Of a DNA stretch of 64,000 nt, positions 1-64,000 are shown in pieces (within the stretch, counting starts at the first letter, position 1; each line of letters opens with the position of its first letter). The translations under genes and the position numbers were made by a program. The stretch lies in contig DATKNH010000046.1 of the NCBI GenBank assembly GCA_035541455.1, forward strand, positions 8,290 through 72,289, in the 5' to 3' direction. The notes beneath the pieces are model-generated. The model searched no databases. It was not told where the DNA came from and worked only from the letters and a program-made list of their open reading frames with translations. Source of the DNA: Syntrophorhabdales bacterium (GTDB taxonomy: Bacteria > Desulfobacterota > Syntrophorhabdia > Syntrophorhabdales > WCHB1-27).

Positions 1-555
1 CGGGGCGGTATTGTGTTCAGGGGAGATGCTATGGAAGGCTTGCCGCCGCATGCGATCATCAGGAAGGGCGTTGCCAGTGTTCCCGAAGGGCGGCAACTCT
101 TTGGCACCATGACTGTGTGGGACAATCTTCTCCTTGGCTCATACTCTGTGAGAGGCGAGGTGCGGAGAGAGACCGTAGAATCCAGACTGGATATGATCTT
201 TCTCCTTTTTCCTATCCTCAAAGAACGTCTCACGCAGAGGGCGGATACAATGTCGGGAGGTCAGCAGCAGATGCTGGCTATCGGGCGTGCGCTCATGGCA
301 AATCCGAAACTTCTCGCCCTTGATGAGCCGTCGCTCGGCCTTTCGCCCAAGCTTGTCGGTGAGATGATGCAGGTGCTGAAGCGGATCTGCAGCGAATGGG
401 GCCTCTCTCTTCTTCTGGTTGAGCAGAACGCCCGGGCTGCGCTCAAGATAGCGGATCATGTGTACGTGCTGGAGCGCGGAGAGGTGGTGCTCCACGGAAC
501 CTGCGGCGAAGTAGTGGAAAGTGAGCAGATACGCCGGGCCTATCTGGGAGGGTAG
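1..555 (+). CDS. livF: Branched-chain amino acid-type ABC transporter ATP-binding protein (LivF-like), 5'-truncated by the window edge
   Basis: The reading frame is open from nt 1. It has the ABC signature MSGGQQQMLAIGRAL, Walker B LLALDEPSLGL, and the LivF-type C-terminus IRRAYLGG. The listed 'M' at 13 is an internal GTG. Confidence 0.85.
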   Translation, partial: RGGIVFRGDAMEGLPPHAIIRKGVASVPEGRQLFGTMTVWDNLLLGSYSVRGEVRRETVESRLDMIFLLFPILKERLTQRADTMSGGQQQMLAIGRALMANPKLLALDEPSLGLSPKLVGEMMQVLKRICSEWGLSLLLVEQNARAALKIADHVYVLERGEVVLHGTCGEVVESEQIRRAYLGG

Positions 556-678
556 GAGCAAGACCGCTGCGCTCGGACGAGGCGAAGTCCCCAAAGGGGG
601 GAAGACCGCCCTTCGGGCTTGGAAGATGGAAGAGAAGGACATAAGCTCTAAACAAAAACAAAGGAATAAGGGGGAAGC

Positions 679-1872
679 ATGAGATGTGCACTCTGGATTG
701 TTTTGTTTGTTGTGTTGACAGGAGCAATGCTGGTGGCCGCTCAGTGCGGCGCAGCGGAATTGGCGCCTTATCCGATAGGCGTCAATCTTGAGTTGACCGG
801 CAGAGTATCGAGCCTCGGCATTCCGGTAAAGAGAGGCTTCGAGATTGCTTCCGACGCCGTCAACGCTGCCGGGGGCGTCAATGGACGCAAACTGAAGGCG
901 GTCTATTATGATAATGAGAGCGATCCTGCAAAGGCCGTCATTCTCACGAAGAGGCTGATAGACGTTGACAACGTGATTGCGTGTACGGGTTATGCGCTTT
1001 CAGGTAATGCCATGGCAGCGGTTCAGACTGTTGAGAGCGGCAACACAATTATGATCGCCGGCACAGCCACTGACAAGCTCTGGATACCGACAAAGAAGTG
1101 GGTCTTCAATATTGTGCCACGCCAGAGGGAAGCATCGATCCCTGTGCTCCTTGATACGCTCCTGCAGAGGGGCTCGAAAAAGATTGCCTACATTTACATT
1201 GACACGACGTATGGACAGACAGGCAGGGAAACCTTCGACGTCGTGGCCAAAGAAATGAAAGTGTCCCCTGCCATCATCGAGAAGTACGCGGCAGGAAGCA
1301 CTGATGTGGGTCCTCAGATTACCCATATCAAAGCATCAGGTGCGGATGGTATCCTGATGTCCGGGAATGTCGCCGATAGCGTCATGGTAATCAAGAATGC
1401 GCGAGATCAGGGATTCACCGGCCCCATCGTGTGCGATTATGCCATCGTCGGTCCTGAATTCATCGAACTCGGGGGCAAGTACGTTGAGGGCATTGTCACC
1501 ACATCGCTCAAAGCGCTTATTGCACCGGAGCTTCCGGCGAATGACCCTCAGAAAAAGATTGCCATGGATCTTTACTCGAAGTACACCCAACAGTACGGAA
1601 CCTTCAGCCTCTATTCAGGCCATTCCTGGGACATGGTGTACCTGATCGCGGAGGCTCTGAAGAAGGTCGATCCGAATCTCGATCCGTCAAAAAAATCAGA
1701 TGTGCCGAAGATACGGGAACAGCTCCGGGACAATCTTGAGAAGGTCAAAGGGTTTGTCGGTCAGAACGGTACATTCAATTTTGCGGCTGATAATCACAAC
1801 GGTCTCGGGCCCAAGTGCTACGTCCCGGTCGCGGTGCAGAACGGCAAATGGACACTCTATAAAACAAAATGA
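679..1872 (+). CDS. ABC transporter periplasmic substrate-binding protein (LivK/type I PBP family), paralog 1
   Basis: 397 aa with a signal-peptide-like N-terminus (MRCALWIVLFVVLTGAMLVAAQC). It follows livF directly. By eye it is about two-thirds identical over its full length to the next ORF (shared blocks VNAAGGVNGR, VPRQREASIP, STDVGPQITHIKA, NARD.GFTGPIV). Confidence 0.8.
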   Translation: MRCALWIVLFVVLTGAMLVAAQCGAAELAPYPIGVNLELTGRVSSLGIPVKRGFEIASDAVNAAGGVNGRKLKAVYYDNESDPAKAVILTKRLIDVDNVIACTGYALSGNAMAAVQTVESGNTIMIAGTATDKLWIPTKKWVFNIVPRQREASIPVLLDTLLQRGSKKIAYIYIDTTYGQTGRETFDVVAKEMKVSPAIIEKYAAGSTDVGPQITHIKASGADGILMSGNVADSVMVIKNARDQGFTGPIVCDYAIVGPEFIELGGKYVEGIVTTSLKALIAPELPANDPQKKIAMDLYSKYTQQYGTFSLYSGHSWDMVYLIAEALKKVDPNLDPSKKSDVPKIREQLRDNLEKVKGFVGQNGTFNFAADNHNGLGPKCYVPVAVQNGKWTLYKTK

Positions 1873-1923
1873 AAGGCATCGGTCGACAGCACCATCAAAC
1901 GGAATTACAAAGGGGAGGTAACG

Positions 1924-3129
1924 ATGAAAAAGAGTAATGCAGGAATGTGTGTGATTATCTCTATTCTCATGTGCAGTTTTGTTATCATCGCTGCCGGCGT
2001 GAGTCATGCACAGAAAGCAGCGGTCTACCCGGTGGGCGCGGTCTTTGACCTGACCGGCATAATCTCCAGCATTGGAGGTCCTGAAAAGCGGGGGCTCGAA
2101 ATAGCAGTGGAAGCGGTCAACGCAGCAGGAGGCGTAAACGGCAGGCAGCTCAAAATGACAGTGTACGATTCGGAAAGTAACGCAACCAAGGGTGTGACCG
2201 AGACCAAGCGCTTGATGGACGTGGACAAAGTTATCGCCGGTCTCGGCTATTCTTCCACGGGCGTGAGCATGGCAGCCATACAAACCGTGGAATCAGGTAA
2301 GATGGTGATGCTCAGTGCAGGAGCTTCAGAGAAGATCTGGATTCCTACCAATAAATGGGTTTACAACGTTGTACCGCGCCAGAGAGAGGCGTCAATCCCC
2401 ACACTCCTTGACGTATTGCAAAAACGGGGAGCGAAGAAGATCGCCTACATCCACATCGACAATACCTTCGGCCAGACAGGCAGGGAAGTCTTCGACTGGG
2501 CGGTTAAAGAGATGAAAATCACACCTGCCATTGTCGAGAAATATGCAGTGAGCAGTACCGATGTCGGCCCGCAGATCACCCATATCAAAGCTGCCGGTGC
2601 TGATGGCCTGCTCATCACCGGGCAGATGGCAGACACGGTTATGGTCATCAAGAATGCCCGCGACATGGGCTTCACCGGGCCCATCGTTGCAGACTATTCC
2701 ATCGTCGGACCGGAGTTCATTGACCTGGCAGGAAAATACGGTGAGGGGATCGTAACAACATCGATCAAGACCCTTGTAGCGCCTGATCTTCCTGATAATG
2801 ATCCTCAGAAAAAGGTAACGATGGATCTCTACACCAGGTACACCAAGCAGTACGGCGCCTTCAGCCTCTACGCGGGTCACGGGTGGGACGAAGTCTATCT
2901 GCTCGTCACGGCCTTGAAGAAGGTTGACCCGAAGCTCGATCCAGGGAAGGATGCGGATCTCGTTAAGATACGCGCTCAGATCCGGGACAATCTGGAAACG
3001 ATAAAAGGTTTTGTGGGACAGAATGGTATTTTTAACTACTCGCCTGACAACCACAACGGGCTTGGGCCTAACTGTTATGTGCCTGTCGTTGTAGAGGGAG
3101 GTAAGTGGAGGCTCTACAAAGGGAAGTAG
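1924..3129 (+). CDS. ABC transporter periplasmic substrate-binding protein (LivK/type I PBP family), paralog 2
   Basis: 401 aa with a hydrophobic signal-like N-terminus. An RBS (aaaggggagg) precedes the ATG. Tandem paralog of 679-1872. Confidence 0.8.
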   Translation: MKKSNAGMCVIISILMCSFVIIAAGVSHAQKAAVYPVGAVFDLTGIISSIGGPEKRGLEIAVEAVNAAGGVNGRQLKMTVYDSESNATKGVTETKRLMDVDKVIAGLGYSSTGVSMAAIQTVESGKMVMLSAGASEKIWIPTNKWVYNVVPRQREASIPTLLDVLQKRGAKKIAYIHIDNTFGQTGREVFDWAVKEMKITPAIVEKYAVSSTDVGPQITHIKAAGADGLLITGQMADTVMVIKNARDMGFTGPIVADYSIVGPEFIDLAGKYGEGIVTTSIKTLVAPDLPDNDPQKKVTMDLYTRYTKQYGAFSLYAGHGWDEVYLLVTALKKVDPKLDPGKDADLVKIRAQIRDNLETIKGFVGQNGIFNYSPDNHNGLGPNCYVPVVVEGGKWRLYKGK

Positions 3130-3200
3130 CTTTTTTAGCTGGCCAGCTTGCAAGCTTGTTAGCTTGCCGGCATGCAACGAAAAATCAATAGGGGTGCATC

Positions 3201-4451
3201 ATGGCTAAGACTGCCGAGGAGCTTTACCAGGAGCGTGAAAAGAGAGTCATGGACGCAATTGCGTTGAGGAAACCGGATAGAGTGCCTATCATGGTGCTCT
3301 TCGGTTTCTTTCCTGCGCGATACGCGGGCTACTCGATTGAAGAAGTTATGTACGATCCAGACAAACTCTACAACGCCCAGATGAAGGCGCTGCTCGATTT
3401 TCAACCTGATATGGATCAGGCGCCCTTCGCAATCCGTTTCCTGGGCCCAATTCTGAGCGCTCTCGATTTTCGGCAATTGAAGTGGCCAGGCCGCGGTATC
3501 AGCGGGAATAACACCTATCAGTTCGTCGAAGGAGAATACATGTCGGCGGACGAGTACGACCATTTTCTTCTCGACCCGTCTGATTTCATGGTGCGGAAGT
3601 ACTGGCCGCGCGTCTGCGGCAAGCTCAAGGGACTGGAGAAGTTGGGCCCGTTACACGGGATCATCACCTACTACATGGGATTCAACACAGGACTCGCGCC
3701 TTACAGTCTCGCCGAAGTAACTGAGGCTTTTGCAGCCATGCAGAAGGCGGGAGAGGAGTCAATGCGCCTGCTCACCTACTCGCGCCGTTTCGTGACCGAA
3801 GCGAAGGAGAAAGGATTCCCGATGCAGACCGGCGCCTTCACGCAGGCGCCCTTTGACACGCTGGGTGATTTCTTCAGGGGCACAAAAGGTCTTATGCTCG
3901 ACATGTACCGGAGGCCCGAGCAGGTGATCAGGGCGTGTGAGAAACTCCTGCCCATAATGCTTGAGACAGCGCTCAATGCTGTCAAGGTTTCTGGTAATCC
4001 GCGCGTCTTCATCCCGATCCACAAAGGGCTCGACGGATTCATGTCACTGGACCAGTTCAAAAAGTTTTTCTGGCCCACGCTTCAGGAACTGATGCAGTCG
4101 TTGATCAAGGAAGGCTGTTATCCATTTCCCCTGTGGGAAGGAGACTGCACTTCTCGTCTGCCGGTCATCAAGGACATTCCTGCAGGGAAAGCGTGTTACG
4201 CCTTCGAGGCAACAGACATGGTGAAAGCTAGAGAAATCCTGGGGGGGCGGGTATGCATCCGAGGCAATCTTCCGCTTTCTCTGCTGATAGCCGGAACAGC
4301 GGACGACGTGCGCAAGCAGGTGAAACACCTGATTGACACGGTCGGCAGGGACGGGGGCTACATCATGGATGCGTCAACAGGGCTTGATGACGCAAAACCG
4401 GAGAACGTGAAGGCCATGTTTGAAGCCACGAGGGAATACGGCGTCTACTGA
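3201..4451 (+). CDS. Uroporphyrinogen decarboxylase (URO-D) family protein, MtaA/CmuA-like methyltransferase or decarboxylase
   Basis: 416 aa. The length and N-terminal pattern (ERVMDAIALRKPDRVPIM...) and the C-terminal GGYIMDASTGLDD are typical of URO-D superfamily members that lie outside haem operons. Family call from recognition only; specific activity unknown. Confidence 0.55.
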   Translation: MAKTAEELYQEREKRVMDAIALRKPDRVPIMVLFGFFPARYAGYSIEEVMYDPDKLYNAQMKALLDFQPDMDQAPFAIRFLGPILSALDFRQLKWPGRGISGNNTYQFVEGEYMSADEYDHFLLDPSDFMVRKYWPRVCGKLKGLEKLGPLHGIITYYMGFNTGLAPYSLAEVTEAFAAMQKAGEESMRLLTYSRRFVTEAKEKGFPMQTGAFTQAPFDTLGDFFRGTKGLMLDMYRRPEQVIRACEKLLPIMLETALNAVKVSGNPRVFIPIHKGLDGFMSLDQFKKFFWPTLQELMQSLIKEGCYPFPLWEGDCTSRLPVIKDIPAGKACYAFEATDMVKAREILGGRVCIRGNLPLSLLIAGTADDVRKQVKHLIDTVGRDGGYIMDASTGLDDAKPENVKAMFEATREYGVY

Positions 4452-4593
4452 AACCAATCTTCCATAATTGTCGAAGAATCGCGTACATATTCGACCATCT
4501 TGTCGGGTTTCGCCGCACGGCATTCGAACAGTTTAATGATTGTAAGTACTTGAGAGCTGATATACCGGGTATGATTATTGCTCTCTTACAGGT

Positions 4594-5424
4594 ATGACCA
4601 GGGATACCAAAAAGCTCTTTTTCATAACAGCGCTTTGCTTTGCTCTCTCCGTGACCCAAGCGTACGCGAAAGGTGGCGGCCATGGCGGCGGGGGTCGCGG
4701 AGGCGGAGGAGGCGGACATTCCTCCGGCTTCTCGGGCCACGGTTTTGCCTCGGGTTTCTCCGGGCACGGGTTTGCCACCGGTTTCACAGGACGTGGCGCA
4801 CAGGCCACGGGGTTCTCGGGACAGGGCGGGTTCGCAACGGGTTTCTCCGGACGCACGTCGACCGGCGGGTTCCAGACACACAGCGGGCTCTCGGGCAGCC
4901 GAACCTATTCGGGCGCACCCTCGAACGTTAGCAGAGGGCCGGCCACCGGCGGATACAACCAGTACGCGGCCTACAGTGGATCGAGAACTTCTGCCGCAAG
5001 CTATAGCGGTGGTTATGTTGGAGGCCATTACTATGGAGGACACTACTACCCCGGAGGGTATTACGGCGCCCACCGCATGTACTACTACAGAGGCTACGCG
5101 CCCTACGGCGCGACCTTTGGCTTCTTCCTCGGCGGGGTTGTGGTCGGCGGCGTCTACAGCCCGTACTGGTGGCCCTACTACTCTGTTCCGGTTCCTCCTG
5201 ACTACTATGACCCCTACTACCAATTCCCCTCTTCTCCCCCTCCATACGTAATGGAGGTTCCTCCTCCCGAGACCACCACAGCATACCCTGAGCAGCAGGG
5301 CTACGCTGCGGCGCCGAACCAGTGCTACGCACCCAAGATGGACGAAAGCGGCACTATCATCAACGAAAACGGCAATCCTGTCCCTGATTTTTCCAAGCCT
5401 GTACCCTGCCCTCCCCAGCAATAA
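4594..5424 (+). CDS. Secreted or membrane-anchored low-complexity Gly/Tyr/Pro-rich protein
   Basis: 276 aa. It has a signal peptide (KKLFFITALCFALSVTQAYA), a poly-Gly/His tract, GFSGHGFA(S/T) repeats, a GGHYYGGHYYPGGYY tract, a glycine-zipper-like hydrophobic segment FGFFLGGVVVGGVY, and a Pro/Tyr-rich tail. Confidence 0.7.
   Translation: MTRDTKKLFFITALCFALSVTQAYAKGGGHGGGGRGGGGGGHSSGFSGHGFASGFSGHGFATGFTGRGAQATGFSGQGGFATGFSGRTSTGGFQTHSGLSGSRTYSGAPSNVSRGPATGGYNQYAAYSGSRTSAASYSGGYVGGHYYGGHYYPGGYYGAHRMYYYRGYAPYGATFGFFLGGVVVGGVYSPYWWPYYSVPVPPDYYDPYYQFPSSPPPYVMEVPPPETTTAYPEQQGYAAAPNQCYAPKMDESGTIINENGNPVPDFSKPVPCPPQQ
4720..4857 (+). repeat. In-frame tandem coding repeats (approximately 24 nt units encoding GFSGHGFA[ST]/GFSGQGGFAT)
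   Basis: Direct reading shows the repeated nucleotide units ggcttctcgggccacggttttgcc / ggtttctccgggcacgggtttgcc / ggggttctcgggacagggcgggttcgca / ggtttctccggacgc. Confidence 0.75.
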
Positions 5425-5472
5425 CAAAAACAGCGTTGTGCATCTTAAAAAGGAACTGCACTTTTTTGCATC

Positions 5473-6135
5473 TTGTGTAATACTATTTGTGTGAGCAGGC
5501 AGCAAACCGCGGGGAAACCGGTCCTCAAGACTGGCAAGCCACCGAACCGCAAAGAACGTCGGAAAGAACTGCAGGCAACAGTGCACAGGCCTGATACTGT
5601 CGTTCCGCAATCAACATCGAGCCTCTCTGCAAAAACAATCTTCACATCTCCTCTGTTCTGGGTAGTCCTTGTGGTAGCGATTGGAAGCCTCATGTTTATG
5701 GACTATCCCAGAGTGTCAATTCATCCTGGAAAAAGCGTGCGGCCGGGTCAACCCTTCGAAATTCCCTTTGTGCTTAAGAATGAGGGCTACATGCCCATCG
5801 ATGACATCCGTTATTCTTTATCGATGGAAAATATCCAATTCGGGCAGGGCAGCACCTTGCCCCGCGCATACTCCGGGGTAAATGGAACCAGCATATCGCG
5901 GCTCACCCGTGGGGAATCCTCCACAATCCTTTTGAATCCCTTCATCGATCTGTTGAAGCAGAGCTTTGGCATCGTTCTGCCTCCGAAGGCAGTAACGTCG
6001 GCTGAGATTTCCATAGACTTTTCGTATCGGCCATACCTGATACCTTACACCTTCAGCAAGCATCTCCGATTCACGACAAAACTGAACGACGCAGGCACAG
6101 ACTACGTGTGGTCAGCGTCTGGCAATCAGAAATAA
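5473..6135 (+). CDS. Hypothetical membrane-anchored protein (start uncertain; the listed start is TTG)
   Basis: 220 aa ORF with a basic N-terminus, one TM-like segment (LFWVVLVVAIGSLMF), and a beta-rich extracytoplasmic-looking domain. A rho-independent terminator follows. No family recognised. Confidence 0.5.
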   Translation: MCNTICVSRQQTAGKPVLKTGKPPNRKERRKELQATVHRPDTVVPQSTSSLSAKTIFTSPLFWVVLVVAIGSLMFMDYPRVSIHPGKSVRPGQPFEIPFVLKNEGYMPIDDIRYSLSMENIQFGQGSTLPRAYSGVNGTSISRLTRGESSTILLNPFIDLLKQSFGIVLPPKAVTSAEISIDFSYRPYLIPYTFSKHLRFTTKLNDAGTDYVWSASGNQK

Positions 6136-6200
6136 CGCACAGGCTTTTTATCCTGCATCATTTAACGGCTCAACCAGGCAGGTAGGGAAATTCCTCCGTC

Positions 6201-6227
6201 CCTGTATGAGAATTTCATACAGGTTTT
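6201..6227 (+). terminator. Rho-independent terminator downstream of the 5473-6135 ORF
   Basis: A perfect 9 bp stem cctgtatga / tcatacagg with loop gaatt, followed by tttt. Confidence 0.6.
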
Positions 6228-6385
6228 CGTGCGTCAACGTGCGCTCCTATAGTTGCTAGCAGCAGATCTCAGAATAGATACAACCTCTTATCGCCGTTGC
6301 GTCCGCTATGGACAGATGGAACAGAACTTGCTCCGCTTATCAGCGCTGGAATGCGACGAGACGATTTTGTCTTCAAGGAGTCATT

Positions 6386-6631
6386 ATGCTAACCAGACAG
6401 TACGCGACGCTTCATGACCGTCTTTCCATCGAGATTAGGCCCCGGTGCCCCAAGTGCAAGAAGGAATTCATACTGAACCTGCAGAATTACCTTCCGGACA
6501 AACAGAGGGCGTGCTTTGCGTGCGGTACCGTGACACAATTCGATACAGAACTCGCCGAAAAGCTCCAAAAACAGATCGCAGAGCTTGAAGCCTCCATACA
6601 GGAAATTTTCGAAGCGTTTCGATCCGAGTAA
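6386..6631 (+). CDS. Small hypothetical zinc-ribbon-like protein with a C-terminal coiled-coil
   Basis: The ATG at 6386 is preceded by aaggag at good spacing; the longer ORF from 6308 lacks an RBS. Two CxxC pairs (CPKCKK ... CFACGT) are followed by a helical EKLQKQIAELEASIQEIFEAF. Confidence 0.5.
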   Translation: MLTRQYATLHDRLSIEIRPRCPKCKKEFILNLQNYLPDKQRACFACGTVTQFDTELAEKLQKQIAELEASIQEIFEAFRSE

Positions 6632-6761
6632 CATCGGGTAGTAAAACAGACCCCGCGTTGCCACCGACACCATTGCAATAGAAAAGATTCGGTATCAAGA
6701 AAAGTAACGGGTTGCGGCTGTCCGCAGCTCTACAGCATACGACATAAGGAGGTTCGGCGGA

Positions 6762-7139
6762 ATGAGAAAGCTTCTGGCTTGCTATCTGGTGATTGTGATC
6801 TTTGTCATCGGGATGGTACCCCGCGCCGACGCGGCTTTTTCACCATCCGATCTGCTTACGCTCAGCCCTTCAACCAGGGCCGGCGATGCGGAGAAGATAC
6901 GTACCGTGCTTGAAAACAAACTGGTCCGTCAAAGACTCCAGGACCTTGGTTACAGCACCGATGAGATCGCAGGCCGGCTTGCCGAGCTTTCTGATCAGGA
7001 GGTGCACTCAATAGCGCAGAAGCTGGACGACCTGAGGGTCGGCTCCGACGGCTTAGGCTTCGTCATCGCCATTCTCATCATTGTTGTCCTCGTGTTGCTT
7101 ATTATTCACTTGACCGGGCACAGGGTGCTCGTCAAGTGA
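6762..7139 (+). CDS. Small secreted/C-terminally anchored protein, PA2779-family-like
   Basis: 125 aa with RBS taaggagg, a signal peptide (LLACYLVIVIFVIGMVPRADA), a central LQDLGYSTDEIAGRLAELSDQEVHSIAQKLDDL and a C-terminal TM (FVIAILIIVVLVLLIIHL). The architecture resembles the PA2779 family as I recall it; not verified. Confidence 0.5.
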   Translation: MRKLLACYLVIVIFVIGMVPRADAAFSPSDLLTLSPSTRAGDAEKIRTVLENKLVRQRLQDLGYSTDEIAGRLAELSDQEVHSIAQKLDDLRVGSDGLGFVIAILIIVVLVLLIIHLTGHRVLVK

Positions 7140-7255
7140 CGATCGAGACTGCAGGAGAGTTGCCTCGGATAGAGAGGCTCTGACGTAAGGCTTGGAGAAC
7201 AGGCGGGACACTGTGTCCTCTTGGCTGGGGACACAGAAAAATAAGGATACGAGAG

Positions 7256-7285
7256 GAGAAGGGGCAGCCAGATACGCCCCTTCTC
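7256..7285. terminator. Hairpin between convergent genes (possible bidirectional terminator)
   Basis: A 9 bp stem gagaagggg / ccccttctc with a 12 nt loop lies between the + gene ending at 7139 and the - gene ending at 7300. The flanks are A/T-rich but have no clean U-tract. Confidence 0.4.
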
Positions 7286-7299
7286 TAAATTATTCTCAA

Positions 7300-9396
7300 T
7301 TACAGCTTGAACAGCAGGTCCGCATAACTGGGTACCGGCCACATATCCTCGGGAACGAGCATTTCTAACGCGTCGATATCTGCGCGCAGGGCCTGTATTG
7401 CTGTGACCACATTATCCCGGTAGCTTTCTGCCTTCTTCACCGTATTCGTAATGCCCTGCGCCTTCGCGACCGCTGCTTCAAGCCTGCCCAACGTCCTGTA
7501 AGAGGACTCCAGCAGCGACCCTATCTTCTCCAGAAGATCCTCCTGTACCGACGCCATGGCCGATGCTGATTTGAAGCTTTCGGCGGAGTCGGCGAGGAAA
7601 GTTGCATATTCGATCACTGCAGGTATGAACTGCTTCTTCACCATGTCGATTGCTGCCAGTGCTTCTATATTGATCTGCTTCGCATAATGGTCAACATAGA
7701 TGTCGTAACGCGAATGGAGTTCTTTGCGCGACAGGACTCCGTACTTATCAAACAGCTTGAGTGCCTTGTCCGTAACGAACGCTTTTAACGCGTCAACGGA
7801 GTTGGCTACGTTGGGAAGATTCCGCTTTTTCGCCTCTGCCATCCATTCTTCCGCATAGTTATTTCCATTGAAGATCACGCGGCTGTGCTTCTTGTAGATC
7901 TCTTTGATGATCGCCGCTGCTTCGGTGTTCTTGTTCTTGGCCTTCTCCAGCCTGGTGGCAATTTCGTCAAAGGCTTCTGCCGCGATGGTGTTCAACGCCA
8001 CATTCGGCCCTGAAATCGACTGTGCCGAGCCGACGGTCCTGAACTCGAACTTGTTACCGGTGAATGCGAACGGCGAGGTCCTGTTGCGGTCGGTGTTGTC
8101 CTTGGGGATCGCGGGAAGAGTGTCCACGCCGACCTTAACGAACTGTCTGCCTCTTGAGGAAATTTTTTGGCCTTTTGAAATCTTATCCAGAATGTCGGTC
8201 AGATCCTCTCCCATGAAAATGGATATAATGGCCGGAGGCGCCTCGTTCGCTCCAAGGCGGTGATCGTTGCCCGCATGCGCACAGGTAGCGCGCAGGATAT
8301 CCGCGTGCGTATCCACTGCCTTGATCAGTGCGCTCACAAACAGCAGAAATTGCACATTTTCTGCGGGCGTATGGCCTGGTTCCAGTAAATTGATGCCGTC
8401 GTCCGTTGAGAGCGACCAGTTGTTATGCTTTCCCGAACCATTGATGCCGGCATACGGTTTTTCGTGTAACAGGCAGACCAGGTCATGACGGAGCGCGACC
8501 TTCTGCATAGTCTCCATAACCAGCTGGTTGTGATCCGTGGCAACGTTGGTGGTGGCAAAAACCGGTGCCATTTCGTACTGCGCCGGTGCAACTTCGTTGT
8601 GCTGGGTCTTGGAAGTGATGCCCATCTTCCACAATTCGGTGTTGAGGTCCCGCATATAATCGGAGATCCTGTCTTTGATGGCGCCGAAGTACTGGTCCTC
8701 CAACTCCTGCCCCTTTGGCGCGGGCGCGCCGAAGATCGTCCGACCAGTGAGCATAAGATCGAGCCGCTCCAGATAAAATTTCTTGTCGACAAGAAAGTAC
8801 TCCTGTTCCGGACCAACAGTAGACGTTACTCTCATGGAAGTGGTGTTGCCGAGAGCCCTGAGCACGCGTAGCGCCTGTTTTGACGCGGCTGCCATGGACC
8901 GCAGCAGTGGTGTTTTTTTGTCGAGCGCTTCGCCGTTGTAAGAGTAAAAGGCGGTGGGGATTGTAAAGGTGACATTGCCGCTTTCGTCGGTCTTGAGGAA
9001 TGCGGGTGACGTGCAATCCCACGCGGTATATCCCCTGGCTTCGAACGTGGCGCGCAAACCGCCGCTGGGAAAAGAGGATGCGTCGGGCTCGCCCTGGATC
9101 AACTGCTTGCCGGAAAACTCCAGAATCACGCCTCCGTCGGCGGTTGGAGATATGAAGGAATCGTGCTTCTCGGCGGTTATCCCGGTGAGCGGCTGGAACC
9201 AATGGGTATAGTGGGTCGCCCCTTTCTCAATCGCCCAATCCTTCATGGCGTTCGCAACCACGTCGGCAACATCGGGGCGCAGCGGCGTGCCCTTTTCAAT
9301 CGTTTCCTTCAGAGCCTTGTAAATCTCCTTGGGCAACCGCTCCTTCATCACCTTATCGTTAAAAACGTTGGAACCAAAGACTTCTGTCAACTCCAT
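7300..9396 (-). CDS. glnN: Glutamine synthetase type III
   Basis: 698 aa. The length and N-terminus ([30 protein letters not shown]...[11 protein letters not shown]) are characteristic of GSIII. The internal [10 protein letters not shown] matches the GS ATP-binding region. Confidence 0.9.
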
Positions 9397-9678
9397 GATT
9401 TTCTCCTTTTCACATAAATATACTAATGCCTACGCACATGGCTTTAGCCTGTATGCATCACCCGTCAAATCTATGTGAACTTCTTTGTTCGATATCCTTG
9501 AATCCAGTGTGGACGCTGAAGGAAGACGCACGTCACTGTGCGCCCCATAGTCTAATGTATTTCAAAAACTTTTACAAGTGCGTAAAGCTGTCCTGCCCGT
9601 GGTGCAATTGAAAGCTCCGTCCAAGCCTGAATCAAGAATACATCGCAGCGGACTGACTAATCACGCCGAGGCGAGTTT

Positions 9679-9765
9679 CGATGGATAACGAGGCGATCCG
9701 AGGCTTGGGATGCGAAGGCGTACCTTGGGGTACGTCGAAGCAGCACAGGCCGAAGGGCAACGACG
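9679..9765. repeat. GC-rich REP-like intergenic repeat, copy X
   Basis: The core gatgcgaaggcgtaccttggggtacgtcgaagcagcacaggccgaagggcaacgacg aligns, at about 70% by eye, with 51618-51676 (gcacgcaggcgtactgagacgtacgtcggagtggcacagggcgccgcgcaacgccg). It contains the hairpin cgtacc-ttgg-ggtacg. Confidence 0.5.
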
Positions 9766-9797
9766 TTAGACGCGAAAGGCGCCCGGCGTCAGCAGGT

Positions 9798-12428
9798 TTA
9801 GTCTTCCCATTCTTCAAGCGATGCTTCGGCCATCTTCCCTGTCAGCACGGCCAGCTTCACCGCTCTTATGGTGCGGTACACCTCTGCAGGCTGCCGCTTC
9901 ACACCATCAATCATCAGCAGATCCTCGTCGATCGAGATGCCGAAGAGCTGCTCATTTTCCTGCAGGTAGGGTAAGATAAGCTGCCAGTCTTCCTCCGAGA
10001 AATCACGGAACTCGCCGCCGTTGAGCTGTTCCGGCACGAGTGTGCGATGCGGGTCACGCACGAAAATAGCACCACCGGACGCAAGAGAGAAAAGGTTAGA
10101 ACCCGGATAGGGCGTTGACAGCGCGGTTACATTCCCGTCGTCATCCATGGTCAAACCATTGAGCACCACAAAACCCCCACCGTTGTGCGGGTCACCGGCC
10201 ATGAAAGATTCGGCCAGAAAGTCGAGCACTGTGCCGTTGATCACAACGCGTGGTTTGCCTGCAGCATTGATCAAAGGCCTTCCTGCGGCGTTCCCCAGCA
10301 CATAGACTTCACCGCCTTTGGCGCCGTACATGAAAGTCTGCCCCACGTCGCCGTGCACCACCAGCTTTCCGCTCTTGAGAATCTGGCCGAGCTGGTCCTG
10401 GGCATTACCGTGGACGTGAATCTCAAGGCCGTCTATGCCGGAAGCGAGGTAGTCACCTGTAGCGCCGTAGGCGTCGATGCGCACACCTCGTGTATCCGGG
10501 CCGAGTGAACAACCGAGAAAACGCTGCCCCTTGTGACCGAACGCAATGAAGCGTTTCCAACCCAGTGCATAGGCATCCGTCACCAGACGCGAGTGGCAGT
10601 CGTCCCCCTCCGCGGCAAACGCTTTTACATCAACGACGAGTACTTCTTCACCACGCTTTGGCTTACGGAGCTTCTCTCGAGTGGCGTAATCTATTCTCAC
10701 AAAATTGCTGGTCTTGCGCGCGTCGATAGCTGGAATCGCTCTGAAAATCTCATCAAGGCTTGTCATAATCATCTGGACAATAGACCGGCGCCGCTTGCAG
10801 CCGATTGGATATCGACGGTCAAGAAGATGTGTCAGAACCTCGATGACTGTTGCTCTGAACTTATCAGATGAGGCCATGGACGAAAGGTGTTGGAGCGCCA
10901 CGCGTACCTGCTCATAGTCCCATGCGACAAACTTCTCGCTCAGAAATGCAAAGACCCACTGGGCATTACCTTTCTTCACCAGCTCTTCGATTTCCTGTCG
11001 CACGGCTGCATCAAGCGCGCACGAACTCAGACCGTTACGGAAGTCATAAGGCTCCCGTTCTTTCGGTACATCGATCACACGGCCGAACTTGTCCGTGCAC
11101 GTCAGCGCGTTCCCGTTTCCTTTCGGGTCGACCGTGAAGATAAAGGCTCCGCCGTCTGTGTAGCTACCGCCACGGGCGTTCCAGTACTTGTCCGCGACCG
11201 TGCCGAACCGGGGATCTTCAGCTGCCAGACTGTCGAGCGTTGCGTCGATGGCCTGCTTCTCCGAGCAGATAAGTCCTATCTGGAAATCACCCTTCTGCAG
11301 CGCGAAGACCTGCGGCCTCAGCATCGCCGTATCGGTGATGCCTATCAGCTGAAACTTTTTCTCCTTCGGCAGCGTGCGGGCAATAATGAAGAACCACGGT
11401 CCGTCGGGCGAGCCATGGATCTGGGTTGCCTGAATCTGTCGGTAGATGCGCTGCCTGTCCGGAGGAAGGTGGTCAAAATCCATCTCCGCAGTGGGGGCGA
11501 GTGATTCAATGATGTACTCGAGGGGATAGCCGTAGACGCGGTTGAGCAGGTCGAACACCTGGATGGAAACCTCGGTATCCGTCAGGAAGAGAGGGAATAT
11601 ATTCCGTTGCCGCAGATATTCAGTCACCGAATAGTAGTTGGCAAAGTCGCCGTTGTGCACGAGTGCCTCATCCAAACCGATAAAAGGGTGTGCCCCGCCC
11701 GGATGCCAGACGCGCCCCTTGGTCGGATAGCGCTGGTGCGCGATCCAGATGTGGGCTTTGAAGCCCTCGAGCTTGTAGTACTGCGCCACCTGCTCGGCAT
11801 ATCCAACGATCTTCAGGATCATCATGTTGCGGCCGTGCGAAAGCACAAAGGCCCGCTTCTCGCCCAGTGAACTGTAGTAGGTGTAGTTGAGCTGAAAGCT
11901 GTTCTGGTAGATGAACTCTTCTTCTGTCTTTTCCGCTGAGAGCGCAAGGAGGCCGCGCTCCTTCTGGAATCGTTCGAGCGCTTCGGGCTTAACCCTGACG
12001 AAGTAGCGCTTCACCGCTGGCGGCTTCATCTCCAGACCAGGGACATCGCGGTAGTCGTCAACCGTATCGAGGAAACCCTCGTGGTCGACACGGAACTGAG
12101 GCCGGATGAACCTTGCTTCCATCTCGGGAAGAGCCGTCTCATCCAGAAGCGATATCTGAATGCAGAAATCCTCGTCCAGCACTTTCTGGCTCACGCCCAG
12201 TTGGGTAGGATCGAGCCCTGCCGCGGCTATGCCGCCGCCCTTTCCATTCCCGCGATTGTGCATCTGGACGGATGGTTCAAAGATGTGGCGACCGCTAACC
12301 GGGATGCTGCACGCAAAACCGGTAACACCGCAACCACCCTCCTCAGCCTCCTTCTGGCCAACCGGAGGCGCGTACGCCCTCAGGTGAGCGCGCGCACTAA
12401 GTATCGCCTTGATCTCCGACTCTTTCAT
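9798..12428 (-). CDS. Glutamate synthase subunit: class II (Ntn) glutamine amidotransferase domain fused to a GXGXG (GltB C-terminal) domain
   Basis: 876 aa. The N-terminal region carries EEGGCGVTGFA...HNRGNGKGGGIA (Ntn-amidotransferase type). The C-terminal region carries GHKGQRFLG...DAYGATGDYLASG...IHVHGNAQDQLG...VVHGDVGQTFMYGAKGGEVYVLGNAAGRPLINA, which is the GXGXG beta-helix motif series. Confidence 0.8.
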   Translation of the reverse strand: MKESEIKAILSARAHLRAYAPPVGQKEAEEGGCGVTGFACSIPVSGRHIFEPSVQMHNRGNGKGGGIAAAGLDPTQLGVSQKVLDEDFCIQISLLDETALPEMEARFIRPQFRVDHEGFLDTVDDYRDVPGLEMKPPAVKRYFVRVKPEALERFQKERGLLALSAEKTEEEFIYQNSFQLNYTYYSSLGEKRAFVLSHGRNMMILKIVGYAEQVAQYYKLEGFKAHIWIAHQRYPTKGRVWHPGGAHPFIGLDEALVHNGDFANYYSVTEYLRQRNIFPLFLTDTEVSIQVFDLLNRVYGYPLEYIIESLAPTAEMDFDHLPPDRQRIYRQIQATQIHGSPDGPWFFIIARTLPKEKKFQLIGITDTAMLRPQVFALQKGDFQIGLICSEKQAIDATLDSLAAEDPRFGTVADKYWNARGGSYTDGGAFIFTVDPKGNGNALTCTDKFGRVIDVPKEREPYDFRNGLSSCALDAAVRQEIEELVKKGNAQWVFAFLSEKFVAWDYEQVRVALQHLSSMASSDKFRATVIEVLTHLLDRRYPIGCKRRRSIVQMIMTSLDEIFRAIPAIDARKTSNFVRIDYATREKLRKPKRGEEVLVVDVKAFAAEGDDCHSRLVTDAYALGWKRFIAFGHKGQRFLGCSLGPDTRGVRIDAYGATGDYLASGIDGLEIHVHGNAQDQLGQILKSGKLVVHGDVGQTFMYGAKGGEVYVLGNAAGRPLINAAGKPRVVINGTVLDFLAESFMAGDPHNGGGFVVLNGLTMDDDGNVTALSTPYPGSNLFSLASGGAIFVRDPHRTLVPEQLNGGEFRDFSEEDWQLILPYLQENEQLFGISIDEDLLMIDGVKRQPAEVYRTIRAVKLAVLTGKMAEASLEEWED

Positions 12429-12461
12429 GACCTCTTCCTTCTAGCCTTTATCCTTTTTCCT

Positions 12462-12520
12462 TTCGCCTCGTAACCCGTAACACTCTTGCACGTAGCCTGC
12501 AACCCGTAACCCGCAACGTG
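12462..12520 (-). repeat. Heptamer-repeat spacer (GTTRCGG units) between GOGAT genes
   Basis: The minus strand reads GTTGCGG GTTACGG GTTGCAG ...GTGTTACGG GTTACGA GGCGAAA. It also contains ACGAGGCGAA, which recurs at 577-586 (+). The 9-mer ACGAGGCGA is at 9688-9696 (+). Confidence 0.5.
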
Positions 12521-12526
12521 TATTTA

Positions 12527-14074
12527 TCAGTCTAACTCTCCCCTCACTTCTTCCTTCTTCATATAATCGATATGGACCAGAGCATCCATGCGGCCCGTGA
12601 GTTCCGTGATGCTCTTCATACCCAATCGCGCGAGTATCTTCCTGAACTGCTCACACCAGGCGAGGTACATATTGATGATCCTCTGTGTACCCCACTCCAC
12701 ATCCATCAAACCAGTCAGCTCTTCATCGGTTGTTGCAATGCCCCTTGCGCAGCCGCGTCCTGACTCACAGTGGTGGCAACGCAGGCACTCCAGCGCCACC
12801 ATATCTGCTGTGCCCAGGCAGACCCCGTCTGCTCCCAGCGCTATAATCTTTGCAGCGTCATACGCATTGCGAACACCGCCGGATGCGATAACGGTTATGC
12901 CGTCACGGATGCCTTCCGCCGCAAGGAACTTATGTACCTTCGGCACCGCATATTCGATAGGCATGGCGATGTTTTTCTTGGCGATATCGGGCGCCGCACC
13001 TGTTCCACCGTAACTTCCGTCCAGATGAATGATGTGCGCCCCCGCATAAAAGCTGCCGACAGCCACCATATCCACATCGGTCGGCGTAGAGACCTTGACC
13101 GAAACAAGGGTTCTCGGATTTATTGCCTTGATCCAGTCAACATGCTTCTTGTGATCCTCGACAGAGTAAACACTGTGGAAGGGGAAGGGTGAAAAAAGCG
13201 CGCTTCCGGTGACTGCTTCGCGCATCCTGGCGACAGCCGGCGTCACCTTGTCGCCGAGCAGGTGGCCGCCAAGGCCAGGTTTTGCGCCCTGCGCATACTT
13301 GAACTCGACAATGCGAACGCGCTGAATGGTCTCCTCCCTTACACCGAAAAGCCCTGTAGCCACTTGCGTAATGACGTGGTCGTCGTAAGGCTTGAGATCA
13401 TCGGGATAGCCCCCTTCGCCTGTGCAGCAGAAGGTGTCCAGTGCGGTCGCAGCACGGACCCGCGAGAGCATCGTTACAATGCTTACCGAGCCGAAGGACA
13501 TGCCGCCTAAGTAGAAAGGCACGGGAATAGTAACTCTTGGCCGCGCGTCATTCGAGCGATTCAGGTCGATGGCCAGAGAGATGTCTTTGTCCTTGATGGC
13601 CTTCGCCTTCGTACCGTTACCGTTAACGGGATAGAGCAGCCGCAATTTATCAAAACCTCCGCCCGAATCACCCGTCTTGTAGTTGATATCCTGGTGCGGC
13701 GTAAGGCCGGTCTCCGCCATATGCCACGTGCTGGCAAGCAGGTCAGCCGTCCAGCGCTTGTCGCCGAGCAGCTCAAATGAAGGATTACGCCGTATGCTAA
13801 TGGCAGCCACTGGGCAGCGGCTCACGCAGTAAAATGAATTCTTCTCACACCCGGGTCCGAGGCAGAGATGCTCTTTCGGGGTTCTCGGCTTTTTGGAGCC
13901 CTTAGAATAAACGCCATAGGGACATATTTCGATGCAGAGGCCGCAGTTGTTGCAGGAAGTGTCGATGGAAAGGAGATACTTGCCCAGGGCATAGCGAAAA
14001 CGTGACGGCGCTGGCTTTGCCTTCGGCAGCGTCGCGCTTTTCTTTCGTGGCTTGGTTGTTTTTGTTGCCTTCAT
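12527..14074 (-). CDS. Glutamate synthase FMN-binding (GltB domain 2) subunit with an N-terminal 2x[4Fe-4S] ferredoxin domain
   Basis: 515 aa. Cys clusters CNNCGLCIEICP and CVSRCP are present. The core QGAKPGLGGHLLGDKVTPAVARMR...FSPFPFHSVYSVEDHKKHVDWIKAINP...VSVKV and GGVRNAYDAAKIIALGADGV match the GltB FMN domain. Confidence 0.85.
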   Translation of the reverse strand: MKATKTTKPRKKSATLPKAKPAPSRFRYALGKYLLSIDTSCNNCGLCIEICPYGVYSKGSKKPRTPKEHLCLGPGCEKNSFYCVSRCPVAAISIRRNPSFELLGDKRWTADLLASTWHMAETGLTPHQDINYKTGDSGGGFDKLRLLYPVNGNGTKAKAIKDKDISLAIDLNRSNDARPRVTIPVPFYLGGMSFGSVSIVTMLSRVRAATALDTFCCTGEGGYPDDLKPYDDHVITQVATGLFGVREETIQRVRIVEFKYAQGAKPGLGGHLLGDKVTPAVARMREAVTGSALFSPFPFHSVYSVEDHKKHVDWIKAINPRTLVSVKVSTPTDVDMVAVGSFYAGAHIIHLDGSYGGTGAAPDIAKKNIAMPIEYAVPKVHKFLAAEGIRDGITVIASGGVRNAYDAAKIIALGADGVCLGTADMVALECLRCHHCESGRGCARGIATTDEELTGLMDVEWGTQRIINMYLAWCEQFRKILARLGMKSITELTGRMDALVHIDYMKKEEVRGELD

Positions 14075-14077
14075 GAC

Positions 14078-15472
14078 CTACTGTCCTCTGCTTCCCAGGC
14101 TTGCGAATTCGCGTTCCAGATCCTCGAAGAACATGGCGCGCCCCATTTCACCGCGAAGTCTTCTCACTTCACGCAACCCCATGGCGCCCATGACCTCAAG
14201 CAACTGGTTGTGCCAGCCCGCCATAAGGTTTTTCACACGGCGGCTACCCCAGCCCGGATCTACTTCCCCGAGTTCCACCGGGCACGCAACCCCCTGTGCG
14301 CAACGACGACAAACGCGGCACTCCATGGCCACCAGGAGCGGTATATCGCAGCTGACCGCATCCGCTCCGCAGATGATGACTTTTGCCATGTGCTCCGCCA
14401 TCGCGATGCCGCCTCCTGCAATGATCGTAATTTGATCTCTCAAACCCTTATCGACCAGGAATAGATGCGCCTCCTTCAAACGGTCCTTGATGAAGAGAGG
14501 CTCATCTGCTTCTTCCATGCCGAATTCATCGGCGACAATATGGATTATCTCCGCACCCTCGCGGGTCAGTTCTGCTATGCGAGCACCCGCGGTCGGCGTA
14601 AGCGGCATGCGAATGGCGACGAGGAGGTCCGGCTTCTGCTCCTTCAGTATCCGTTGCCATTCAAGAATGGCAGGGCTGTCCGGTATTTCTACGATCCGCA
14701 CCCGCTCAAGCAAATGACCGTCCAGGCGACGGCTGCCTGCGTCGGGGCCGCGGTCCAAGAGCAGGATTGTATTCGGGAGAAAGCCCTCGTAGATCGGGAG
14801 CCACTCAGATTCCTTTATCACGACAAATGTCCCCAACTCGGTTGCTGCCCGCAACAAAGCTCTTAATATGCGTTTCCTCGGGGGCGAAAAGGGAAGCAGG
14901 TCAAATATGAAAGGAACCGGTATTTCGACAAGGGGAGGGATCGGGTGAGCAGGCTGGCCCTGGTCATCGAACTGCAAGGCCATCATCTTTCTGCCGAGGT
15001 CGACCGTGGTGCTGATATATTCCCTGCCGTGGATTCCGTCGCGAGTCGGTCTCACAATCTCCGACATATCAGTCCACATGGCGTCAAAACCGGGTCCGGC
15101 GAAGAGTCCGCCGTATCCCGCGCCAGACACAGGAATTTTGCCTGTTTCAGCCTGCGCCCAGAGATTCCCAAGAATCTCTGGCGTCCAGTAATGGTCGCCG
15201 ATTGTGCGATAGGTCGGATTCACGCCCTTCTGGATCAGCCTGGCAGGGCAGTTCTGCACGCAGCGAAAGCAATCCTGGCAGGCGCTGTCCAGGGAATCGA
15301 GCATCTGGCGCTCGTCCAGCGAGCGCGTTCCGTACACATTGTAGACGCATTCCTTTTTCACACAGCGGGCGCACTTAAGGCATCCCTCTTCCCAGGCTAT
15401 CACGCCGGATCGCGTTACAGCCCTGAACCTGTTAGGCACAGACGCGGTGTGTATCTGATATTTCGGCGGCAT
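14078..15472 (-). CDS. Glutamate synthase-related Fe-S protein (degenerate paralog of the FMN subunit)
   Basis: 464 aa. Cys motifs CLKCARCVKKEC, CQDCFRCVQNCP and C-terminal CRVCRRCAQGVACP are present. The C-terminal ITIIAGGGIAMAEHMAKVIICGADAV parallels ITVIASGGVRNAYDAAKIIALGADGV of the neighbouring subunit, but the QGAKPG..GG substrate/FMN block is not seen. Confidence 0.65.
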   Translation of the reverse strand: MPPKYQIHTASVPNRFRAVTRSGVIAWEEGCLKCARCVKKECVYNVYGTRSLDERQMLDSLDSACQDCFRCVQNCPARLIQKGVNPTYRTIGDHYWTPEILGNLWAQAETGKIPVSGAGYGGLFAGPGFDAMWTDMSEIVRPTRDGIHGREYISTTVDLGRKMMALQFDDQGQPAHPIPPLVEIPVPFIFDLLPFSPPRKRILRALLRAATELGTFVVIKESEWLPIYEGFLPNTILLLDRGPDAGSRRLDGHLLERVRIVEIPDSPAILEWQRILKEQKPDLLVAIRMPLTPTAGARIAELTREGAEIIHIVADEFGMEEADEPLFIKDRLKEAHLFLVDKGLRDQITIIAGGGIAMAEHMAKVIICGADAVSCDIPLLVAMECRVCRRCAQGVACPVELGEVDPGWGSRRVKNLMAGWHNQLLEVMGAMGLREVRRLRGEMGRAMFFEDLEREFASLGSRGQ

Positions 15473-15488
15473 CGCGTGCTCCTTGCAT

Positions 15489-16412
15489 TCATAAAACAGG
15501 ACGCGGCAGGAGTTTCGCTCCTTCCACGATTTCTGCTACGGCCTCTTCCCATTCGATAGCCATGATGTGAACACCGTGAATCCCTTTGATCTCCCGCAGC
15601 TCAGCAATAGTTTCTACGCAGATTTTGAGACCCTCTTTTTTCTGATCTTTTGAGGGGACACCCTTGAGCCGGTCAATGATCTCCGCAGGAATATCTATAC
15701 CGGCCACGTTGTTTGCCATGTATTCCGCCATCCTTACGGACTTGAGCGGTGTTACACCGCCAAGAATATAGACCTTCGAGTCGACACCGAGATCCCTTAC
15801 CTGCTGCATCCACTCCTTGAAGTAAGGCAGGTTGTAGATGCACTGCGTCTGGATGAACTCGGCGCCCGCGCTAACTTTCTTCCCGAGCCGGCGTGCGCGG
15901 TATGAACGGGGGTCCGCAAAAGGATTCTCCACAGCCCCGATAAAGAGTTCCGGAGGCAGCGTCAGTTTGTCTCCGCCGAGGATGGTGCCCTCGTCCCTCA
16001 TCTGGCGCACAAGGTGAATGAACTGGGTTGAGTCAATGTCAAAGACGCCTTTTGCCTCCGGCTGGTTGCCGAAAGACTGGTGATCGCCTGAGAGACAGAG
16101 AATGTTTCTGATGCCCAGTGCTGACGCGCCGAGCACGTCTGATTGCAGGGCGATCCGGTTCCTGTCACGCGTCACCATCTGGAGCACCGGGTCGAGTCCC
16201 TCCTCTCTGAGGATAGCGCATGAAGCAAGACTCGATAAACGCACCACACCTGTCTGGTTATCCGTTACATTGACGCTGTCCACACAGTTTTTGAGCAGGT
16301 TTCCCTTTTTGCGCACCGCTTCGGGATCCGCCCCCTTGGGTGGCCCGCACTCGGCAGTGACGGCGAACTGGCCTGCAGCCAGTATTTTTCTAAGTCGGCT
16401 CTCCGGTTTCAA
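15489..16412 (-). CDS. metF: Methylenetetrahydrofolate reductase catalytic subunit (acetogen/anaerobe-type MetF)
   Basis: Carries FAVTAECGPPKGADP...VNVTDNQTGVVRLSS...VTRDRNRIALQSDVLGA..GIRNILCLSGDH. The preferred start is TTG at 16412, with GGAGGA 9 nt upstream and a TTGA overlap with the metV stop. The ATG at 16469 would overlap metV by 61 nt. Confidence 0.85.
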   Translation of the reverse strand: MKPESRLRKILAAGQFAVTAECGPPKGADPEAVRKKGNLLKNCVDSVNVTDNQTGVVRLSSLASCAILREEGLDPVLQMVTRDRNRIALQSDVLGASALGIRNILCLSGDHQSFGNQPEAKGVFDIDSTQFIHLVRQMRDEGTILGGDKLTLPPELFIGAVENPFADPRSYRARRLGKKVSAGAEFIQTQCIYNLPYFKEWMQQVRDLGVDSKVYILGGVTPLKSVRMAEYMANNVAGIDIPAEIIDRLKGVPSKDQKKEGLKICVETIAELREIKGIHGVHIMAIEWEEAVAEIVEGAKLLPRPVL

Positions 16413-17077
16413 TTTCTCTGATCCTCCCGCACGATTTTCCTCGGGCCCTTGCCCTCTTTCTTCGACCAATTGGCAGGTGGTTGCACAGAGCCCAGTTTAT
16501 CGAGACGATTGCTCTCTTCCAACCGCGTCACTATCAAGTGCCATGCGCACGGCGTCTCGGGATCAACCTCACAGTATCCTCCCTTTGAGCCGCCGCAAGG
16601 ACCATTGAACAGGCTCTTCGCGCAGCGCGTTATCGGACAGACATCTGCGAACCTGTCCAGCTTGCAATCGCCACAGGCCCGGCAGTTCTCAACCCACAGG
16701 CCCGCCTCCCGTGTCTGGCCGATGAAGGTCGTGTTGAGCGCCGGAACGATGTGGATCTTCGGAAAAATCTCGGCGATTGCCTGCACACCGGCGCCGCAGC
16801 CCAGGGAAAGAATCGCGTCACACTGATCGATCAATGCGGTGAGCTGGTCGATGAATTCATAGACACACTGACGATCGAGCGTAATTTCGCGTATCTCCAC
16901 ACGCCGCCCCTCTTTCTTCGCGTCCATGCGCAGCGCTGATGCAAGAAGAGCAACTTCCTTCTCTCCTCCCGAGGCGCATTCGGCAACACACGTACCACAG
17001 CCAACGATCAATAATTTCTTGTAAGGGGAGATGCTTTCCTTAATTTCCGGAAGAGGCTTTCTTTCTGCAGTAATCAT
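16409..17077 (-). CDS. metV: Methylenetetrahydrofolate reductase-associated Fe-S/zinc-ribbon subunit (MetV)
   Basis: 222 aa. The N-terminal LLIVGCGTCVAECASGG and C-terminal CRACGDCKLDRFADVCPITRCAKSLFNGPCGGSKGGYCEV are typical of the MTHFR C-terminal-domain protein encoded next to metF. Confidence 0.8.
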   Translation of the reverse strand: MITAERKPLPEIKESISPYKKLLIVGCGTCVAECASGGEKEVALLASALRMDAKKEGRRVEIREITLDRQCVYEFIDQLTALIDQCDAILSLGCGAGVQAIAEIFPKIHIVPALNTTFIGQTREAGLWVENCRACGDCKLDRFADVCPITRCAKSLFNGPCGGSKGGYCEVDPETPCAWHLIVTRLEESNRLDKLGSVQPPANWSKKEGKGPRKIVREDQRN

Positions 17078-17119
17078 ATACGACTCCTATGCTGCGCAAC
17101 TACATACTCACATGTCGTG

Positions 17120-17560
17120 TCACGGAGTGTTGCGCGCTGCTTCTTTCGTCTCTCTGGCATTGAGCGGTGATTGAGTCAGCCCCTTTTCCCTGCTGATCAG
17201 CATGCGGGCTATGTCATCAATGGTGTTCGGAAAAGGTGAGGAGGCATGGATCAGTTCAAAACGCTCAGGCTCGAGACCGATCTCTTCTATGAGCTTGCGG
17301 GCAAATTCCACTCTCTTTTTTGCCCTCGTATTGCCTTCCTTATAGCGGCAGGCTCCTACAGGGCACGTAACAAGATAGACTTTATCTGCTCCGGCCTCAA
17401 GGGCGCGCATCAGATGAAGTGACTCTATCCTACCTGAACAGGGAAGGGTAAAGAATTTTATCCGCGAGCCAAGCTCCTTTTCAAGAGCCCGCCGGTTCAC
17501 GTCCTGCTCAGGATCAAGCCGCTGACAGAAAAAAATGGCGAAGTTGAATTCCTTTTCCAT
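17120..17560 (-). CDS. mvhD: MvhD/FlpD-like [2Fe-2S] hydrogenase iron-sulfur subunit
   Basis: 146 aa. IFFCQRL...FTLPCSGRIESLHLMRALEAGADKVYLVTCPVGACRYKEGN matches the methyl-viologen-reducing hydrogenase delta-subunit family. Confidence 0.8.
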   Translation of the reverse strand: MEKEFNFAIFFCQRLDPEQDVNRRALEKELGSRIKFFTLPCSGRIESLHLMRALEAGADKVYLVTCPVGACRYKEGNTRAKKRVEFARKLIEEIGLEPERFELIHASSPFPNTIDDIARMLISREKGLTQSPLNARETKEAARNTP

Positions 17561-17579
17561 AGGTATCCTAACGCACGGG

Positions 17580-17606
17580 AAAAAAGGGGCGCCCGATGGA
17601 CGCCCC
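17580..17606 (-). terminator. Intrinsic terminator-like hairpin 19 nt upstream of the mvhD start codon
   Basis: The minus strand reads GGGGCGUCC-auc-GGGCGCCCC (9 bp stem including one G.U) followed by UUUUUU. It lies downstream of the amidotransferase stop (17677) and immediately before the mvhD RBS. Confidence 0.6.
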
Positions 17607-17641
17607 TGTCGTTTGCGTGCACGCCTTCGTGCCGAAGCGTT

Positions 17642-17671
17642 ATCTTAACAAACCCGCAAATCCTTTGTCAA
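17642..17671 (-). promoter_or_regulatory. Sigma70-like promoter candidate (TTGACA-N18-TAAGAT) upstream of the mvhD leader terminator
   Basis: On the minus strand, TTGACA is at 17671-17666 and TAAGAT at 17647-17642. The same hexamers occur at the nuoA promoter candidate. The 18 nt spacing is slightly long. Confidence 0.35.
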
Positions 17672-17676
17672 GCTCC

Positions 17677-18489
17677 TTATACTAAGGAACTCAGGGCTTC
17701 TCCCGGGACAAGAACTTTCCCTTTCTCGTCCCACCAGAGAGTCCGAAAACTTTCAGGCTTCCTGTCGAGAAAGAGCTGTGTCACCCGTTTTAGCCGGGTC
17801 GCTGATTCGGCCAGACGCCTGAAATTGCCGAAGATGGTCGCTGCCTGTTCGTCGAGGGCTCGCTTAACGATGGCGCCCTGGCGGAGAATATTGTGCACAT
17901 CAACATCTTTCTCGCCCTTCATCCAATCTTCAATCATGTCCAGAGAAACTTCGATGTGGAACTGCAAACCGTAGGCGCAACTCCCCATCCTGAAAGCCTG
18001 ATTCCGGACAATCACAGATGTTCCAAGCAGCACGCCACTATCGGGAATATCAAACGTATCTTCATGCCACTGAAAAACGGTCAGGGGGCTCTCTACCTGT
18101 TTGAAGAGCCTGTCCTGCCTCGCTTCTTTTGTTAATGTGACCGTGTACCATCCCAATTCCTTCTGGGCCGCTTTCATCACGCGGGCGCCGCAGGCTTTGG
18201 CCAGGAGTTGGGCACCGAGGCAGATACCCAGAAAGGGTATCTCAGCCCTGAGTACCTCCTTTATCAGCACATCTTCCTTTTTAAGAAAGGGGTAAGCCTC
18301 TTCTTCATATACGTTCATCGGCCCCCCGAGTGCAATGACTGCCGCGAAGCCATCCAGACGCTCCGGCAGCGATTCTCCACGGCCAAGCTCTACAGGCACG
18401 AGCCTCCAGCCTGCCTCTTCAAATGACTTTCCAAGCAGGCCGGGACCTTCCTGTTCCACATGCTTCACGATCAAGACAGACTTGTCCAT
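17677..18489 (-). CDS. Class I glutamine amidotransferase (GuaA-like/GATase1) with a C-terminal extension
   Basis: Carries VLIVKH...GPGLLG...AVIALGGPMNVYEE..YPFL...PFLGICLGAQLLA...LQFHIE, giving the Cys-His catalytic context. The ATG at 18489 has a GGAG RBS; the listed TTG at 18501 is less likely. Confidence 0.75.
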   Translation of the reverse strand: MDKSVLIVKHVEQEGPGLLGKSFEEAGWRLVPVELGRGESLPERLDGFAAVIALGGPMNVYEEEAYPFLKKEDVLIKEVLRAEIPFLGICLGAQLLAKACGARVMKAAQKELGWYTVTLTKEARQDRLFKQVESPLTVFQWHEDTFDIPDSGVLLGTSVIVRNQAFRMGSCAYGLQFHIEVSLDMIEDWMKGEKDVDVHNILRQGAIVKRALDEQAATIFGNFRRLAESATRLKRVTQLFLDRKPESFRTLWWDEKGKVLVPGEALSSLV

Positions 18490-18578
18490 GTTTGACTCCA
18501 ATAAAGAACACGCGCCTCCCGGGCAGAACGCACTACCTCGTCGGCGTTAGCAGCCGGGAGCTGATCTCCTGCGTAACC

Positions 18579-20072
18579 CTACATGTCAAAGTACAGATGG
18601 AATTCGTAGGGATGCGGCCGCAAGCGGATCGGGTCTATCTCGTTCTCCCTCTTATATTCGACCCACACATCGATCACATCCTGTGTAAAGACGTTGCCCC
18701 TGAGCAGGAACTCATGATCCTTCTCCAGTGCACCGATTGCGGCTTCCAGGGAGCCGGGCACTGTTGGAATCTTTGCAAATTCTTCCGGATCCATGTGATA
18801 GGTGTCTACGTCAGTCGGTTTTCCAGGATCTATTTTGTTTATTATACCGTCAACACAGGCCATCATGATGGCAGGGAACGCGAGATAAGGGTTGCAGGTG
18901 CAGTCCGGCGGCCTGAATTCAAGCCGTTTAGCCTTCGGGTTGTCCGAATACATCGGAATTCTGACAGCGGCCGAGCGATTACGTGCCGAGTAGACCAGGT
19001 TGACCGGCGCTTCGTATCCCGGCACGAGTCTCTTGTATGAGTTTGTAGTCGGAGCACAGAAGGCAAGCAGGGCGGACGCGTGTTTCAGAAGGCCCCCAAT
19101 CGCATATTTGCCCAGTTTGCTGATGCCCGCATATCCAGCTGCGTCGTAGAAGATATTGGTACCTTTATTCCAGAGTGAGATGTGGGTGTGCATACCTGAG
19201 CCGTTGTCACCAAAGAGAGGCTTGGGCATGAAAGTCGCCACCATATTATTCTTTTTAGACACGTTCTTCACGATATACTTGTACATGAGACACTGATCTG
19301 CCATTTTAACCAGAGGACCGAATTTCATGTCGATCTCACACTGCCCGGCAGTTGCAACTTCGTGGTGATGCACTTCGACCTTTATCCCCGCCTTGATCAT
19401 AGTCAGGATAATTTTGCTCCTCAGGTCCTGGAGCGAGTCATGCGGCGGCACAGGGAAGTAACCCTCTTTGTAGCGAGGCTTATACCCGAGGTTCGGCTTT
19501 TCGTCGCGGCCCGAATTCCATTCGCCTTCGATGGAATCGATGAAGTAGTAGCCCGCATTCTCCGTCTGATCGAAGCGGATATCGTCAAAGATGAAAAACT
19601 CCTGCTCCGGACCGAAGAAACTCTGATCGGCAAAACCAGTTGTCTTCAGGAACTCTTCTGCTTTTTTTGCAACGTAGCGCGGGTCGCGGGTGTAGGGCTT
19701 CTTGGTAATCGGATCGTAAATGTCACACAAGACACTGAGCGTGGGCACCTCACAGACCGGATCGACCACAGCGGTAGTCGGGTCGGGCAGCAGGATCATG
19801 TCTGACTCGTTGATTTTCTGAAAACCCCTGATCGAGGACCCGTCAAAGCCGATCCCCTCTTCCCAGATGGACTGTACGGGATCATCGATCTCGGTCAATT
19901 CGGATGCTGGAATAGAAAAATGTTGCCACAGCCCGGGCAGATCATTGAACTTCAAGTCAACGATCTCGATCTTATTATCCTTTATCAGCTTCCCCACATT
20001 CTGTAGATCTTTTCCGGTTATGCCGCCATTCCAACGTATTGTCTTGTTCTTTTTTTCCGGGTTTTTGTCCAT
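18579..20072 (-). CDS. glnA: Glutamine synthetase type I
   Basis: 497 aa. Carries [43 protein letters not shown] and [13 protein letters not shown], with AAVRIP in the C-terminal part. Confidence 0.9.
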
Positions 20073-20185
20073 GGCTCCTCCTTAAAGTGTATGATCACAC
20101 TGTAACGACCCTACGTATTTGTGTGAAGTCGCGCCTCTCCTCTTGTGGGGGCGGACAAGCGCGTGTTTCTACACTAGTCCTGTCT

Positions 20186-20199
20186 GAACGTCGCTGTTC
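20186..20199 (-). promoter_or_regulatory. glnA leader hairpin with hexaloop AGCGAC
   Basis: The minus strand reads GAAC-AGCGAC-GUUC. The 11-mer GAACAGCGACG is shared exactly with the amtB leader (22020-22030). Confidence 0.35.
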
Positions 20200-20242
20200 G
20201 GAACGATAATAAGGAGTCCCTCGGAGTCGGTGAGGGGAAGCT

Positions 20243-20258
20243 GGTACGCCAATGTACC
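20243..20258 (-). promoter_or_regulatory. glnA leader hairpin with hexaloop AUUGGC
   Basis: The minus strand reads GGUAC-AUUGGC-GUACC (5 bp stem, hexaloop with A at position 1 and G at position 4). Confidence 0.35.
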
Positions 20259-20399
20259 GAAATACAAACTATACTTACACAGAACATTCCTAAATTTCAA
20301 GTGATAAGAGTAAACATCGGGCCTAGCTCTCCGGGCATCTAGGGCTTTTCGTTCTAGTGCCCGCGGGCGAATGACCCGATGTCGCGATAGGCGCACTTC

Positions 20400-20741
20400 C
20401 TATCCTATGGCTGTGCCTCCCTTCTCTCCTGTCCTGATGCGGATACACTCTTCGAGCGGCAGTACGAAAACCTTACCGTCGCCGATCTCACCCGTTCTGC
20501 CTCCGTTCAGGATAGCATTGATGGTGGACTCCACAAAATTATCATTTACTGCGATGAGGAGTTGCACCTTGCGCAACAGATTGCCCATCTCTTTAACGCC
20601 CCGGTACACTTCGGTGATACCCATCTGGCGTCCGTGGCCAAGCACCTCGCTGACCGTGATGAGATTTACCTCTGCTTTGTAGAGTTCCTGCTTCACGGCC
20701 TCCAGCCTATCCGGTTTTATGATAGCAATAATCAGTTTCAT
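20400..20741 (-). CDS. glnK: Nitrogen regulatory protein P-II (GlnK-type, encoded downstream of amtB)
   Basis: 113 aa from MKLIIAIIKPDRLEAVKQEL. The T-loop region is GHGRQMGITEVYRG and the C-terminus is GDGKVFVLPLEECIRIRTGEKG. The longer ORF start at 20780 would overlap amtB. Confidence 0.9.
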   Translation of the reverse strand: MKLIIAIIKPDRLEAVKQELYKAEVNLITVSEVLGHGRQMGITEVYRGVKEMGNLLRKVQLLIAVNDNFVESTINAILNGGRTGEIGDGKVFVLPLEECIRIRTGEKGGTAIG

Positions 20742-20751
20742 ACCCTTCCCC

Positions 20752-21981
20752 CTATTCAAGTATAGTGTAAGCGTGTTCATGGTGCTGTGTCAGGTCGAGT
20801 CCCATTATCTCGTCCTTCTCTTGTACCCTCATGCCCATGATCCAGTCAACAACCTTGTAAATAATCATGGTGCCAACAAAACTGTAGGCCAGCGTAATTG
20901 CCACTGCAAGCAACTGTATAAGGAACTGCTTAGGATTGCCGAAAAAGAGACCGTCAGCACCATCCGGGTTGATAAGCTTGCTCGCAAAAAGCCCTGTTGC
21001 CAGCGCTCCCCAGATGCCGCCGACACAGTGCACACCGAACGCGTCCAGAGAATCGTCGTATCCGAGCTTCGGCTTAACCACTGCTACGGCTATGAAGCAG
21101 ATCACACTCACAAAGATGCCGATGATGATCGCCGACATCGGCCCCACAAAGCCGGCGGCGGGCGTAATGGCAACAAGCCCTCCGACCGCGCCGGTTGCGG
21201 TACCGAAGATGGTCGGTTTTCCGTTCGTGATCCACTCAATGACCGCCCACGTCAACCCGGCAGTTGCGGCGGCCGTATTAGTCACGACGAAGGCATTTAC
21301 TGCCAGACCGTTCGCCGCCAGTGCGCTGCCCGCATTGAAGCCGAACCAGCCAAACCACAAAAGCGCTGTGCCGAGAACCGTATGGGGCAGATTGTGCGGA
21401 GGAACCGGGGCTTTGTCGTACCCCTTTCTCTTGCCTATAAAGAGCGCGGTTCCCAAGGCGGCGATGCCCGCATTGATGTGCACGACCGTACCGCCTGCAA
21501 AATCAAGCGCGCCAAGCTCCTTGAGCCAGCCGCCAACACCCCAGACCCAATGGGCAACAGGATCATAGATGAAGGTCGCCCAGAGCAAGGTGAAGAGGAG
21601 GAATGCCGAAAACTTCATTCTCTCCGCAAACGCCCCGATGATGAGGGCTGGCGTGATGACAGCGAACATTGCCTGAAAGATCATGAAGGCCGTGTGTGGT
21701 ATGGTGGGAGCGTAGTCCTTGAACGCATCTGCACCGACTCCCGCAAGCCCCACCCATTGGAGGCCTCCCCAAAACCCTTTACCCGGTGCGAACGAAAGAC
21801 TGTAGCCGAAGAGCACCCACTGGAGACTGAGGACACAGAGAATCGTAAAACATTGCATCAGTACACCCAGCACATTCTTTCGGCGTACCATGCCTCCGTA
21901 AAAAAAGGCCAGTCCCGGGGTCATGAGCATTACCAGGCCTGTAGAGATGAGAACCCATGCCGTATCACCTGCATTAATCAT
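20752..21981 (-). CDS. amtB: Ammonium transporter
   Basis: 409 aa. Carries AWVLISTGLVMLMTPGLAFFYGGMVR, DFAGGTVVHINAGIAAL, LLWFGWFGFNAGSA and DDSLDAFGVHCVGGIWG. Confidence 0.92.
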   Translation of the reverse strand: MINAGDTAWVLISTGLVMLMTPGLAFFYGGMVRRKNVLGVLMQCFTILCVLSLQWVLFGYSLSFAPGKGFWGGLQWVGLAGVGADAFKDYAPTIPHTAFMIFQAMFAVITPALIIGAFAERMKFSAFLLFTLLWATFIYDPVAHWVWGVGGWLKELGALDFAGGTVVHINAGIAALGTALFIGKRKGYDKAPVPPHNLPHTVLGTALLWFGWFGFNAGSALAANGLAVNAFVVTNTAAATAGLTWAVIEWITNGKPTIFGTATGAVGGLVAITPAAGFVGPMSAIIIGIFVSVICFIAVAVVKPKLGYDDSLDAFGVHCVGGIWGALATGLFASKLINPDGADGLFFGNPKQFLIQLLAVAITLAYSFVGTMIIYKVVDWIMGMRVQEKDEIMGLDLTQHHEHAYTILE

Positions 21982-22017
21982 GATTGTTCCTCCTTCCCAT
22001 TCCCTTGAAATAAAGAA

Positions 22018-22050
22018 GGCGTCGCTGTTCCAGCGTGGAACAGAGACGCC
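22018..22050 (-). terminator. Long hairpin with a U-rich tail 36 nt upstream of the amtB start (attenuator-like)
   Basis: The minus strand reads GGCGUC-u-CUGUUCCA-cgc-UGGAACAG-c-GACGCC followed by UUCUUUAUUUC. Confidence 0.4.
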
Positions 22051-22067
22051 TTCGTCTCACCCCTTGC

Positions 22068-22100
22068 AATAAAAATGGCGCTCTCGTGAGAAAGCGCCAT
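22068..22100 (-). terminator. Rho-independent terminator between the two amt paralogs
   Basis: The minus strand reads AUGGCGCU-uucucacgag-AGCGCCAU followed by UUUUUAUU. Confidence 0.55.
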
Positions 22101-22239
22101 CGATGGCTTACACTTCTTCGTGCAGACCCAGTCTCTGGGTAACTCTATTTACAAGTAAACGCGCTGCCCTTTTGGTAACCATCCCGCCAACTCCCCACTG
22201 CCCACTAGTTTACGTCCGCTCAGCCCTCACGTTTGACTA

Positions 22240-22270
22240 TAACTGCTCACTGCTTACTGCTCACTTATAG
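22240..22270 (-). repeat. Heptamer-repeat spacer immediately after the amt2 stop codon
   Basis: The minus strand reads AAGTGAGCAG TAAGCAG TGAGCAG TTA. The 16-mer taactgctcactgctt (22240-22255, + strand) is identical to 50948-50963. Confidence 0.6.
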
Positions 22271-22276
22271 CCATCG

Positions 22277-23506
22277 CTATTCTAACAGGGTATACGCGTG
22301 TTCATGATGCTGGGTTAGGTCAAGCCCCATAATCTCCTCTCGATCAGGCACCCTGACCTTTACCAGCACGTTCACAAATTTCATGATAAGGTAGGTCACG
22401 ACGAGGCTGTAGACCGTAACCACTGCCACAGCCGTGAACTGCACGAGGAGCTGGCGGGGATTGCCGTACAGTAATCCGTCGGCACCTGCGGGATTAATTG
22501 CCTTCGACGCGAAAAGCCCCACAGCAAGTGTACCAAGCATGCCACCAACACCGTGCACGCCAAAAGCGTCGAGGGAATCATCGTAACCAAGACGCGGCTT
22601 TATCTCGGCAACAGCAATGAAGCAGACAACGCTTGCCGCGCACCCTATCGCAGACGCGGCTCCTGCGGTGACGAAGCCGGATGCGGGAGTGATGGTCGCA
22701 AGACCTGCTATTGAGCCGGTAATGGTGCCGAATATAGTCGGTTTCCCATTAAAAACCCACTCAAGGAGTGCCCATGTGGCACCCGCGCTCGCTGCTGCGG
22801 TGTGTGTCACGAGAAAGGCGTGCACCGCCAATTCATTTGCGGCCAGTGCGCTGCCTGCATTGAAGCCGAACCAGCCGAACCACAGGAGCGCTGTGCCGAG
22901 AACCGTAAAGGGAAGGTTGTGGGGCGGCACAGGCTTATTTTCGTACCCCTTTCTCCTCCCGATCATGAGCGCGGTCACGAGAGCAGCGATACCTGCGTTG
23001 ATGTGGACGACCGAGCCTCCTGCGAAATCGAGCACACCCAGCTCCTTCAACCAGCCTCCAGCACCCCAGACCCAGTGGCAAACCGGGTCATACACAAAGG
23101 TGGCCCAGAGTACCGTAAAAAGCAAGAACGCCGAAAATTTCATTCGTTCGGCAAAGGCACCGATGATGAGAGCAGGTGTAATGATAGCGAACATGGCCTG
23201 GAAAAGCATGAACAGCTCATGCGGAATCGTAGCTGCGTAATCTGCGTAAGGCTTGAAGCCGACACCGTTCAAACCGAACCAGCTCAAACTGCCGAAGAAG
23301 CCTTTTGATGGCGCAAATGAAAGGCTGTAGCCGAATAGAATCCATTGCAGCGACAATATGCACAGCACGGTAAAGCACTGCATCAGAATGCCAAGAATAT
23401 TCTTTCGCCGCACCATGCCGCCGTAGAAAAAGGCAAGTCCCGGGGTCATGAGCATGACGAGCCCTGTACAGACGAGTACCCACGCGGTATCACCGGTATT
23501 GATCAT
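22277..23506 (-). CDS. amt: Ammonium transporter, second paralog
   Basis: 409 aa, about three-quarters identical by eye to 20752-21981 (the same motif set: DFAGGSVVHINAGIAAL, LLWFGWFGFNAGSA, DDSLDAFGVHGVGG). Confidence 0.92.
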   Translation of the reverse strand: MINTGDTAWVLVCTGLVMLMTPGLAFFYGGMVRRKNILGILMQCFTVLCILSLQWILFGYSLSFAPSKGFFGSLSWFGLNGVGFKPYADYAATIPHELFMLFQAMFAIITPALIIGAFAERMKFSAFLLFTVLWATFVYDPVCHWVWGAGGWLKELGVLDFAGGSVVHINAGIAALVTALMIGRRKGYENKPVPPHNLPFTVLGTALLWFGWFGFNAGSALAANELAVHAFLVTHTAAASAGATWALLEWVFNGKPTIFGTITGSIAGLATITPASGFVTAGAASAIGCAASVVCFIAVAEIKPRLGYDDSLDAFGVHGVGGMLGTLAVGLFASKAINPAGADGLLYGNPRQLLVQFTAVAVVTVYSLVVTYLIMKFVNVLVKVRVPDREEIMGLDLTQHHEHAYTLLE

Positions 23507-23600
23507 GATTCTCCTCCTCCCGAAGTAGTGGAAAGAACTGCTTCGCGCCGCCCGTCATTCCCGTAACGAAAGACGCGTCATGCTGCAGCGTGGAATAAAT

Positions 23601-23630
23601 AAAAAAAGGGCGTCCTCGTAAAGAACGCCC
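23601..23630 (-). terminator. Intrinsic terminator inside the amt2 5' leader
   Basis: The minus strand reads GGGCGUUCU-uuacg-AGGACGCCC (9 bp stem, one G.U) followed by seven U. It lies about 95 nt upstream of the amt2 ATG and downstream of the promoter candidate at 23681-23709. Confidence 0.6.
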
Positions 23631-23639
23631 TTGGTCTCT

Positions 23640-23657
23640 CTACACGTCAACGTGTAG
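23640..23657 (-). promoter_or_regulatory. amt2 leader hairpin (CUACAC-GUUGAC-GUGUAG)
   Basis: A perfect palindrome ctacacgtcaacgtgtag. The core CAC..TGACGTG is shared with the glnN leader hairpin at 9527-9542. Confidence 0.4.
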
Positions 23658-23680
23658 CTTGTTCGCTCCGCTGCACGAGC

Positions 23681-23709
23681 ATGATACAGATTTTTTAATT
23701 TTTTTGCAA
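23681..23709 (-). promoter_or_regulatory. Sigma70-type promoter candidate for amt2 (TTGCAA-N17-TATCAT)
   Basis: On the minus strand the -35 TTGCAA is at 23709-23704, the spacer is 17 nt and A/T-rich, and the -10 TATCAT is at 23686-23681. Confidence 0.5.
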
Positions 23710-23713
23710 GAAA

Positions 23714-23749
23714 AACCTGCGTCGAGGCATGCTGTGAACCGCGCAGGTT
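23714..23749. terminator. Orphan hairpin flanked by A- and T-runs (bidirectional terminator-like)
   Basis: aaaaa-ACCTGCG-(20 nt)-CGCAGGT-tttttt. No annotated gene ends next to it on either strand. Confidence 0.3.
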
Positions 23750-23889
23750 TTTTCGAGGTGCGTAATACCGGACTTATAACGTAGGCCCGGGTTGATATTC
23801 CGGTCGCCAGGCGGGCTCTCAAGCAGAATCTAACGCACGCATACCGCGACAGCTACGGATCTGCAAAGCATCGCTGTTTGTTCTTGCCA

Positions 23890-23936
23890 GTCGGAAAAAT
23901 CCGACCAGATGCTTTTACGCGTCGGAAAAATACGAC
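23890..23936. promoter_or_regulatory. Two palindromic sites (GTCGGA-AAAA-TCCGAC and GTCGGA-AAAA-TACGAC), candidate enhancer-binding-protein UAS
   Basis: There is a perfect 6-4-6 inverted repeat at 23890-23905 and a one-mismatch copy at 23921-23936, 31 bp centre to centre. Further TCGGAAA half-sites begin at 23964 and 24008. They lie 105-150 bp upstream of the sigma54 promoter candidate. Confidence 0.45.
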
Positions 23937-24041
23937 TGCCCGCGCCGCAATCGCACAAAATGCTCGGAAATTCTGAACGCTGCTCGCGTCAAGCCCCTAA
24001 TTTTGCTTCGGAAAAACGCATTCTCTCTCATTAACGAACTG

Positions 24042-24057
24042 TGGCATAGCTGATGCA
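24042..24057 (+). promoter_or_regulatory. Sigma54 (-24/-12) promoter candidate
   Basis: TGGCATagctgATGCA has GG and GC at the canonical 12-nt offset of the consensus TGGCACG-N4-TTGCA. It lies 50 nt upstream of the ATG at 24107. Confidence 0.55.
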
Positions 24058-24106
24058 TCTAGAGGTTCTCAGGAAGTATTAAATAACACAACGGAGGTAG
24101 GGAAGA

Positions 24107-24361
24107 ATGAAGAAGGCATTGATGTTCGTGTTCGCAGTAGTGATTGCGGTTGCATTCGCAGCCACCGGCTTCGCGCAGGCACCGGCAGCGGCACCTGAGA
24201 AACCGGCAGCACCGGAGAAGATGGAGAAGAAAGAGCCGGCTAAGGAGAAGAAGGCTCCGAAGAAGAAGGCTCCGAAGAAAGAGAAGAAGGCAGCTCCGAA
24301 GGAAGAGAAGAAAGAAGCTCCTGCGCCTGCGCCTGCGCCCGCTCCTGCGCCTGGCAAGTAA
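24107..24361 (+). CDS. Small secreted Lys/Pro/Ala/Glu-rich low-complexity protein
   Basis: 84 aa with RBS ggaggtaggg and a signal peptide (MKKALMFVFAVVIAVAFAATGFAQA). The mature part is APEKPAAPEK...KKAPKKKAPKKEKKAAPKEEKKEAPAPAPAPAPAPGK. A terminator follows. Confidence 0.65.
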   Translation: MKKALMFVFAVVIAVAFAATGFAQAPAAAPEKPAAPEKMEKKEPAKEKKAPKKKAPKKEKKAAPKEEKKEAPAPAPAPAPAPGK

Positions 24362-24386
24362 GCACGTTTACCGCAGTGCAAAAAAA

Positions 24387-24414
24387 GGGAGGGATCTATT
24401 CTCTCCCTTTTTTT
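24387..24414 (+). terminator. Rho-independent terminator
   Basis: gggaggg-atctatt-ctctccc followed by ttttttt. Confidence 0.6.
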
Positions 24415-24555
24415 GTGCCATCAGACATCGCATTCCGGTCCGCATCGGCGATGTCTCGCGTGCTGCAAAGAGGTTTCTCGAGTCTGTTCCACTCATACAA
24501 TGTCGAGGCCCTCTAGCTAATGAGAACCGCTGCCTGACCGATAATTCTTAAAACC

Positions 24556-24816
24556 ATGAGTGAAGAAACTATCCAGGTGCAGGTATGCCCTCACTGCAAG
24601 GGTCATCACAGATACAGGCTCCAGGTTGAAAGGGCCAAGACACTGATCACTGCCAGAAAAGGAAAAAAAGGCGAGCAGCCAAGTGTCATCAGGATCACCT
24701 CGCGTCTGATGTGCCCCTTGCATGAAAAAAACTATCAGGTCTCATTTGACCTTCAGGACACCTCGGCCGACAGGATCAGGGCTGTGAGCGTCCTTGGGCC
24801 GGCCAGAGAAGACTGA
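24556..24816 (+). CDS. Small hypothetical protein with a CPHCKGHH motif
   Basis: 86 aa ORF with no recognised family. A possible metal-binding set is CPHC...H/CPLH. Confidence 0.4.
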   Translation: MSEETIQVQVCPHCKGHHRYRLQVERAKTLITARKGKKGEQPSVIRITSRLMCPLHEKNYQVSFDLQDTSADRIRAVSVLGPARED

Positions 24817-24862
24817 TCAAAAAGCCTTGCAGCCTGCTGCCCGGCCGTGTTACCAATACTGA

Positions 24863-25864
24863 GTGGCGCATCGAAGGAACAGAGAAAAAATACTTGTCAC
24901 CGGCCGCATTCCGGATGATGTGCTGCGTTCATTAAGGCAGCGCTTCGACGTCGAGGCAAACACTCAGGACAGACCGATGGAGAGAGAGCGCGTTCTGCGC
25001 GCACTGGCGGACAAGGACGGTCTGATTTCACTCGTCGGAGATATCATCAACAGCGAACTGCTCGACCGCACACCGCGGCTCCGGATGATAGCGCAAATGG
25101 CGGTTGGCTACGACAACGTGGATTTGGGAGCCGCCACTGCCAGGGGAATCCCGGTTTCGAACACGCCGGATGTGCTCACCGACGCCACCGCCGATCTAAC
25201 CTTCGCCCTAGTCCTGGCACTGTCCCGGCGCATCGTGGAGCTCGATAAGCTGGTAAGGCGCGGTGAGTTCAAGTTCTGGGCACCCATGCTCTTTCTGGGG
25301 CGCGAGGTGAGTGGCAAAACTCTTGGCATAGTGGGCTTCGGCCGCATCGGGCAGGCCGTAGCAGAAAGGGCCAGAGGATTTCGCATGCGCATCCTTTATA
25401 ACGACCTGCAGAAGATCGCCGGAGAGCGAGAGCAGGAATTGAACGCAGAATACGCAAACCTTGAGCGCCTCTTGAAAGAGGCGGACTTTGTCAGCCTTCA
25501 CGTCTCCCTGAACGAGGAAACCCGCCATCTCATCAGCCAAAGCGAACTCGCCCTCATGAAGCCGACGGCCTGTCTGATTAATGCGGCACGGGGACCGGTT
25601 GTCGATGAGAAAGCGCTCGTAAAGGCTCTTCGGTCGAACATAATCGCAGGCGCCGGCCTCGACGTGTACGAAAACGAACCGGTACTCGAGAGCGGATTGA
25701 TGGAACTGGAGAATGTAATACTCCTGCCGCACGTGGGAAGCGCAACGCTGGAAACGCGAACCAGGATGGCGTCGCTCGCCGCGGAAAACCTCTCCGCCGG
25801 ACTGGAGGGCAAAGTCCCGCCCAATCTGCTCAACCCGGAAGTGCTCCAGCACCGCAGAACCTAG
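24863..25864 (+). CDS. D-isomer-specific 2-hydroxyacid dehydrogenase (glyoxylate/hydroxypyruvate reductase-like)
   Basis: Carries the NAD-binding GKTLGIVGFGRIGQAVAERARGF, then LINAARGPVVDE, then the catalytic region LLPHVGSAT. The start is GTG at 24863 and is uncertain. Confidence 0.85.
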   Translation: MAHRRNREKILVTGRIPDDVLRSLRQRFDVEANTQDRPMERERVLRALADKDGLISLVGDIINSELLDRTPRLRMIAQMAVGYDNVDLGAATARGIPVSNTPDVLTDATADLTFALVLALSRRIVELDKLVRRGEFKFWAPMLFLGREVSGKTLGIVGFGRIGQAVAERARGFRMRILYNDLQKIAGEREQELNAEYANLERLLKEADFVSLHVSLNEETRHLISQSELALMKPTACLINAARGPVVDEKALVKALRSNIIAGAGLDVYENEPVLESGLMELENVILLPHVGSATLETRTRMASLAAENLSAGLEGKVPPNLLNPEVLQHRRT

Positions 25865-25968
25865 AAATTGATTTTTCTTGACACGGGCTACACGCGGTGC
25901 TACCAAAAATAAGGTTAATTGCACCGTTGTTCGAAACCGGGGGCAATTCTGCCTCGCAGGAGGAATGC

Positions 25969-27273
25969 ATGGCGAACATGAAAGATCAGTATTATCTGCA
26001 GAGCGATAAGGAAAACAGGGTTATGTTCACGCTGCCCGACGAATGGGCCTGTGTTCATTTTGTGCGACCGAAAGAGAGGAGTAAGAACGCGCCTTCAGTA
26101 GAGCAGATGCTCAGGGAGGCGCTTGTCCGGATAGATGATGTGCCGCAGCTGAAAGAGTCGGCATCACCTTCCAAAAAAGTTGCCATCATCGTCGATGATC
26201 TTACTCGTCCGACGCCGGTTACCGAAATTCTGGGAATTCTCTTACCTTACCTTGACGAACGGGGCTATGCGCCGGCGAACGTGACCATAGTTGTCGCGCT
26301 CGGCACGCATCCTCGGCTGACTGAAGAACAGCTTGAAAAACGACTGAGCAAAGTGATACTTTCCTCGCGCCGGGTGGTTCAGCACAATGCCTGGCAGAGT
26401 GATCTTGTCCCTGTTCCCATTGCGGGCACCAACAGAGTGGTCAAGATCAATCCTGCCGTGGCTCAGGCTGATCTGAGAATCGGTATCAGTTCCATCCTGC
26501 CTCACCCGATGGCCGGTTTCGGAGGCGGTCCGAAAATAGTCTTTCCAGGAGTGTCCGATTTCGACTCCATCAAAGTGCACCATCCGAAGAATGTGCTCCA
26601 TCCCAGAGCGGCGGTAGGTGTGACCAAAGGTAACCCCTTCCATGAAGAAATCGCTGAAGTGGCCGTTGCGGCAGGACTGCATCTTTCTGTAAACTGCGTG
26701 TACGATGCCAGCGGCTCCATCACCAGCATAACAGCCGGCAATCCGGCCAACGCCTTTGCGAGGGCCGTAGAGATCTGTTTCGCCGAATTGGGACATACAT
26801 TCACCGATAAGGTGGATCTAACCATTGCATCGGTTTTTCCGCACATTCACGGCAACCAGCTCTTCAAGGGCCTTATGCCAGCCTCCATGGTCACCAGAGA
26901 GGGGGGTGGCGTACTACTCTTTGCGCCGCTCGCCGAGCCGATACCTCCGGAATTTCTCAACTCTCTCAATCGAATACGGGAGGCCTCCGGCAACAAACCT
27001 GCCGAGTACATTCGAACGTCGCTGGAAAAAGGAGAGGCTTTTCTTCCTGAAAAGCCCATGGACTACAACATGGCCATGACCAACGTGTTCATACGACCCG
27101 AAATGCGCGTAATACTTGTCTCGCAGGAAGTCTCCCAACAAGAGGCTACGGTGATGGGGATGGAGCACGCATCCTCTTTGGAAGAGGGGCTGGCCCGAAT
27201 GAAGGGCGCTTTTCCCCGTGCCCGCGTGGCCATTTTTCCTGCGGGAGGACTCATAGTTCCGATAATGGCCTGA
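25969..27273 (+). CDS. LarA-like (lactate racemase/DUF2088 family) nickel-pincer-dependent isomerase homolog
   Basis: The ATG at 25969 is preceded by aggagg. Carries VAIIVDDLTRPTP, VVALGTHP and ILPHPMAGFGGGPKIVFPG, which resembles the LarA His/Lys cofactor-binding region as I recall it. Confidence 0.7.
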   Translation: MANMKDQYYLQSDKENRVMFTLPDEWACVHFVRPKERSKNAPSVEQMLREALVRIDDVPQLKESASPSKKVAIIVDDLTRPTPVTEILGILLPYLDERGYAPANVTIVVALGTHPRLTEEQLEKRLSKVILSSRRVVQHNAWQSDLVPVPIAGTNRVVKINPAVAQADLRIGISSILPHPMAGFGGGPKIVFPGVSDFDSIKVHHPKNVLHPRAAVGVTKGNPFHEEIAEVAVAAGLHLSVNCVYDASGSITSITAGNPANAFARAVEICFAELGHTFTDKVDLTIASVFPHIHGNQLFKGLMPASMVTREGGGVLLFAPLAEPIPPEFLNSLNRIREASGNKPAEYIRTSLEKGEAFLPEKPMDYNMAMTNVFIRPEMRVILVSQEVSQQEATVMGMEHASSLEEGLARMKGAFPRARVAIFPAGGLIVPIMA

Positions 27274-27304
27274 GTGCCGTGGGCACCCGGTTTTTGGAGC
27301 GGCC

Positions 27305-27598
27305 TTGAAATGTAAAGCGATCATTATCAGCGAAAAAGACAACGTGGCTACGGCTCTCGAATCGATAGAGGCCGGCACCACTCTTTCGATCGAGCATCAG
27401 GCTCGAACCGAGCGGATTACTCTTCCCTCGACCGTTCCGGCAGGCCACAAATTCGCGCTATGCGAGATCGGCGCGGGAGAGTATGTGGTCAAGTATGGCG
27501 AGCCAATAGGTATAGCAGTCGTACGGATCCTGCCCGGTGAACACGCACATGTCCACAATATCAGAAGCCACGAAAAGAAAGCGGAAGAAGGGTTATGA
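27305..27598 (+). CDS. UxaA-family dehydratase, small SAF-domain subunit
   Basis: 97 aa. Carries DNVATAL..I..G...........ITL...VPAGHKFAL..I..GE.VVKYGEPIG.A...I..GEHAHVHN. The TTG start is uncertain. It overlaps the next ORF by 4 nt. Confidence 0.75.
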   Translation: MKCKAIIISEKDNVATALESIEAGTTLSIEHQARTERITLPSTVPAGHKFALCEIGAGEYVVKYGEPIGIAVVRILPGEHAHVHNIRSHEKKAEEGL

Positions 27599-28752
27599 CG
27601 TTCCAGGGATATCGCAGATCAGACGGAAAGGCCGGCACAAGAAACCATGTTCTTGTGATTCCCAGCGTGGGCTGCTCACAGCATGTTGCGGATGCGATCA
27701 CGCGCAACCTTAAGGGCGCGGCCTATCTGCCCAATATCCTCGGCTGCGGCCAGATAGGTGCTGACCGCGAGCAAACCAAGAGAGTTCTCGTTGGGTTTGG
27801 CACTAACCCTAACGTTTTCGCAGTGCTGGTGGTCGGGCTGGGCTGCGAGAGCGTGCCCGCACGAGAGGTTGCAGAGGCGATCTCCGAAAGCGGTAAGAGG
27901 GTTGAGTTCATAGAGATTCAGTCGAGTGGCGGGCCACGAAAGACAACCGCATCAGGAAGACGATTCGTCAGGGCAATGCTCGCGGAGGCGGCACGGGCTG
28001 CGCGCGAGCCGATACCGCTCAATGAGCTGATCCTTGGGACGGAGTGCGGGGGGTCCGATTACACGTCGGGGCTTGCCTCCAACCCGGCGCTCGGTGTGGC
28101 GAGCGATCTTCTTATCGCTGCGGGAGGCACCGTGATCCTTTCCGAGACCCCGGAACTGATCGGCGCAGAGCATATTATCGCCAGACGGGCCAGAACGCTG
28201 GATGTCGGCAGAAAGGTGATCGAAGCCACTGCATGGTGGGAGAAACAGGCGATCGATTCGGGGCAGAATATCAGGGAGGCTAACCCTTCCCCCGGCAATA
28301 TCGCAGGGGGCATCACAACCCTCGAAGAAAAGTCCCTCGGATGTATCTATAAGGCCGGCACAGCACCCCTGGAGGAAGCGATCCCCTATGCGTTCGCACC
28401 GACGAGGAAAGGGCTTGTTTTCATGGATACCCCTGCCCACGACATCGAGCAGCTCACGGGCATGGTGGCGGGCGGCGCGCAGATCGTTGTGTTCACCACG
28501 GGCCGCGGCACCCCCATAGGGTCTCCGATTGCGCCGGTGATCAAACTCACCGCGAACGGAGAATTATACCGGACTATGAGAGATGCGATTGATGTAGACG
28601 TAAGCCGCGTGCTCAAAGGCAGCGAGACACTTAAAGACGCAGGCCAGCGCATATTCGAACAGATCATCGCTGTCGCCTCAGGAAAGTCGACCAAAGCTGA
28701 ACGTCTGGGCCAGAGAGACTTCTGCATTTTCACCATCGGTACACACATCTAG
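27595..28752 (+). CDS. UxaA-family (altronate/galactarate-type) dehydratase, large subunit
   Basis: 385 aa. Carries FQGYRRSDGKAGTRNHVLVIPSVGCS, VVGLGCE, GTECGGSDYTSG, LSETPELIGAEH and VVFTTGRGTP. Confidence 0.8.
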   Translation: MTFQGYRRSDGKAGTRNHVLVIPSVGCSQHVADAITRNLKGAAYLPNILGCGQIGADREQTKRVLVGFGTNPNVFAVLVVGLGCESVPAREVAEAISESGKRVEFIEIQSSGGPRKTTASGRRFVRAMLAEAARAAREPIPLNELILGTECGGSDYTSGLASNPALGVASDLLIAAGGTVILSETPELIGAEHIIARRARTLDVGRKVIEATAWWEKQAIDSGQNIREANPSPGNIAGGITTLEEKSLGCIYKAGTAPLEEAIPYAFAPTRKGLVFMDTPAHDIEQLTGMVAGGAQIVVFTTGRGTPIGSPIAPVIKLTANGELYRTMRDAIDVDVSRVLKGSETLKDAGQRIFEQIIAVASGKSTKAERLGQRDFCIFTIGTHI

Positions 28753-28897
28753 CGACTGCCGCGACCGAATCAGCGAATTTTCCTATCCCTGTCCTCTCGT
28801 GGTATAGTGTCCGGTCATGCCTTTGCCCGAGGAGCGGGGGTAGCCGAAGCGTCTTCCCTGTGTTAGAATAAAGCAGAGAGGATCGAGGGAAGATCGT

Positions 28898-29611
28898 ATG
28901 GGCTTAGATTTCAACGAAAAAGGGTACGTTATCAGGGTCTCCGAAAGTGCGGCCATTCAGATGTGCCTTCACGGGCTGGAGGCCTATACCATTTACCGCA
29001 AGGCGGGCAGGCGGCACAAGGAGGCAATGACAGAGACCTTCGGTCTCGTGTGGGGCCACGAGGTTACACAGGCCGACGGGAGAACCCTCTATAGCGTGGA
29101 CCTGGTTTCAATGGACATATCGGCTGAGTTTGGCAAATCCTTCTGCCGCCCTTACCCTGAAGCCTTTACCCTGAAAAAGGATATAGTGACTTCCTTTTGG
29201 CCGCAGTATGAGTTCCTCGGTGATTTTCACACCCACCCTTTCAAGACCATCGAAGATGTCGTCGCCTCCAAAGGCTTCTCGCTGAGCAAAGAGGATAAGA
29301 CCTACGTTCAGGAGGCCTCCGACACGTGGGCAAGGCACAATTACCGGGCGTGCCTCGTCCTCACCATCTCCAGGCTGAAACGCCGCTCAGACTTTGTCTC
29401 CCTCAACGGGAACGTGTTGACCTTCACGATGGGTAATTACCGGCTCTGGCTCCACGCTCATGTTACGCAGAGGGAGAACGATTCGCTGATTTTTTCCGAT
29501 ACGGCAGACATTGAACTCTATTGCCCGTCTTTCAACGGCCCCGATGAATACACCAAGTTCGGCCGGCTGAAGAAGAAAACGCGGCTGCATTATGAACCCG
29601 GCGAGCACTAA
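28898..29611 (+). CDS. JAB/MPN (JAMM-like) metalloprotease-domain protein, orphan
   Basis: 237 aa. The upstream acidic/Gly motif is TETFGLVWG, followed by GDFHTHP (HxH) and SKED (SxxD) 16 residues after the second His. A roughly 90-aa C-terminal extension has no recognised family. Confidence 0.6.
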   Translation: MGLDFNEKGYVIRVSESAAIQMCLHGLEAYTIYRKAGRRHKEAMTETFGLVWGHEVTQADGRTLYSVDLVSMDISAEFGKSFCRPYPEAFTLKKDIVTSFWPQYEFLGDFHTHPFKTIEDVVASKGFSLSKEDKTYVQEASDTWARHNYRACLVLTISRLKRRSDFVSLNGNVLTFTMGNYRLWLHAHVTQRENDSLIFSDTADIELYCPSFNGPDEYTKFGRLKKKTRLHYEPGEH

Positions 29612-29768
29612 GCACGAAGACGCCCGGGGAGCCAGGTGCAATTACCAAATACAATTTTTTATTCAGCTATTTGAATCTGAAAATACTCAATTGTAATACG
29701 ATATTACTTTTTGGTTAATTATTAGGGGGCAGAGAGAATACTGCCCCACCCCCGTACACACTGCCTTA

Positions 29769-30104
29769 TCACCTGTGCCAGTAATAGCCTCGTCCGCCGT
29801 AGTAACCCCCTCGGTACCCGTAACCACCATAATAACGAGGTCCCCAGTAATAGCGCGGCCCGTAGTAGGGATACGCATACACAGGAGCCGGGTACGCATA
29901 AGCGGGTGCGGGCGCGGGATAGCCGTATGCAGGCGGCGGTGCCGGATACGGACGGGAGATAGCAGCGCCGAAGAGCATACCTCCGAGAAAAGCTCCGGGC
30001 ACATACCAGCCGTAGTACGACCCGCCGTGGGCGTAGCCAGATCCGGGGCAGGCCAACCATACTACCCCCGCGAAACACAGCGTAATCAAGACAACCTTTT
30101 TCAT
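29769..30104 (-). CDS. Secreted Gly/Tyr/Pro-rich low-complexity protein
   Basis: 111 aa with RBS gaggagg, a signal peptide (MKKVVLITLCFAGVVWLA), a glycine-zipper-like GAFLGGMLFGAAI, then PYPAPPPAYGYPAPAPAYAYP and GGYGYRGGYYGGRGYYWHR. The composition and layout resemble 4594-5424. Confidence 0.65.
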   Translation of the reverse strand: MKKVVLITLCFAGVVWLACPGSGYAHGGSYYGWYVPGAFLGGMLFGAAISRPYPAPPPAYGYPAPAPAYAYPAPVYAYPYYGPRYYWGPRYYGGYGYRGGYYGGRGYYWHR

Positions 30105-30276
30105 ATCATCCTCCTCACTGATACACTATATCGCACACTGAGCAATAATCGTACCGAATTCCTCTAGCACAAGTTATTGTAATTATTTGACTCTATTCCA
30201 GGCTCCTTGGCATGACCGACAAATATGTCGAGACATGGCGGCGCCACTCGACAATTAAGACCCACAACCCCGGTGA

Positions 30277-31074
30277 CTAGAATAGTACGCGTTGACCGCA
30301 CGTTACAGATAACGTTTGCCCCGTAATGCCGCTCGCCTTGTCGGATGCGAGGAAGACGGCTGCGGCAGCTACTTCTTCTTCCTCGGCTGCCCTCCTCAAG
30401 GAAAAGGGTTCAACCAGCTTATTCCAAAGCTCATCGACGTTCTCGCCGGTCACGTTCGATTTAGCCTTCAGCACGTTGATGATGCGCTCGCCCTTGACAG
30501 GGCCGGGCGTTACGCAATTCACGCGGATATTATACCTGCCAACTTCCACCGAAAGAGACTCTGTCAGCGCGATCATGCCTGCTTTGGAGCAGGAGTAAGG
30601 CGTCCTCATGGGAGAGCCTGATTTTCCGTCCCCGGTCCTGCCGCGTTCTGATCCGATATTGACGATGGCTCCCGCATTTCTGGGTATCATGTGCCGGAGC
30701 ACGTGCTTACATGCGAGCAAGCTTCCTGTTAAGTTAATTGCCAAAGTCTCGTTCCAGTCTGCGAGCTCCATATCGACCACGTTGGCCGTGGGACCCATTA
30801 TACCGGCATTATTGACCAGTATATCAATCCTCCCGAACGTGCTCAGGGTCTGGGCAACCATCCGCTCCACCTGCTGCTCGTCGCTCACGTCAGTCTCTAT
30901 CGTGTGAGCCTGCCCACCCTTCTCCCTGATCATCCGCGCCACGTCCTCAAGAACAGACGGGGTACGCCCCGAAACTACCACCGCTGCCCCCTCTTCTGCA
31001 AAGCCGAGCGCGATAGCCCTGCCGATACCCTTCCCGCCGCCGGTAATGATCGCCACTTTATCCTTCAACACCAT
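30277..31074 (-). CDS. SDR family oxidoreductase (FabG-like)
   Basis: Carries TGGGKGIGRAIA, NNAG and YSCSKAGMIALT (YxxxK). Confidence 0.85.
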   Translation of the reverse strand: MVLKDKVAIITGGGKGIGRAIALGFAEEGAAVVVSGRTPSVLEDVARMIREKGGQAHTIETDVSDEQQVERMVAQTLSTFGRIDILVNNAGIMGPTANVVDMELADWNETLAINLTGSLLACKHVLRHMIPRNAGAIVNIGSERGRTGDGKSGSPMRTPYSCSKAGMIALTESLSVEVGRYNIRVNCVTPGPVKGERIINVLKAKSNVTGENVDELWNKLVEPFSLRRAAEEEEVAAAAVFLASDKASGITGQTLSVTCGQRVLF

Positions 31075-31237
31075 GCCATCCCTCCTCTGCAGTTGTCACT
31101 TCGAGACACGCTATCATACCCGGTTCGATCTGTAAACAGATAAGGTCATCCGGACCGGAAAGAGGTGTGCACTTCGCGCGAAATCTCTCTCCTTCAGTGG
31201 CAGAAGAACGCAGGAATGTGTATAATGAAAAACCTCG

Positions 31238-32155
31238 ATGAGCACAAGTCCAGAATTCCCGGAATTCAAACCGGTCGAGCTCGGCGATCGTGACCTGATT
31301 CACGACAGGCTGTGGAACTATCAGCCAACAAATTCAGAGCTGACCTTCACCAACCTCTTCATATGGAGAAATCATTACAATTTTCTCTGGTCCTTGTACG
31401 AGGACTGGCTCATTGTTCTCGGGTCCGATCCCAATGGAGAGCCCTACGTGCTTACGCCTATAGGACCGCCGAACCGGCATGCCGTTGTGGTCAAGCTCCT
31501 GAACTGGCTTCACGAGGCCAGGGGCGTCCACAGAGCTGCCATTGAGAGGGCCGATCAACGGCTCGTCGCAGAGCTGCAGGGAAATCCCGACTTTGTCATT
31601 GAGCCCCTACGCGATCATTTTGACTATGTGTACCGGACCGAAGACCTGATCCAGTTGCAGGGAGGTAACTACAGGGCCAAGAGAAACCATATCAATTATT
31701 TTCTCCGCTCCTACGGTTTTACTTACGAGGCCCTCAACGGCGTCCACAAGAACGCATGCCTGGACCTGATGGATGTCTGGTGCGACGTGCGCCGCTGCGA
31801 GGACGACCTGAGCCTGTCAAGCGAGTGGGAGGCCATCAGGGAAGCCTTAGCCAATTTTGAGGGACTGAATGTGGCAGGCGCGGTCATTCTCATACATGGC
31901 AAGGTCGAGGCTTTCACGATCGGCGAGCTTCTTAACAAGGAGAGCGTGGTGGTTCATATCGAAAAGGCTAACATGGATATTCGCGGTCTGTATGCGATGA
32001 TTAACCAGCAGTTCTGCGAAAAGCAATGGCAGAACGTACCCTGGGTGAACAGGGAGCAGGATCTGGGAGAGCCCGGCCTGAGAGAGGCCAAGTTGTCATA
32101 CAACCCGGATCATTTCGTGGAAAAATTCCGTATCCGCCTTTCTCGATCGTCCTGA
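31238..32155 (+). CDS. DUF2156 domain protein (MprF C-terminal-like aminoacyl-lipid synthase fold)
   Basis: 305 aa. SELTFTNLFIWRNHYNF...RAKRNHINYF...INQQF matches my recollection of the DUF2156 pattern. Confidence 0.6.
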   Translation: MSTSPEFPEFKPVELGDRDLIHDRLWNYQPTNSELTFTNLFIWRNHYNFLWSLYEDWLIVLGSDPNGEPYVLTPIGPPNRHAVVVKLLNWLHEARGVHRAAIERADQRLVAELQGNPDFVIEPLRDHFDYVYRTEDLIQLQGGNYRAKRNHINYFLRSYGFTYEALNGVHKNACLDLMDVWCDVRRCEDDLSLSSEWEAIREALANFEGLNVAGAVILIHGKVEAFTIGELLNKESVVVHIEKANMDIRGLYAMINQQFCEKQWQNVPWVNREQDLGEPGLREAKLSYNPDHFVEKFRIRLSRSS

Positions 32156-32158
32156 ACC

Positions 32159-34819
32159 TTACGTGGCTGCAACCTGTTCTTCCGACAGGCGGAGCACGAT
32201 CCGGCTTATCCCTTCCGGCAGGGCCTTTCGTTTAAATCCCAGTTTCTTTGCTAAGGCAAGCATCCGGTCGTTGTCTGTGAGCACAATCGCCTCAACCTCT
32301 TCAAGCCCCTTTTCGTAGGCTATACCTATCACAAGATTGAGCAGTTTCTGCCCGAGGCCTCTGCCCTGAAATCTATCGTGCACCATCACTGCAAACTCTC
32401 CACTACTGAAGTCAGGCTGTATAATAAGCCGTACGGTGCCGATGATTCTTTTTTGGTCTCTGGGCATTACGACAATCGCCACCTCCCTCTCGTAGTCTAT
32501 ATTACAAAACCTGACCAGCGTATCGTGCGTCCAGTTCTTGATGGGGCTGAAGAATCGCTGCTTCAACGAAGTTGCGGAAACCGTGGTGAGCATCTCGTGC
32601 ACTAACGGCTCATCCTCAGGTCTGATGGATCGTGCGACAAGTTCGGTTCCATCCCGTAGTGTCCATTGCGTGTTATAGCGGCTCGGGTAAGGAGTGATTA
32701 CCAGATGCGGATACAGCGAAGTTCCGGAAGTTGGAACTGCTGCCACACTGATATCTGCAGCCACCACAAAAATGCTGCCCTCAGAAACAACCATCGGATC
32801 TATGTGGAGGGACGTAACTTCCGGGAAGTCAACTATCAGGTTTGAGATGCTCACGAGTATCTGTTCTAATTGCTTCATGTCTGCGGGTCGTCTTCCGCGA
32901 TAGCCCTGTAACATTTCGTATGCCTTTGTTTCTTCAATGAGCCTATGGGCAAGCGTCTGATTCAAAGGAGGCAGGGCAACAGAGTAATCATGAAAAAGCT
33001 CGTAGCCCAAACCCGCTGTTCCGAAGAGCATGACAGCCCCGAAATCCTTGTGCCGCTCCGCTCGCACGATCAACTGATACTCGACATTAGCGGTCATTTT
33101 CTGAATCGTTATCGACGCGAGCCCTCCCTCCCCGTCATCCTCCACGTCTCGCAGCAGCGCATCGAACGCGGAGCGAAGACCATCTTCGGAAGCAACGCCC
33201 AGAACACGCCTCCCCCCGGCACGGGACGATGGACCGGGGCTGTGCTTCAGAATAACAGGATAACCCAGCTCTTCGGCTTTGCCGAGGGCCTGCTGCTTAT
33301 CCGTCACCGTGTAAGATGGCAAAACAGGAATCGAATAATCCCGGAGGAGTTCGAAAGACTGTTCGGCCGTCAGCATTCCTGCCCCATCAGCAGTTTCCCT
33401 GCGCAGCAGCGCCTTAAAGCGATACTTGGGAGAGGATTCGGTGAGAGGAAGTTCCTCCGGGGTCTCATACAGGAGTTCAAGGTTTCTCTTATGGCGGTAC
33501 ATACGAAGATAGGCCTTGACGGCCTCTTCAGGAGTTCCGTAGGTCGGTATGTTGCTCGCTATGAGCAACTCAGCACCCTCTCTGCTCGAACGGCCGCCCA
33601 TCATTGCGGCCAACATGGGCTTTGACACATTCTTGACCATGGCCGCCAGGGCTTCGGCCAGCGCCAGAGGCGTCACCAGGGCGCGGGGCAGGTGTATCAC
33701 GAGCAGGGCATCGACACCGGCATCTTTAAGGCAACAGCGTATTGCCCTCTCGTACGGCTCGAGATCGGCGTCCACGGGCAGGACGACGGGATTTTCTTTG
33801 TTCCAGCCAGGCAAACTCTCATCCAACTCCCGCACACAATATTCCGAGAGTTGAGCCAGTTCTCCTCCCTGCTCCAGCAGCACGTCCTTTGCCATGAGCC
33901 CTACGGTAACACCATTGGTGATAATAGCGAGCCGGGGTCCTGCGGGCAGTCGGGCTGCGTCGAGCACCCGGGCTACATCGAACAAGTCGCCGGCTTCCTT
34001 TATCCTGAGGAGCCCTACCCGCCTGAAGGCTGCGTCGTAGACGAGGTCATCCATTTCCAGCGGGGGATCGGTCGGTTTGCGGGAGGCCTTATACCGCCCC
34101 GGTTTCAGAACAATGATCGGTTTTGCACGCGCGAAACCTCGTGCAGCGCTCATAAATTGTCGGGCATTCACCACCTGCTCCATATCGAGCACTATGCTTC
34201 TCGTTTCGTAATCTTCTCCCAGGAAGTCGATGAGATCGCCGAAGTCGAGATCAACCATCCTGCCGAGTGAAACAAAAAAACTGAACCCGATATGGGCATC
34301 CCGTGCCCATTCCATAACGGTGTCCCCGAGTTCACCGCTCTGTGAGATGAAAGCAATACCGCCCGGCTCAGGGTCTACGTTGATAAGGGATGCATTCAAG
34401 CCGATGGAAGGCCTGATGATGCCGAGAGACCCGGGACCCAGCAGCTTTATACCGAATCGGCGGCTGGCGGCCAGAAGCTCCCCTTCCAGCTCACGGCCTG
34501 TATCCCCCGTCTCCCCAAAACCGGTGGAGATAATCACAGCGCTCTTGATACCCGCCTCGCCACATTCACTGACAACAGCTGATACAAGTCCAGCCCGCAC
34601 CGCAATGACCGCCAGATCAGCCTTTGCCGGGAGAAGACGCACCGAAGGGTAGCACTGTAGGCCCAAGGCCTCCTTTGCATTCGGGTTGACGGCGAGTATT
34701 TTTTGCCTGCCGGATTTCAGAAGATTTTCCAGGACACTGCGACCGGCCGTCGACTCCCTTTCGGTTGCTCCCACGAGAGCAACGACTTTCGGGTCGAACA
34801 TCGCGCTTAGGCCCTGCAT
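32159..34819 (-). CDS. pat: Protein lysine acetyltransferase Pat/PatZ type (ADP-forming acyl-CoA synthetase-like region plus C-terminal GNAT)
   Basis: 886 aa. The N-terminal CoA-binding region is VALVGATERESTAGRSVLENL, the central part is ATP-grasp-like, and the C-terminal GNAT is FAVMVHDRFQGRGLGQKLLNLVIGIAYEKG. Confidence 0.8.
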   Translation of the reverse strand: MQGLSAMFDPKVVALVGATERESTAGRSVLENLLKSGRQKILAVNPNAKEALGLQCYPSVRLLPAKADLAVIAVRAGLVSAVVSECGEAGIKSAVIISTGFGETGDTGRELEGELLAASRRFGIKLLGPGSLGIIRPSIGLNASLINVDPEPGGIAFISQSGELGDTVMEWARDAHIGFSFFVSLGRMVDLDFGDLIDFLGEDYETRSIVLDMEQVVNARQFMSAARGFARAKPIIVLKPGRYKASRKPTDPPLEMDDLVYDAAFRRVGLLRIKEAGDLFDVARVLDAARLPAGPRLAIITNGVTVGLMAKDVLLEQGGELAQLSEYCVRELDESLPGWNKENPVVLPVDADLEPYERAIRCCLKDAGVDALLVIHLPRALVTPLALAEALAAMVKNVSKPMLAAMMGGRSSREGAELLIASNIPTYGTPEEAVKAYLRMYRHKRNLELLYETPEELPLTESSPKYRFKALLRRETADGAGMLTAEQSFELLRDYSIPVLPSYTVTDKQQALGKAEELGYPVILKHSPGPSSRAGGRRVLGVASEDGLRSAFDALLRDVEDDGEGGLASITIQKMTANVEYQLIVRAERHKDFGAVMLFGTAGLGYELFHDYSVALPPLNQTLAHRLIEETKAYEMLQGYRGRRPADMKQLEQILVSISNLIVDFPEVTSLHIDPMVVSEGSIFVVAADISVAAVPTSGTSLYPHLVITPYPSRYNTQWTLRDGTELVARSIRPEDEPLVHEMLTTVSATSLKQRFFSPIKNWTHDTLVRFCNIDYEREVAIVVMPRDQKRIIGTVRLIIQPDFSSGEFAVMVHDRFQGRGLGQKLLNLVIGIAYEKGLEEVEAIVLTDNDRMLALAKKLGFKRKALPEGISRIVLRLSEEQVAAT

Positions 34820-34828
34820 CTCGTACCC

Positions 34829-35146
34829 TCAGGAGCTGCCCAGCTTTTTACCCGCATGCTTCTCGATCGATTCGATCTTCTGGGTGAGGCCGCTCTTCCT
34901 ACCCTTGCGAACGTCCAGCTTCGCAGACACGTAAACCCTCTTGCAGTCCGGCTCGAGTCGTTTGTAGGCCTCGCTCATGATGCGCAAAGCCTCCTCCATG
35001 GTCTCCGTTTCAATTATCGTACCCATCGGCGTGAGGCGATAGGAGACTCCGCTCCCGTCTATAAACGTGAGAATGCGGCTGACATATGCACTGACGCTTT
35101 CCCCTTTATCCGTGGGAAACATGCTGAATTCCATCAATACCGACAT
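34829..35146 (-). CDS. MTH1187/YkoF-like (DUF77) thiamine-binding-fold protein
   Basis: The ATG at 35146 has RBS aaggagg. Carries MSVLMEFSMFPTDKGESVSAYV...YRLTPMGTIIE... Confidence 0.7.
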   Translation of the reverse strand: MSVLMEFSMFPTDKGESVSAYVSRILTFIDGSGVSYRLTPMGTIIETETMEEALRIMSEAYKRLEPDCKRVYVSAKLDVRKGRKSGLTQKIESIEKHAGKKLGSS

Positions 35147-35166
35147 GTGAACCTCCTTGTGAGATA

Positions 35167-36144
35167 TCAATGCGACCCGGCAAAATGCTCTATGGCCGCA
35201 AAATATATCCGCTTGCCCTGAACCGTAAACTTCATTTTCGCGAGGCGCGCCAAATCGAGGCCGAATTTTTGCTGAAACGTTTTCTCCCTCGCGTTGCTTC
35301 CTGTCTCGGCTGCTTCAATAAACCACTCTCCGCCCATGCTCAACATCACGTGGTCAATGGAATCAGGGCTCGTGGTCCGGGCGACGAAAATGAGATCTCC
35401 CGGACGCGGAGACTCATCCGGGCTGTTCTCACGAGGCCCGTCAGATGTCACGTGCGCTGCAAGCCATTGATCCTGTGCATCTCTCGGGATATCGATGTTG
35501 TGCACCCGATAGATAAGGTTTGTAAGGCCCGAGCAGTCGATGCCGGTGACAGTCTCGGTGAGATCAGCCATGAACATGCTTCTGCCGCCCCAGAGATAGG
35601 GTACCCCGATAAATAGAGAGGCAGTCTGTACAATGTTGCTGCGGAGCCTAGAGATCGATGCGTTCTGGAGTGTCGTCGTCACATCTTCCTTGCGCACCCA
35701 GGCGTACTTAGTTCCTCCGATCGCCGCTTTGCCGTATAGGCCCGCCTGCGCATCAGGCTCATCCACAAGCACCAGCCGTGTGCCCAACGAAAGGAAGAGC
35801 ACGGGCGCAGCCCCCTCGGTTGGCTCGGCCACAAGACGGGCAACAGCCCTCTTCACGACCGCATTATACCGCGGTGCTTCTGCAACAAAGGAGACACACT
35901 CTTTCCGAACCCAGCCGGGGTAGCCCTGCCATCCCTTGCCTGCACTCTTCAGCTGTTCTCGCGCCTCCACAGAAAACCAGCCGGGCTGCTCGCTCCTGTA
36001 AAGGAGTGTCTCATTGAAGAGCAGTTGCGTCTCCTGAAGCTCATCGCGGAGGTGCGCCCTGCGCGCCTCTTTTGGCTCCCGCCTCAGATTTGCCACAGGC
36101 ACGGTGACGACCAGGAGTCTCTCTTGTGCGGCCCCATCAACCAT
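35167..36144 (-). CDS. NlpC/P60 (C40) cell-wall peptidase with an N-terminal SH3-like region
   Basis: Carries the catalytic Cys context GIDCSGLTNLIY and the His context PGDLIFV...IDHVMLSMG. Confidence 0.8.
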   Translation of the reverse strand: MVDGAAQERLLVVTVPVANLRREPKEARRAHLRDELQETQLLFNETLLYRSEQPGWFSVEAREQLKSAGKGWQGYPGWVRKECVSFVAEAPRYNAVVKRAVARLVAEPTEGAAPVLFLSLGTRLVLVDEPDAQAGLYGKAAIGGTKYAWVRKEDVTTTLQNASISRLRSNIVQTASLFIGVPYLWGGRSMFMADLTETVTGIDCSGLTNLIYRVHNIDIPRDAQDQWLAAHVTSDGPRENSPDESPRPGDLIFVARTTSPDSIDHVMLSMGGEWFIEAAETGSNAREKTFQQKFGLDLARLAKMKFTVQGKRIYFAAIEHFAGSH

Positions 36145-36246
36145 CTATCCACCGGCTTTCAATTAGATTCTACATCACTTGATGATGCCACCGCTGTACA
36201 TCAGCCCTGCGGGCTGTTTCTCAAAGGTTCATCAGCCGCCGGGAGA

Positions 36247-37092
36247 TCATCGGTTGTCCGACTGATCCTGCACATCCGGAGATTTTTCTTCACCAGAGCC
36301 CCTTACCTGAGACTGGGATGGCTCGGGAACTGCTTCCTTTTCAGAAGGCTCATTGAGTTCTTCATACTCTGGTATCGCAATACCCCTCTTCACCATCACC
36401 GCGTAGATGAGAGAGGCCCGTTTTTCCACGTACGCTGATGCTCCCTTCACCTTGTACTTCAGTGGATTGGGAAGCACTGCTGCGAGACGCGAAGCCTCCT
36501 CTGCCGAGAGAGCTTCCGCAGACTTTCCGTAGTAGTAAAGTGAAGCAGCCTCTATGCCGAAAATCCCCTCGCCCCACTCTACCACGTTGAGGTAGAGTTC
36601 CAGAATCCTCCTCTTCGACAGATTTCTCTCGACCCTGAATGTTATGATCGCCTCTTCAAGTTTCCGTACCGGATTCTTGGTAGGCGTGAGATACAGATTC
36701 TTCACGAGCTGTTGACTCACGGTGCTCCCGCCGACCTTGAACTTCCCCGCCTTCAGATCCTTCTCAATGGCCTTCTGTATGGCATCGAAGTCGAAACCTT
36801 CATGAGACCAGAATTTGTCGTCTTCGGCGATGAGAACAGCTTTAACAAGATAGGGGGAGATTCGCCCGAGGGGAATCCATTTCTTCTGGATTACAACCTT
36901 CTTGCCTTTCCGTTTCCACTCCCGTTCCCGATATTCGATGAAGGATGTTTTACGGGGGTTCTCGCGCTTCAGCCGGGACACGTCAGGATAGACCGCATAA
37001 TAGCCGACGAAACCCACCAGCGCCAACAGCACAAGCACAAATAGGATCTTGATCAACCTGAAGAGTCGATGTTTTTTCTTCTTCCTGGCCAT
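36247..37092 (-). CDS. mtgA: Monofunctional peptidoglycan glycosyltransferase (GT51)
   Basis: Has an N-terminal TM and carries AVLIAEDDKFWSHEGFD, GGSTVSQQLVKNLYL and RILELYLN. Confidence 0.88.
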   Translation of the reverse strand: MARKKKKHRLFRLIKILFVLVLLALVGFVGYYAVYPDVSRLKRENPRKTSFIEYREREWKRKGKKVVIQKKWIPLGRISPYLVKAVLIAEDDKFWSHEGFDFDAIQKAIEKDLKAGKFKVGGSTVSQQLVKNLYLTPTKNPVRKLEEAIITFRVERNLSKRRILELYLNVVEWGEGIFGIEAASLYYYGKSAEALSAEEASRLAAVLPNPLKYKVKGASAYVEKRASLIYAVMVKRGIAIPEYEELNEPSEKEAVPEPSQSQVRGSGEEKSPDVQDQSDNR

Positions 37093-37211
37093 GTGGCTCG
37101 CGGCACTGCTCTCTCTTGCAATGTATCAGAAGAGCCCGCTACACATGCTACCATACAACATCCGGCCGCTGCCAACCGCTGTCTATGCGGCAATTATGCG
37201 TCCCGGCTGGG

Positions 37212-38633
37212 TCATTCACTCTCCCATCGCGTGTGAAAAATCCCTTTTGCATCGATGCGCTCATACGTGTGCGCGCCGAAATAATCCCGCTGCGCCTGGA
37301 TCAAATTGGCAGGAAGCCACGCGCTCCGGTACCCATCAAAATAGCTGAGCGAAACAGCCAGCGCGGGCACTGCTATGCCGGAATCGACCGCGCGCTTCAC
37401 GACTTCCCTGAGCGCTTCCTGCCGATCAACGACAACGCGCATAAGGTCAGGGTCCGCAAGCAGGTTGGGGAGCGCCGGTTGATTATAATATGCCGCACGG
37501 ATGTCTTCGAGCAGGCCGGCCCGTATGATGCATCCCGCTCGCCAGATTCGTGCCACATCCTCCAACTTGAGCCCGTATCCGTACGCCTGAGACGCACGAA
37601 ACAAGAGCGCCATTCCCTGCGCATATGTGATAACCATAGCCGCGTAGAAAGCCTGCTTGAGCTGTCTCAAAAATGGGGCGCGACCCGCCGGCATCTCCGG
37701 TACGGGGCCGGTGATCACACGGCTTGCCGCTTCCCGTTCCGTCTTGTACGTGGAGAGGTCACGCATGACAACTGCCATGTCCAGGGTCGGTACGGGCACC
37801 TGTAGCTCCATCGCATCCTGCGAAGCCCACTTGCCTGTGCCTTTCTGCCTGGCTTCGTCAAGAATAACATCCACGAGCCGCTTGCCTGTTCCCCGGTCGT
37901 CACTTTTACAGAAGATGTCAGCGGTGATCTCCAGCAAGTAACCGCTGAGTTCGGAGCGGTTCCATGTGTCGTAGACCGTGTGCAATTCGTTGTCGGAAAG
38001 GGCGAGCCCGCGCTTCATGAGGTCGTACGTTTCAGCTATCAGTTCCAGGAGACCGTATTCGATTCCATTATGGACCATCTTCACGTAATGGCCTGCGGAC
38101 CCGCTGCCCAGATAGGCAACACAGGGTTCACCGTTCGCTTTGGCGGCGACAGCCTCCAGCAGGGGTCTGACCCGCGCGTAGGCTTCGGGTATGCCTCCAG
38201 CCATGATGCTCGGACCACGGCGGGCACCCTGCTCTCCACCGGAAATACCAACGCCCATGTAGAGAACAGATCTATCAGCAAGAGCTTTGGTGCGGAGGTC
38301 CGTGTCTTTGAAGTGGGAGTTTCCTCCGTCGATAAGCAGGTCTCCCGGTGAAAGAAGGGGAAGAAGGTCCTTTATCACGGCATCCACTGGGGTACCCGCA
38401 GGGACCAGCAGTATCACTGCCCTGGGAGCGCGCAAAAGAGAGGCCAATTCGGCAAGGTTCTCGGCACCCCGGATGTCGCGATGTTCGGCTTCCTTCCGGA
38501 GAGCCTTTACTTTTGTGAGATCCGCATCATAACCGGCTACCGAATAGCCATTATCAGCCATGTTCAGCAGAAGATTACGGCCCATCACGCCGAGGCCTAC
38601 CATCCCTATCTCATAGTTTGCCCGACTATTCAC
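37212..38633 (-). CDS. gnd: 6-phosphogluconate dehydrogenase, decarboxylating
   Basis: 473 aa. Carries GLGVMGRNLLLNMADNGY, GGNSHF, GVGISGGEQGAR, HYVKMVHNGIEYG, GTGKWASQ and QRDYFGAHTYER. Confidence 0.92.
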   Translation of the reverse strand: MNSRANYEIGMVGLGVMGRNLLLNMADNGYSVAGYDADLTKVKALRKEAEHRDIRGAENLAELASLLRAPRAVILLVPAGTPVDAVIKDLLPLLSPGDLLIDGGNSHFKDTDLRTKALADRSVLYMGVGISGGEQGARRGPSIMAGGIPEAYARVRPLLEAVAAKANGEPCVAYLGSGSAGHYVKMVHNGIEYGLLELIAETYDLMKRGLALSDNELHTVYDTWNRSELSGYLLEITADIFCKSDDRGTGKRLVDVILDEARQKGTGKWASQDAMELQVPVPTLDMAVVMRDLSTYKTEREAASRVITGPVPEMPAGRAPFLRQLKQAFYAAMVITYAQGMALLFRASQAYGYGLKLEDVARIWRAGCIIRAGLLEDIRAAYYNQPALPNLLADPDLMRVVVDRQEALREVVKRAVDSGIAVPALAVSLSYFDGYRSAWLPANLIQAQRDYFGAHTYERIDAKGIFHTRWESE

Positions 38634-38659
38634 GGTACACCTCCTCTAGATGAGGTCGT

Positions 38660-39283
38660 CTACTCCGGAAGTGACAGCCCAAACGTAGCCAGGGCTTCCT
38701 TCGTCGAGGCATAGTCGCGGTGAACGATGCCCTGGATACCAACACACTGGGCTGCCTCCACGAACATATCCCTGTCCTCGATATAGACTATTTCGTCGCC
38801 AGACGCCTGGGCGATGTCCATGGCCATGCTGTAGATATCGTAATCGGGCTTCCTCGCGCGAACAAAACATGATGACACGAAGCAATCAATAAAGGTTCGC
38901 AATTCGAAACGCTTGATACGATACTCGGTAAGCTCACGCCCTTCGTTACTGACGGAAACGATTTTCAGGCCATGAACCTGCTTGAGTCGGCGCACGAGAT
39001 CGATCATGTCGGGATGAGCGTGTGACTGGGCGTACATGAACATCACAAATGACTGCCGCGTGAAAGAGCGCTCTTTGTGAAATACGGTCCGGCTCAGGTA
39101 GTCCTCCAGGCTCACCTTCCCCACCTCATAGGTGTGAAAGGTCAGGTGGTGGCGCTCATCCATGTCGGCAAAATCGATGCTGAACTTCTCCGCTGCGCGC
39201 CTGCGTGCGTCGCGATCCCAGCCATTGGTCAGCAGTACCCCTCCCAGGTCAACAAAGAGCGTGGTTATCTTCTGGTCAGCCAT
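38660..39283 (-). CDS. HAD-superfamily hydrolase
   Basis: Carries motif I LFVDLGGVL, then VSNE and a later D-rich motif VYIEDRD. The ATG at 39283 (MADQK) is preferred over 39307. Confidence 0.7.
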   Translation of the reverse strand: MADQKITTLFVDLGGVLLTNGWDRDARRRAAEKFSIDFADMDERHHLTFHTYEVGKVSLEDYLSRTVFHKERSFTRQSFVMFMYAQSHAHPDMIDLVRRLKQVHGLKIVSVSNEGRELTEYRIKRFELRTFIDCFVSSCFVRARKPDYDIYSMAMDIAQASGDEIVYIEDRDMFVEAAQCVGIQGIVHRDYASTKEALATFGLSLPE

Positions 39284-39299
39284 TCCGTTACCTCCTCTT

Positions 39300-39465
39300 A
39301 GAAACAATGTCTAAATCCCAATTATCGAAATCCTAAACAATATCAAATCTTCAATGATCTGAACTTATAGACAGGCGCCCTTGCGTCCGTGTTTTGGGAA
39401 TTGGACACTTGATATTGTTTAGACATTGGATATTCGATATTGGAAATTGGGCGCTTGCTCATAAT
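39300..39465. repeat. AT-rich palindromic (MITE/REP-like) intergenic element, copy A
   Basis: The left arm is aacaatgtctaaatcccaattatcgaaatcctaaacaatatcaa. The right arm is ttgatattgtttagacattggatattcgatattggaaattggg, an imperfect reverse complement. The GC-rich centre is related to copy B at 49478-49620. Confidence 0.6.
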
Positions 39466-39475
39466 TTCGCCACGC

Positions 39476-40915
39476 TTATCCCGTGCCGAGTCTTATCGCC
39501 TGGATCATGTCGAGCACCGGCGTCGGATAAACGCCGAGCCAGACAAGCACAACAAGTAACGCGACCAACACGGCGGAACCGGTCAGCATCGTCGCCGGGA
39601 AACCCGCGCCCGGTTCTGCCTCGCCGACACACATCGTCGCGATAACGCGCAGATAGTAGAAGAGACTGATCGCACTATTTACCAGCAATGTAATCACCAG
39701 CAGCCAGAGGGCGGAACCGGTTGCCGCTGTAACAATATAGAACTTGCCAATAAACCCTGCCGTGAGCGGCATGCCCGCAAGGGACAGAAGCATTGCGGTT
39801 AGCGCAATAGCCAATCCAGGCCGCCGCCCGAAGAGGCCGCGATACTTCTCGATGAGTTCCGCATCATTCGATTTTGTTGAAAGCAATGTAATTACCCCGA
39901 ATGCGCCCAGCGTCATCACGAAGTAGGAGACAAGGTAGAAGGCGACCGCACTGACTCTTGAAGGACCGCTCGAAAGAAAAGCCACCAACACATACCCCAT
40001 GTGAGCTATCGACGAATAAGCAAGCAGTCTCTTGATATTCGTCTGGAAGAGCGCCAGCAGGTTACCCACGAACATGGAAATGATAGCGATAACCGTGAGA
40101 ATCAGAAACAGAGCTTCGTGCGGAAGAAGCTGCCCATCCGCAAAATAACGGAGGAGCAGTGCGAAGATCGCTCCTTTTGATGCTGTGGCGATGTAGGCTG
40201 ATATAGGTGCCGGTGACCCCTGGTACACATCGGGCGTCCACATATGAAAGGGCACGAACGAAATCTTGAATCCCACGCCAACCAAAATCATGACCGTGGC
40301 TACGAGCGAAACAAGATCGGTTCCGGCCGTTCTAGAAATTTTTGAGGTAATCTCGGCAAAGCTCATTGTTCCGCACTGCGCGTACACCAGAGCCATGCCA
40401 AAAAGGAGAAAGCAGGCAGAGGCAGCGGCCAGAACGAGGTATTTGAGGCCGGCCTCGATCGCCGGAGTACGCCTGTCGTAGCCGATCAGCGCATAAAGAG
40501 AGACGCTCAAGATCTCGAGTCCGAGAAAAAAAGATGCAAAATGGATCGAGGCAACAAGAATGACGGCGCCGATCGTGGAAATGAGCAGGAGCATGTAGTA
40601 CTCGGCCGGATCTTCCCGCTTGTCCTTCATATAGTCGTACGAGAGCAGGGTAACCACTAATGCGGAAAAAAGTATGAGACCGGAAAAGAAAACTGCATAG
40701 GCATCGACAAGAAGGAGCGAAGTCACGCGTGCGGGTGAATAGGTTGACGCGGCGCCAAGGCTGAATAGAGCCACCACAATTGCCGCCACTGTCAGAAAGA
40801 ACGTCAGCCGGTGACTGCGATAGAAGGCTGCGGCCAGGATCGTCGCTACCGAACCTGCACTCAATACTATAAGAGGCAGTATCGGCATCAATGGAATGGT
40901 CGCGGCAATAGTCAC
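39476..40915 (-). CDS. nuoN: NADH-quinone oxidoreductase subunit N
   Basis: 479 aa polytopic protein carrying RLLAYSSIAHMGYVLVAF. It is the last gene of the nuo order. Confidence 0.9.
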   Translation of the reverse strand: MTIAATIPLMPILPLIVLSAGSVATILAAAFYRSHRLTFFLTVAAIVVALFSLGAASTYSPARVTSLLLVDAYAVFFSGLILFSALVVTLLSYDYMKDKREDPAEYYMLLLISTIGAVILVASIHFASFFLGLEILSVSLYALIGYDRRTPAIEAGLKYLVLAAASACFLLFGMALVYAQCGTMSFAEITSKISRTAGTDLVSLVATVMILVGVGFKISFVPFHMWTPDVYQGSPAPISAYIATASKGAIFALLLRYFADGQLLPHEALFLILTVIAIISMFVGNLLALFQTNIKRLLAYSSIAHMGYVLVAFLSSGPSRVSAVAFYLVSYFVMTLGAFGVITLLSTKSNDAELIEKYRGLFGRRPGLAIALTAMLLSLAGMPLTAGFIGKFYIVTAATGSALWLLVITLLVNSAISLFYYLRVIATMCVGEAEPGAGFPATMLTGSAVLVALLVVLVWLGVYPTPVLDMIQAIRLGTG

Positions 40916-42414
40916 GGCGTGAAAGACCTCTCAGTGGTGATTTCAATCTGCTGCAGCCGGTCGATGCCCTGCATTGCGGTATCAATAAAAGGTCTCGGGA
41001 AAAGACCCAGCCAGAGAATCCCAAGGATCATCGCTGCCATGGCGCCCATCTCTCTCAGTGAAAGATCATTCATCTTCCAGTTCATCTCATTCGGACCGTA
41101 CAGGACTCGTTGCACCATCCACAAGGCATACACGGTTGACAGGATAAAACCGCCGGCACCTATCCCAGCAAGCGCTTTGCTCACCGGGTATGTTCCGATG
41201 AGCACGAGAAACTCACCCACGAAATTCCCGAGACCGGGCAGGCCCAAAGACGCCACACCAAAGAAAAGCATGGCTCCGCCCATGCGCGGGGCAACACGCC
41301 ACAAACCGCCCATTTGCCTCGTGTCCCGGGTTTCGATCCTCTCCTGCAGCCATCCGACCAGCATGAATAGGGCGCCGGTAGAGATCCCGTGACTGAGGAT
41401 CTGGATAATCACGCCCTGGAGTGCCAGTTCCCTCCAGGCGAATATCCCGAGAAGCACGAATCCCATGTGGCTCACACTTGTGTACGCTACAAGTCGTTTG
41501 AGATCCTTCTGCGCAAAGGCAAGCATGGCCCCGTAGAGAATGCCGATTGCACCTGCCAGCATTGCCCACGGCGCAACGTGCACCATGGCCTGAGGGAAGA
41601 GTGGTATTGCAAATCTCAGCATTCCATAAGCGCCCGTCTTCAGCAGAAGCCCGGCGAGGATCACGCTCCCTCCTGTAGGTGCTTCAGTGTGCGCATCGGG
41701 GAGCCACGCGTGGAACGGAAAGGCAGGCAGCTTGACAAGGAAGGCGGCCAGGAAGGCGAGCATAAGCACCACTGCCATATTCGGGCTCATGTCTGTGCCG
41801 AGCAGCCGGTTATAATCGAACGTATAGACGCCTGTATGCCTGCCATGCACATAGTAAATGCCGAGAATCCCGAATAGCATCAGAAGGCCACCCATCTGGG
41901 TGAAGATAAAGAACTTGATAGAAGCATACATTCTGTTTTCGTGTCCCCAGAGTGCAATCAGGAAGTACATGGGTATGAGCATCATTTCCCAGAAGAAATA
42001 AAAAAGGAAGAGATCGAGCGCCAGGAAGACGCCCAGTATACCTGCAACTGTCCAGGCGAGGGTCAAGTGGAAAAGACCCACCCGCTCGCGTATCTCCTTC
42101 CAGGAGGCGATTGTTGCCATGATGCCGAGAAAACAGGAGAGCGCCACCAGAAGGAGGCTTATTCCGTCGAGCGCCAGATGAAAATCTATGTCGAGGCTCG
42201 GTATCCACGGCGCCTGCACTTCAAGAAGCCACCCGCTCCTCGCAGAAAGATCAATCTCCCCGGGGTGCTCCAGCCAGACAGAAAGCGCCAACATGAGGTC
42301 AATGCAAAAGGCAATGAGCGTGAGCCATCGCGGCCACCGGTTGCTCGCACGCCCGGAGAGCCATGCCAGCGTTCCCGCAATTGCAGGTATGAGAATCAGC
42401 CAGACGAGCATCAT
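40912..42414 (-). CDS. nuoM: NADH-quinone oxidoreductase subunit M
   Basis: The start MMLVWLILIPA at 42414 overlaps the nuoL stop (ATGA). Carries LKRLVAYTSVSHMGFVLLG. Confidence 0.9.
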   Translation of the reverse strand: MMLVWLILIPAIAGTLAWLSGRASNRWPRWLTLIAFCIDLMLALSVWLEHPGEIDLSARSGWLLEVQAPWIPSLDIDFHLALDGISLLLVALSCFLGIMATIASWKEIRERVGLFHLTLAWTVAGILGVFLALDLFLFYFFWEMMLIPMYFLIALWGHENRMYASIKFFIFTQMGGLLMLFGILGIYYVHGRHTGVYTFDYNRLLGTDMSPNMAVVLMLAFLAAFLVKLPAFPFHAWLPDAHTEAPTGGSVILAGLLLKTGAYGMLRFAIPLFPQAMVHVAPWAMLAGAIGILYGAMLAFAQKDLKRLVAYTSVSHMGFVLLGIFAWRELALQGVIIQILSHGISTGALFMLVGWLQERIETRDTRQMGGLWRVAPRMGGAMLFFGVASLGLPGLGNFVGEFLVLIGTYPVSKALAGIGAGGFILSTVYALWMVQRVLYGPNEMNWKMNDLSLREMGAMAAMILGILWLGLFPRPFIDTAMQGIDRLQQIEITTERSFTP

Positions 42415-44285
42415 CCGATCACCAATATTCCTATGACCGCCAGCGCGCCAAAGGAGATGGCGGCGGCGTACCAGCGTACATTGCCTGTTTGCGTCAGAGC
42501 CAGCACCATGGAAGAAACGGTACTGACCCATGCCACTCCATCATAGCCCCGATCGATCGCATCGTTCCTGTTCCAATCGGCCAGCCTGACGAAAGGCCTC
42601 ACTATGAGCCGATCATACAACCAGTCAAAGCCCCATCCGCTGATCAGATACGCGTGAATGATGTATCCGATGGCCGTCTCGCTGACATGTCCGACCCATT
42701 TCGCTCTCCACGTGTAGAGTATGCACGCCAGACAAATGCCGGCCACCGAAATGAGAGGAACCGCAATCTCTGCAATCGTTCCTGAGTCTACCGCTCTCAG
42801 AGCCGGGAGCGCACCCTCCATGAAATCCGAAAAGAGCGTCAGATCGCCCAGCGCACGTGGGGTCTCCAGGAATCCCACTGCGATCGAGAGGATGGAAAGA
42901 ATCGCAAGAGGAATCTTCATCGAGATGTCAGCGCGCTCGCTGAATGCGCTCTTTTCTTTTCCGAAAAAGACCAGGAAGACCATCCGAAATGCGTAGAGCG
43001 ACGTCAGAAAAGCGCCCACCACACCTGCCAGCCAGAACCAACCCCCATTCGGAGCCGACCAGGCCTCCATAAGAATCAAGTCTTTGCTGTAAAAGCCTGC
43101 GGTAACCAGCGGGAGCGCCGACAGGGAAGCAGCCCCCACAAGAAAAGCCACGAAGGCGCCGGGCGCCACCCGCCGTAATCCCCCCATTCTGAACATGTTA
43201 TGCTCCTCATCCAATCCCTGAATAACAACCCCGGCGGCCAGAAAGAGAAGCGCCTTGAAACAGGCATGCGTCGCGAGGTGGAAGACAGCGGCCGACCAGG
43301 CACCGACACCGAGGGCCATAAACATATAGCCCACCTGACTCATGGTAGAGTACGCGAGAGTTCGCTTGATATCACTCTGCACGAGGGCGCTCGCGCCGGC
43401 GATGAGAAGCGTTATCGCCCCTATCACTGCGACAGCGAAGAGTACGGCCGGCGCCAGGACAAACAACAGATGCATCCTTGCTATAAGGTACACACCTGCA
43501 GTGACCATGGTCGCGGCATGGATGAGGGCACTCACCGGTGTGGGTCCGGCCATAGCGTCCGGAAGCCACGTCTGCAGCGGCAACTGGGCCGACTTGCCCA
43601 GTGCCCCTCCCAGGAGCAGGGCACAACAAGCTACTGCGATGCCGGAGCCCACGGCCCACTGCATTTCAGCCCTTGCCATTATCTCCTGCAGCTCTAGGGT
43701 ACCAAGACTCACGAATATAAGAAAAACGGCCACAGCCATTGATGCGTCGCCCACGCGAGTGACGATAAACGCCTTTATAGCTGCCCTTCCGTTGGCGGGA
43801 TCATCATACCAGAAGCCTATCAGCAGATAGCTGCAGAGGCCCACAGCCTCCCAGCCGAGGTAGAGAAGGAGCAGGTTGTCGGCCATAACAAGGATGAGCA
43901 TCGAACCGACAAAAAGATTCATGTAGGCAAAAAAGCGACTATAGCCCTCGCTGCGGATCATGAATCCCGCCGAATAGAGCAAGATAAGAAAACCAACGAC
44001 AGTCACGACAAGTATCATGATCAATGAAAGCGCATCGAGATATAACGCTATTGCGGGTGTAAAACGGCCCGCGGAAATCCATGTCCAGAGCGTTTGCACG
44101 TACATGCTCTCGGCTGAGAACCAGATGAATTCGATACCGACAAGCAGCGCAACCGCTGCGGAGAGCCCGACGGAAATTACCCCGATGCTCGCAGCAATAG
44201 CTCGCGAAAGTCTGCCGCCGACAACTGCGAGCAGAAGGAATCCGGCATAAGGCAAAGCAGGTATCAGCCAGAGCAATTCAACCAT
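42411..44285 (-). CDS. nuoL: NADH-quinone oxidoreductase subunit L
   Basis: 624 aa carrying DIKRTLAYSTMSQVGYMFMALG and a long C-terminal amphipathic/TM region. Confidence 0.9.
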   Translation of the reverse strand: MVELLWLIPALPYAGFLLLAVVGGRLSRAIAASIGVISVGLSAAVALLVGIEFIWFSAESMYVQTLWTWISAGRFTPAIALYLDALSLIMILVVTVVGFLILLYSAGFMIRSEGYSRFFAYMNLFVGSMLILVMADNLLLLYLGWEAVGLCSYLLIGFWYDDPANGRAAIKAFIVTRVGDASMAVAVFLIFVSLGTLELQEIMARAEMQWAVGSGIAVACCALLLGGALGKSAQLPLQTWLPDAMAGPTPVSALIHAATMVTAGVYLIARMHLLFVLAPAVLFAVAVIGAITLLIAGASALVQSDIKRTLAYSTMSQVGYMFMALGVGAWSAAVFHLATHACFKALLFLAAGVVIQGLDEEHNMFRMGGLRRVAPGAFVAFLVGAASLSALPLVTAGFYSKDLILMEAWSAPNGGWFWLAGVVGAFLTSLYAFRMVFLVFFGKEKSAFSERADISMKIPLAILSILSIAVGFLETPRALGDLTLFSDFMEGALPALRAVDSGTIAEIAVPLISVAGICLACILYTWRAKWVGHVSETAIGYIIHAYLISGWGFDWLYDRLIVRPFVRLADWNRNDAIDRGYDGVAWVSTVSSMVLALTQTGNVRWYAAAISFGALAVIGILVIG

Positions 44286-44286
44286 A

Positions 44287-44595
44287 TCAGTCTCTCAAAC
44301 CACTTGCAGCATCTACATCAAGGGTCCTGAACTTGTGGTACAGTTGCAATACTAGGGCGAGCCCGACGGATACTTCCGCGGCAGCCATTGACAGCACAAA
44401 TATAAACATGACCTGCCCGTCAGGTTGACCCCACCGTGCGCCGGCTGCAACGAAAGCCAATCCCGACGCATTCAGCATTACTTCGAGTGAAAGCAGCATG
44501 AAAATGATGTTGCGTCGCGCAAGGAGACCGACCAGACCAACAACAAAGAGAAGTCCGGCAAGGATGAGCCCCTGTTCTACGGGTATCTGCTCCAT
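44287..44595 (-). CDS. nuoK: NADH-quinone oxidoreductase subunit K
   Basis: 102 aa with three TM segments, carrying [19 protein letters not shown]. Confidence 0.88.
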
Positions 44596-45125
44596 AACAC
44601 TTTTTCCTCTCGGTTGTGGACGTGTTCCTCGGGATAGAGGCCGCCTCGGCCCAGGTGAAACGCGCCGATGAGCCCTGCAAGAAGCAGCATTGAGGCCATT
44701 TCGACTCCCAGGAGATACGGACCGAAGAGTGCAATACCCACGTCTTTTGGACTAACCTCGGCCGCACCGCTGACCGCCGCCGTTCCCCGGGTAACCACCC
44801 AGACCAACTCCGCACCCAGAATAGAGGTGAGTAATGAAGGGCCGATCCATGTGTGAGGACGTATCCAGCGCCTCTCCTGGGCCGTCGCAAGCGGTCCCAG
44901 ATTGAGCATCATAATGACGAAGACAAAAAGGACCATGATCGCTCCGGCATATACGATCACCTCGAGCGCCGCAGCAAAATGTGCCCCGAACATGAGAAAG
45001 ATAAGGGCTAATGCCAGCAGAGAAACGATAAAATAAAGCAGAGCGTGTACCGCATTGAGCCGGGTAATCGCAAGAAGCGTGGCCACAAGCGCCACCCCCG
45101 CTGCTATGTAGAAAGCTACCATCAT
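44577..45125 (-). CDS. nuoJ: NADH-quinone oxidoreductase subunit J
   Basis: 182 aa hydrophobic protein, assigned by its position between nuoI and nuoK. Confidence 0.85.
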
Positions 45126-45138
45126 AGCTTCTCCTTCC

Positions 45139-45172
45139 CTGCTTACGTGATCAACTGCTCAACAACTCAACT
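45139..45172 (-). repeat. Heptamer-type spacer between nuoI and nuoJ
   Basis: The minus strand reads GGGCAGTTGAGTTGTTGAGCAGTTGATCACGTAAGCAG. It shares aactgctca and ctgcttac (+ strand) with 22240-22270. Confidence 0.45.
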
Positions 45173-45176
45173 GCCC

Positions 45177-45746
45177 TCACGGCAACAGCGTCCTCACATC
45201 AACGGGCGGCTCCTCCTGCTTCCCTTGACCCTTGTCTTTGCCTTTGATTGCAAGGCCTGCCACCCGGTAATAGTTGTAGTCAGGGTATTTGCCGGGTCCA
45301 CTTATCAGTAGATGCTCTTTTTCATACACGAGATTCTGCCGCTCGTATTCTCCCATCTCATAGTCGCCAGTAAGCTGAATCGCGTAGGTCGGACAAGCTT
45401 CTTCGCAGAAGCCGCAGAAAATACAGCGTGAAAAATTTATGCGGAAGAATGCGGGATAACGCCTGCCGTCAGCATCTTCGGTAGCCTGCAACGAAATACA
45501 GTCAACGGGGCAGGCTGCCGCGCAGAGATAGCAGGCGACACAACGCTCTTCTCCATCGGGGTCCCTTGATAGGATGATGCGCCCTCTCCACCGCGGAGGC
45601 ATCACGTGCTTCTCGTCAGGATATAGAATGGTCTCCCGCCTGCGCAGGAGGTGCCAGAAGACAATCCACACGCTTCGCACAATACCAAACGCCCCGCTCG
45701 CCCACTCCGAAACTGCGGTGCGCTTTATCTTTCTTCCTCTATTCAT
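45177..45746 (-). CDS. nuoI: NADH-quinone oxidoreductase subunit I (2x[4Fe-4S])
   Basis: Carries [12 protein letters not shown] and [12 protein letters not shown]. Confidence 0.9.
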
Positions 45747-45780
45747 GACCCGTGACCCATGCCCCTTGAACCTGTTGTTA

Positions 45781-46779
45781 TCATCCCTTCACCGCCAGTA
45801 TCACCGCTCCTGTCACCAGGAGATTCACAAGCGACAAGGGCAGCATGACTTTCCACGCGTAATGCATCAGCTGATCATAGCGCGGCCTGGGTAAAGACGC
45901 CCTGATCAGGATAAAGCCGCTGATAAACACGCAAAGCTTGGCGACAAACCAGATGATAGGCGGCAAGAAATGGCCTATAAGTGCCGGTCCACGCCACCCG
46001 CCAAAGAAAAGAATCACTATAAACGTTGAGATCAGGGTTATAGCGAGATACTCGCCGATGAAGAACATACCGAATTTCATCGCGGAGTATTCCGTATGGT
46101 AGCCCGCGACAAGCTCATTCTCAGCCTCGGGCAGATCAAAGGGCATGCGATGTACTTCCGCCACGCCCGCTGTGACAAAGATTACCAGCCCCGCGAATTG
46201 CGGAACACAGAACCAGATGTTTTTCTGAGCCTCTACAATGTCGCTGAGATTAAAGGAACCTGCGAGCATCACCACACCCATGAGGGAAAGCCCCATAAAC
46301 GCTTCATAACTGATCATCTGCGCCGCCCCGCGCAGCCCTCCTAGAAGGGAATACTTGCTCCCTGAAGCCCACCCGGCGAGCGCTATGCTGTAGACTCCGA
46401 GAGCGGCCATGGCGAGGAAAAAGAGAAGGCCGATGTTGAGGTTTATAATTTGTATCCCGGGCGCAAACGGCACAACCGCGAAAGCAGTCAAGACAGTGAA
46501 AACGATGAGACCCGGCGCAACGACAAAAACCGGCTTGTCTGCGAAGGGCGGTATCCAGTCTTCTTTGAACAACATCTTAATAGCATCCGCTGACACCTGG
46601 AGCAGGCCGAACGGTCCTGCCCTGTTGGGCCCGTACCTGTCCTGCCAGAGCGCAAGCATTCTCCGCTCCACAAACGTGAGGCCGGCCGCGATCCCGAGCA
46701 GCGCTATCAGAACCACGAATATGATGACCAGGCGTATGATCACTCCCGTCAAGCTCCTATCCTCCGTATCTTTCCCCAT
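45781..46779 (-). CDS. nuoH: NADH-quinone oxidoreductase subunit H
   Basis: Carries [38 protein letters not shown] and [20 protein letters not shown]. Confidence 0.92.
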
Positions 46780-49469
46780 GCGGGAAGGAGGGTCATCTCC
46801 ACTCCGGGCAACCCTACGGGCAGGAGTGCTACTCCGTGAGGCACATCAGATCTGATACTGCCAGGCAGCTCGTACCGGGCACTGCCGATCGTAAGCTCCA
46901 GCCGCTCACCTTCCCCCGTCCCCAGATTTGACGCATCCTCCTGGCTCATAGCTATACAGGCAGCCGGAATTCGCCGGGTTATGGCCGGCGAGAATGCGCT
47001 GAGTTCTTCAGAGCCGAAAATATGGTGGGAGGCTACGACCAGCCATTCGCCAGGCCTGCGCCCATCAGATTGAGGCACCTCTTCAAAATAGCGGTGGCCC
47101 TTCTCAGACCCGTCCCTCTTCTGAACCAGGCGCCGGCCCGGATCACCACCACGCAAGGGACCGCCTACCTCACTTTGAAATTTATTCACGGATTGTACCG
47201 AGTTCCAGCCCGGTGCCCAAAAACGGGATATGAGCGCAGATGGAGGCACACCGCTGTACCCTTCCATGGAAAAGGCGAGAGGCGAATCCGTGTCATCGGG
47301 TTGCTTGGGCTCATTGATAGTGACGTTCGCATTCATCGCTGTGCGGCCGCTGTAACGGTGCGGCTGGCGGGGAATTTTCTGACCCACTACGCGAAAAGAG
47401 GCATCAGGTGCTGCAGCGGCAACATCCTCAAAACCAGGTAGTGATGTTTGAAGCGCGGAAATAATGCTGTCCGCATCGTTCCACACAGGCGCGCTGCGCC
47501 CGGCAACCTCCATAGCCGTTGTCAGCCAGCGCCAGCTTTCCAGAATTCCCTGCGGGGCCGGAAAAACCCTGAAGGAGCGCTGCGCCCTCCCCTCGTTGTT
47601 GACGAGGCTCCCGTCGGCCTCGGCAAAGGTTGCGGCCGGGAGCACCATATCAGCGTGCCCCATCGTCCGCGTAACCAGTTGGTCGAGCACAATCACGCGT
47701 TTGCACCCCTCAAGAAACCGCTTCACGTGGATATTCTCTGCTCTGCGAAAGAGGTCATTCTCAAGAATGACCACGGCGTCAACTTCTCCTCTTTGCGCCC
47801 TGTCAAAAGCTGCCTGAAGCGGGTGCCCGCCCATCATGGCGAGCCCCAGGGAATTGCATTCGGGTGTGGTGAAAAAAAGCTCGGCGGCCGATCCTTTTGT
47901 GCGAAGCGCTCGTGCGACATTCGCTGCGGAGCGAATGATCGGCAAGCTTCCGCAACCCGGCCCGGATACGACCAGCGGCCTTTTCGCGGTCTGCATCATA
48001 GCGCCAATTAATTCCGCCAGGGAATGCTGCATTTCACTCAGACCGGGAACTTCAGGAGCTTGCGGGTCAACACAGCAGGCCACGGCGCTTCCCAATCTTG
48101 CGATCTCATCCGGTGTACCACGGAATACCTTCGTGGCAATGCCATCAAGAGCGGTTTTATAGGTTGTTGCTATGAATAACGGTCCCAGCTCGCTTTGCAC
48201 TGCATTACGCACGCCTTTGTCATCCCACAGCGGTATCTTCATCTTAACGGCAATCTCGAGCGGTGTCTGTCGCACAGACTGTCTGAGCGCAAGATCAAGC
48301 ATCGGTGCCGTGTTCGTCACATCCTCTCCCAAGAGAAAGACTGCATCAGCCTTCGCGGCCGAGCTGAGCGAAGCTATGCCGGCGGGCCAATTCTTCAGCA
48401 TTTCCACCTGGGCAGAGAGCAACTGCTGTTCGGTAGCGGAAAGCCCCGCATAAAAATGTGCCGGGCCGACGAGTTCCCTCAAGGCGAAGTTTGCCTCAAG
48501 AGAAGCCCTCGGTGACCCGATTCCGATCACGCAGGCACCGGAGGAGAAAACGCCTCTCAGGACGTCCATCACTTTCTTGGGCATCACAGACTGAAGTGCA
48601 GCATTGCGGGATTCGCGTAGCAAGGGTTCCCTGATTCTCTGCTCACTGTTGACGAATTCATAACCGAAGCGGCCGCGATCGCACAGAAAATAGCCGTTCA
48701 CTTCACCATTGTACCTGTTGCGGATTCTTCTCAGGGTTCCGTAGCGCTCGCCCGGCAACGTGTTACAGCCGATACCGCAGTGCCTGCAGATAGACGGCGC
48801 AGTCTGCAAATCCCATGAACGTGCGAAATGGTGCTTTAACGTCTTGTCTGTAAAGACACCTGTCGGGCACACCTCGACGAGATTGCCGCTGAAGGGGCTC
48901 TCGAGAACTCCGTCCTTGTGGCGTCCGAAATAGACCGAATCGTGGCTTGCAAAGACACCAAAATCTCGCGCCATGGCATAGTCGTTGTAGAAGCGCGTGC
49001 ATCGATAGCACTGAATGCAGCGATTCATTTCATGGTTGACAAACGGACCCAGATCCTGGTTTCGGTGCGTTCTTTTCTTGAAGCGGCTCTTTCGATAGAC
49101 ATGGCCTGTCATGAGGGTCATGTCCTGCAAGTGGCATTCACCTCCCTCGTCACAGACAGGGCAATCGTGGGGATGGTTCAGCATCAGCCACTCGATGATG
49201 CTCGCGCGGAATTTTTTGGCATCCGGGTCGTCGATAGAGAGCCGGGTGCCATTGTCTGCCGCTGTCATACAGGACATGACGATCCTGCCCCGGGTGTCCC
49301 GCTCATCCCTAAAAACTTTTACCGCACACTGGCGGCAAGCCCCCACTGATTTCAAGGCCGGGTGCCAGCAGAAGTAGGGTATGTCAAAGCCAAGAGACAG
49401 GCATGCCTGAAGAAGGCTTTGCCCTTCTTTCACCTCGTGAGGTTTGTTATCTATGAAAATAGTAACCAT
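46749..49469 (-). CDS. nuoG: NADH-quinone oxidoreductase subunit G (long form)
   Basis: Starts MVTIFIDNKPHEV at 49469. Carries the 2Fe-2S motif CWHPALKSVGACRQC, then HPHDCPVCDEGGECHLQD, RCIQCYRCTRF and CPTGVF, followed by a molybdopterin-like domain. It overlaps nuoH by 31 nt. Confidence 0.9.
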   Translation of the reverse strand: MVTIFIDNKPHEVKEGQSLLQACLSLGFDIPYFCWHPALKSVGACRQCAVKVFRDERDTRGRIVMSCMTAADNGTRLSIDDPDAKKFRASIIEWLMLNHPHDCPVCDEGGECHLQDMTLMTGHVYRKSRFKKRTHRNQDLGPFVNHEMNRCIQCYRCTRFYNDYAMARDFGVFASHDSVYFGRHKDGVLESPFSGNLVEVCPTGVFTDKTLKHHFARSWDLQTAPSICRHCGIGCNTLPGERYGTLRRIRNRYNGEVNGYFLCDRGRFGYEFVNSEQRIREPLLRESRNAALQSVMPKKVMDVLRGVFSSGACVIGIGSPRASLEANFALRELVGPAHFYAGLSATEQQLLSAQVEMLKNWPAGIASLSSAAKADAVFLLGEDVTNTAPMLDLALRQSVRQTPLEIAVKMKIPLWDDKGVRNAVQSELGPLFIATTYKTALDGIATKVFRGTPDEIARLGSAVACCVDPQAPEVPGLSEMQHSLAELIGAMMQTAKRPLVVSGPGCGSLPIIRSAANVARALRTKGSAAELFFTTPECNSLGLAMMGGHPLQAAFDRAQRGEVDAVVILENDLFRRAENIHVKRFLEGCKRVIVLDQLVTRTMGHADMVLPAATFAEADGSLVNNEGRAQRSFRVFPAPQGILESWRWLTTAMEVAGRSAPVWNDADSIISALQTSLPGFEDVAAAAPDASFRVVGQKIPRQPHRYSGRTAMNANVTINEPKQPDDTDSPLAFSMEGYSGVPPSALISRFWAPGWNSVQSVNKFQSEVGGPLRGGDPGRRLVQKRDGSEKGHRYFEEVPQSDGRRPGEWLVVASHHIFGSEELSAFSPAITRRIPAACIAMSQEDASNLGTGEGERLELTIGSARYELPGSIRSDVPHGVALLPVGLPGVEMTLLPAWGKIRRIGA

Positions 49470-49477
49470 GCTCTTAG

Positions 49478-49620
49478 AACAATATGTAAATCCCAATATC
49501 CAAATCCCAAACAATTTTCTAATATCGAATATCTAAATCAACTTCATTGATGTCCTGGGTCGACATTTTGGTCATTTGAAATTGTTTGGATATTGGAAAT
49601 TGGATATTGGAATTTCCTGT
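49478..49620. repeat. AT-rich palindromic (MITE/REP-like) element, copy B, between nuoF and nuoG
   Basis: The left arm is aacaatatgtaaatcccaatatccaaatcccaaacaatt. The right arm is aattgtttggatattggaaattggatattggaattt. The arms are imperfect reverse complements and are homologous to the arms of copy A. Confidence 0.6.
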
Positions 49621-49622
49621 TT

Positions 49623-50930
49623 TCATTTTGCCTTCCACGGACATTGCTTTTCCTCTATGTGCTGCTCAAAATCTTCCCTGAAATATTTGAGTGCGCTCTG
49701 CAGCGGTTCAACAGCGCCGGGTGCATGCACGCAATAGGTTTTACCCGGCCCGAGGGCCTGGCACTGCCATTCAAGAATGTCGAGGTCGCCCAACTCCCCT
49801 TCCCCCTTCTCGATTGATTCCAATATCTTTACTATCCACGGCAGTCCTTCACGGCAGGGCGTGCACCAGCCGCACGATTCGCGGGCAAAGAAGCGCTCGA
49901 GATTGAGCACCAGTCCAACAGGACAGGTCTTGTCGTCGAGAATGATCATTGTGCCGGTGCCGAGTCTGCTTCCCGCCTTCTGCATAGAATCAAAATCCAT
50001 TTTTACATCGAGGTGCGCCCCTGTGAGAAAATCGGTCGATGCGCCGCCTGGAATGATACCGCGTAATGTGTATCCGTCGCGCATCCCTCCTGCACGCCCA
50101 TCCAGTAACTCGCGAATAGTGGTACCCATGGGCAGTTCCCAGAGCCCGGCTTTTTTTACTCTGCCGCTTACCCCGTACATCTTTGTTCCTCCATCGCTGG
50201 AAGGGCTCAACGATTTGTACCAGGCTGCGCCATGCCGGACGATGTGGGGAACATTGGAGAGCGTCTCCGCGTTATTCACGACCGTGGGGCGCCCCCAGAG
50301 GCCGCACTGCGCCGGAAAAGGCGGTCTGGATCGGGGTATCGGCCTTACGCCCTCCAGCGCGTTCAACAGCGCAGTCTCTTCACCACAGATGTAGCGCCCT
50401 GCACTGGTATGCATCTTGACATCCATGCTGAACGTTGAGCCGAGTATGTTCTCTCCCAGATATCCTTTCTCGTATGCCTCGCGCACCGCCTGCATCAACG
50501 ATTTGGCCGAAGCAGTGTAAGCCCAGCGCAAGAAGAGGTAACCGATCTGCGCATCGATCGCGTAGCCGCAGAGAATCAACCCTTCAAGAAGTTGGTGAGG
50601 GTTCTGCTGCATGAGCAATCGATCCTTGAACGTGCCCGGCTCCATCTCGTCTGAGTTGGATATGGCGTACCTCGGTTTGGCCATATCAGACCCTGGGGGA
50701 CAGGCACCCCACTTCATACCTGTAGGGAAGCCGGCGCCGCCCCTCCCTCTCAGATTGGACGCCTTCACCTCCTCAATCACTTCAGATGGCGTCATCTGCG
50801 TAAGAGCCTTCCGGAGAGCCTGATAGCCACCGGCCCTCTCGTACTCCTCGATGCTGAGCTGCTGTCCATCATCTCTCAAATGTTCCGTCAGCGGTCTTTG
50901 TGTCAAACTATGTGCCTCTCCTGAATCCAA
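49623..50930 (-). CDS. nuoF: NADH-quinone oxidoreductase subunit F
   Basis: Carries GRGGAGFPTGMKW, NSDEMEPGTFKDR and ESCGWCTPCREG. The listed start is TTG and the true start is uncertain by a few codons. Confidence 0.9.
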   Translation of the reverse strand: MDSGEAHSLTQRPLTEHLRDDGQQLSIEEYERAGGYQALRKALTQMTPSEVIEEVKASNLRGRGGAGFPTGMKWGACPPGSDMAKPRYAISNSDEMEPGTFKDRLLMQQNPHQLLEGLILCGYAIDAQIGYLFLRWAYTASAKSLMQAVREAYEKGYLGENILGSTFSMDVKMHTSAGRYICGEETALLNALEGVRPIPRSRPPFPAQCGLWGRPTVVNNAETLSNVPHIVRHGAAWYKSLSPSSDGGTKMYGVSGRVKKAGLWELPMGTTIRELLDGRAGGMRDGYTLRGIIPGGASTDFLTGAHLDVKMDFDSMQKAGSRLGTGTMIILDDKTCPVGLVLNLERFFARESCGWCTPCREGLPWIVKILESIEKGEGELGDLDILEWQCQALGPGKTYCVHAPGAVEPLQSALKYFREDFEQHIEEKQCPWKAK

Positions 50931-50947
50931 CGAAATCGGTTCGCCTG

Positions 50948-50975
50948 TAACTGCTCACTGCTTTCGGCTCACTGC
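50948..50975 (-). repeat. Heptamer-type spacer between nuoE and nuoF
   Basis: The minus strand reads GCGCAGTGAGCCGAAAGCAGTGAGCAGTTA. The + strand 16-mer taactgctcactgctt is identical to 22240-22255. Confidence 0.6.
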
Positions 50976-50981
50976 GCACCG

Positions 50982-51494
50982 TTATGGGTACTTCTCCAAT
51001 ATCTCATCAACCTTGGCGCTATCCAGGTCTCCATATAAATCGTCATCTATCATCATGGCGGGAGCGTGATCGCACATGCCGATGCAACTGATCGGCAAAA
51101 GCGTAAAGCGATCATCCGCCGTTGTCTCTCCAGTACTTATTCCCAGCTTTCCACTCAGATGCTCCTGGATAGTCTCCTGTCCCATGATATAGCAGGTCAG
51201 ACTGTCGCACACAAAGATCACATGCCTTCCCACCGGCCTGCGGAAAATAAATGAATAAAATGTTGCGACACTATCCAGCTCCTCCGGCGACATGCCGACA
51301 AGGGGTGCCACATCCCTGATCGCTTCATCCGAAATCCATCGGCGGTACCGCTGCAAGGCTTGCAAGGCTTCCACGGAGGCAGACTCCGGGCACTCGCAAT
51401 CCTCAACCTCCTTCTCCACAGCCATCCGCTCTTCATCGGTCAGCACAGCTTCGCCTCTACAGGGGCTTGGGTCCCGGGTCCGGCAGAACCACAA
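50982..51494 (-). CDS. nuoE: NADH-quinone oxidoreductase subunit E ([2Fe-2S])
   Basis: Carries HVIFVCDSLTCYIMG and LLPISCIGMCDHAP. The start is uncertain: ATG at 51494 or GTG at 51446 (VLTDEER...). Confidence 0.85.
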   Translation of the reverse strand: MWFCRTRDPSPCRGEAVLTDEERMAVEKEVEDCECPESASVEALQALQRYRRWISDEAIRDVAPLVGMSPEELDSVATFYSFIFRRPVGRHVIFVCDSLTCYIMGQETIQEHLSGKLGISTGETTADDRFTLLPISCIGMCDHAPAMMIDDDLYGDLDSAKVDEILEKYP

Positions 51495-51571
51495 GGTCTA
51501 ACCTTCGCAAGGCTACCCTCGGCAATGGCGGACAAAAGATCCACGCTGCCAGAGAATGCGCAGGATTCGCA

Positions 51572-51680
51572 CGATGAAAGCGAGAGAAAAAGCTTCAGAT
51601 GCAAGGCGCGCAAGTCCTGAGGCACGCAGGCGTACTGAGACGTACGTCGGAGTGGCACAGGGCGCCGCGCAACGCCGCAG
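51572..51680. repeat. GC-rich REP-like intergenic repeat, copy Y, in the nuoCD-nuoE gap
   Basis: It aligns with 9679-9765 (shared cgatg.a.agcgag, gcttc/gggatgc.aaggcg, aggcgtac...gtacgtcg.ag..gcacagg.c...gcaacg.cg). It contains the hairpin cgtac-tgagac-gtacg and a partial internal duplication. Confidence 0.5.
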
Positions 51681-51701
51681 ATGGACTTTTTATCTCGCTT
51701 T

Positions 51702-53465
51702 CTATCGGTCGACATCGGCCATGACATAGTCAAGACTCCCCAGTATCGCTATCAAATCAGCCACCATCAATCCCCGGCACAGGAAAGGCACTGTCTGCAG
51801 GTGTGCAAAAGATGGAGTACGTATCCGCGTCCGATAGGAAACGGTGTTGCCATCGCTTATGAGATAATAGCTCTCGTTGCCCTTTGCTGCCTCGGCGCCC
51901 ACGCATACTTCGCCTGACGGAATCACAGGACCCCAGCTTACGTTGAGGAAATGGTCGATCAACGTTTCGATGTCATGCATGGTTTTTTCTTTCAGGGGCG
52001 GCGTGGCCAGCGGATGAAGAGCTTTATAAGGTCCGGCCGGCATGTTATCGAGGCACTGTTCTACAATACGCAGGCTTTGCCGCATCTCTTCGATCCGAAT
52101 GAAGCAGCGATCGTAGCAGTCACCATGTGAAGCGGTGGGTATGTCAAAATCGAACTGATCATAACCGGAGTAAGGTCTCGTCTTTCGGAAATCCCATTCG
52201 AGACCGCACGCCCGCAAATTGGGTCCGGTGACACCCCATTCTATGGCTTCATCCATTGTGCAGGCACCGACCCCTTTCGTGCGTGCCTTCCAGATGCCGT
52301 TATTCATGACAGCGCTGTCATACTCATCCAGTCTGCGCGGGAGATACTTGATGAAATCGCGGATCAGCTGATCCCATCCGCTCGGCAAATCCTGCGCAAC
52401 ACCGCCTATACGAAACCATTCGGGATGCATGCGTCCGCCGCCGATGGCCTCGATAATAGCGAATGCGCGCTCCCTGTCGTTGAACGTGTAAAAGACCGGC
52501 GACATGAAACCCGTGTCTTGCGCGAAGGTCCCGTAGTAGACAAGATGATTGATGATGCGGAAGAGTTCACACATCATCACGCGAATCACTTTTGCTTTAT
52601 CCGGCACCTCGATCCCTGCCAGCTTCTCCACGGCTAGTACGTACGGCATCTCGTTCAGGAAGCCTGCCAGGTAGTCAATGCGATCAGTATAAGGGATATA
52701 GGTATGCCATGATTGACGCTCGCCCATCTTCTCGGCCCCCCTGTGATGGAAGCCTATATCAGGCATGGCGTCCACAATTACTTCTCCATCAACTTCCAGT
52801 ATCAGGCGAAAGACCCCGTGAACGCCCGGGTGGTGCGGCCCCAGGTTAAGGAACATAAAATCGCTTCCTTCACTGTGGCGCTTCATGCCGTACTGCCGAG
52901 GGTCGAACCGGAGCGCGTTCTCGTCTGACTCTGCCTTTTCAGGCGGAAGCCGGAAAGGCTCTATATCCGTGGCTCTCGCGGGATGCTCTTTGCGGAGGGG
53001 ATGGCCCTCCCACCACAGCGGCATCAGTATGCGTCTGGGGTCGGGGTGTCCTTCGAAGGAGATGCCGAACATATCGAATACCTCCCGCTCGTACCAATTA
53101 GCCGCCGGCCACAGAGGTATAACACTGGGAAGCGAAGGATGTTCGCCCGTGAGTGCCACCTTGATGCGCACATCCTCATTTCTCTCATACGAGAGGAGAT
53201 GATAAACGACAGTGAAATCGGCCGCAGGCTGCCCGCCCCGGTGAGAGCGGACGCGCTCATCTATGGCCGTGAGGTCGTAGAGCGTCCGGAAGGGCTGATC
53301 CAATTCTGCCTTGAGATACCGGAGGACATCCCCTGTGCTCTCCTTCGTTACCCATACGGTTGGGATAGCGTCCGCAGTGGGCTGCTCATAGACAACATTC
53401 TCACCCAGCCGCAGCTTCAATGTGTCAATGAGTTCCGAATTGTTCTGTGAATGTAACAAGTGCAC
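51702..53465 (-). CDS. nuoCD: NADH-quinone oxidoreductase fused subunit C/D
   Basis: 587 aa. The N-terminal third is NuoC-like ([23 protein letters not shown]). The remainder is NuoD-like ([17 protein letters not shown]-terminal DYVMADVDR). Confidence 0.9.
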
Positions 53466-53495
53466 CTTTTCAAAAGAGATGACAGAGGATGGACA

Positions 53496-54158
53496 TTAAA
53501 CCTCGTCCGGAGGACGCAGCAGCGTCGCGCGGCTCCTCTCAGCCCTTTTTATGTCACGCATTGACAGGGTCTCCGGTTTGACCACCCTTTGCGCTCCCGT
53601 CACCCAGCTCAGGGGCCTCTTCTCTTTGCCGACATAGCGCTGAAGAAGCACGAGCCCTTCCTCGAACGCGGCCGGGCTGGGAGGGCACCCGGGTATATAC
53701 ACATCGACCGGGAGGAATTTATCTACGCCTTGCACGACGCTGTAGATGTCGTACATGCCGCCCGAGTTGGCGCAGGAACCCATGGATATGACCCATCGCG
53801 GTTCCATCATTTGATCGTAGAGCCGCTTGATTACAGGGGCCATCTTGATAAAGACCGTGCCTGCAATAATAATGACATCCGCCTCTCGGGGCGTACTTCG
53901 TATTACTTCTGCTCCGAAACGGGCGATGTCATACCGGCTCGTGAGACTCGTCGCCATCTCCACGTAACAGCAGGAAAGACCGAAATTGAAGGGCCACATG
54001 GAGTATTTGCGTCCCCACGCGATGAGATCCTGAAGCCTCGAGAAGAGAACGCTGCGACGGACAGACTCGTCGATGGAAGTCATTCCACCGTTTGAAGGGG
54101 AAGACCCCCCGGCTTTGCGCAGTAACTGTGATTTGAAATCGGCCTCAGGATCAGACAT
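53496..54158 (-). CDS. nuoB: NADH-quinone oxidoreductase subunit B
   Basis: Carries [20 protein letters not shown] and IPGCPP. It has an N-terminal extension; an alternative start is M26 at 54083. Confidence 0.9.
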
Positions 54159-54171
54159 GAATTTGAATCCT

Positions 54172-54576
54172 TTAGTCTGCGATACCTATGGGGCCAGTCT
54201 CTCTTCGCGTACGCGGCCTCCCCTGTCGACCCCAGTCCAGCGCGCCCATGGACCATATATAGGCGAGCGCAGCCACCAATATCAGGATAAAGATTGAGGC
54301 CTCGATAAAACCGGCCCACCCCGACTCCCGGAGAGAGACGGCCCATGCAAAGATGAACACAGCTTCGAGATCAAAAATTACGAAAAACATCGCAACGAGG
54401 TAGTACTTCACGTCGAACCGCATCCACGCTGACCCGGTCGGCGGTATGCCCGATTCGTAAGGCTCTCCCGTGGTCCTGTCCCTGTGCCGCTGCCCCAGCA
54501 GGCAGGAGAGGCCCAGCGTAACCGCCACCAGTGCAATGGCGAGAGCGCAATATACTCCTAAAGGCCAGAGCGTCAT
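54172..54576 (-). CDS. nuoA: NADH-quinone oxidoreductase subunit A
   Basis: 134 aa with three TM segments, carrying PYESGIPP and [19 protein letters not shown]. Confidence 0.9.
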
Positions 54577-54582
54577 GCAATA

Positions 54583-54610
54583 ATCTTAGACCGTCGCGCG
54601 GTTATGTCAA
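54583..54610 (-). promoter_or_regulatory. Sigma70-type promoter candidate for the nuo operon (TTGACA-N16-TAAGAT), 6 nt from the nuoA ATG
   Basis: On the minus strand, TTGACA is at 54610-54605 and TAAGAT at 54588-54583, followed by tattgc and then the ATG at 54576. No Shine-Dalgarno sequence lies between them. Confidence 0.5.
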
Positions 54611-54672
54611 GACCGGAAAAACGCGCGCGCGGGCTTGACAGCGGGAGAGCATATCCTGTAGGTTATGGCGTC

Positions 54673-55599
54673 ATGAATATCATCGTCTGCGGTTCGCTTG
54701 CCTATGACAGGATCATGGATTTCCCCGGCCATTTCTCAGACCATATCCTGCCTGATAAGATTCACACGTTGAACGTCTGTTTCCAGGTTAACGGCATGAA
54801 GGAGAAATTCGGAGGTACAGCAGGCAACATAGCGTACGCGCTCACCCTGATGGGCGAAAAACCCTCAGTTGCGGCCACCATCGGCTATGACTATCACCGG
54901 TATATCGACTGGTTGACAAAAAACGGGATTTCCACGGAGTATATCAAAATCGTAGAAGAGGAATGCACTGCAGGCGCGTACATTACCACCGACAAGGCAG
55001 ACAATCAGATCACCGGATTCAATCCAGGCGCTATGAAATATTCTTCCTGCCTCAACTTCGATAGATTCGACCCGCGAGAGACATTGTTTATTGTTTCTCC
55101 CGGCAATCTGGACGATATGATCAAGTACCCTGTCGAATGCAAAGCCAGAGGCATTGACTATATCTTCGATCCTGGCCAGTCATTGCCCATGCTCGATGCC
55201 AAAGATCTGACCCAGGCGATAGACGGGTGCCGCATTTTGATTTCCAATGATTACGAATTGGATCTCATTATGAGTAAGACCGGCTTGAACAGAGAAGAGT
55301 TGCTCAAGCGCGCAAAGACCATCATAGTTACTCTCGGGGAGCAGGGCTCCCGTGTGTGCGCGAGAGATCGGGAAACAGATATTCCTGCGGCCAAGGCGAG
55401 AAAGGCGGAAGACCCCACCGGTGCGGGAGATTCGTACAGGGGCGGATTAATCAGCGGCCTGGTAAAAGGCCTGGAGATCGAGCACTGCGCCAGGATGGGC
55501 AGTGTGTGCGCCTCGTTTGCTGTGGAATGCTACGGCACTCAGGAATACAGCTTCAGCGCAGAGGAGTTCCAGGAAAGGTTCAGCTGTTGCTTTCTATAA
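54673..55599 (+). CDS. PfkB-family carbohydrate/nucleoside kinase
   Basis: Starts MNIIVCGSLAYDRIM at 54673. Carries GGTAGNIAYAL and the signature DPTGAGDSYRGGLISGL. Confidence 0.85.
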   Translation: MNIIVCGSLAYDRIMDFPGHFSDHILPDKIHTLNVCFQVNGMKEKFGGTAGNIAYALTLMGEKPSVAATIGYDYHRYIDWLTKNGISTEYIKIVEEECTAGAYITTDKADNQITGFNPGAMKYSSCLNFDRFDPRETLFIVSPGNLDDMIKYPVECKARGIDYIFDPGQSLPMLDAKDLTQAIDGCRILISNDYELDLIMSKTGLNREELLKRAKTIIVTLGEQGSRVCARDRETDIPAAKARKAEDPTGAGDSYRGGLISGLVKGLEIEHCARMGSVCASFAVECYGTQEYSFSAEEFQERFSCCFL

Positions 55600-55625
55600 A
55601 GCCGGCCGCATAACTGCCTTGCACA

Positions 55626-56543
55626 TCACGTTCTTATCAGCCCTCTCTCCGTCAGTCCGCTCAAAAGGAGATGGAAATAGACCAACCCCGCAAACGGTCT
55701 CCATCGGGCAACACGACGGCCAACCTCTGAATACGACATGCGCGCGCCGGAGCCGAAAAGGGCCTCTAGCTTATTCCGCGCGCCGGCATCATCGCTAGGG
55801 AAGATTGAAAGGCGCCCCAGGCCCCGTAACATAGCGTACTCGGCAGACCAGCGACCTATGCCTTTCAGAGCCATAAGCCTCTCCCGAAGTTCCTCATCAC
55901 TCAATTGCGACAAGCGTCCAAATTCGAGTTCTCCTGCATTTGCAGCACACGCCACTTCACTGATCGCCCGAGCTTTTGCGAAGCTGAATCCGAGTGCGCG
56001 CATCTGATCAAGGCTTATCTGCAGCACTTTATCGGGGGCCGGGAACGCATGCATTCCCGATGTTCCCTCTTTGCCGCAGAGAGCGCTTAACCTGTTGAGC
56101 AGCTGGATGCCCACCGTGAGTGTAAGTTGCTGACACGCCACGGCATTGATGAGCGCCTCAAACACCGTGGGGAAGCAGGGAGGCTTCATGCCGCGGAACT
56201 GGTCGACAATACGTTTCAGTCGCCGGTCACGATCCGCCAAGAAGTAGAAAGGTGAGAGATCCAGCTGCGCACCCAGCAGCGTGATGACAGTCCTTCTCAC
56301 TTCCGGCTCGGAGCGCCGGGAGAGTCGCGAACCCTGCACCAGAGCATGCAGCACAGGTGAGTCCACGGAACCCGTTGAGTGTACGCGAATTTCCAGAGGA
56401 GCGCCCTGAATCAACAGAATCCGGCTATAGGTCTCACCGTCCCATCTATCGATGAGGTTCTCGGGCCTGCGTCGCAGTGCCCATACTGTAAGATCGAGTC
56501 GGAAGGGAGCAGCGGGCTTAAGCTCAAAAGAAAACGACGCCAT
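55626..56543 (-). CDS. alkA: DNA-3-methyladenine glycosylase II family (AlkA-like, HhH-GPD)
   Basis: Carries the helix-hairpin-helix LKGIGRWSAEYAMLRGLGR followed by FPSDDAGARN (catalytic Asp context). Confidence 0.8.
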   Translation of the reverse strand: MASFSFELKPAAPFRLDLTVWALRRRPENLIDRWDGETYSRILLIQGAPLEIRVHSTGSVDSPVLHALVQGSRLSRRSEPEVRRTVITLLGAQLDLSPFYFLADRDRRLKRIVDQFRGMKPPCFPTVFEALINAVACQQLTLTVGIQLLNRLSALCGKEGTSGMHAFPAPDKVLQISLDQMRALGFSFAKARAISEVACAANAGELEFGRLSQLSDEELRERLMALKGIGRWSAEYAMLRGLGRLSIFPSDDAGARNKLEALFGSGARMSYSEVGRRVARWRPFAGLVYFHLLLSGLTERGLIRT

Positions 56544-56575
56544 CTCGACAAACGTGTACCTTCACGTGCATATCT

Positions 56576-57394
56576 TTATCCCCGGCGCTCCCCTCCTCCG
56601 CCAGACAAAGAGGCCTTGTTCAAGAGTGCTGCAGCTGACGTATCAATGAGCCACGAGACGCTGCCTGTCAGGGGAGTTACCATGGCAGCCGGATAGATCA
56701 GCTTCGCTTGGCTATCTTCGAGCACAGTCCGAACAATGGAAGCTTTTGCAGCACCTGAGACGAGAAAGATCACCTCGTGCGCGCTGTTGATGACCGGAAG
56801 GGTCAGTGTAACTCTGTTGAGCTCCGGCGGGTGCCTGTAGACTGCAACTGCAAGGCGTAGCCGCTCCTTCAATGCAGGAGAGCCCGGAAGGAGTGAGGCT
56901 GTGTGGCCGTCTTCACCCACCCCGAGCAGTATCAGATCGAAAGCGGGAAGTCCCTTTCTGAAGAATTCCCGCAGGCGAGCGTCATAGGCCTCTGCAGCGG
57001 CATCCGGTGATTCCTCACCTCTGATCCTGTGCACATTCCCCGCAGGAAGCGGCACTTTAGAAAGAAACGCGTCGCGGGCCAGTTTGAAGTTGCTCTGTTC
57101 ATGATCCGGAGCTACGCAGCGTTCATCTGCCCAGAACAGATGGACGTGTTGCCAGTCGATCGAACGAATGTAGCGGTCTGAGCCGAGAAGCCGGTAGAGT
57201 GCTCTCGGCGTGGAACCGCCTGACAGAGCAACGCTGAATGTACCTTTTGAGGCAATCGATTCAGCTGAGGCTCCGGCAAAGCGCAGGGCCGCCGCAAGGC
57301 TCATCGCTTCAATGTCTTCGAGGATTTGGATTTCAGGTAACGGTCTCACTGAAACTCTTCGCGCCGGCCGGTCGTGACCGCTGACCCGCGACAT
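56576..57394 (-). CDS. pgl: 6-phosphogluconolactonase
   Basis: Carries FSVALSGGSTPRALY, HLFWADERCV and LLGVGEDGHTASL. Confidence 0.88.
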   Translation of the reverse strand: MSRVSGHDRPARRVSVRPLPEIQILEDIEAMSLAAALRFAGASAESIASKGTFSVALSGGSTPRALYRLLGSDRYIRSIDWQHVHLFWADERCVAPDHEQSNFKLARDAFLSKVPLPAGNVHRIRGEESPDAAAEAYDARLREFFRKGLPAFDLILLGVGEDGHTASLLPGSPALKERLRLAVAVYRHPPELNRVTLTLPVINSAHEVIFLVSGAAKASIVRTVLEDSQAKLIYPAAMVTPLTGSVSWLIDTSAAALLNKASLSGGGGERRG

Positions 57395-57400
57395 CCGCTC

Positions 57401-58957
57401 TCAAAGCGGCATCCAGGCACGCTGGTCGTTCCCGATGAGCTTCATTGCTTGATCAGGCCCGTCAGAGCCTGCAGCGTACGTGGGCAGTGTCTCCGGCGTT
57501 GTGATCGACTCCAGCTTCTCTATAAGAGGCGTGAGCAACCGCCATGTCTGCTCCTCAGCTTCTTCACGCATGAAAAGCATCTGATCTCCAAGCATGCAGT
57601 CGAGCAGCACCCACTCGTACGCATCCAGCAGCCCTGCGGAACCAAAAGAAAAGTTCATCACCATGGGTCCGGGGTTGAGGCAGAATTTTGTTCCCGGCTT
57701 CTTCGTTTGAAACGTTAGACCGATGCCTTCGTCAGGCTGCACTCTGAAGATGAGCGTATTCGGCTCGATGTGCCCATCGGGAAGATCGGAGAACATGAGG
57801 TGAGGTACCGCCTTGAAATGGATCGAAACCTCCTGTCGCGCCCGTTGCATTCTTTTGCCTGATCGCAAATAGAAGGGCACGCCCGTCCAGCGCCAGTTAT
57901 CCACGTATACCTTCATTGCTGCATAGGTGGGGACGGGCGATACGGGTGAGACGCCCGGCTCACCTCTGTAAGCCGGAACAGGCTCGCCATCAATCTCGCC
58001 CTTCCCATACTGGCCGATGACAACAAAGTCCGCAAGCCGCTCCAGCGGGAAGGGCCTCATGGAACGAAAGACTTTATTCTTTTCATCACTCACCGCATCG
58101 GCTTCAAAGGCAGCGGGCGGCTCCATGGCTGTCAGCGAGAGCACTTGAAAGAGATGGCTCTGGAACATGTCCCTGATTATCCCGGCTTTTTCGTAGTACG
58201 CGGCCCTGTGCTCCACCCCGAGCGTCTCAGCTACGGTGATCTGCACATGATCGATGTAATTGCGGTTCCAGAGCGGCTCAAAAATCGCGTTGGCAAAGCG
58301 GAACATCAACATGTTCTGGACCGTCTCTTTTGCGCTGTAGTGATCGATCCGGAAAACCTGCTTCTCAGAAAAACAGGCCTGCAGGACCCGGTTCAGGTGG
58401 CGCGCCGACTCCAGATCGCGGCCGAAAGGCTTCTCCACCACCACGTAAGGGTAACCGCTCTTACGCGCTCGCACAAGGCCTGCCTTGTCGAGGTTGGTGA
58501 CTACGGTTTCAAAAACCGTCGGAGGTATGGCGAGATAAAAAATACGATTGCCGGCTGTCTGATACTCCCTCTCCAGCGGCTCAAGCTTTTCTTTCAGCCT
58601 AGTAACGTAAGTGTCCACCGCTTCAAAATTAAAGGAAGTGTAGTAGAGCTTCGAAGCGAACTCGCCCCACGCGCCCTCACTGTATTCAGCACCGACGCCT
58701 TTCTTCACAGCAACCTTCATCGTCTCAAGGTACTGAGCGCGTTCTATCTCGATTCGGTCGGCACCAAACACAAAGGAATTACCGGGCAGGAGATTCTCCT
58801 TGAAAAGGCGGTACAACGACGGCATCAGTTTCCGCTGGGTGAGGTCTCCACAGGCTCCGAAAATCACGATGCAGGCCGGCGGCGCAATCTCTATTTCGCA
58901 CGCCCCTACCGTGCGGAAGCTGGGACTTACGTCAACCCGCGGCAGTCCTTCTCCCAT
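57401..58957 (-). CDS. zwf: Glucose-6-phosphate 1-dehydrogenase
   Basis: Carries [20 protein letters not shown] and [16 protein letters not shown] (RIDHY active-site motif). Confidence 0.92.
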
Positions 58958-58969
58958 ACCCCACCTTTC

Positions 58970-59839
58970 TTAAGATCTCCCTATCAACGCATTCCAGTCT
59001 GAAGAGAACCGTTCCATGCCTTTGACGGTAAGATCGTGGGCAATGTCATACTCCTGCCACTTATTTTCAAGAACTATCTCATGATACGGAATACCCGTCA
59101 GTTTTCCCTGTTGGTACACATAATCCTCTTTCGGCATCGGAAGTCCCTTTTCCGCCCATTCCTTGAGAACGGCAAAAGGGGCGGTAATGATGTCGGATCC
59201 CAGTTTAACGGCAAACAACAGATGCTCGAGTCCTCTCACGCTTGCCGTCAGCACTTGCACGTGACCGTCCCCCTTACTGTACATCCTGATGATGTTGGCG
59301 ATCACATCCATACCATTCTCTCCCCTGTCATCAAGACGGCCTATGAAAGGAGAGACAAAAACGTCTCCTTTTGCCGCGCCGCGGGTGGCAGCGTAGACCG
59401 CAGCCGCCTGCGCCTGCGAAAAACAAAGGGTCATATTCACGCGAAGCCCATCCCTGACCGCCTGCTCAGCCGCCTTGAGTCCCTCTCCTGACGTCGGCAG
59501 TTTGATGTGCGCGTTCGGAATCCACGCAAACATCTCCTTACCCTGAAGAAGCATCTGCTCAGCCCGCGTCACCTTGTCTGCGTACACTTCCACGGAGATC
59601 GAGCCCTGCGGCAGCATCGCAGATAGTTCCTTCACCACGTCCTTATAAAAGGCAAGAATCTCTCCGTCGCTGAACCGGTCGCCTCTCTCGAGGCGTTTTC
59701 GCACTTCCGGATTTTTCGCGATGAGTGTGGGGTTTGTTGTTTGCCCGTCAAGGAACCCGAGCAGACCGAGTGCCCCCCTTGTCTCATCAGGGTCTCCTCC
59801 ATCCAGGAATATTCTTGTTTTCAGACCGGGAGGTCTCAT
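58970..59839 (-). CDS. tal: Transaldolase family protein
   Basis: Carries IFLDGGDPDE, GQTTNPTLIAKN and ISVEV, with Lys-containing HIKLPT. It overlaps the tkt stop by 4 nt. Confidence 0.8.
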   Translation of the reverse strand: MRPPGLKTRIFLDGGDPDETRGALGLLGFLDGQTTNPTLIAKNPEVRKRLERGDRFSDGEILAFYKDVVKELSAMLPQGSISVEVYADKVTRAEQMLLQGKEMFAWIPNAHIKLPTSGEGLKAAEQAVRDGLRVNMTLCFSQAQAAAVYAATRGAAKGDVFVSPFIGRLDDRGENGMDVIANIIRMYSKGDGHVQVLTASVRGLEHLLFAVKLGSDIITAPFAVLKEWAEKGLPMPKEDYVYQQGKLTGIPYHEIVLENKWQEYDIAHDLTVKGMERFSSDWNALIGRS

Positions 59840-61674
59840 AGTATCTCCTTCACCTTTTTGACGATCGCGCCTCTGGATATCCCCTCGTAGTCGAGAAGTT
59901 CGTGGGGCTTCCCGCTCTTCGGCAGGCTGCGTACGGCAAGCGAATAGACGGGAATCGCCACGGAAGCCGCCGCAAGGGCGCTTCTCACGGCTTCACCGAT
60001 GCCACCTTCAGGCCGGTGATCTTCGACTGCTATAACACTCCTCACGCCGCCTACTGCTTCATTCAATGCCTCTGTATCGATGGGTTTAATGCAGTAGCAA
60101 TCGACCACACGGACGTGGATGTTCTCTTTTTCCAGTTGCTCATAGGCGCCGAGAGCCTCGAACAGCGTCGCACCTGCAGCGACCACCGCGATCACATCGG
60201 TGTCGCTCCTCTTGAGAACCTTAAGCTTTCCTATCGGGAATGTGTCGCCCGGGCCGTAAACAAGCGGAGTCGCTTCCCTTGTGGTGCGGATGTACACAAT
60301 GCCCTTCTCTTTTACCGCTTCTTCGACCAGGCGCTCCGTAGCGTAGGCATCGCAGGGATAGAGCACCACGCTCTCCTGTATCGTTCTGAACATGGCTATG
60401 TCTTCGAGCCCCATCTGTGACGGGCCGTCCTCGCCGATAGCAACGCCCGCATGGGAGCCGCAGAATTTCATGTTTGCCCGAGAATACTGGCCCATCCTGA
60501 TCTGATCAAAGGCGCGCGTGAAGAATGCCGCAAAAGTTGAGCAGAAAGGAATCTTCCCCCGCGTCGCCAACCCCAGTGCCACGCCAACCATATTCTGTTC
60601 AGCAATGTACATCTCGAAGTAGCGGTCAGGATGAGCTTCTCTGAAAATCTCGGCAAAGGTGGAATTGCTCACTTCTCCGTCCACGGCAGCCATTGCCGGA
60701 AATGCGGGCCCGATGCGCTTCAATGCGTTGCCGTACGCCTTTCTTGTCGCAACCGGTATTCCTTCTTCGTACGAAGGCTCCGGGATGACTGCGGGTGTCG
60801 AGGCCTGGGGCTTCAGATCTTCGGGTTTTGCCATGACCCCGCGCACGGATCTGTCTACTTCACCGAGAGCAGCAAGTGCCTCTTTGAGTTGCTCCTTATT
60901 CAACGCCTTCCCGTGCCACCCCTCTTTGTTCTCAACAAAAGGCACACCCTTGCCTTTCACGGTCCTGGCAATAATCATCAGAGGTTTGCCCGTATTCCTG
61001 GCCGCTCGTTCGTAAGCCGCGCGGATTTCTGCACAATTGTGTCCGTCAATAATAGTAGTGTTCCATCCGAACGCAGCGACCCGCCTGGCGTACGCGTCGA
61101 CATCCCATCCGTACATAGTTTCCCCGCGCTGGCCGAGCCGGTTCACGTCGATGACGCCGACAAGATTATCAAGCTTGTAATGTGCTGCAATCTGCAATGC
61201 CTCCCATTGCGAACCCTCTGCCATCTCGCTATCACCAAGAAGCACGTACGTGCGGTAAGGAAGACGATCAAGGTACTTGCCGTTCAGCGCTATGCCGACA
61301 CCGATAGGAAGACCCTGGCCCAGGGAGCCTGTCGCTGCCTCGGTATACCTGAAAGCAGTGGTAGGGTGGCCCTCCAGGGAACTGCCGAATTTGCGGTAAC
61401 TCATCAGTTCCTCTTCCGTCACTTTTCCCGCTACCGTCCAAAGTGAATAAAACAAAGGGGAGGCATGCCCTTTCGAGAATACGAGGCGATCGTTGTTCGG
61501 ATGTTGAGGCCGATCCGCATCGTACTTGAACCAGCCGTCGAAAAACAGGGCCGCCATCAACTCGGTTGCAGACAGAGAAGAGGTGGGGTGGCCGGAACCC
61601 GCCTCTGTTGTGCAGACGAGAATGTAGTAGCGGACGAGTCTGGTCAGTCTCTCCAGTTCGGTTTGTTCTATCAT
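59836..61674 (-). CDS. tkt: Transketolase
   Basis: Carries AGSGHPTSSLSATELMAALFF, GSLGQGLPIGVG and LGDSEMAEGSQWEA, plus the Pyr and C-terminal domains. The ATG at 61674 is preferred over 61734. Confidence 0.9.
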   Translation of the reverse strand: MIEQTELERLTRLVRYYILVCTTEAGSGHPTSSLSATELMAALFFDGWFKYDADRPQHPNNDRLVFSKGHASPLFYSLWTVAGKVTEEELMSYRKFGSSLEGHPTTAFRYTEAATGSLGQGLPIGVGIALNGKYLDRLPYRTYVLLGDSEMAEGSQWEALQIAAHYKLDNLVGVIDVNRLGQRGETMYGWDVDAYARRVAAFGWNTTIIDGHNCAEIRAAYERAARNTGKPLMIIARTVKGKGVPFVENKEGWHGKALNKEQLKEALAALGEVDRSVRGVMAKPEDLKPQASTPAVIPEPSYEEGIPVATRKAYGNALKRIGPAFPAMAAVDGEVSNSTFAEIFREAHPDRYFEMYIAEQNMVGVALGLATRGKIPFCSTFAAFFTRAFDQIRMGQYSRANMKFCGSHAGVAIGEDGPSQMGLEDIAMFRTIQESVVLYPCDAYATERLVEEAVKEKGIVYIRTTREATPLVYGPGDTFPIGKLKVLKRSDTDVIAVVAAGATLFEALGAYEQLEKENIHVRVVDCYCIKPIDTEALNEAVGGVRSVIAVEDHRPEGGIGEAVRSALAAASVAIPVYSLAVRSLPKSGKPHELLDYEGISRGAIVKKVKEIL

Positions 61675-61824
61675 GATCTTACCTCTGTATCTGATTACAG
61701 GAGAATCGTGAAAAAGGTAGCAGGCCTTGTTCACTTCCTTTCAGAAATACGTTGGCCACTGCTGAACGCCCGATCAAGAACTGTTTAGAATGTAGAGCGC
61801 GCCTTTTTCTTTGTCAAGGCAGAC

Positions 61825-62631
61825 TTATTTCACGAAGGGGAGCCACAGTCCCTGTCGATAGACAAGGCGGGTTGTGTTGTCGGAAGGCGTTGAAGGGCGA
61901 CCATGCGTGATCTCTTTAGGATACCGGTCCGGGTCAGTACTCCTGTAAAGTTCATAGTCAGGATCCCATGGATAAATCAGCACGGTCTCCCCTCCCAGAA
62001 CGACGCTCACAGGCTGTACGGGCGGCTTCCCTTCCGCACCATCCAGGGAGCGCAGTAAGGAATCGAGGGTATCGAAGCGCCCTATATCTTCGAGCGTTTT
62101 CAACGTGGGGGGACTCAACGGTACATCTCCCCGGACGTTGGCTTCCAGAGCGCTTCTCGGAGCGATCCAGGTACCTTCGGTTGTCTCCTTCAAATCCGGC
62201 GTTGCAACCTGGCCTGAGGGATTGCGCGCAACAAAGAACCTGGTATCGAAACGGACAGGATTCGCTTCGGGTGTTATCCAGTGCGTGTAATAGTGGAGTT
62301 GATCAAATGCCAGCAGGAGGTGCTCCTCTGCCAGAAGTTCCACCATAGTGAGCTTACGGGCATTCAGCTTGTTTCTATGTTCAGAAAATCTCTCCTGCTC
62401 GGACTCGTTCTTGATTCGAAAAAGAGCCCCGTCAGTATCATACGCGAGCAATATTCCAGCCTCTTCGAAAAGCTCGCGAATAGCTGCAACGCGGTACCCG
62501 GGGAGATTGGCAGGTGCGGCAACGCCCGCATGCGAACCCTTCCCGGCCCCGGATGCAACACGGGTGAGTATCTCCGGGCTCTCGTCGCTCTTGTCAACCG
62601 TGCCTCCGGGATACACGTAGTTACCTGCCAT
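61825..62631 (-). CDS. NUDIX hydrolase (the N-terminus probably extends upstream to about 62739)
   Basis: Carries the Nudix box PGG...E....AAIRELFEEAGILL. The in-frame sequence upstream of the first ATG encodes a typical Nudix N-terminal strand (TVILLREQPASGFEAFLLRRHQKSVF) but has no ATG, GTG or TTG. Confidence 0.75.
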   Translation of the reverse strand: MAGNYVYPGGTVDKSDESPEILTRVASGAGKGSHAGVAAPANLPGYRVAAIRELFEEAGILLAYDTDGALFRIKNESEQERFSEHRNKLNARKLTMVELLAEEHLLLAFDQLHYYTHWITPEANPVRFDTRFFVARNPSGQVATPDLKETTEGTWIAPRSALEANVRGDVPLSPPTLKTLEDIGRFDTLDSLLRSLDGAEGKPPVQPVSVVLGGETVLIYPWDPDYELYRSTDPDRYPKEITHGRPSTPSDNTTRLVYRQGLWLPFVK

Positions 62632-62740
62632 GAAGACGCTTTTCTGGTGGCGCCTGAGCAGAAAGGCCTCAAAGCCTGATGCGGGTTGTTCTCTCAGCAG
62701 AATGACTGTGGAAGCAGGTCTCGGTGTGACAGGCGTGATA

Positions 62741-63823
62741 TTATTCCTCTAACTCAGCGAGGGCCACTTCGGCGGCGAACTGAACGCCGCTGTCCTTGTC
62801 CTGCAGCGCATTGATAAGGTCCTTAGCGGCTCTCTGGTCCTTTATCTTGCCCAGAGTCCACGCGGACCAGCGGCGCACATTTGCGTCCGGGTCGCGGAGA
62901 CTCACCAGCAATTTCTTTACTGCCGGCTTTCCTATCCTTTGCAACGCGTAGGCCGCCCCTTCGCGTACGTAGCGCACCTCGTCCCCCAGTGCCCTGATAA
63001 GCGGGTCAATGGCAACCGGGTCTCGCAGTTCGCCGAGAGCATTCGTTACTCCCCAGCGAACACCCCAATCTTTATCGCTCAATTCCTTAATCAAGGGACC
63101 CACGGAACGTTTGTCCTTGATCTCTGCGAGCGAGGTCGTGGCTTCCTCCCGCACATACTTGTTTTCATCCTGGAGCGCTTTGATGAGCGGCTCGACAGCA
63201 CATTTATCCTCTATTTCTCCGAGCGCGATGGCCGCTGCTTCGCGCACGTACCGGTTCTCATCTTGCAGCCTCGCGATCAGCGGCTCGCACGCTTTCTTGT
63301 TTTTCGTCGCTCCAAGCACATGCACCGCTCGCCACCGAATATCCCAATCGCTGTTCTTCAGCAGAAGTACCAGCTCGCCTATTACCGGCTCTCCCAGGTT
63401 AACAAGAGCCTTTTCAGCCGTCCGCCTCATCGATTCATCACCCTCCTTCAGGGCGTGAATGAGGGGCTTTATAGCCTTCTTGTCTCCAAGATCACCAAGA
63501 GCGGTTACCGCACTTTCGCGTACATACTTGTCCTTATCTTTTACTGCAGCGATTAAGGCAGGGACCGCGCTCTCGTCGTGTATCTGACCGAGGGCCCATG
63601 CCGCTCCTTCCCGGACGTATTCATCTTCATCCTTAAGCGCGACAAGGAGGGGCTTCACAGCCCTCTTGTCCTTCATCTTGCCTAGAGCCTCGGCAGCGTT
63701 GAGCCGCGTCTCCCATTCCGGGCTGAGAAGAGACTCAAGCCAGCGGTCGAAATCAGAAGCCCTCCGAGTGGGTCGTGGCATGGTCATATCTTTTATCACA
63801 AAACAGACCTGCGGGAAAGACAA
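62741..63823 (-). CDS. HEAT-repeat (PBS-lyase HEAT-like) protein
   Basis: At least 9 tandem units of about 31 aa each, of the form D..VR..AA.ALG.I.D..AV.PLI.AL.D. The start is uncertain (M1, M13 or M15). Confidence 0.85.
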   Translation of the reverse strand: MSFPQVCFVIKDMTMPRPTRRASDFDRWLESLLSPEWETRLNAAEALGKMKDKRAVKPLLVALKDEDEYVREGAAWALGQIHDESAVPALIAAVKDKDKYVRESAVTALGDLGDKKAIKPLIHALKEGDESMRRTAEKALVNLGEPVIGELVLLLKNSDWDIRWRAVHVLGATKNKKACEPLIARLQDENRYVREAAAIALGEIEDKCAVEPLIKALQDENKYVREEATTSLAEIKDKRSVGPLIKELSDKDWGVRWGVTNALGELRDPVAIDPLIRALGDEVRYVREGAAYALQRIGKPAVKKLLVSLRDPDANVRRWSAWTLGKIKDQRAAKDLINALQDKDSGVQFAAEVALAELEE

Positions 63824-64000
63824 ATGTAGACAGGGGATATGATTGACACGCGAGAAATTCCTATGGCATGTTTGATGACGTTATGCTGCTTGCATCTGCC
63901 GGAACGCTCTTTCCCTCCGGCAGAGAGCTCCAGCGTGGGAGGGGCAAGCGAGCGAAGGAAATGGTTGGAGCTAACATACATTTGAGACGAATGTGAACCA

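Follow-up and report, generated by a model that had tools for sequence, protein, structure and literature searches.

The window, that is the whole 64 kb stretch of DNA analysed, carries six closely spaced genes on the minus strand, and ORF calling followed by Pfam and NCBIfam searches gave them the domains that an earlier sequence-only reading had assigned. The first, mvhD (17560-17120), encodes a 146-aa [2Fe-2S] electron-relay protein of the MvhD/FlpD family (Pfam FlpD, E 2e-23). It is followed by metV (17077-16409), for the 222-aa Fe-S/zinc subunit of a MetVF-type methylene-THF reductase (MTHFR; Pfam DUF5981, E 4e-35), and by metF (16412-15489), which has a TTG start and encodes the 307-aa flavin TIM-barrel subunit (Pfam MTHFR, E 2e-40). 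The three remaining products are related to glutamate synthase (GOGAT). G464 (464 aa, 15472-14078) has a 2x[4Fe-4S] ferredoxin domain and only the C-terminal third of Pfam Glu_synthase; G515 (515 aa, 14074-12527), the synthase subunit of an archaeal-type glutamate synthase, carries a ferredoxin domain, the full Glu_synthase FMN domain (Pfam, E 2e-86) and an Fe-S loop; and in G876 (876 aa, 12428-9798) a class-II (Ntn) glutamine amidotransferase is fused, through a central region of some 300 residues with no domain assignment, to a GXGXG domain (Pfam GATase_6 and GXGXG).

Read off the sequence, 42 nt separate mvhD from metV, metV and metF overlap by TTGA, and the next three gaps, down to G876, measure 16, 3 and 98 nt; no junction holds a terminator-like hairpin, and both points agree with the earlier reading. 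The overlap of the metV stop with the metF start hinges on TTG at 16412 as the start codon, and in orthologues metF starts at the equivalent position. A Shine-Dalgarno-like sequence precedes each of the six genes. Intragenic promoter and terminator matches in the operon were weak and not above shuffled expectation, no attenuator was found before G464, and the sole strong terminator-like hairpin of the operon region (17607-17585) lies upstream of mvhD.

This hairpin is part of an ANTAR-type attenuator that the earlier reading had overlooked. A sigma-70-like promoter (17642..17671, minus strand; TTGACA, 18 nt spacer, TAAGAT; score 10/12, with a TG extension) is followed by a predicted ANTAR-type transcription-attenuation leader (17580..17633, minus strand) with the dual-hexaloop pattern. 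It comprises hairpins P1 (17633-17619, GGCAC-GAAGGC-GTGC) and P2 (17610-17599, GAC-AGGGGC-GTC), an intrinsic terminator (17607-17585; 10 pairs, 8 of them G-C) whose 5' arm is overlapped by P2, and a T-run (17585-17580), and 20 nt separate its end from the mvhD ATG. With the motif defined as in PMC3369931, the pattern occurs once in the window (0.01 expected) and 27 times in 1.54 Mb of loci and window together, 26 of these matches being directly upstream of mvhD; an Rfam search of the leader gave no match. TTGACA-N17/18-TAnnnT is kept in relatives at the equivalent position before mvhD, and at least 26 loci have the promoter and then the dual-hexaloop/terminator leader just 5' of that gene. G4 is invariant in both hexaloops in an alignment of 25 leaders. 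Such a predicted leader shows the mark of attenuation control and does not tell which signal is sensed.

Outside the operon, 5' of the promoter and leader, lie minus-strand nitrogen genes (23506-17677; Pfam, NCBIfam), namely amtB (23506-22277), a second amtB (21981-20752), glnK/PII (20741-20400), a type I glnA (20072-18579) and a class-I amidotransferase gene (18501-17677), a set also found upstream in many related loci. Downstream, 400 nt past G876, is a type III glutamine synthetase gene (9396-7300, minus strand; GSIII_N, E 1.5e-80).

Paralogy and conserved motifs of the encoded proteins

G464 is 26% identical to its paralogue G515, and the BLASTP alignment of the two bore out the reported loss of QGAKPG..GG from G464; the GGTGA block is likewise absent, while QGAKPG..GG is intact in G515. 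G464 is built of an N-terminal 2x[4Fe-4S] ferredoxin domain, an invariant block of about 40 residues (117-155) and an FMN-type TIM barrel from which the substrate blocks are missing and which has a C-terminal CxxCxxCx5C cluster loop. Its AF2 model has a confident barrel (pTM 0.72), with the GltB FMN domain (7mfm and 1ofd) as best folds. Identity is 62-88% across >100 protein clusters, and all Fe-S cysteines and the invariant block are retained in the family. By its sequence, G464 is a strongly conserved pseudo-GltB with no decay, a pattern that fits a role as connector or partner.

G515 aligns with residues 853-1170 of A. brasilense GltB (E 1e-49), and its KYAQGAKPGLGGHL, GSYGGTGAAP and CxRCHxCESGRGC motifs are conserved over 74 orthologues. 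Conserved over 62 orthologues of G876 are EEGGCGVTGF, with the nucleophile Cys after a propeptide of about 32 aa, HQRYPTKG, HNGDFANY and the GXGXG repeats. Both the glutaminase and the synthase sites of GOGAT are thus fully conserved.

As for the electron-transfer proteins, Cys 12, 41, 66 and 71 of MvhD are kept at 95% or more, or at 70% or more, over 61 orthologues, and the Cys-rich motifs of MetV over 73. MetF aligns with the T. thermophilus MTHFR structure 1v93, and TAEcGPPKG (Glu), LCLsGDH (Asp) and FiQTQ (Gln) are at least 95% conserved over 72 orthologues; from this conservation, folate chemistry appears to be kept in the MetF of the operon. The Glu of E. coli MetF is reportedly, in work attributed to Trimmer et al. 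2001, needed for the folate half-reaction and not for that of NADH. NAD(P)H is no substrate for the MetVF enzymes that have been purified, and neither MetF nor MetV has a predicted NADH-binding site (PMC8760232).

Linkage across genomes and origin of MetVF

A scan of one genome per species yielded 233 relatives of the 464-aa protein, and 80 loci were kept. All six genes together are compatible with 79 of the 80, in two orders and with MetVF from two clades, so the synteny is not restricted to this genome and the six-gene set is found in many anaerobes. The order is canonical in 58/80 loci, rearranged and complete in 6/80 (mvhD-G464-G515-G876-metV-metF), and consistent with one or other of the two in the 15/80 that are cut by contig ends. 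The sole clear exception, L031, has mvhD-G464-G515-G876 without metVF. Genes flanking the cluster vary from locus to locus.

The rearranged order belongs to a Desulfobacteraceae lineage, which retains all six genes and places MvhD beside G464 and distant from MetV. MetF of this type shares 68-71% identity with Hdr/Wood-Ljungdahl-linked MetF (L084, L085b) but only 44% with MetF of the window, which groups with Hdr-linked MetF of Syntrophorhabdaceae (59-63%). Because the Desulfobacteraceae-lineage MetVF belongs to a different MetF clade, MetVF must have been recruited or replaced at least twice. Two large related replicons with the operon also carry, elsewhere, a complete type-IV MTHFR cluster (hdrC-hdrB-hdrL-mvhD-metV-metF); such a cluster is present in the genomes of L086, L087 and L088, in the last in tandem with the GOGAT-type cluster. 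By this comparison, the mvhD-metVF of the window is a second, dedicated copy. It also limits the reported lack of hdrA, which holds for the ORFs annotated in the 64 kb window and not for the organisms.

In several loci labelled Nitrospirota, the cluster is followed immediately by another GltB-like gene. In the annotated one, L024, a second split GOGAT beside the cluster consists of an N-terminal-ferredoxin GltB FMN-domain protein, a GXGXG-GltD fusion and a 369-aa protein with no domain assignment, and is without MvhD or G464; in the Spirochaetes-labelled L066 its place is taken by a classical GltB of 1511 aa. The second split GOGAT of L024 marks MvhD and G464 as additions, for which linking two flavin sites would be the simplest job. 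Coexistence with an NAD(P)H-type GOGAT in L024 and L066 suggests that the MetVF-linked enzyme uses another reductant.

Proposed electron path and its alternatives

From gene content, conserved linkage, paralogy, motif conservation and the leader, we tentatively infer, at somewhat less than even confidence, that the six gene products form a single complex, a nitrogen-regulated Fe-S flavoenzyme of several subunits in which electrons pass from the flavin of MetF to that of GOGAT, with methyl-THF as reductant. Its catalytic core would be an archaeal-type glutamine:2-oxoglutarate amidotransferase, G876 hydrolysing glutamine and channelling ammonia and G515 reducing 2-iminoglutarate at its own FMN. 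On the electron-input side would stand a dedicated MetVF-type MTHFR paralogue set, with no GltD-type NAD(P)H subunit. The relay order may run from the MetF flavin through the MetV [4Fe-4S] clusters to the MvhD [2Fe-2S] cluster, and from there through the G464 Fe-S clusters to the ferredoxin-domain and C-terminal clusters of G515 and its FMN. MTHFR would run oxidatively (CH3-THF + 2-oxoglutarate + Gln -> CH2-THF + 2 Glu). Glutamate is taken as the product because the glutaminase and synthase sites are conserved and the ANTAR attenuator lies in an amtB-glnK-glnA locus, and 5-methyl-THF is the most likely reductant because, GOGAT aside, the conserved core has no substrate-level redox site but MetF. 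The potentials are approximately -200 mV for CH2-/CH3-THF and -120 to -150 mV for 2-oxoglutarate + NH4+/Glu, the latter couple being more positive with glutamine hydrolysis, so that the proposed direction would be downhill. It counts against this proposal that, to our knowledge, every known MvhD works with HdrA. The locus lacking metVF, L031, is likewise a point against it.

An Hdr partner is possible, as HdrL is encoded in the genomes and, at about 11% of loci, adjoins the cluster. MvhD of the cluster would then attach MetVF-G464-G515-G876 to an HdrA/HdrL-HdrBC core whose genes lie elsewhere or, in some genomes, alongside. NAD(P)H would enter through HdrL, by way of its GltD-like domain, and electrons may be bifurcated at the HdrA flavin, the high-potential branch serving 2-oxoglutarate + Gln and methylene-THF and the other ferredoxin. 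We consider this unlikely, although MvhD is the known HdrA adaptor, type-IV MTHFR is HdrABC-MvhD-MetVF (PMC8760232) and HdrL carries a GltD-like NAD(P)H module. Moreover, hdrC-hdrB-hdrL or hdrC-hdrB-hdrA lies directly 3' of G876 in 7/62 related loci, spread over at least four places in the G464 tree, with only 15 nt between G876 and hdrC in L088, and HdrL is also encoded in genomes where no hdr gene borders the cluster. However, hdrCB-hdrL of L086, L087 and L088 has its own mvhD-metV-metF, which follows hdrL in L088, the one locus read beyond that gene; with it the Hdr core of these loci already makes up a full type-IV enzyme, and the adjacency is readable as two MTHFR systems. The hdr set of L025 also has its own mvhD, with no metVF within the locus, and in about 89% of loci no hdr gene comes within 10 kb. 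Docking onto Hdr leaves unexplained why the GOGAT head has its own MetVF, recruited twice.

The shared low-potential input module put forward in the sequence-only reading, in effect a two-headed ferredoxin-dependent reductase, is similarly improbable. Reduced ferredoxin would bind the polyferredoxin-like domains of G464/G515 and electrons would go separately to the GOGAT FMN and, via MvhD and MetV, to MetF, which would reduce methylene-THF. The N-terminal 2x[4Fe-4S] domains on both G464 and G515 could indeed accept electrons straight from ferredoxin, which would make MetF not the source but another sink; a dedicated NAD(P)H subunit is missing from the archaeal-type GOGAT core; and type II MetVF enzymes take reduced ferredoxin in vitro (PMC8760232). 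Yet MetVF does so alone, and G464 and MvhD are not needed for it; the cells already have a type-IV MTHFR; and there is no evident reason for placing a methylene-THF reductase under a GOGAT attenuator, nor for recruiting it twice.

It is quite doubtful that MetF has left folate to become a dehydrogenase for NAD(P)H or another cofactor, a pure GltD replacement. A duplicate gene is free to diverge, MetF stands in for GltD functionally within the gene set, and type I MetF oxidises NAD(P)H at the folate site; however, NAD(P)H is used by no MetVF-type enzyme tested so far (PMC8760232), the folate-specific general-acid Glu is conserved together with the Asp and Gln, and a second-clade MetVF, near Wood-Ljungdahl-linked enzymes, has the equal job in the rearranged clusters.

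Last, the suggestion that MvhD-MetVF and G464-G515-G876 are separate enzymes sharing an operon as C1 and N assimilation are needed together is the least probable, common as mixed-pathway operons are, since the gene set outlasts rearrangement and MetVF replacement, MvhD stays with the GOGAT genes away from MetV or, in L031, without MetVF, a housekeeping type-IV MTHFR is separately present, and G464 and MvhD would be left without a role. Among the three options first offered, conserved synteny makes co-regulation alone unlikely and supports the linkage, and the conservation of the 464-aa protein fits a connector or partner role.

Comparison with known systems

A literature search found no description of a MetVF-GOGAT linkage or of MetVF/MvhD as a GOGAT input module, in line with what had been supposed, and the six-gene set looks like an undescribed enzyme joining one-carbon and nitrogen metabolism. 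Archaeal-type split glutamate synthases have separate FMN-domain, amidotransferase and GXGXG proteins, as in the Methanocaldococcus MJ1351-1349 type. They share with the present set the union of a ferredoxin domain with the GltB FMN domain (G515), the absence of GltD, and the encoding of class-II amidotransferase and GXGXG apart from G515; here, however, the latter two are fused in an 876-aa protein around the central region, and the set has as conserved additions MvhD, MetVF and G464, a second GltB paralogue that is catalytically degenerate.

The mvhD-metV-metF triplet, its order unchanged, is that of the type IV MTHFR HdrABC-MvhD-MetVF of Moorella thermoacetica (PMC8760232), which likewise has a MetF without predicted NAD(P)H site and MvhD as one-cluster adaptor to a larger redox partner. 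Unlike type IV, the operon has three glutamate-synthase-like partner genes instead of hdrCBA, lacks the bifurcating flavoprotein HdrA, as does the window, and is preceded by an ANTAR leader within a nitrogen-assimilation locus. In the type III enzyme RnfC2-MetVF of Acetobacterium woodii (PMC8760232) MetVF is also joined to an accessory subunit supplying or accepting electrons, but that subunit is an NADH-binding RnfC-like protein, whereas no nucleotide-binding subunit is encoded here.

ANTAR control of nitrogen genes is known from GnfK/GnfR in Geobacter (PMC2995071), and in Desulfotomaculum glutamate synthase genes are preceded by ANTAR substrates (PMC3369931). The leaders resemble these in the dual hexaloop with invariant G4 and, in most copies, A1 (the P1 loop of the window begins with G), in the overlap of P2 with an intrinsic terminator, and in having nitrogen-assimilation genes downstream and anaerobes as hosts; they differ in that the operon opens with mvhD-metVF. 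NADPH-GltBD, ferredoxin-GOGAT and the F420-dependent, FrhB-linked FGltS (PMC9012536) are precedents for a GOGAT core with exchangeable electron-input modules, from all of which the present system would differ in having MetVF/MvhD as that module.

The six-gene operon and its protein products

The operon on the minus strand begins with mvhD (17560-17120), which encodes a protein assigned to MvhD/FlpD by domain scan, followed by metV (17077-16409; DUF5981, Pfam E value 4e-35) and metF (16412-15489; methylene-THF reductase, MTHFR, Pfam E value 2e-40). Three genes related to glutamate synthase (GOGAT) genes follow. The first, G464 (15472-14078), encodes a 464 aa pseudo-GltB with a 4Fe-4S dicluster domain and a match to just the final third of the Glu_synthase model, the second, G515 (14074-12527), a 515 aa protein with a ferredoxin domain and the full Glu_synthase FMN domain, and the third, G876 (12428-9798), an 876 aa class-II amidotransferase with a GXGXG domain. 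The positions and names of the six reading frames given by the sequence-only reading matched the ORF call and the domain scans. Its junction sizes were likewise reproduced from the window sequence: in gene order 42 nt, a TTGA overlap by which metF, starting with TTG, is translationally coupled to metV, 16 nt, 3 nt and 98 nt. A ribosome-binding site precedes each gene. The 98 nt spacer between G515 and G876 contains GTTACGGGTT-like direct repeats (window 12450-12510, minus strand; GTTGCGGGTTACGGGTTGCAGG...GTTACGGGTTACG). Relatives do not conserve the spacer, and some have other short repeats at this place; no role was assigned to those of the window.

The cluster is located in a nitrogen-assimilation locus, with two amtB genes, glnK, glnA and a class-I amidotransferase gene upstream and a type III glutamine synthetase gene downstream. 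Many related loci have the class-I glutamine amidotransferase (PRK07053-like, 274 aa, 17677-18501, minus strand) at the same place. The rest of the window comprises a complex I operon, genes of the pentose-phosphate pathway and of transport, and others; neither a GltB of about 1500 aa nor a GltD, the parts of the bacterial NADPH-GOGAT, was found in the window.

Motif conservation was scored across 60-80 orthologues. In MetF, the Glu of TAEcGPPKG, the Asp of LCLsGDH and the Gln of FiQTQ are conserved at 95% or above in 72 orthologues, and alignment to 1v93 placed them at the catalytic residues of solved MTHFRs. Together with the Cys-rich MetV, this MetF has the sequence features of a MetVF-type MTHFR (type II core), and the pair is predicted to be one. 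G876 retains the Ntn nucleophile, the Cys of EEGGCGVTGF, together with the motifs of class-II amidotransferases, and G515 retains those for substrate, FMN and the Fe-S loop. In the alignment of G515 with Azospirillum GltB, which extends over GltB residues 853-1170, QGAKPG..GG and GGTGA are both intact. By these features, G515 and G876 are predicted to form a split glutamate synthase of the archaeal type. The four Cys of MvhD are also kept.

G464 is only 26% identical to G515, and in the alignment of the two it lacks both the GGTGA block and, as already recognized from the sequence, QGAKPG..GG. Every Cys of its ferredoxin domain and the C-terminal CxxCxxCx5C loop are kept. It also contains an invariant block of about 40 residues (about residues 117-155: GFDAMWTDMSEIVRPTRDGIHGREYIST, GAGYGGxFxGPGFDAMWTDMSEIVRPTRDGIHGREYIST) with no counterpart in G515 or GltB, which may serve as an interface or a binding site. 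Modelled by AF2, G464 was confident for the TIM barrel only, pLDDT being below 50 in the ferredoxin domain and the invariant block (here residues 115-152), and the closest folds were the FMN domain of GltB and those of FMN-dependent alpha-hydroxyacid oxidases. Sequence searches of the PDB returned no solved MetV and no structure of such a complex, and for G464 a weak match to GltB only.

The leader upstream of mvhD

A sigma-70-like promoter (17671-17642, minus strand) lies between the class-I amidotransferase gene and mvhD. Within the stretch taken up by promoter and leader (window 17580-17671, minus strand), the promoter, hairpin P1 (GGCAC-N6-GTGC), a short linker, hairpin P2 (GAC-AGGGGC-GTC) and a strong intrinsic terminator follow in this order, the 5' arm of the terminator overlapping P2 and its T-run stopping 20 nt short of the mvhD ATG. 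This arrangement is kept in relatives with nearly invariant P1 and P2 stems, and in an alignment of 25 leaders loop base 4 was an invariant G in both loops and base 1 was mostly A, with G in some. Substrates of ANTAR proteins are dual hexaloops with A1 and G4 in which P2 competes with a terminator, and in Desulfotomaculum they occur upstream of glutamate synthase genes (PMC3369931); the same principle applies to nitrogen-fixation genes under GnfK/GnfR in Geobacter (PMC2995071). By motif, the mvhD leader matches an ANTAR-type attenuator. Rfam assigned no known family to the whole window at gathering thresholds or to the leader at E values up to 10.

A strict dual-hexaloop pattern matched once in the window (0.01 expected) and 27 times in the 1.54 Mb of loci and window combined, 26 of the matches being directly upstream of mvhD. 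The remaining one (L059, 960-1025) is about 450 nt upstream of amtB, with a terminator after it, and may point to a small ANTAR regulon comprising nitrogen genes. Loci labelled Nitrospirota have a different leader, in which a terminator is also present.

Since promoter and leader are placed before mvhD, the mvhD, metV and metF genes would share their control with the GOGAT genes, whereas the upstream amidotransferase gene would belong to the glnA unit. The leader had been missed when the operon was read from sequence, while the statement that its internal junctions contain no terminator-like hairpin proved correct.

Conservation of the gene set and its relation to Hdr-linked MTHFR

The G464 family comprises more than 100 clusters at the 90% identity level, 62-88% identical to the window protein, and three large genomes that differ in the flanking sequence had the same gene run. 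When one genome per species was scanned with two peptide patterns specific to G464, 233 relatives were confirmed, from which 80 loci, all from MAGs, were kept. They are labelled Syntrophorhabdales, Syntrophaceae, Desulfobacteraceae, Desulfarculaceae and other Thermodesulfobacteriota, Thermodesulfovibrionia and Dissulfurispiraceae (Nitrospirota), and in one case each Spirochaetes and Leptospirales. When sorted by tblastn with the proteins of the window, 58 of the 80 had the order mvhD-metV-metF-G464-G515-G876, six had a complete rearranged cluster, mvhD-G464-G515-G876-metV-metF, and 15 were cut by a contig end and fit one of these two orders. The only real exception (L031, 7628-15616) has mvhD-G464-G515-G876 without metVF, and this could be a true deletion or an assembly artefact; it carries the ANTAR leader, a gene for a 531 aa protein with a weak Glu_synthase match upstream, and glnD downstream. 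The linkage of mvhD-metVF with GOGAT genes, noticed at first in the window sequence, is thus complete in, or compatible with, 79 of the 80 species-level loci, L031 being the exception.

The MetF of the rearranged clusters is 44% identical to that of the window and 68-71% identical to MetF from classical Wood-Ljungdahl/Hdr clusters, for example CdhC-CdhD-AcsE-HdrC-HdrB-HdrL-MvhD-MetV-MetF (L084) and HdrA-MvhD-MetV-MetF (L085). The window MetF belongs to another clade and is 59-63% identical to Hdr-linked MetF of Syntrophorhabdaceae. On these identities, two MetVF lineages have been joined to the same GOGAT-like genes, the linkage having been assembled at least twice, which argues that the system needs a genuine MetVF module. 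A single MvhD lineage for both gene orders was considered and dropped, as the MvhD of the rearranged clusters shares 33-43% identity with the main type and 35-45% with Hdr-linked MvhD.

Further MTHFR genes were seen in the loci used for comparison. In L085 (332-6610), metV and metF come after a gene for a small Fe-S protein and before those for a 612 aa multihaem cytochrome c, a 4Fe-4S protein and an NrfD-like membrane protein. The MetF encoded there shares 61% identity with that of the window and 59-63% with the other members of clade A that were compared, and the MetVF may be a membrane- or quinone-linked MTHFR. In L084, the Hdr-linked MvhD-like gene, whose gene call had no Pfam match, has an in-frame TGA (9030-9032) at a conserved cluster Cys (..VAG*EEGECHF..), which probably encodes selenocysteine.

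In the window, mvhD is directly upstream of metV-metF as in type IV MTHFR (HdrABC-MvhD-MetVF). No hdrC, hdrB or hdrA was found anywhere in the 64 kb, as had been noted for hdrA, nor within 10 kb in 55 of the 62 related loci with enough flank; in the other seven, hdr genes directly follow G876. An HdrA-type bifurcating flavoprotein is encoded neither in the operon nor in the window, but is present elsewhere in related genomes. A search with the HdrL-like protein encoded downstream of some clusters detected HdrL in replicons whose GOGAT-type cluster has no hdr neighbour. One such chromosome of 5.51 Mb carries a complete hdrC-hdrB-x-hdrL-mvhD-metV-metF cluster (L086, 8049-16538) about 115 kb from the GOGAT-type cluster (L001/L034), and a contig of 2.47 Mb has a complete type-IV cluster (L087, 8222-16515) about 1.1 Mb away from it (L003). 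In L088 (1-16648) the two clusters are in tandem, 15 nt separating G876 from hdrC, and the hdr set again has its own mvhD-metV-metF. In all three, small ORFs occur between hdrB and an hdrL gene encoding about 1468 aa with a GltD-like domain. From the paralogy in these three genomes, the GOGAT-linked mvhD-metVF appears to be a second, dedicated copy.

These clusters bear on the possibility that Hdr docks to the MvhD of the operon, giving a complex driven by NAD(P)H and possibly bifurcating. The known role of MvhD and the hdr neighbours point in this direction, and the seven hdr-adjacent loci were initially taken as indicating Hdr as the partner, but the hdr sets that were read through (L086, L087 and L088) are each provided with their own MvhD-MetVF. 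As the set in L088 is a complete type-IV cluster, hdr adjacency is ambiguous, and Hdr was set back to a rival explanation that is rather unlikely. The sequence-only reading had named hdrABC encoded elsewhere and co-purifying with MetFV as evidence against a MetVF-GOGAT link; hdr genes are indeed encoded elsewhere in related genomes, but with a MetVF of their own.

Electron input and comparison with known enzymes

MetVF-type MTHFRs contain FMN along with two [4Fe-4S] clusters, lack an NAD(P)H site and require a partner (PMC8760232). The conserved core would provide two substrate-level flavin sites, in MetF and in G515, connected by Fe-S components only, namely MetV, MvhD, G464 and the ferredoxin domain of G515. 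In the GOGAT core, electrons reach the FMN one at a time, and in GltBD they are supplied by GltD. The intact glutaminase and the attenuator control in a nitrogen locus make glutamate the likely product, so that electrons would enter G515; their sole encoded source would be MetF oxidising methyl-THF. With approximate potentials of -200 mV for CH2-/CH3-THF and of -120 to -150 mV for 2-oxoglutarate/NH4+/Glu, the latter more positive with glutamine hydrolysis, the direction from methyl-THF to glutamate would be downhill. Very probably, the six genes specify a functionally coupled unit. The full proposal, a coupled MetVF-GOGAT enzyme working in this direction with methyl-THF as the reductant, is the likeliest of the explanations considered but tentative.

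Directly after G876, the Nitrospirota-labelled L024 (15691-20834) has a second split GOGAT without MvhD or G464, composed of a 369 aa protein with no Pfam match, a 553 aa G515-like ferredoxin and Glu_synthase protein, and a 777 aa fusion of GXGXG, GltD-like and ferredoxin domains. MvhD and G464 therefore look like additions, the simplest job of which would be to join the two flavin sites. A second GltB-like match after the cluster was also found in L021, L063, L065 and L011, likewise labelled Nitrospirota, annotation having been carried out in L024 only, and the Spirochaetes-labelled L066 (15845-20380) encodes a classical GltB of 1511 aa. The GltD-type and classical GOGATs neighbouring the cluster in L024 and L066 suggest that the MetVF-linked enzyme uses a different reductant.

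An enzyme with two heads, both fed by ferredoxin, is improbable, as it explains neither the need of MetVF for G464 and MvhD nor the regulation of a second MTHFR together with GOGAT. That MetF has been neo-functionalised for another donor is more doubtful still, given that the folate-specific Glu is conserved and that the second recruitment was from a Wood-Ljungdahl-type clade. Co-regulation only is the least probable explanation, with the rearrangement, the replacement of MetVF and the position of MvhD all speaking against it.

An extension of the coupled MetVF-GOGAT enzyme, offered as a long shot, is that the folate C1 unit acts catalytically to shuttle electrons from one to the other of two paralogous MTHFR systems, which are in tandem in some genomes (L088). 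The type-IV HdrCB-HdrL-MvhD-MetVF would take NAD(P)H as the reductant of methylene-THF and, through bifurcation, of ferredoxin, and the GOGAT-linked MetVF would re-oxidise methyl-THF and so power glutamate synthesis, the net reaction being 2 NAD(P)H + 2-oxoglutarate + Gln + oxidised ferredoxin -> 2 Glu + reduced ferredoxin. If true, this would be an energy-conserving, electron-bifurcating glutamate synthase, and would give a physiological role to the long-sought 'second acceptor' logic of type-IV MTHFR.

The data address two open questions: with which redox partner MetVF-type methylene-THF reductases work physiologically, and which reductant serves archaeal-type split glutamate synthases. A concrete and testable answer to both is offered by the gene set, conserved and assembled twice, of many uncultured Thermodesulfobacteriota and Nitrospirota, among them syntrophs and sulfate reducers. 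Should methyl-THF be the reductant, the enzyme activity would be new, these energy-limited anaerobes would pay for nitrogen assimilation with one-carbon units and not with NAD(P)H or ferredoxin, and metabolic models would change. No description of a MetVF-GOGAT linkage was found in the literature searched. The four MTHFR types described are MetF alone, MetVF, MetVF with RnfC2, and MetVF with HdrABC-MvhD (PMC8760232). Judged from sequence, all parts of the present system come from known families and their combination is a new architecture, which would represent a fifth type of MTHFR and a new electron-input module of glutamate synthase.

Follow-up and report, generated by a model that had tools for sequence, protein, structure and literature searches.

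Five leaders of nitrogen-assimilation genes in the 64-kb window (the whole stretch of Syntrophorhabdales DNA that was analyzed, GCA_035541455.1 DATKNH010000046.1:8290-72289) carry short hexaloop hairpins that are real and conserved, beyond chance. Judged from their sequences, these hairpins are most likely binding sites for a protein of the ANTAR family. The genes downstream are likely to make up a nitrogen-assimilation regulon that is controlled after transcription start by such an RNA-binding protein, through both canonical and variant leaders. The ANTAR reading had been put forward in a preliminary description of the same DNA and is supported by the match to the published consensus, the overlap with terminators, conservation, a covariance model of published targets and the presence of an ANTAR gene in relatives. 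The antitermination regulon proposed with it held in part: canonical arrangements of hairpin and terminator were found at mvhD-GOGAT, amtB (in tandem) and amt2, but not at glnA and glnN, which have no terminator.

Hairpins and terminators in the nitrogen-gene leaders

The gene names assigned earlier to glnA, P-II, the two amt genes, the type III GS gene and mvhD were confirmed by NCBIfam and Pfam (Table 1). At the protein level, the window's GlnA shares 95% identity with its counterpart in a Syntrophorhabdales MAG and 80-86% with those of about 25 other Syntrophorhabdales loci (related loci carry L numbers below). The bipartite promoter-like element upstream of the amtB leader has 30 matches in the relatives, 29 of them on the gene strand. 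A 75-aa ORF across the glnA leader (20169-20396) was dismissed as spurious, as it does not resemble the small ORF conserved in the relatives.

Table 1. Genes, hairpins and terminators of the five leaders, with positions in the window
Feature	Position	Strand	Sequence or remark
glnN (type III GS)	7300-9396	minus	NCBIfam/Pfam
Archaeal-type glutamate synthase (GOGAT) parts	9798-15472	minus	same operon as mvhD and metF-like genes
mvhD	17120-17560	minus	first in operon, via metF-like genes to GOGAT parts
glnA	18579-20072	minus	glutamine amidotransferase gene next
P-II (glnK)	20400-20741	minus	
amtB	20752-21981	minus	
amt2 (second amt)	22277-23506	minus	
Promoter-like element, upstream of amtB leader	22150-22179	minus	GTTACC-N17-ACTTGTA, bipartite
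glnN H1	9526-9542	minus	GCGCAC-AGUGAC-GUGCGU, extendable to 9546-9523
glnN middle hairpin, between H1 and H3	9523-9495	minus	unrelated to glnA H2
glnN H3	9477-9490	minus	GAAC-AAAGAA-GUUC
mvhD-metF-GOGAT leader P1	17619-17632	minus	GCAC-GAAGGC-GUGC
mvhD P2	17599-17610	minus	GAC-AGGGGC-GUC; loop and 3' arm are the terminator 5' arm
mvhD intrinsic terminator	17579-17607	minus	stem 17607-17585, 10 bp, U6; -27 kcal/mol, z -3.7
glnA H1	20243-20258	minus	GGUAC-AUUGGC-GUACC; A1 and G4; near transcript 5' end
glnA H2	20218-20236	minus	CCCUC-[ACCGACUCC]-GAGGG; loop 8-10 nt, first six bases A-Y-Y-G-A-S
glnA H3	20186-20199	minus	GAAC-AGCGAC-GUUC; A1 and G4
amtB P1	22109-22124	minus	UGCAC-GAAGAA-GUGUA
amtB P2	22096-22107	minus	GCC-AUCGAU-GGC; overlaps T1 5' arm
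amtB terminator T1	22066-22101	minus	stem 22101-22074, 12 bp, U-run
amtB hairpin B (second attenuator hexaloop)	22043-22058	minus	GAGAC-GAAGGC-GUCUC; loop and 3' arm are the T2 5' arm
amtB terminator T2	22005-22053	minus	stem 22053-22015, 16 bp, UUUAUUU; GAACAGCGACG in 3' arm; -29.7 kcal/mol, z -7
amt2 P1	23640-23657	minus	CUACAC-GUUGAC-GUGUAG
amt2 candidate P2	23624-23635	minus	ACC-AAGGGC-GUU; one C-U mismatch; overlaps terminator 5' arm; weak, 7.0 bits
amt2 intrinsic terminator	23599-23632	minus	stem 23632-23606

Hairpins of the form YAC-RNNGNN-GUR number nine in the five minus-strand leaders (glnN, mvhD-metF-GOGAT, glnA, amtB-glnK and amt2). The window was scanned for R-N-N-G-N-N hexaloops closed by AC/GU on stems of four or more pairs, using 60 dinucleotide shuffles as the control. 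The scan returned 21 AC-RNNGNN-GT hairpins, compared with 7.1 ± 2.8 in the shuffles, and nine of these are sense-strand hairpins within the leaders, a space that amounts to about 1.3% of the searched strand-positions. On the scale of the window, the motif is therefore above the shuffle background and concentrated in nitrogen leaders. Hexaloop hairpins with any closing pair were not enriched (381 in the window against 350 ± 17 in the shuffles), so the specificity of the motif comes from the closing AC/GU pairs.

The five sequences listed in the preliminary description were all recovered on the minus strand at their given coordinates. Four of them are hairpins, namely GGTAC-ATTGGC-GTACC (20258-20243) and GAAC-AGCGAC-GTTC (20199-20186) of glnA, GCGCAC-AGTGAC-GTGCGT (9542-9526) of glnN and CTACAC-GTTGAC-GTGTAG (23657-23640) of amt2. 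The 11-mer GAACAGCGACG of amtB is also present (22030-22020) but forms no hairpin; it is the 3' arm of terminator T2, and the closest relative does not share it. Hairpins that had been overlooked lie in the leaders of amtB (22124-22109, 22107-22096 and 22058-22043), glnN (9490-9477), mvhD (17632-17619) and glnA (20236-20218). One loop had been said to start with G; G1 is present in four P1-type loops. By free energy, loops that start with G and end with C (GAAGGC, GTTGAC) are predicted to fold as tetraloops. A1 is found in H1 and H3 of both glnA and glnN and in P2 of amtB, amt2 and mvhD, and G4 is found in every hairpin of the window leaders and is invariant in the relatives. Walshe et al. reported that G4 makes the only base-specific contact, that A1 contacts nothing and that one hexaloop is the minimal site. 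An invariant G4 with a variable position 1 in the relatives is explained by these contacts.

ANTAR targets were defined by Ramesh et al. 2012 (PMC3369931) as two hairpins (P1 and P2) of at least 3 bp, with A1 and G4 in the hexaloops and with P2 overlapping a terminator. In the window, such an overlap between a weak 3-bp hexaloop hairpin and the 5' arm of a terminator is present at mvhD, amtB T1, amtB T2 and amt2, and the amtB leader consists of two attenuators in tandem. Folded alone, the leader RNAs take the form of P1 plus terminator (-24 to -30 kcal/mol, z -3.7 to -7). The P2 hairpins, that of amt2 included, did not fold unaided in free-energy prediction. P2 and the terminator are thus predicted to be mutually exclusive structures in the canonical leaders. 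In eutP, P2 likewise needs the protein to hold it (Walshe et al.), and tetraloop-closed loops are thought to be rejected by EutV. The linker between P1 and P2 measures 8 nt at mvhD, 4 nt at amt2 and 1-2 nt at amtB (3-6 nt in the relatives). EutV linkers are 5-12 nt long, and linkers of 3 or 14 nt impair EutV (PMC3369931).

Covariation was checked in orthologous leaders, and compensatory changes were found in both alternative structures. The antiterminator hairpins of 12 amtB leaders (P1, P2 and B) are 94% paired, compared with 23-56% when the partner is slid, and the T1 and T2 stems are 87% paired, with seven pairs changed on both sides. In the relatives, P1 of amtB reads AACAC-AUYGAU-GUGUU (98% paired, one compensatory outer pair) and P2 in most cases reads AAC-ANYGGC-GUU, 3-6 nt past P1. 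The hairpin of the second attenuator is 98% paired, its outer pair changing from G-C to A-U in four sequences. In L007 this attenuator has a hexaloop pair, GGAC-GAAGGC-GUCC and GGGC-AAGGGU-GCCU, one per T2 arm. The mvhD leader is kept in 10 relatives behind a TTGACA-N17-TAAACT promoter, with P1 as GGCAC-AGAGGG-GTGTC and P2 as GAC-NNGGRC-GTC. The two hairpins are 98.7% paired; position 4 of P2 is always G, and position 1 may be A, G, C or T. P2 is degenerate in the mvhD leader of the closest relative. At amt2, P1 of L078 (UUACAC/GUGUAA) has a compensatory outer pair.

The three-hairpin module of glnA and glnN

In glnA and glnN the hairpins occupy the very 5' end of the mRNA, with 30-190 nt between them and the start codon, and the ribosome-binding site is therefore not covered. 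The hexaloops are 43 nt apart in glnA, where a distance of about 45 nt had been given, and about 50 nt apart in glnN, each time with a further hairpin in between. In glnN, the 3' arm of H3 and the base of a long hairpin overlap; this long hairpin ends beside the ribosome-binding site. In L005 and L006, H3 is followed after only about 30 nt by the glnA start codon. Terminator scanning and folding found neither a terminator nor an alternative pairing overlapping H3 in the glnA and glnN leaders, so that antitermination is unsupported at these two genes.

The glnA set of three hairpins is common to 13 relatives, in which it follows directly on a promoter-like ACTTG(T/A)A element and all three loops begin A-N-N-G. 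The leader structure is 95.6% paired, compared with 23-47% when the partner is slid. In H1, four of the six pairs have changed on both sides (GGTAC/GTACC, ATGCAC/GTGCAT, CTACAC/GTGTAG, CTGCAC/GTGTAG). The stem of H3 is invariant and its loop variable, with an invariant G4. Covariation is silent on H2 and H3 in the glnA leaders, since their stems (CCCTC...GAGGG and GAAC...GTTC) never vary there. A copy of the module upstream of the second amt gene of L028 has GUCCUC/GAGGAC as H2, with two compensatory pairs. The module is absent from the glnN leaders of L028 and L009, and the comparative support for the glnN hairpins is therefore limited to near-identical strains.

Other roles for the glnA module were considered and rejected. 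As a candidate anti-Shine-Dalgarno element, its best duplex with the ribosome-binding region was no better than those of shuffles in nine leaders. A kissing loop between H1 and H2 could form in the window, L078, L082 and L002, and is lost in L028, L033 and L009. H2 is followed by a U-rich tract that is not adjacent to it, and the terminator scan makes no call of a weak terminator there.

Relation to known ANTAR targets and regulators

The published consensus is SYAC-AAHGRH-GUDB for P1 and RRGY-AAHGDV-GCYY for P2 (Ramesh 2012, PMC3369931). The window hairpins fit that of P1, the closing AC/GU pairs included. H1 of glnA is nearly identical to P1 of Enterococcus faecalis eutG (GUGUAC-AAUGGC-GUAUAC), with one loop base different, while H3 shares its stem with the published Desulfotomaculum (D. 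reducens) hit 032, GAAC-AACGAU-GUUC.

A covariance model (R1) was built solely from 31 published ANTAR targets. In the window, five of its 23 matches fall in leaders; those in the glnN (9541-9477), amtB and mvhD leaders rank 2-4 (9.9-10.9 bits, E about 1 each), and no match is reported for the glnA leader. The calculated chance of three of the top four matches falling in 1.3% of the space is about 1e-5. In 28 related loci, 35 of the 38 R1 matches are on the gene strand and most are just upstream of genes, the best being the second attenuator of amtB in L007 (23.2 bits, E 0.003). As a positive control, R1 was applied to loci of other phyla and scored 11-16 bits right next to their ANTAR genes. 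Rfam searches at the gathering threshold and at E<=10 gave no ANTAR or other relevant family, just chance sRNA and terminator matches. As no ANTAR match was obtained in Rfam at any threshold, that test is uninformative either way.

The closest known systems are those of EutV (E. faecalis eut), NasR (Klebsiella nasF) and AmiR (Pseudomonas amiE) (PMC3369931). Like the leaders of the window, their targets have two A1/G4 hexaloops, the P1 closing pairs AC/GU and a weak P2 with its 3' half inside an intrinsic terminator, and targets of this type occur several per genome, ahead of P-II, Amt, GS and GOGAT genes. The window differs from them in its linkers, which span 1-8 nt in the canonical leaders and 43-50 nt in glnA and glnN, where a hairpin is inserted, in several loops that start with G, in P2 stems of GAC/GUC or AAC/GUU rather than GGC/GCC, and in the glnA and glnN leaders without a terminator. 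The likely regulator also differs, with GAF-GAF in place of REC, NIT or AmiC-partner domains.

A precedent from Geobacter had been invoked in the preliminary description. The GnfK/GnfR system governs nitrogen-fixation antitermination in Geobacter sulfurreducens (Ueki and Lovley 2010, PMC2995071); it likewise belongs to the Desulfobacterota neighborhood, with terminators in the glnK and amtB leaders. The ANTAR protein GnfR binds just upstream of the terminator and overlapping it (PMC2995071), a layout comparable to that of the window. Its site CAGGCAAGGGCGCC can be read as GGC-AAGGGC-GCC, with the same loop as amt2 P2 (AAGGGC). GnfK phosphorylates GnfR, a response regulator, whereas the Syntrophorhabdales relatives have GAF-GAF-ANTAR proteins, and, unlike in Geobacter, the promoters of the window are not of the RpoN type and no nif genes of the window are involved. 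The conserved GnfR site CAGGCAANGGCGCC had no match with up to two mismatches in any leader and was not enriched overall (39 matches versus 29 ± 5). One intergenic match with two mismatches (39374-39387) follows nuoN and precedes a HAD hydrolase gene, has no U-run and was set aside as irrelevant.

The regulons predicted in Candidatus Desulforudis and Desulfotomaculum (Ramesh 2012, Table S2, PMC3369931) comprise the same gene sets, GS/glutamine amidotransferase/glutamate synthase and Amt/P-II. These Firmicutes belong to another phylum, and their regulators are response regulators encoded beside the targets. Hexaloops without a terminator, as in glnA and glnN, occur in the mycobacterial ANTAR RNAs, where they lie over ribosome-binding sites, and in the EutX/Rli55 sRNA, which sequesters EutV. 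The glnA and glnN hairpins differ from these in belonging to an mRNA leader rather than to a separate sRNA and in leaving the ribosome-binding site uncovered.

As had been stated, the window contains no ANTAR gene: tblastn searches with an Rv1626 probe and the L161 protein were negative. None was found in about 9 kb to its left either. In L082, L161 and L162, a GAF-GAF-ANTAR protein (PF03861) is encoded beside the amt-glnK-glnA cluster. The L082 contig (GlnA 84% identical) opens within a GAF-ANTAR gene, whose end lies about 2 kb upstream of amt-glnK-glnA (Pfam E 5e-21). L161 (GlnA 80.5%) has the order 407-aa GAF-GAF-ANTAR, sigma-like gene, 294-aa unknown gene, amt-PII-amt-PII-small ORF-glnA, and on the same contig P1/P2/terminator leaders precede the 294-aa unknown gene and amt. 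The L161 ANTAR gene contains an in-frame TAG that is probably an error, as L162 has Leu at that position. Two close ANTAR homologs on 0.4-kb contigs of bulk metagenome assemblies are taxonomically uninformative. A REC-ANTAR probe found none in the Syntrophorhabdales loci. By analogy with the relatives, the regulator is probably a GAF-GAF-ANTAR protein like that beside their cluster. With such proteins in the relatives and the Geobacter site string absent, it does not appear to be a response regulator of the GnfR type.

Alternative explanations and biological meaning

From these features we infer that a protein binds, that a signal is sensed, which way the regulation runs and what happens at glnA and glnN. 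The mvhD-GOGAT, amtB-glnK and amt2 mRNAs would begin with a stable P1, a weak 3-bp P2 and a strong intrinsic terminator. If the protein is absent, the terminator would form and transcription would stop. When nitrogen is limiting, an active ANTAR dimer would bind the hexaloops through the flipped-out G4 and hold P2; the terminator would then be blocked and the genes read through. The GAF domains of the regulator may sense a metabolite or a partner protein. At glnA and glnN, two P1-type hexaloops at the 5' end of the mRNA, with a third hairpin between them, would most likely be bound by the same protein with another action.

That action may be on mRNA stability or translation, or it may be a buffering of the free regulator. 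As a tentative proposal, the module of glnA, glnN and the amt gene of one relative could be a terminator-independent ANTAR device with three A-N-N-G loops on one platform. It is rather unlikely that ANTAR attenuation is confined to the amt and mvhD leaders and that the module is instead a protein-independent 5' stabilizer or the site of another factor, its ANTAR likeness being incidental. Hairpins at the 5' terminus are a known means of mRNA stabilization, and a sister clade carries a different hairpin at the corresponding 5' position. The lack of a terminator or of any alternative pairing over H3 and the silence of R1 on the glnA leader would also agree with such a role, as would the spacer of 43-50 nt, which exceeds the tolerance of EutV; a linker longer by 20 nt abolishes EutV antitermination (Walshe et al.). 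A single hexaloop is, however, enough for ANTAR binding, and A1-N-N-G4 is kept in all three loops across 13 relatives. H1 and H3 closely resemble the eutG and D. reducens P1 hairpins, glnA H1 of L009 is nearly the same as amt2 P1 of the window, and in L028 the same type of module precedes an amt gene, all of which argues for an ANTAR site.

Several observations count against the ANTAR reading as a whole: E values of about 1 for each R1 match in the window, G-start loops capable of forming tetraloops, the short linkers of amtB (1-2 nt) and amt2 (4 nt), the mismatch in amt2 P2, the degenerate mvhD P2 of the closest relative, the lack of any ANTAR match in Rfam and the 43-50 nt spacer of glnA and glnN, which also have no terminator. 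The leaders might serve a non-ANTAR RNA-binding regulator or protein-free attenuation depending on transcription speed or NusA, as the weak individual R1 scores and the lack of an ANTAR gene in the window or in about 9 kb to its left could suggest. This is improbable given that the consensus match extends to the closing pairs and the invariant G4, that no other Rfam family matches and that an ANTAR gene adjoins the cluster in relatives with the same leader motifs. Still less probable is a reading of the palindromes as DNA operators of a dimeric transcription factor at or just past the transcription start, with incidental RNA hairpins. H3 does read GAAC-N6-GTTC with invariant half-sites and a variable spacer, H1 of the window reads GTA-N8-TAC, and the sites are near promoter-like elements. 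Yet in H1, amtB P1 and hairpin B it is the pairing, through compensatory changes, that is preserved and not the half-site sequence. The loops lack symmetry, A1 and G4 being confined to the sense strand, the gene strand carries 35 of the 38 R1 matches, and the P2 hairpins lie inside terminator arms, far from promoters.

To our knowledge, a terminator-independent mode such as that proposed for the glnA and glnN module is undescribed for nitrogen ANTAR regulons. If the proposal is true, binding of the GAF-GAF-ANTAR protein to the module would control the stability or translation of GS mRNA, or would buffer the free regulator. The amtB tandem attenuators and the terminator-less module of the GS leaders may also serve as test cases for the revised "single hexaloop, successive binding" model of ANTAR action.

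ANTAR targets ahead of GS, Amt, P-II and GOGAT genes have been predicted in many bacteria since 2012 (PMC3369931), and the literature yielded no report of ANTAR control for Syntrophorhabdus. The regulon is therefore a known type of control in a new lineage, and the known picture of ANTAR regulation is left unchanged. It is compact: a single 17-kb stretch holds two GS genes, the operon of mvhD, metF and archaeal-type GOGAT, and two Amt genes together with GlnK. A GAF-GAF-ANTAR protein as the likely sensor makes the signal testable, perhaps 2-oxoglutarate or glutamine. The Syntrophorhabdales, poorly studied syntrophic degraders of aromatic compounds, would thus be added to the bacteria in which ANTAR antitermination governs ammonium assimilation.

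Promoter-like element and leader hairpins

A bipartite element, GTTACC-N17-ACTTGTA, precedes amt and glnA leaders in the window and in the related loci compared with it (L001-L162). Across 25 Syntrophorhabdales sources the element was matched 30 times, and 29 of these matches fall on the gene strand. Its two halves are spaced in a way that fits the -35 and -10 boxes of an alternative sigma factor. A sister clade (L003, L007, L008, L010-L012, L020, L086 and L116) has a different 5' hairpin in place of the three-hairpin module (H1, H2 and H3) of the glnA leader. This hairpin lies about 20 nt past ACTTGTA, ahead of the paired small ORF and glnA, and combines a covarying GCG/CGC-type stem with a loop of 10-13 nt containing UGACGUG.

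glnA H3 shares an identical 11-mer, GAACAGCGACG, with the 3' arm of T2, the second amtB-leader terminator. The T2 copy in the window has the closing C-G pair only. Relatives read GGNC-AAGGNC-GCCU at this site, which could possibly form a second hexaloop hairpin. The long hairpin of the glnN leader begins within the 3' arm of H3 and stops 1 base short of the ribosome-binding site, and may thereby couple H3 formation with translation. The GC-rich hairpin ACGGACGC-AAGG-GCGCCTGT resembles the Geobacter GnfR string, an ANTAR response-regulator site consensus, with two mismatches; it has neither a U-run nor a nitrogen context.

Coordinates of the features in the window and in related loci
Feature	Location	Strand	Remark
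GTTACC-N17-ACTTGTA	window 22150-22179	minus	ahead of amtB leader; motif matches in relatives
11-mer, glnA H3	window 20189-20199	minus
11-mer, amtB T2	window 22020-22030	minus
glnN-leader long hairpin	window 9413-9482	minus
GC-rich hairpin	window 39374-39387	minus	between nuoN and HAD hydrolase gene
mvhD-GOGAT operon	window 9798-17560	minus	led by attenuator 17632-17579
~85-aa ORF	L001 2535-2795; L007 ~5715-5975; L161 13242-13496; others		conserved, between leader and glnA
294-aa protein gene	L161 7886-8770; L162 5038-5928		full P1/P2/terminator leader ahead
In-frame TAG	L161 6317-6319		GAF-GAF-ANTAR gene

Associated genes

The ~85-aa ORF is kept ahead of glnA in many relatives; neither the window nor its closest relatives have it. 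Its product has no Pfam match and may be a small GS-associated protein. The 294-aa protein of L161 and L162 is likewise without a Pfam match and appears to be a member of the predicted regulon.

The gene for the 294-aa protein adjoins ANTAR and sigma-like genes. The single in-frame TAG in the L161 ANTAR gene, where L162 has a Leu codon, probably reflects a sequencing error or a pseudogene. In L082, L161, L162, L003, L116 and L091 the amt cluster has a small sigma-like gene upstream of it, whose product combines sigma-70 region 2 with a LuxR/region-4-like HTH.

The mvhD-GOGAT operon

Here parts of an archaeal-type glutamate synthase (FMN/4Fe-4S; GATase II with GXGXG) share an operon with mvhD, MTHFR and a metF C-terminal-domain protein. 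It is unusual for a flavin/MvhD module to be combined with GOGAT in this way.

Follow-up and report, generated by a model that had tools for sequence, protein, structure and literature searches.

A probable ANTAR-type transcription attenuator in the leader of an ammonium transporter gene and its recurrence in a nitrogen-assimilation cluster of a Syntrophorhabdales bacterium

Introduction

In the 64,000-nt stretch of Syntrophorhabdales DNA analysed here (the window; positions 8,290 to 72,289 of contig DATKNH010000046.1), an intrinsic terminator lies between a promoter-like sequence and the start codon of the upstream of two ammonium transporter (amt) genes. This layout raises the question of what allows transcription to pass into amt. 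An attenuator, a riboswitch and protein-mediated antitermination had all been proposed from the sequence. Conditional termination is upheld by the present analysis and can be narrowed to antitermination by an ANTAR-domain protein, whereas the riboswitch option finds no Rfam match. The upstream amt leader is most probably an ANTAR-type protein-dependent transcription attenuator that controls amt (probability about 0.8). The attenuator is a real regulatory element of an already known type and is repeated before neighbouring nitrogen-assimilation operons.

Organization of the upstream amt leader

The regulated gene and the elements of its leader are as follows.

22277..23506, minus strand: Amt-family ammonium transporter gene (409 aa; from the ORF list, with Pfam PF00909 on the identical protein)
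23681..23709, minus strand: sigma-70-like promoter, TTGCAA (23709-23704), 17-nt spacer, TATCAT (23686-23681)
23640..23657, minus strand: P1 hairpin, CUACAC-GUUGAC-GUGUAG, hexaloop 23651-23646 with G at loop position 4 (G4)
23621..23638, minus strand: P2 antiterminator hairpin, GAGACC-AAGGGC-GUUCUU, hexaloop 23632-23627 with A at position 1 (A1) and G4, read directly from the sequence
23601..23630, minus strand: intrinsic terminator, GGGCGUUCU / AGGACGCCC stem (23630-23608) and U7 tract (23607-23601)
23545..23576, minus strand: conserved post-terminator hairpin with apical hexaloop CGGGAA (RNAalifold on the window and contigs L081, L167 and L170)

The elements that an earlier sequence-only reading had listed (promoter, perfect hairpin, terminator, a leader of about 95 nt and a further hairpin before the RBS) were all confirmed on the minus strand, and the distance between the U tract and the ATG at 23506 was measured as 94 nt. 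P2, the role of P1 as its partner and the recurrence of the arrangement at four other leaders of the window were absent from that account. The whole leader folds better than 200 of 200 shuffled sequences (z = −3.3).

The promoter TTGCAA-N17-TATCAT is present at 23709-23681, and a transcription start site near 23674, about 7 nt past TATCAT, is predicted. Its −10 element is retained in three related contigs (L081, L170 and L167) as CTTGTATACT or CTTGTATAAT (TATAAT, TATACT), at exactly 23 nt from the P1 hairpin, while the −35 element falls in an insertion specific to the window lineage, a segment missing from the same three relatives. The promoter had been called strong; this label is undemonstrated, because its score of 9/12 in a consensus scan is the minimum of that scan and sites scoring at least 9/12 number 9 in the 7-kb region against 4.7 expected. 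No properly spaced GG-N10-GC of a sigma-54 promoter was seen upstream of the leader in a search by eye.

The perfect hairpin, i.e. the palindrome CUACACGUUGACGUGUAG at 23657-23640, is the P1 stem-loop. It can form 6 bp with a hexaloop (−7.3 kcal/mol) or 7 bp with a tetraloop (−9.1 kcal/mol), as G1 and C6 of the loop are able to pair. RNAfold favours the tetraloop by 1.8 kcal/mol, which counts against an ANTAR reading; EutV is thought to discriminate against tetraloops (PMC8934654). The terminator consists of a 9-bp stem (5 G-C, 3 A-U and 1 G-U), a 5-nt loop and U7 (−15.0 kcal/mol), and is thus a GC-rich hairpin followed directly by a U tract on the transcribed strand. P2 has five pairs and one C x U mismatch and is worth only −0.9 kcal/mol alone. 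The loop of P2 together with its 3' arm occupies 23632-23621, while the 5' arm of the terminator occupies 23630-23622, and the shared span is 23630-23621. Because P2 uses this arm, P2 and the terminator are mutually exclusive. The perfect hairpin and the terminator are two parts of one device. The P2 register is the same in L081, L167 and L170; an alternative register, AAG-GGCGUU-CUU, is kept in none of the three and was rejected.

P1 and P2 are two tandem hairpins with six-nucleotide loops, with the caveat of the P1 tetraloop alternative. G4, which is the only base-specific contact of EutV with RNA (PMC8934654), is present in P1 (GUU-G-AC) and in P2 (AAG-G-GC). A at loop position 1 in both hairpins is the dual-hexaloop consensus of Ramesh 2012 (PMC3369931); P2 has A1, but P1 has G1 and departs from it.

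A terminator in the 5' leader of a nitrogen gene would also suit a metabolite riboswitch for glutamine, 2-oxoglutarate or a similar ligand, and no known glutamine or nitrogen riboswitch consensus had been recognised in the sequence-only reading. Rfam cmscan bears this out: there were no matches in the whole window at gathering thresholds and no riboswitch family at E ≤ 10 in 19900-24200, where only noise matches to sRNAs and snoRNAs appeared, and neither the glutamine riboswitches (glnA RNA and Downstream-peptide) nor other Rfam riboswitches gave a covariance-model match. Furthermore, only about 17 unstructured nucleotides and an 18-nt hairpin lie upstream of the terminator, too little for known aptamers, and P2 alone would be too weak to compete with the terminator in the absence of a protein. 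A riboswitch is therefore extremely improbable.

Three further candidates were dismissed: CsrA-type GGA loops (no conserved GGA in the loops), leader-peptide attenuation (no short ORF with an RBS between promoter and terminator), and T-box or PRD-RAT elements (no matching family found).

Two other hairpins of the region had been pointed out. The one just before the RBS, CGAAGCAG...CUACUUCG at 23545-23521, exists with seven pairs and one mismatch, but a functional role is not borne out by the relatives, in which it is not conserved. Likewise, the orphan hairpin flanked by A and T runs upstream of the promoter is present (approximately 23753-23711; −17.2 kcal/mol, z = −2.5) but lies in the lineage-specific insertion and is absent from L081, L170 and L167, so that a function is not supported. 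In the paralogue alignment, the post-terminator hairpin at 23576-23545 corresponds in position to the second terminator that the downstream amt leader contains (described below).

Conservation of the leader in related contigs

Scans of genome and metagenome contigs yielded mostly distant Amt homologues, with L081 as the only close one, and the close relatives were obtained through protein look-ups. A blastn comparison with 80 genome loci, whose Amt relatives have at most 72% identity, detected no conservation of the leader sequence. In orthologous leaders from Syntrophorhabdales-like metagenome contigs, P1 and the terminator are retained through compensatory changes. Over a set of 16 leaders from the window and seven related contigs, pairing is kept in 97.5% of cases for P1, where two of the five pairs have changed on both sides, and in 93.1% for the terminator helix, where five of the nine pairs have done so (e.g. 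C-G to U-A in L167). For P1 and the terminator combined, pairing amounts to 94.6% and 22 cells have both sides changed, a result reached by none of 500 shuffles; slid controls are 35-58% paired. Two points on P2 count against the ANTAR reading: in the upstream amt leader it needs a C x U mismatch, and its register is only 68.8% paired across the leader family.

All loops have G at position 4, including those of all 16 leaders, whereas positions 2 and 3 vary among orthologues (e.g. GUUGAC, GCUGAC, GUCGAC and AUUGAC, or AUCGAU, ACUGAU and AUUGAU). In L171, L172, L168 and L169 the orthologous P1 loops have A1, so that this position is either A or G within a single family. Loops with G1 are likewise part of dual hexaloops at loci with an ANTAR gene in other phyla (L004 and L039) and in L026 and L107, and the EutV-RNA structure shows no specific contact by A1 (PMC8934654). 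For these reasons, G1 in P1 is treated as a deviation from the consensus and not as grounds for exclusion.

The pattern of substitution also bears on a reading at the DNA level. At about +18 to +35, the DNA reads as a palindrome of the form 8-2-8 (CTACACGT-TG-ACGTGTAG), which could serve as the operator of a dimeric repressor acting downstream of the promoter. However, the stem in paralogous and orthologous leaders is kept through G-U pairs (6/16 at one position), which are mismatches in DNA and are sensible only in RNA of the sense strand, and the loop is non-palindromic in other copies. A DNA operator is accordingly scarcely credible.

Related hairpins in other leaders of the window

Two further leaders of the window, those of the downstream amt gene and of the flpD-MTHFR-glutamate synthase operon, have the P1-P2-terminator design. 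Upstream of glnA and of a type III glutamine synthetase gene there are related pairs of hexaloop hairpins that lack a terminator. A single RNA motif is thus common to at least five leaders in a nitrogen cluster of 16 kb.

22150..22178, minus strand: promoter-like motif TTACCA-N17-CTTGTA of the downstream amt gene
22069..22124, minus strand: second copy of the device, downstream amt leader; P1 UGCAC-GAAGAA-GUGUA (22124-22109), P2 GCC-AUCGAU-GGC (22107-22096)
22008..22058, minus strand: tandem second attenuator of the downstream amt leader; GAGAC-GAAGGC-GUCUC (22058-22043) overlaps a long terminator (22053-22015) followed by UUUAUUU
20186..20258, minus strand: hexaloop hairpins of the glnA leader; GGUAC-AUUGGC-GUACC (20258-20243) and GAAC-AGCGAC-GUUC (20199-20186)
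17580..17671, minus strand: third copy of the device, flpD-MTHFR-glutamate synthase leader; promoter TTGACA-N18-TAAGAT (17671-17642)
17619..17632, minus strand: P1 of the flpD leader, GCAC-GAAGGC-GUGC
17599..17610, minus strand: P2 of the flpD leader, GAC-AGGGGC-GUC (−1.8 kcal/mol)
17586..17606, minus strand: terminator of the flpD leader, followed by U6 (−18.6 kcal/mol)
9477..9543, minus strand: type III glutamine synthetase leader; GCGCAC-AGUGAC-GUGCGU (9543-9526) and GAAC-AAAGAA-GUUC (9490-9477)
9573..9579, minus strand: ACTTGTA element of the type III glutamine synthetase leader

In the downstream amt leader, the terminator at 22101-22074, followed by a U run, is worth −18.1 kcal/mol and P2 −4.2 kcal/mol. 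For this P2, the register GCC-AUCGAU-GGC is tentatively preferred over the amt1-homologous register on account of its three G-C pairs and of the conservation of A1 and G4. L081 and L170 have GGUGAA and ACUGAU or AUUGAU as the corresponding loops, in which positions 1 and 4 are retained. The tandem arrangement with a second attenuator is also present in L168, L169, L171 and L172, and orthologues of the flpD leader were found in L167, L168, L169 and L172.

No intrinsic terminator follows the hexaloop hairpins of the glnA leader (20258-20186), and no terminator follows those of the type III glutamine synthetase leader (9543-9477). Both glnA-leader hairpins are kept in L167 (loops AUCGAC and AGUGAC), and in L172 only the second glnA-type hairpin was seen (GAAC-ACCGAC-GUUC), upstream of an unannotated 94-aa ORF instead of glnA. 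These terminator-less pairs suggest that the same protein acts there by another route.

A descriptor comprising a hexaloop hairpin followed by a hexaloop hairpin overlapping a terminator matched five times in the window, compared with 0.5 times in shuffled sequences, and four of the five matches lie on the sense strand of the two amt leaders and the flpD leader. Another descriptor, chosen post hoc, required a hexaloop hairpin closed by C-G whose loop has R in the first and G in the fourth position; the nitrogen-gene leaders (861 nt) contain eight such hairpins, whereas 0.56 would be expected (P ~1.5e-7). In all three terminator-linked leaders of the window, the P1 loop begins with G and not with the consensus A, which counts against the ANTAR reading. 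The P2 hairpins of these leaders alone (−0.9, −4.2 and −1.8 kcal/mol) are far weaker than the terminators (−15.0, −18.1 and −18.6 kcal/mol), and a stabilising factor is therefore required.

The recurrence of the device also bears on the proposal that the upstream region encodes a short terminated sRNA. A promoter, a hairpin and a strong terminator would indeed give a stable short transcript, so that the unit could chiefly be the gene of a trans-acting RNA of about 74 nt, with read-through into amt being incidental. Yet the same layout lies immediately upstream of three different operons, and the stretch from P1 to the terminator differs in sequence among the three. Conservation concerns the structure and two loop positions (1 and 4), as opposed to a seed-like sequence, and no Rfam sRNA match rises above noise. 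We found no evidence for a dedicated sRNA gene and consider one very unlikely; a terminated by-product of the amt leader may have a secondary role.

ANTAR genes in related loci and covariance-model searches

No ANTAR-domain ORF was found in the 64-kb window, and the presence of such a gene in the genome is deduced from relatives and from co-occurrence in a sample. Genes for GAF-(GAF)-ANTAR proteins adjoin the orthologous clusters in L167 (95% Amt identity), L168, L169 and L172, as well as in L083 and L004, and every long contig of a close relative has a GAF-GAF-ANTAR gene next to the cluster. Assembly ERZ27256600 contains the exact Amt of the window together with a GAF-GAF-ANTAR gene 92% identical to that of L167, and the leader that follows this gene has the same motif. 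The protein family is very large (>6000 relatives at E ≤ 1e-40), and literature searches returned no report characterising the GAF-GAF-ANTAR partner.

The training set of an independent covariance model (R1) consisted solely of 10 dual hexaloops from other lineages or phyla; six of these came from loci with a Pfam-confirmed ANTAR gene (L004, L007, L039 and L047). In 128 kb, R1 ranked the flpD leader first (15.4 bits), the upstream amt leader third, the second downstream-amt hairpin fourth and the downstream-amt P1-P2 pair tenth. The match in the upstream amt leader (12.7 bits, E = 0.65) spans 23657-23622 with P2 aligned as P2. The E-values of single matches (0.18-5.7) are not significant, whereas the ranks and the strand bias are convincing: in relatives, each of the 23 highest-ranking matches is on the gene strand, and those checked against gene tables are in the leaders described here.

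The missing ANTAR gene in the 64-kb window, the departure of P1 from the A1 consensus together with its ability to close to a tetraloop, and the weak R1 E-values would all fit a different explanation, namely that a non-ANTAR RNA-binding protein reads the hairpins or that the terminator is a constitutive 'dimmer' with no regulator. Set against these are the GAF-GAF-ANTAR gene next to the cluster in all long close-relative contigs, the retention of G4 in every loop, the alternation of A and G at position 1 of orthologous P1 loops, and the fit of P2 to the GnfR site AANGGC (PMC2995071); a constitutive dimmer, moreover, has no need for conserved P1 and P2. We regard this explanation as unlikely.

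Proposed mechanism of amt control

Under ANTAR-dependent attenuation, transcription would start about 7 nt after TATCAT, and the nascent RNA would first form P1, a stable hexaloop hairpin. By default, the terminator (−15 kcal/mol plus U7) would then fold and a transcript of about 74 nt would be released (OFF), as expected under nitrogen sufficiency. When the regulator is active, presumably under nitrogen limitation, a dimeric ANTAR-domain protein would bind the G4 hexaloops, P1 and then P2; P2 (−0.9 kcal/mol), stabilised by the protein, would hold the 5' arm of the terminator and permit read-through into amt (ON). The regulator would be a one-component GAF-GAF-ANTAR protein encoded elsewhere in the genome, as judged from close relatives. 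The same switch would gate the second amt-glnK unit and the flpD-MTHFR-GOGAT operon. The analysis shows the RNA structures, the mutual exclusion of P2 and the terminator, covariation, recurrence of the device and its link to ANTAR genes in relatives; the identity of the protein, its binding, its signal and the direction of regulation are what we infer. Judging from their sequence likeness to those of PtsP (EI-Ntr) and NifA, the GAF domains may sense 2-oxoglutarate or glutamine directly.

Such an ANTAR gate would account for post-initiation control of ammonium uptake and of the glutamine synthetase and glutamate synthase genes in an uncultured anaerobe. It also offers a concrete annotation rule, by which ANTAR regulons can be recognised from a G4 hexaloop hairpin and another one behind it that is embedded in a terminator. 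No Rfam family matched the leaders described here.

A sigma factor gene linked to the ANTAR loci

The motif TTACCA-N17-CTTGTA occurs 24 times in 3.46 Mb, 23 of the 24 on the gene strand, and the occurrences inspected within their context each lie shortly before an ANTAR-type leader. A literature search on the motif returned nothing relevant.

In relatives, a gene for an ECF-type sigma factor (NCBIfam TIGR02937, above cut-off) has a leader that carries the ANTAR-type motif. All six loci with the sigma gene contain TTACCA-N17-CTTGTA, compared with none of the loci with a response-regulator-ANTAR gene.

These features allow a broader but doubtful proposal, which, with all its parts taken jointly, we offer only tentatively: the leader could be a node of an undescribed circuit that replaces NtrBC and sigma-54 in Syntrophorhabdales-like and some Omnitrophota bacteria. 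In this circuit, the GAF-GAF-ANTAR protein, with its PtsP (EI-Ntr)/NifA-like GAF domains, would sense nitrogen status directly, and its antitermination would turn on the adjoining ECF-type sigma gene and every nitrogen-assimilation operon. The sigma factor would in turn read TTACCA-N17-CTTGTA at those operons, resulting in a coherent feed-forward loop. The insertion of about 90 nt in the window lineage would have given the upstream amt gene a sigma-70-like promoter in place of the earlier one, with the ANTAR gate kept. If confirmed, the link of an ECF-type sigma factor and this motif to an ANTAR gene could be of wider interest.

Comparison with known ANTAR systems

NasR (a NIT-ANTAR protein), which acts on the nasF leader in Klebsiella, and AmiR are both ANTAR proteins. 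Like the regulator proposed here, they are one-component and ligand-sensing, and a hexaloop hairpin lies upstream of a leader terminator before nitrogen-source genes. Their sensors (NIT, or the AmiC partner) and signals (nitrate and amides) differ from those proposed here.

The EutV/EutW system of the Enterococcus faecalis eut operon (Walshe 2022, PMC8934654; Ramesh 2012, PMC3369931) shares with the window tandem hexaloops with P2 in the terminator, the base G4, which is essential in the eut system, and repetition of the device at several terminators of one gene cluster. The two differ in pathway (ethanolamine use vs. nitrogen assimilation), in sensor (histidine kinase vs. GAF domains), in the first loop position (A1 in both eut hairpins vs. 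G in the P1 loops of the window), and in the inter-hairpin linker, which is 1-8 nt in the window. In Ramesh 2012 (PMC3369931), ANTAR dual hexaloops are reported upstream of genes for ammonium transporters, P-II, glutamine synthetase and glutamate synthase. The regulons predicted there for Desulfotomaculum and Pelobacter involve the same gene classes, RNA motif and multiple copies per cluster. They are computational predictions in other lineages, and the text consulted describes neither a cluster of the Syntrophorhabdales type nor a GAF-GAF-ANTAR partner.

The GnfK/GnfR system of Geobacter sulfurreducens (Ueki & Lovley 2010, PMC2995071) resembles the window in its terminator-like signals in the amtB, glnK and nif leaders; GnfR, a response regulator with an ANTAR domain, antiterminates nifH, and the signals before amtB and glnK contain the conserved CAGGCAANGGCGCC (GGC-AANGGC-GCC). 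This hexaloop hairpin overlaps the terminator, and the P2 loop AAGGGC of the window fits AANGGC (PMC2995071). Both hosts are Desulfobacterota-type anaerobes, and both systems can be likened as responsive to nitrogen limitation, a response that is putative in the window. The Geobacter regulator is phosphorylated by a kinase, whereas a one-component GAF-GAF-ANTAR protein is linked in relatives of the window; the Geobacter promoters depend on RpoN (sigma-54) with GnfL/GnfM, whereas those of the window are sigma-70-like or TTACCA-N17-CTTGTA; and the P2 stems are GGC/GCC in Geobacter but AAC/GUU, GAC/GUC or GCC/GGC in the window. The leaders described here thus extend the biology known from GnfR in Geobacter and from the predictions of Ramesh 2012 to a new lineage and a GAF-GAF-ANTAR partner.

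Genomic context

The minus strand of the window carries a nitrogen-assimilation cluster, as judged from the gene list and Pfam matches, and includes two amt genes. The element analysed is the 5' leader of the upstream one (amt-1).

23506-22277, minus strand: amt-1
21981-20752, minus strand: amt-2, the downstream amt gene
20072-18579, minus strand: glnA
9396-7300, minus strand: type III glutamine synthetase gene
minus strand, in the cluster: glnK (P-II)
minus strand, in the cluster: class-I amidotransferase gene
minus strand, in the cluster: flpD-like, MetV and MetF (MTHFR) genes
minus strand, in the cluster: genes for three glutamate-synthase-type subunits

The nearest source-named Amt homologues are Syntrophorhabdaceae/Syntrophorhabdales MAG proteins (75-80% identity), and six metagenome contigs encode an identical Amt protein downstream of a 99.7% identical leader. 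Protein look-ups retrieved further Amt-bearing loci of close relatives, with Amt identities of 95% (L167), 94% (L081), 91% (L170), and 79-80% (L168, L169, L171, and L172). A divergent 84-aa ORF (24107-24361, plus strand), consisting of a signal-peptide-like N-terminus and a low-complexity Ala/Pro/Lys/Glu-rich tail, has no Pfam match on record; L170 and the contigs of the same organism retain it beside amt.

Elements of the amt-1 leader

The amt-1 leader folds better than 200 of 200 shuffled sequences (z = -3.3), and the arrangement described for it in the sequence-only reading is, as a whole, confirmed. The palindrome CUACACGUUGACGUGUAG lies at 23657-23640 as claimed, the terminator comprises a 9-bp stem (23630-23608) and a U7 tract (23607-23601), and the U tract is followed by 94 nt before the ATG (about 95 nt had been proposed). 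The proposed promoter, TTGCAA-N17-TATCAT, was found at 23709-23681, but its strength was not demonstrated: the 9/12 match is the minimum accepted in the consensus scan, and such sites occur in the region at only about twice the expected frequency. Likewise, the RBS-proximal hairpin exists (23545-23521) but is not conserved in relatives, and the A/T-flanked orphan hairpin is present (about 23753-23711) but resides in a segment missing from the three closest relatives.

A further hairpin in the terminator-to-RBS interval (23576-23545, minus strand) is conserved; its apical hexaloop is CGGGAA in the window and UCGGGG or CGGGGA in relatives, position 4 being G in every case. In alignment it corresponds to the second terminator of the amt-2 leader, but no U tract follows; it may represent the remnant of a second attenuator or an additional loop bound by a protein.

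A recurrent P1-P2-terminator design

The palindrome forms a hexaloop hairpin (P1), and a second hexaloop hairpin (P2, 23638-23621) overlaps the 5' arm of the terminator. A descriptor scan found this design three times in the window, always on the sense strand ahead of nitrogen genes, the third copy preceding the flpD-MTHFR-glutamate synthase operon.

Hexaloop hairpins of the three leaders (all minus strand)
amt-1 leader: P1 CUACAC-GUUGAC-GUGUAG; P2 GAGACC-AAGGGC-GUUCUU
amt-2 leader: P1 UGCAC-GAAGAA-GUGUA; P2 GCC-AUCGAU-GGC
flpD operon leader: P1 GCAC-GAAGGC-GUGC; P2 GAC-AGGGGC-GUC

In all three leaders, the 5' arm of the terminator consists of the loop and 3' arm of P2. Because the terminators (-15.0, -18.1, and -18.6 kcal/mol for amt-1, amt-2, and flpD, respectively) are far more stable than P2 alone (-0.9, -4.2, and -1.8 kcal/mol), termination appears to be the default, and P2 would need to be stabilized to win. 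The hairpin and terminator of the two amt leaders are homologous by alignment, and the amt-2 leader contains an extra tandem hexaloop and terminator unit (22058-22008). In amt-1, pairing between G1 and C6 of the P1 loop could reduce the hexaloop to a tetraloop.

This recurrence is not due to chance. The full descriptor matched the window five times, compared with 0.5 times in dinucleotide shuffles, and C-G-closed hexaloop hairpins bearing R1 and G4 in the loop, a descriptor picked post hoc, were found 8 times in 861 nt of leaders, where 0.56 were expected (P ~1.5e-7). The alternative that the region is a dedicated sRNA gene, also raised in the sequence-only reading, is improbable, as a conserved seed is absent and the layout is shared by the leaders of three different operons. 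A metabolite riboswitch is still less credible: Rfam gave no match, and an aptamer would need a larger RNA.

Two A1/G4 hexaloop hairpins, spaced by 35-45 nt, were also identified in the leaders of glnA (20258-20186, minus strand) and the type III glutamine synthetase gene (9543-9477, minus strand), with no intrinsic terminator after either pair. If an ANTAR protein acts on these two leaders, another route is needed, e.g. Rho-dependent termination, translation, or RNA stability.

A covariance model (R1) trained on ten dual hexaloops exclusively from other lineages, the relatives of the window being excluded, ranked the flpD leader first in the window (15.4 bits), the amt-1 leader third (12.7 bits), the second amt-2 unit fourth, and the amt-2 P1-P2 tenth, and also touched the glnA and type III glutamine synthetase leaders. 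The small size of the model leaves the individual E-values weak (0.18-5.7). Across 100 kb of relatives, however, every one of the top 23 matches lay on the gene strand, and the matches compared with gene tables fell within leaders already identified.

Conservation and covariation

The architecture of the amt-1, amt-2, and flpD leaders is kept in L081, L170, L167, L171, L172, L168, and L169. Aligning 16 leaders from the window and seven related contigs, a check of the kind that the sequence-only reading had suggested, revealed covariation in P1 and the terminator: the two helices together were 94.6% paired and 22 cells were altered on both sides (e.g. a C-G to U-A change in the L167 terminator), a level reached by none of 500 shuffles, with slid controls attaining only 35-58%. 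G-U pairs are frequent, so the constraint acts on sense-strand RNA; this contradicts a DNA operator palindrome, which is thus highly improbable. Pairing of P2 across leaders was lower (68.8%), which fits a helix dependent on a protein. All loops have G at position 4, whereas positions 2 and 3 vary; the first loop base of P1 is G in the clade nearest to the window and A in L171, L172, L168, L169, and the flpD leader of L167.

A probable GAF-GAF-ANTAR regulator in relatives

Of the Amt loci obtained in the genome scan, nine contain an ANTAR-domain gene according to consensus-based phmmer with Pfam confirmation, and four of these nine (L004, L007, L039, and L083) have dual hexaloops as well. In close relatives, a GAF-GAF-ANTAR gene adjoins the cluster: the consecutive genes of L168, L169, and L172 are GAF-GAF-ANTAR, a small regulator gene, and amt, and the L167 copy is about 6 kb upstream. 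No ANTAR ORF was found within the 64-kb window. Assembly ERZ27256600, which includes a contig with the exact Amt of the window, contains on one of its contigs a GAF-GAF-ANTAR gene 92% identical to that of L167, followed by a leader again comprising P1, P2, and a terminator. We infer an ANTAR partner for the window's leaders.

The family of this protein (L169:7641-8861; P0121-P0240) is very abundant and strongly conserved: >6000 proteins matched the query at E <= 1e-40, and the top 120 among the matches listed are 71-92% identical to it. In JGI, the family has no name beyond 'signal transduction protein with GAF and PtsI domain'. The best NCBIfam matches of GAF1 and GAF2 are the GAF of PtsP (EI-Ntr) and the N-terminal GAF of NifA, respectively, domains that bind glutamine and/or 2-oxoglutarate; from this likeness, the signal is probably 2-oxoglutarate or glutamine.

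Promoters and an ECF-type sigma factor

The segment missing from L081, L170, and L167 (about 90 nt, around 23790-23695, minus strand) holds the orphan hairpin (-17.2 kcal/mol) and the TTGCAA -35 box, and no further copies occur in any sequence collected. It resembles an insertion specific to this lineage that moved the ancestral -35 away from the -10 and brought in a new, sigma-70-like -35 box. The amt-1 promoters of relatives combine TTAC(T)G-like -35 boxes with CTTGTA; that of the window combines the insertion-supplied TTGCAA with the -10 CTGTATCAT.

Farther upstream, a 16-bp inverted repeat, GTCG[T/G]ATTTTTCCGAC, is present twice (about 23937-23922 and 23903-23888, minus strand; about 34 bp apart), roughly 215-260 nt 5' of the amt promoter and 170-215 nt away from the divergent gene at 24107. 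The pair is conserved in L081 and L170 while its flanks diverge, and it is probably a transcription-factor site.

The gene labelled 'GerE (weak)' between GAF-GAF-ANTAR and amt in relatives encodes an ECF-type sigma-70 family factor (NCBIfam TIGR02937, 53.7 and 51.1 bits in L167 and L172; cut-off 42.9), of which the window contains no homologue.

L167, 3523-4056: ECF-type sigma gene
L168, 9036-9674: ECF-type sigma gene
L169, 9053-9691: ECF-type sigma gene
L172, 6600-7304: ECF-type sigma gene
window, 22178-22150, minus strand: TTACCA-N16/17-(A)CTTGTA, amt-2 promoter (also in L004, L087, L081, and L167-L172)

The leader of the sigma gene itself contains an ANTAR-type P1...P2 and terminator, which suggests that the factor is under ANTAR control. 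The bipartite motif has sigma-70-family hexamer spacing. Of its 24 occurrences in 3.46 Mb, 23 are on the gene strand, and copies read in context are directly 5' of ANTAR-type leaders. Each of the six sigma-homologue loci, L004 (an Omnitrophota MAG) and L087 among them, has the motif, and none of the response-regulator-ANTAR loci does. The ECF-type sigma factor may read this promoter, and the co-occurrence of motif, sigma gene, and ANTAR leader suggests a possible feed-forward circuit in which sigma factor and ANTAR protein would together serve nitrogen assimilation.

Proposed mechanism and comparison with known systems

Transcription would start near 23674, and P1 would then form in the nascent RNA. 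With the regulator inactive, the terminator would form and a transcript of about 74 nt be released; the active GAF-GAF-ANTAR protein would bind the P1 and P2 hexaloops, P2 would retain the 5' arm of the terminator, and RNA polymerase would proceed into amt. The regulatory proposal of the sequence-only reading is thereby upheld in part and narrowed to ANTAR-type antitermination. Control by a non-ANTAR protein, or a constitutive dimmer, is an unlikely reading that gains some room from the ANTAR gene of this genome being unseen. The amt-1 element is real, recurrent, and conserved, and at a probability of roughly 80% it is an ANTAR-type antiterminator, a kind already known. Two reservations attach to its assignment to the ANTAR targets: P1 has G at loop position 1, and the partner protein is one that we infer.

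The defined ANTAR substrate is a dual hexaloop with conserved A1 and G4 in which P2 overlaps a terminator, and such motifs have been reported 5' of ammonium transporter, P-II, glutamine synthase, and glutamate synthase genes (PMC3369931). In the EutV-RNA structure, G4 is the sole base-specific contact and A1 is not contacted (PMC8934654); G1 in P1 is therefore a deviation from the consensus and not a disqualifier. In Geobacter sulfurreducens, the ANTAR protein GnfR antiterminates nifH, and the Geobacter amtB and glnK leaders carry terminator-like signals after CAGGCAANGGCGCC (GGC-AANGGC-GCC) (PMC2995071). The P2 loop of the amt-1 leader, AAGGGC, fits the AANGGC of this Geobacter site.
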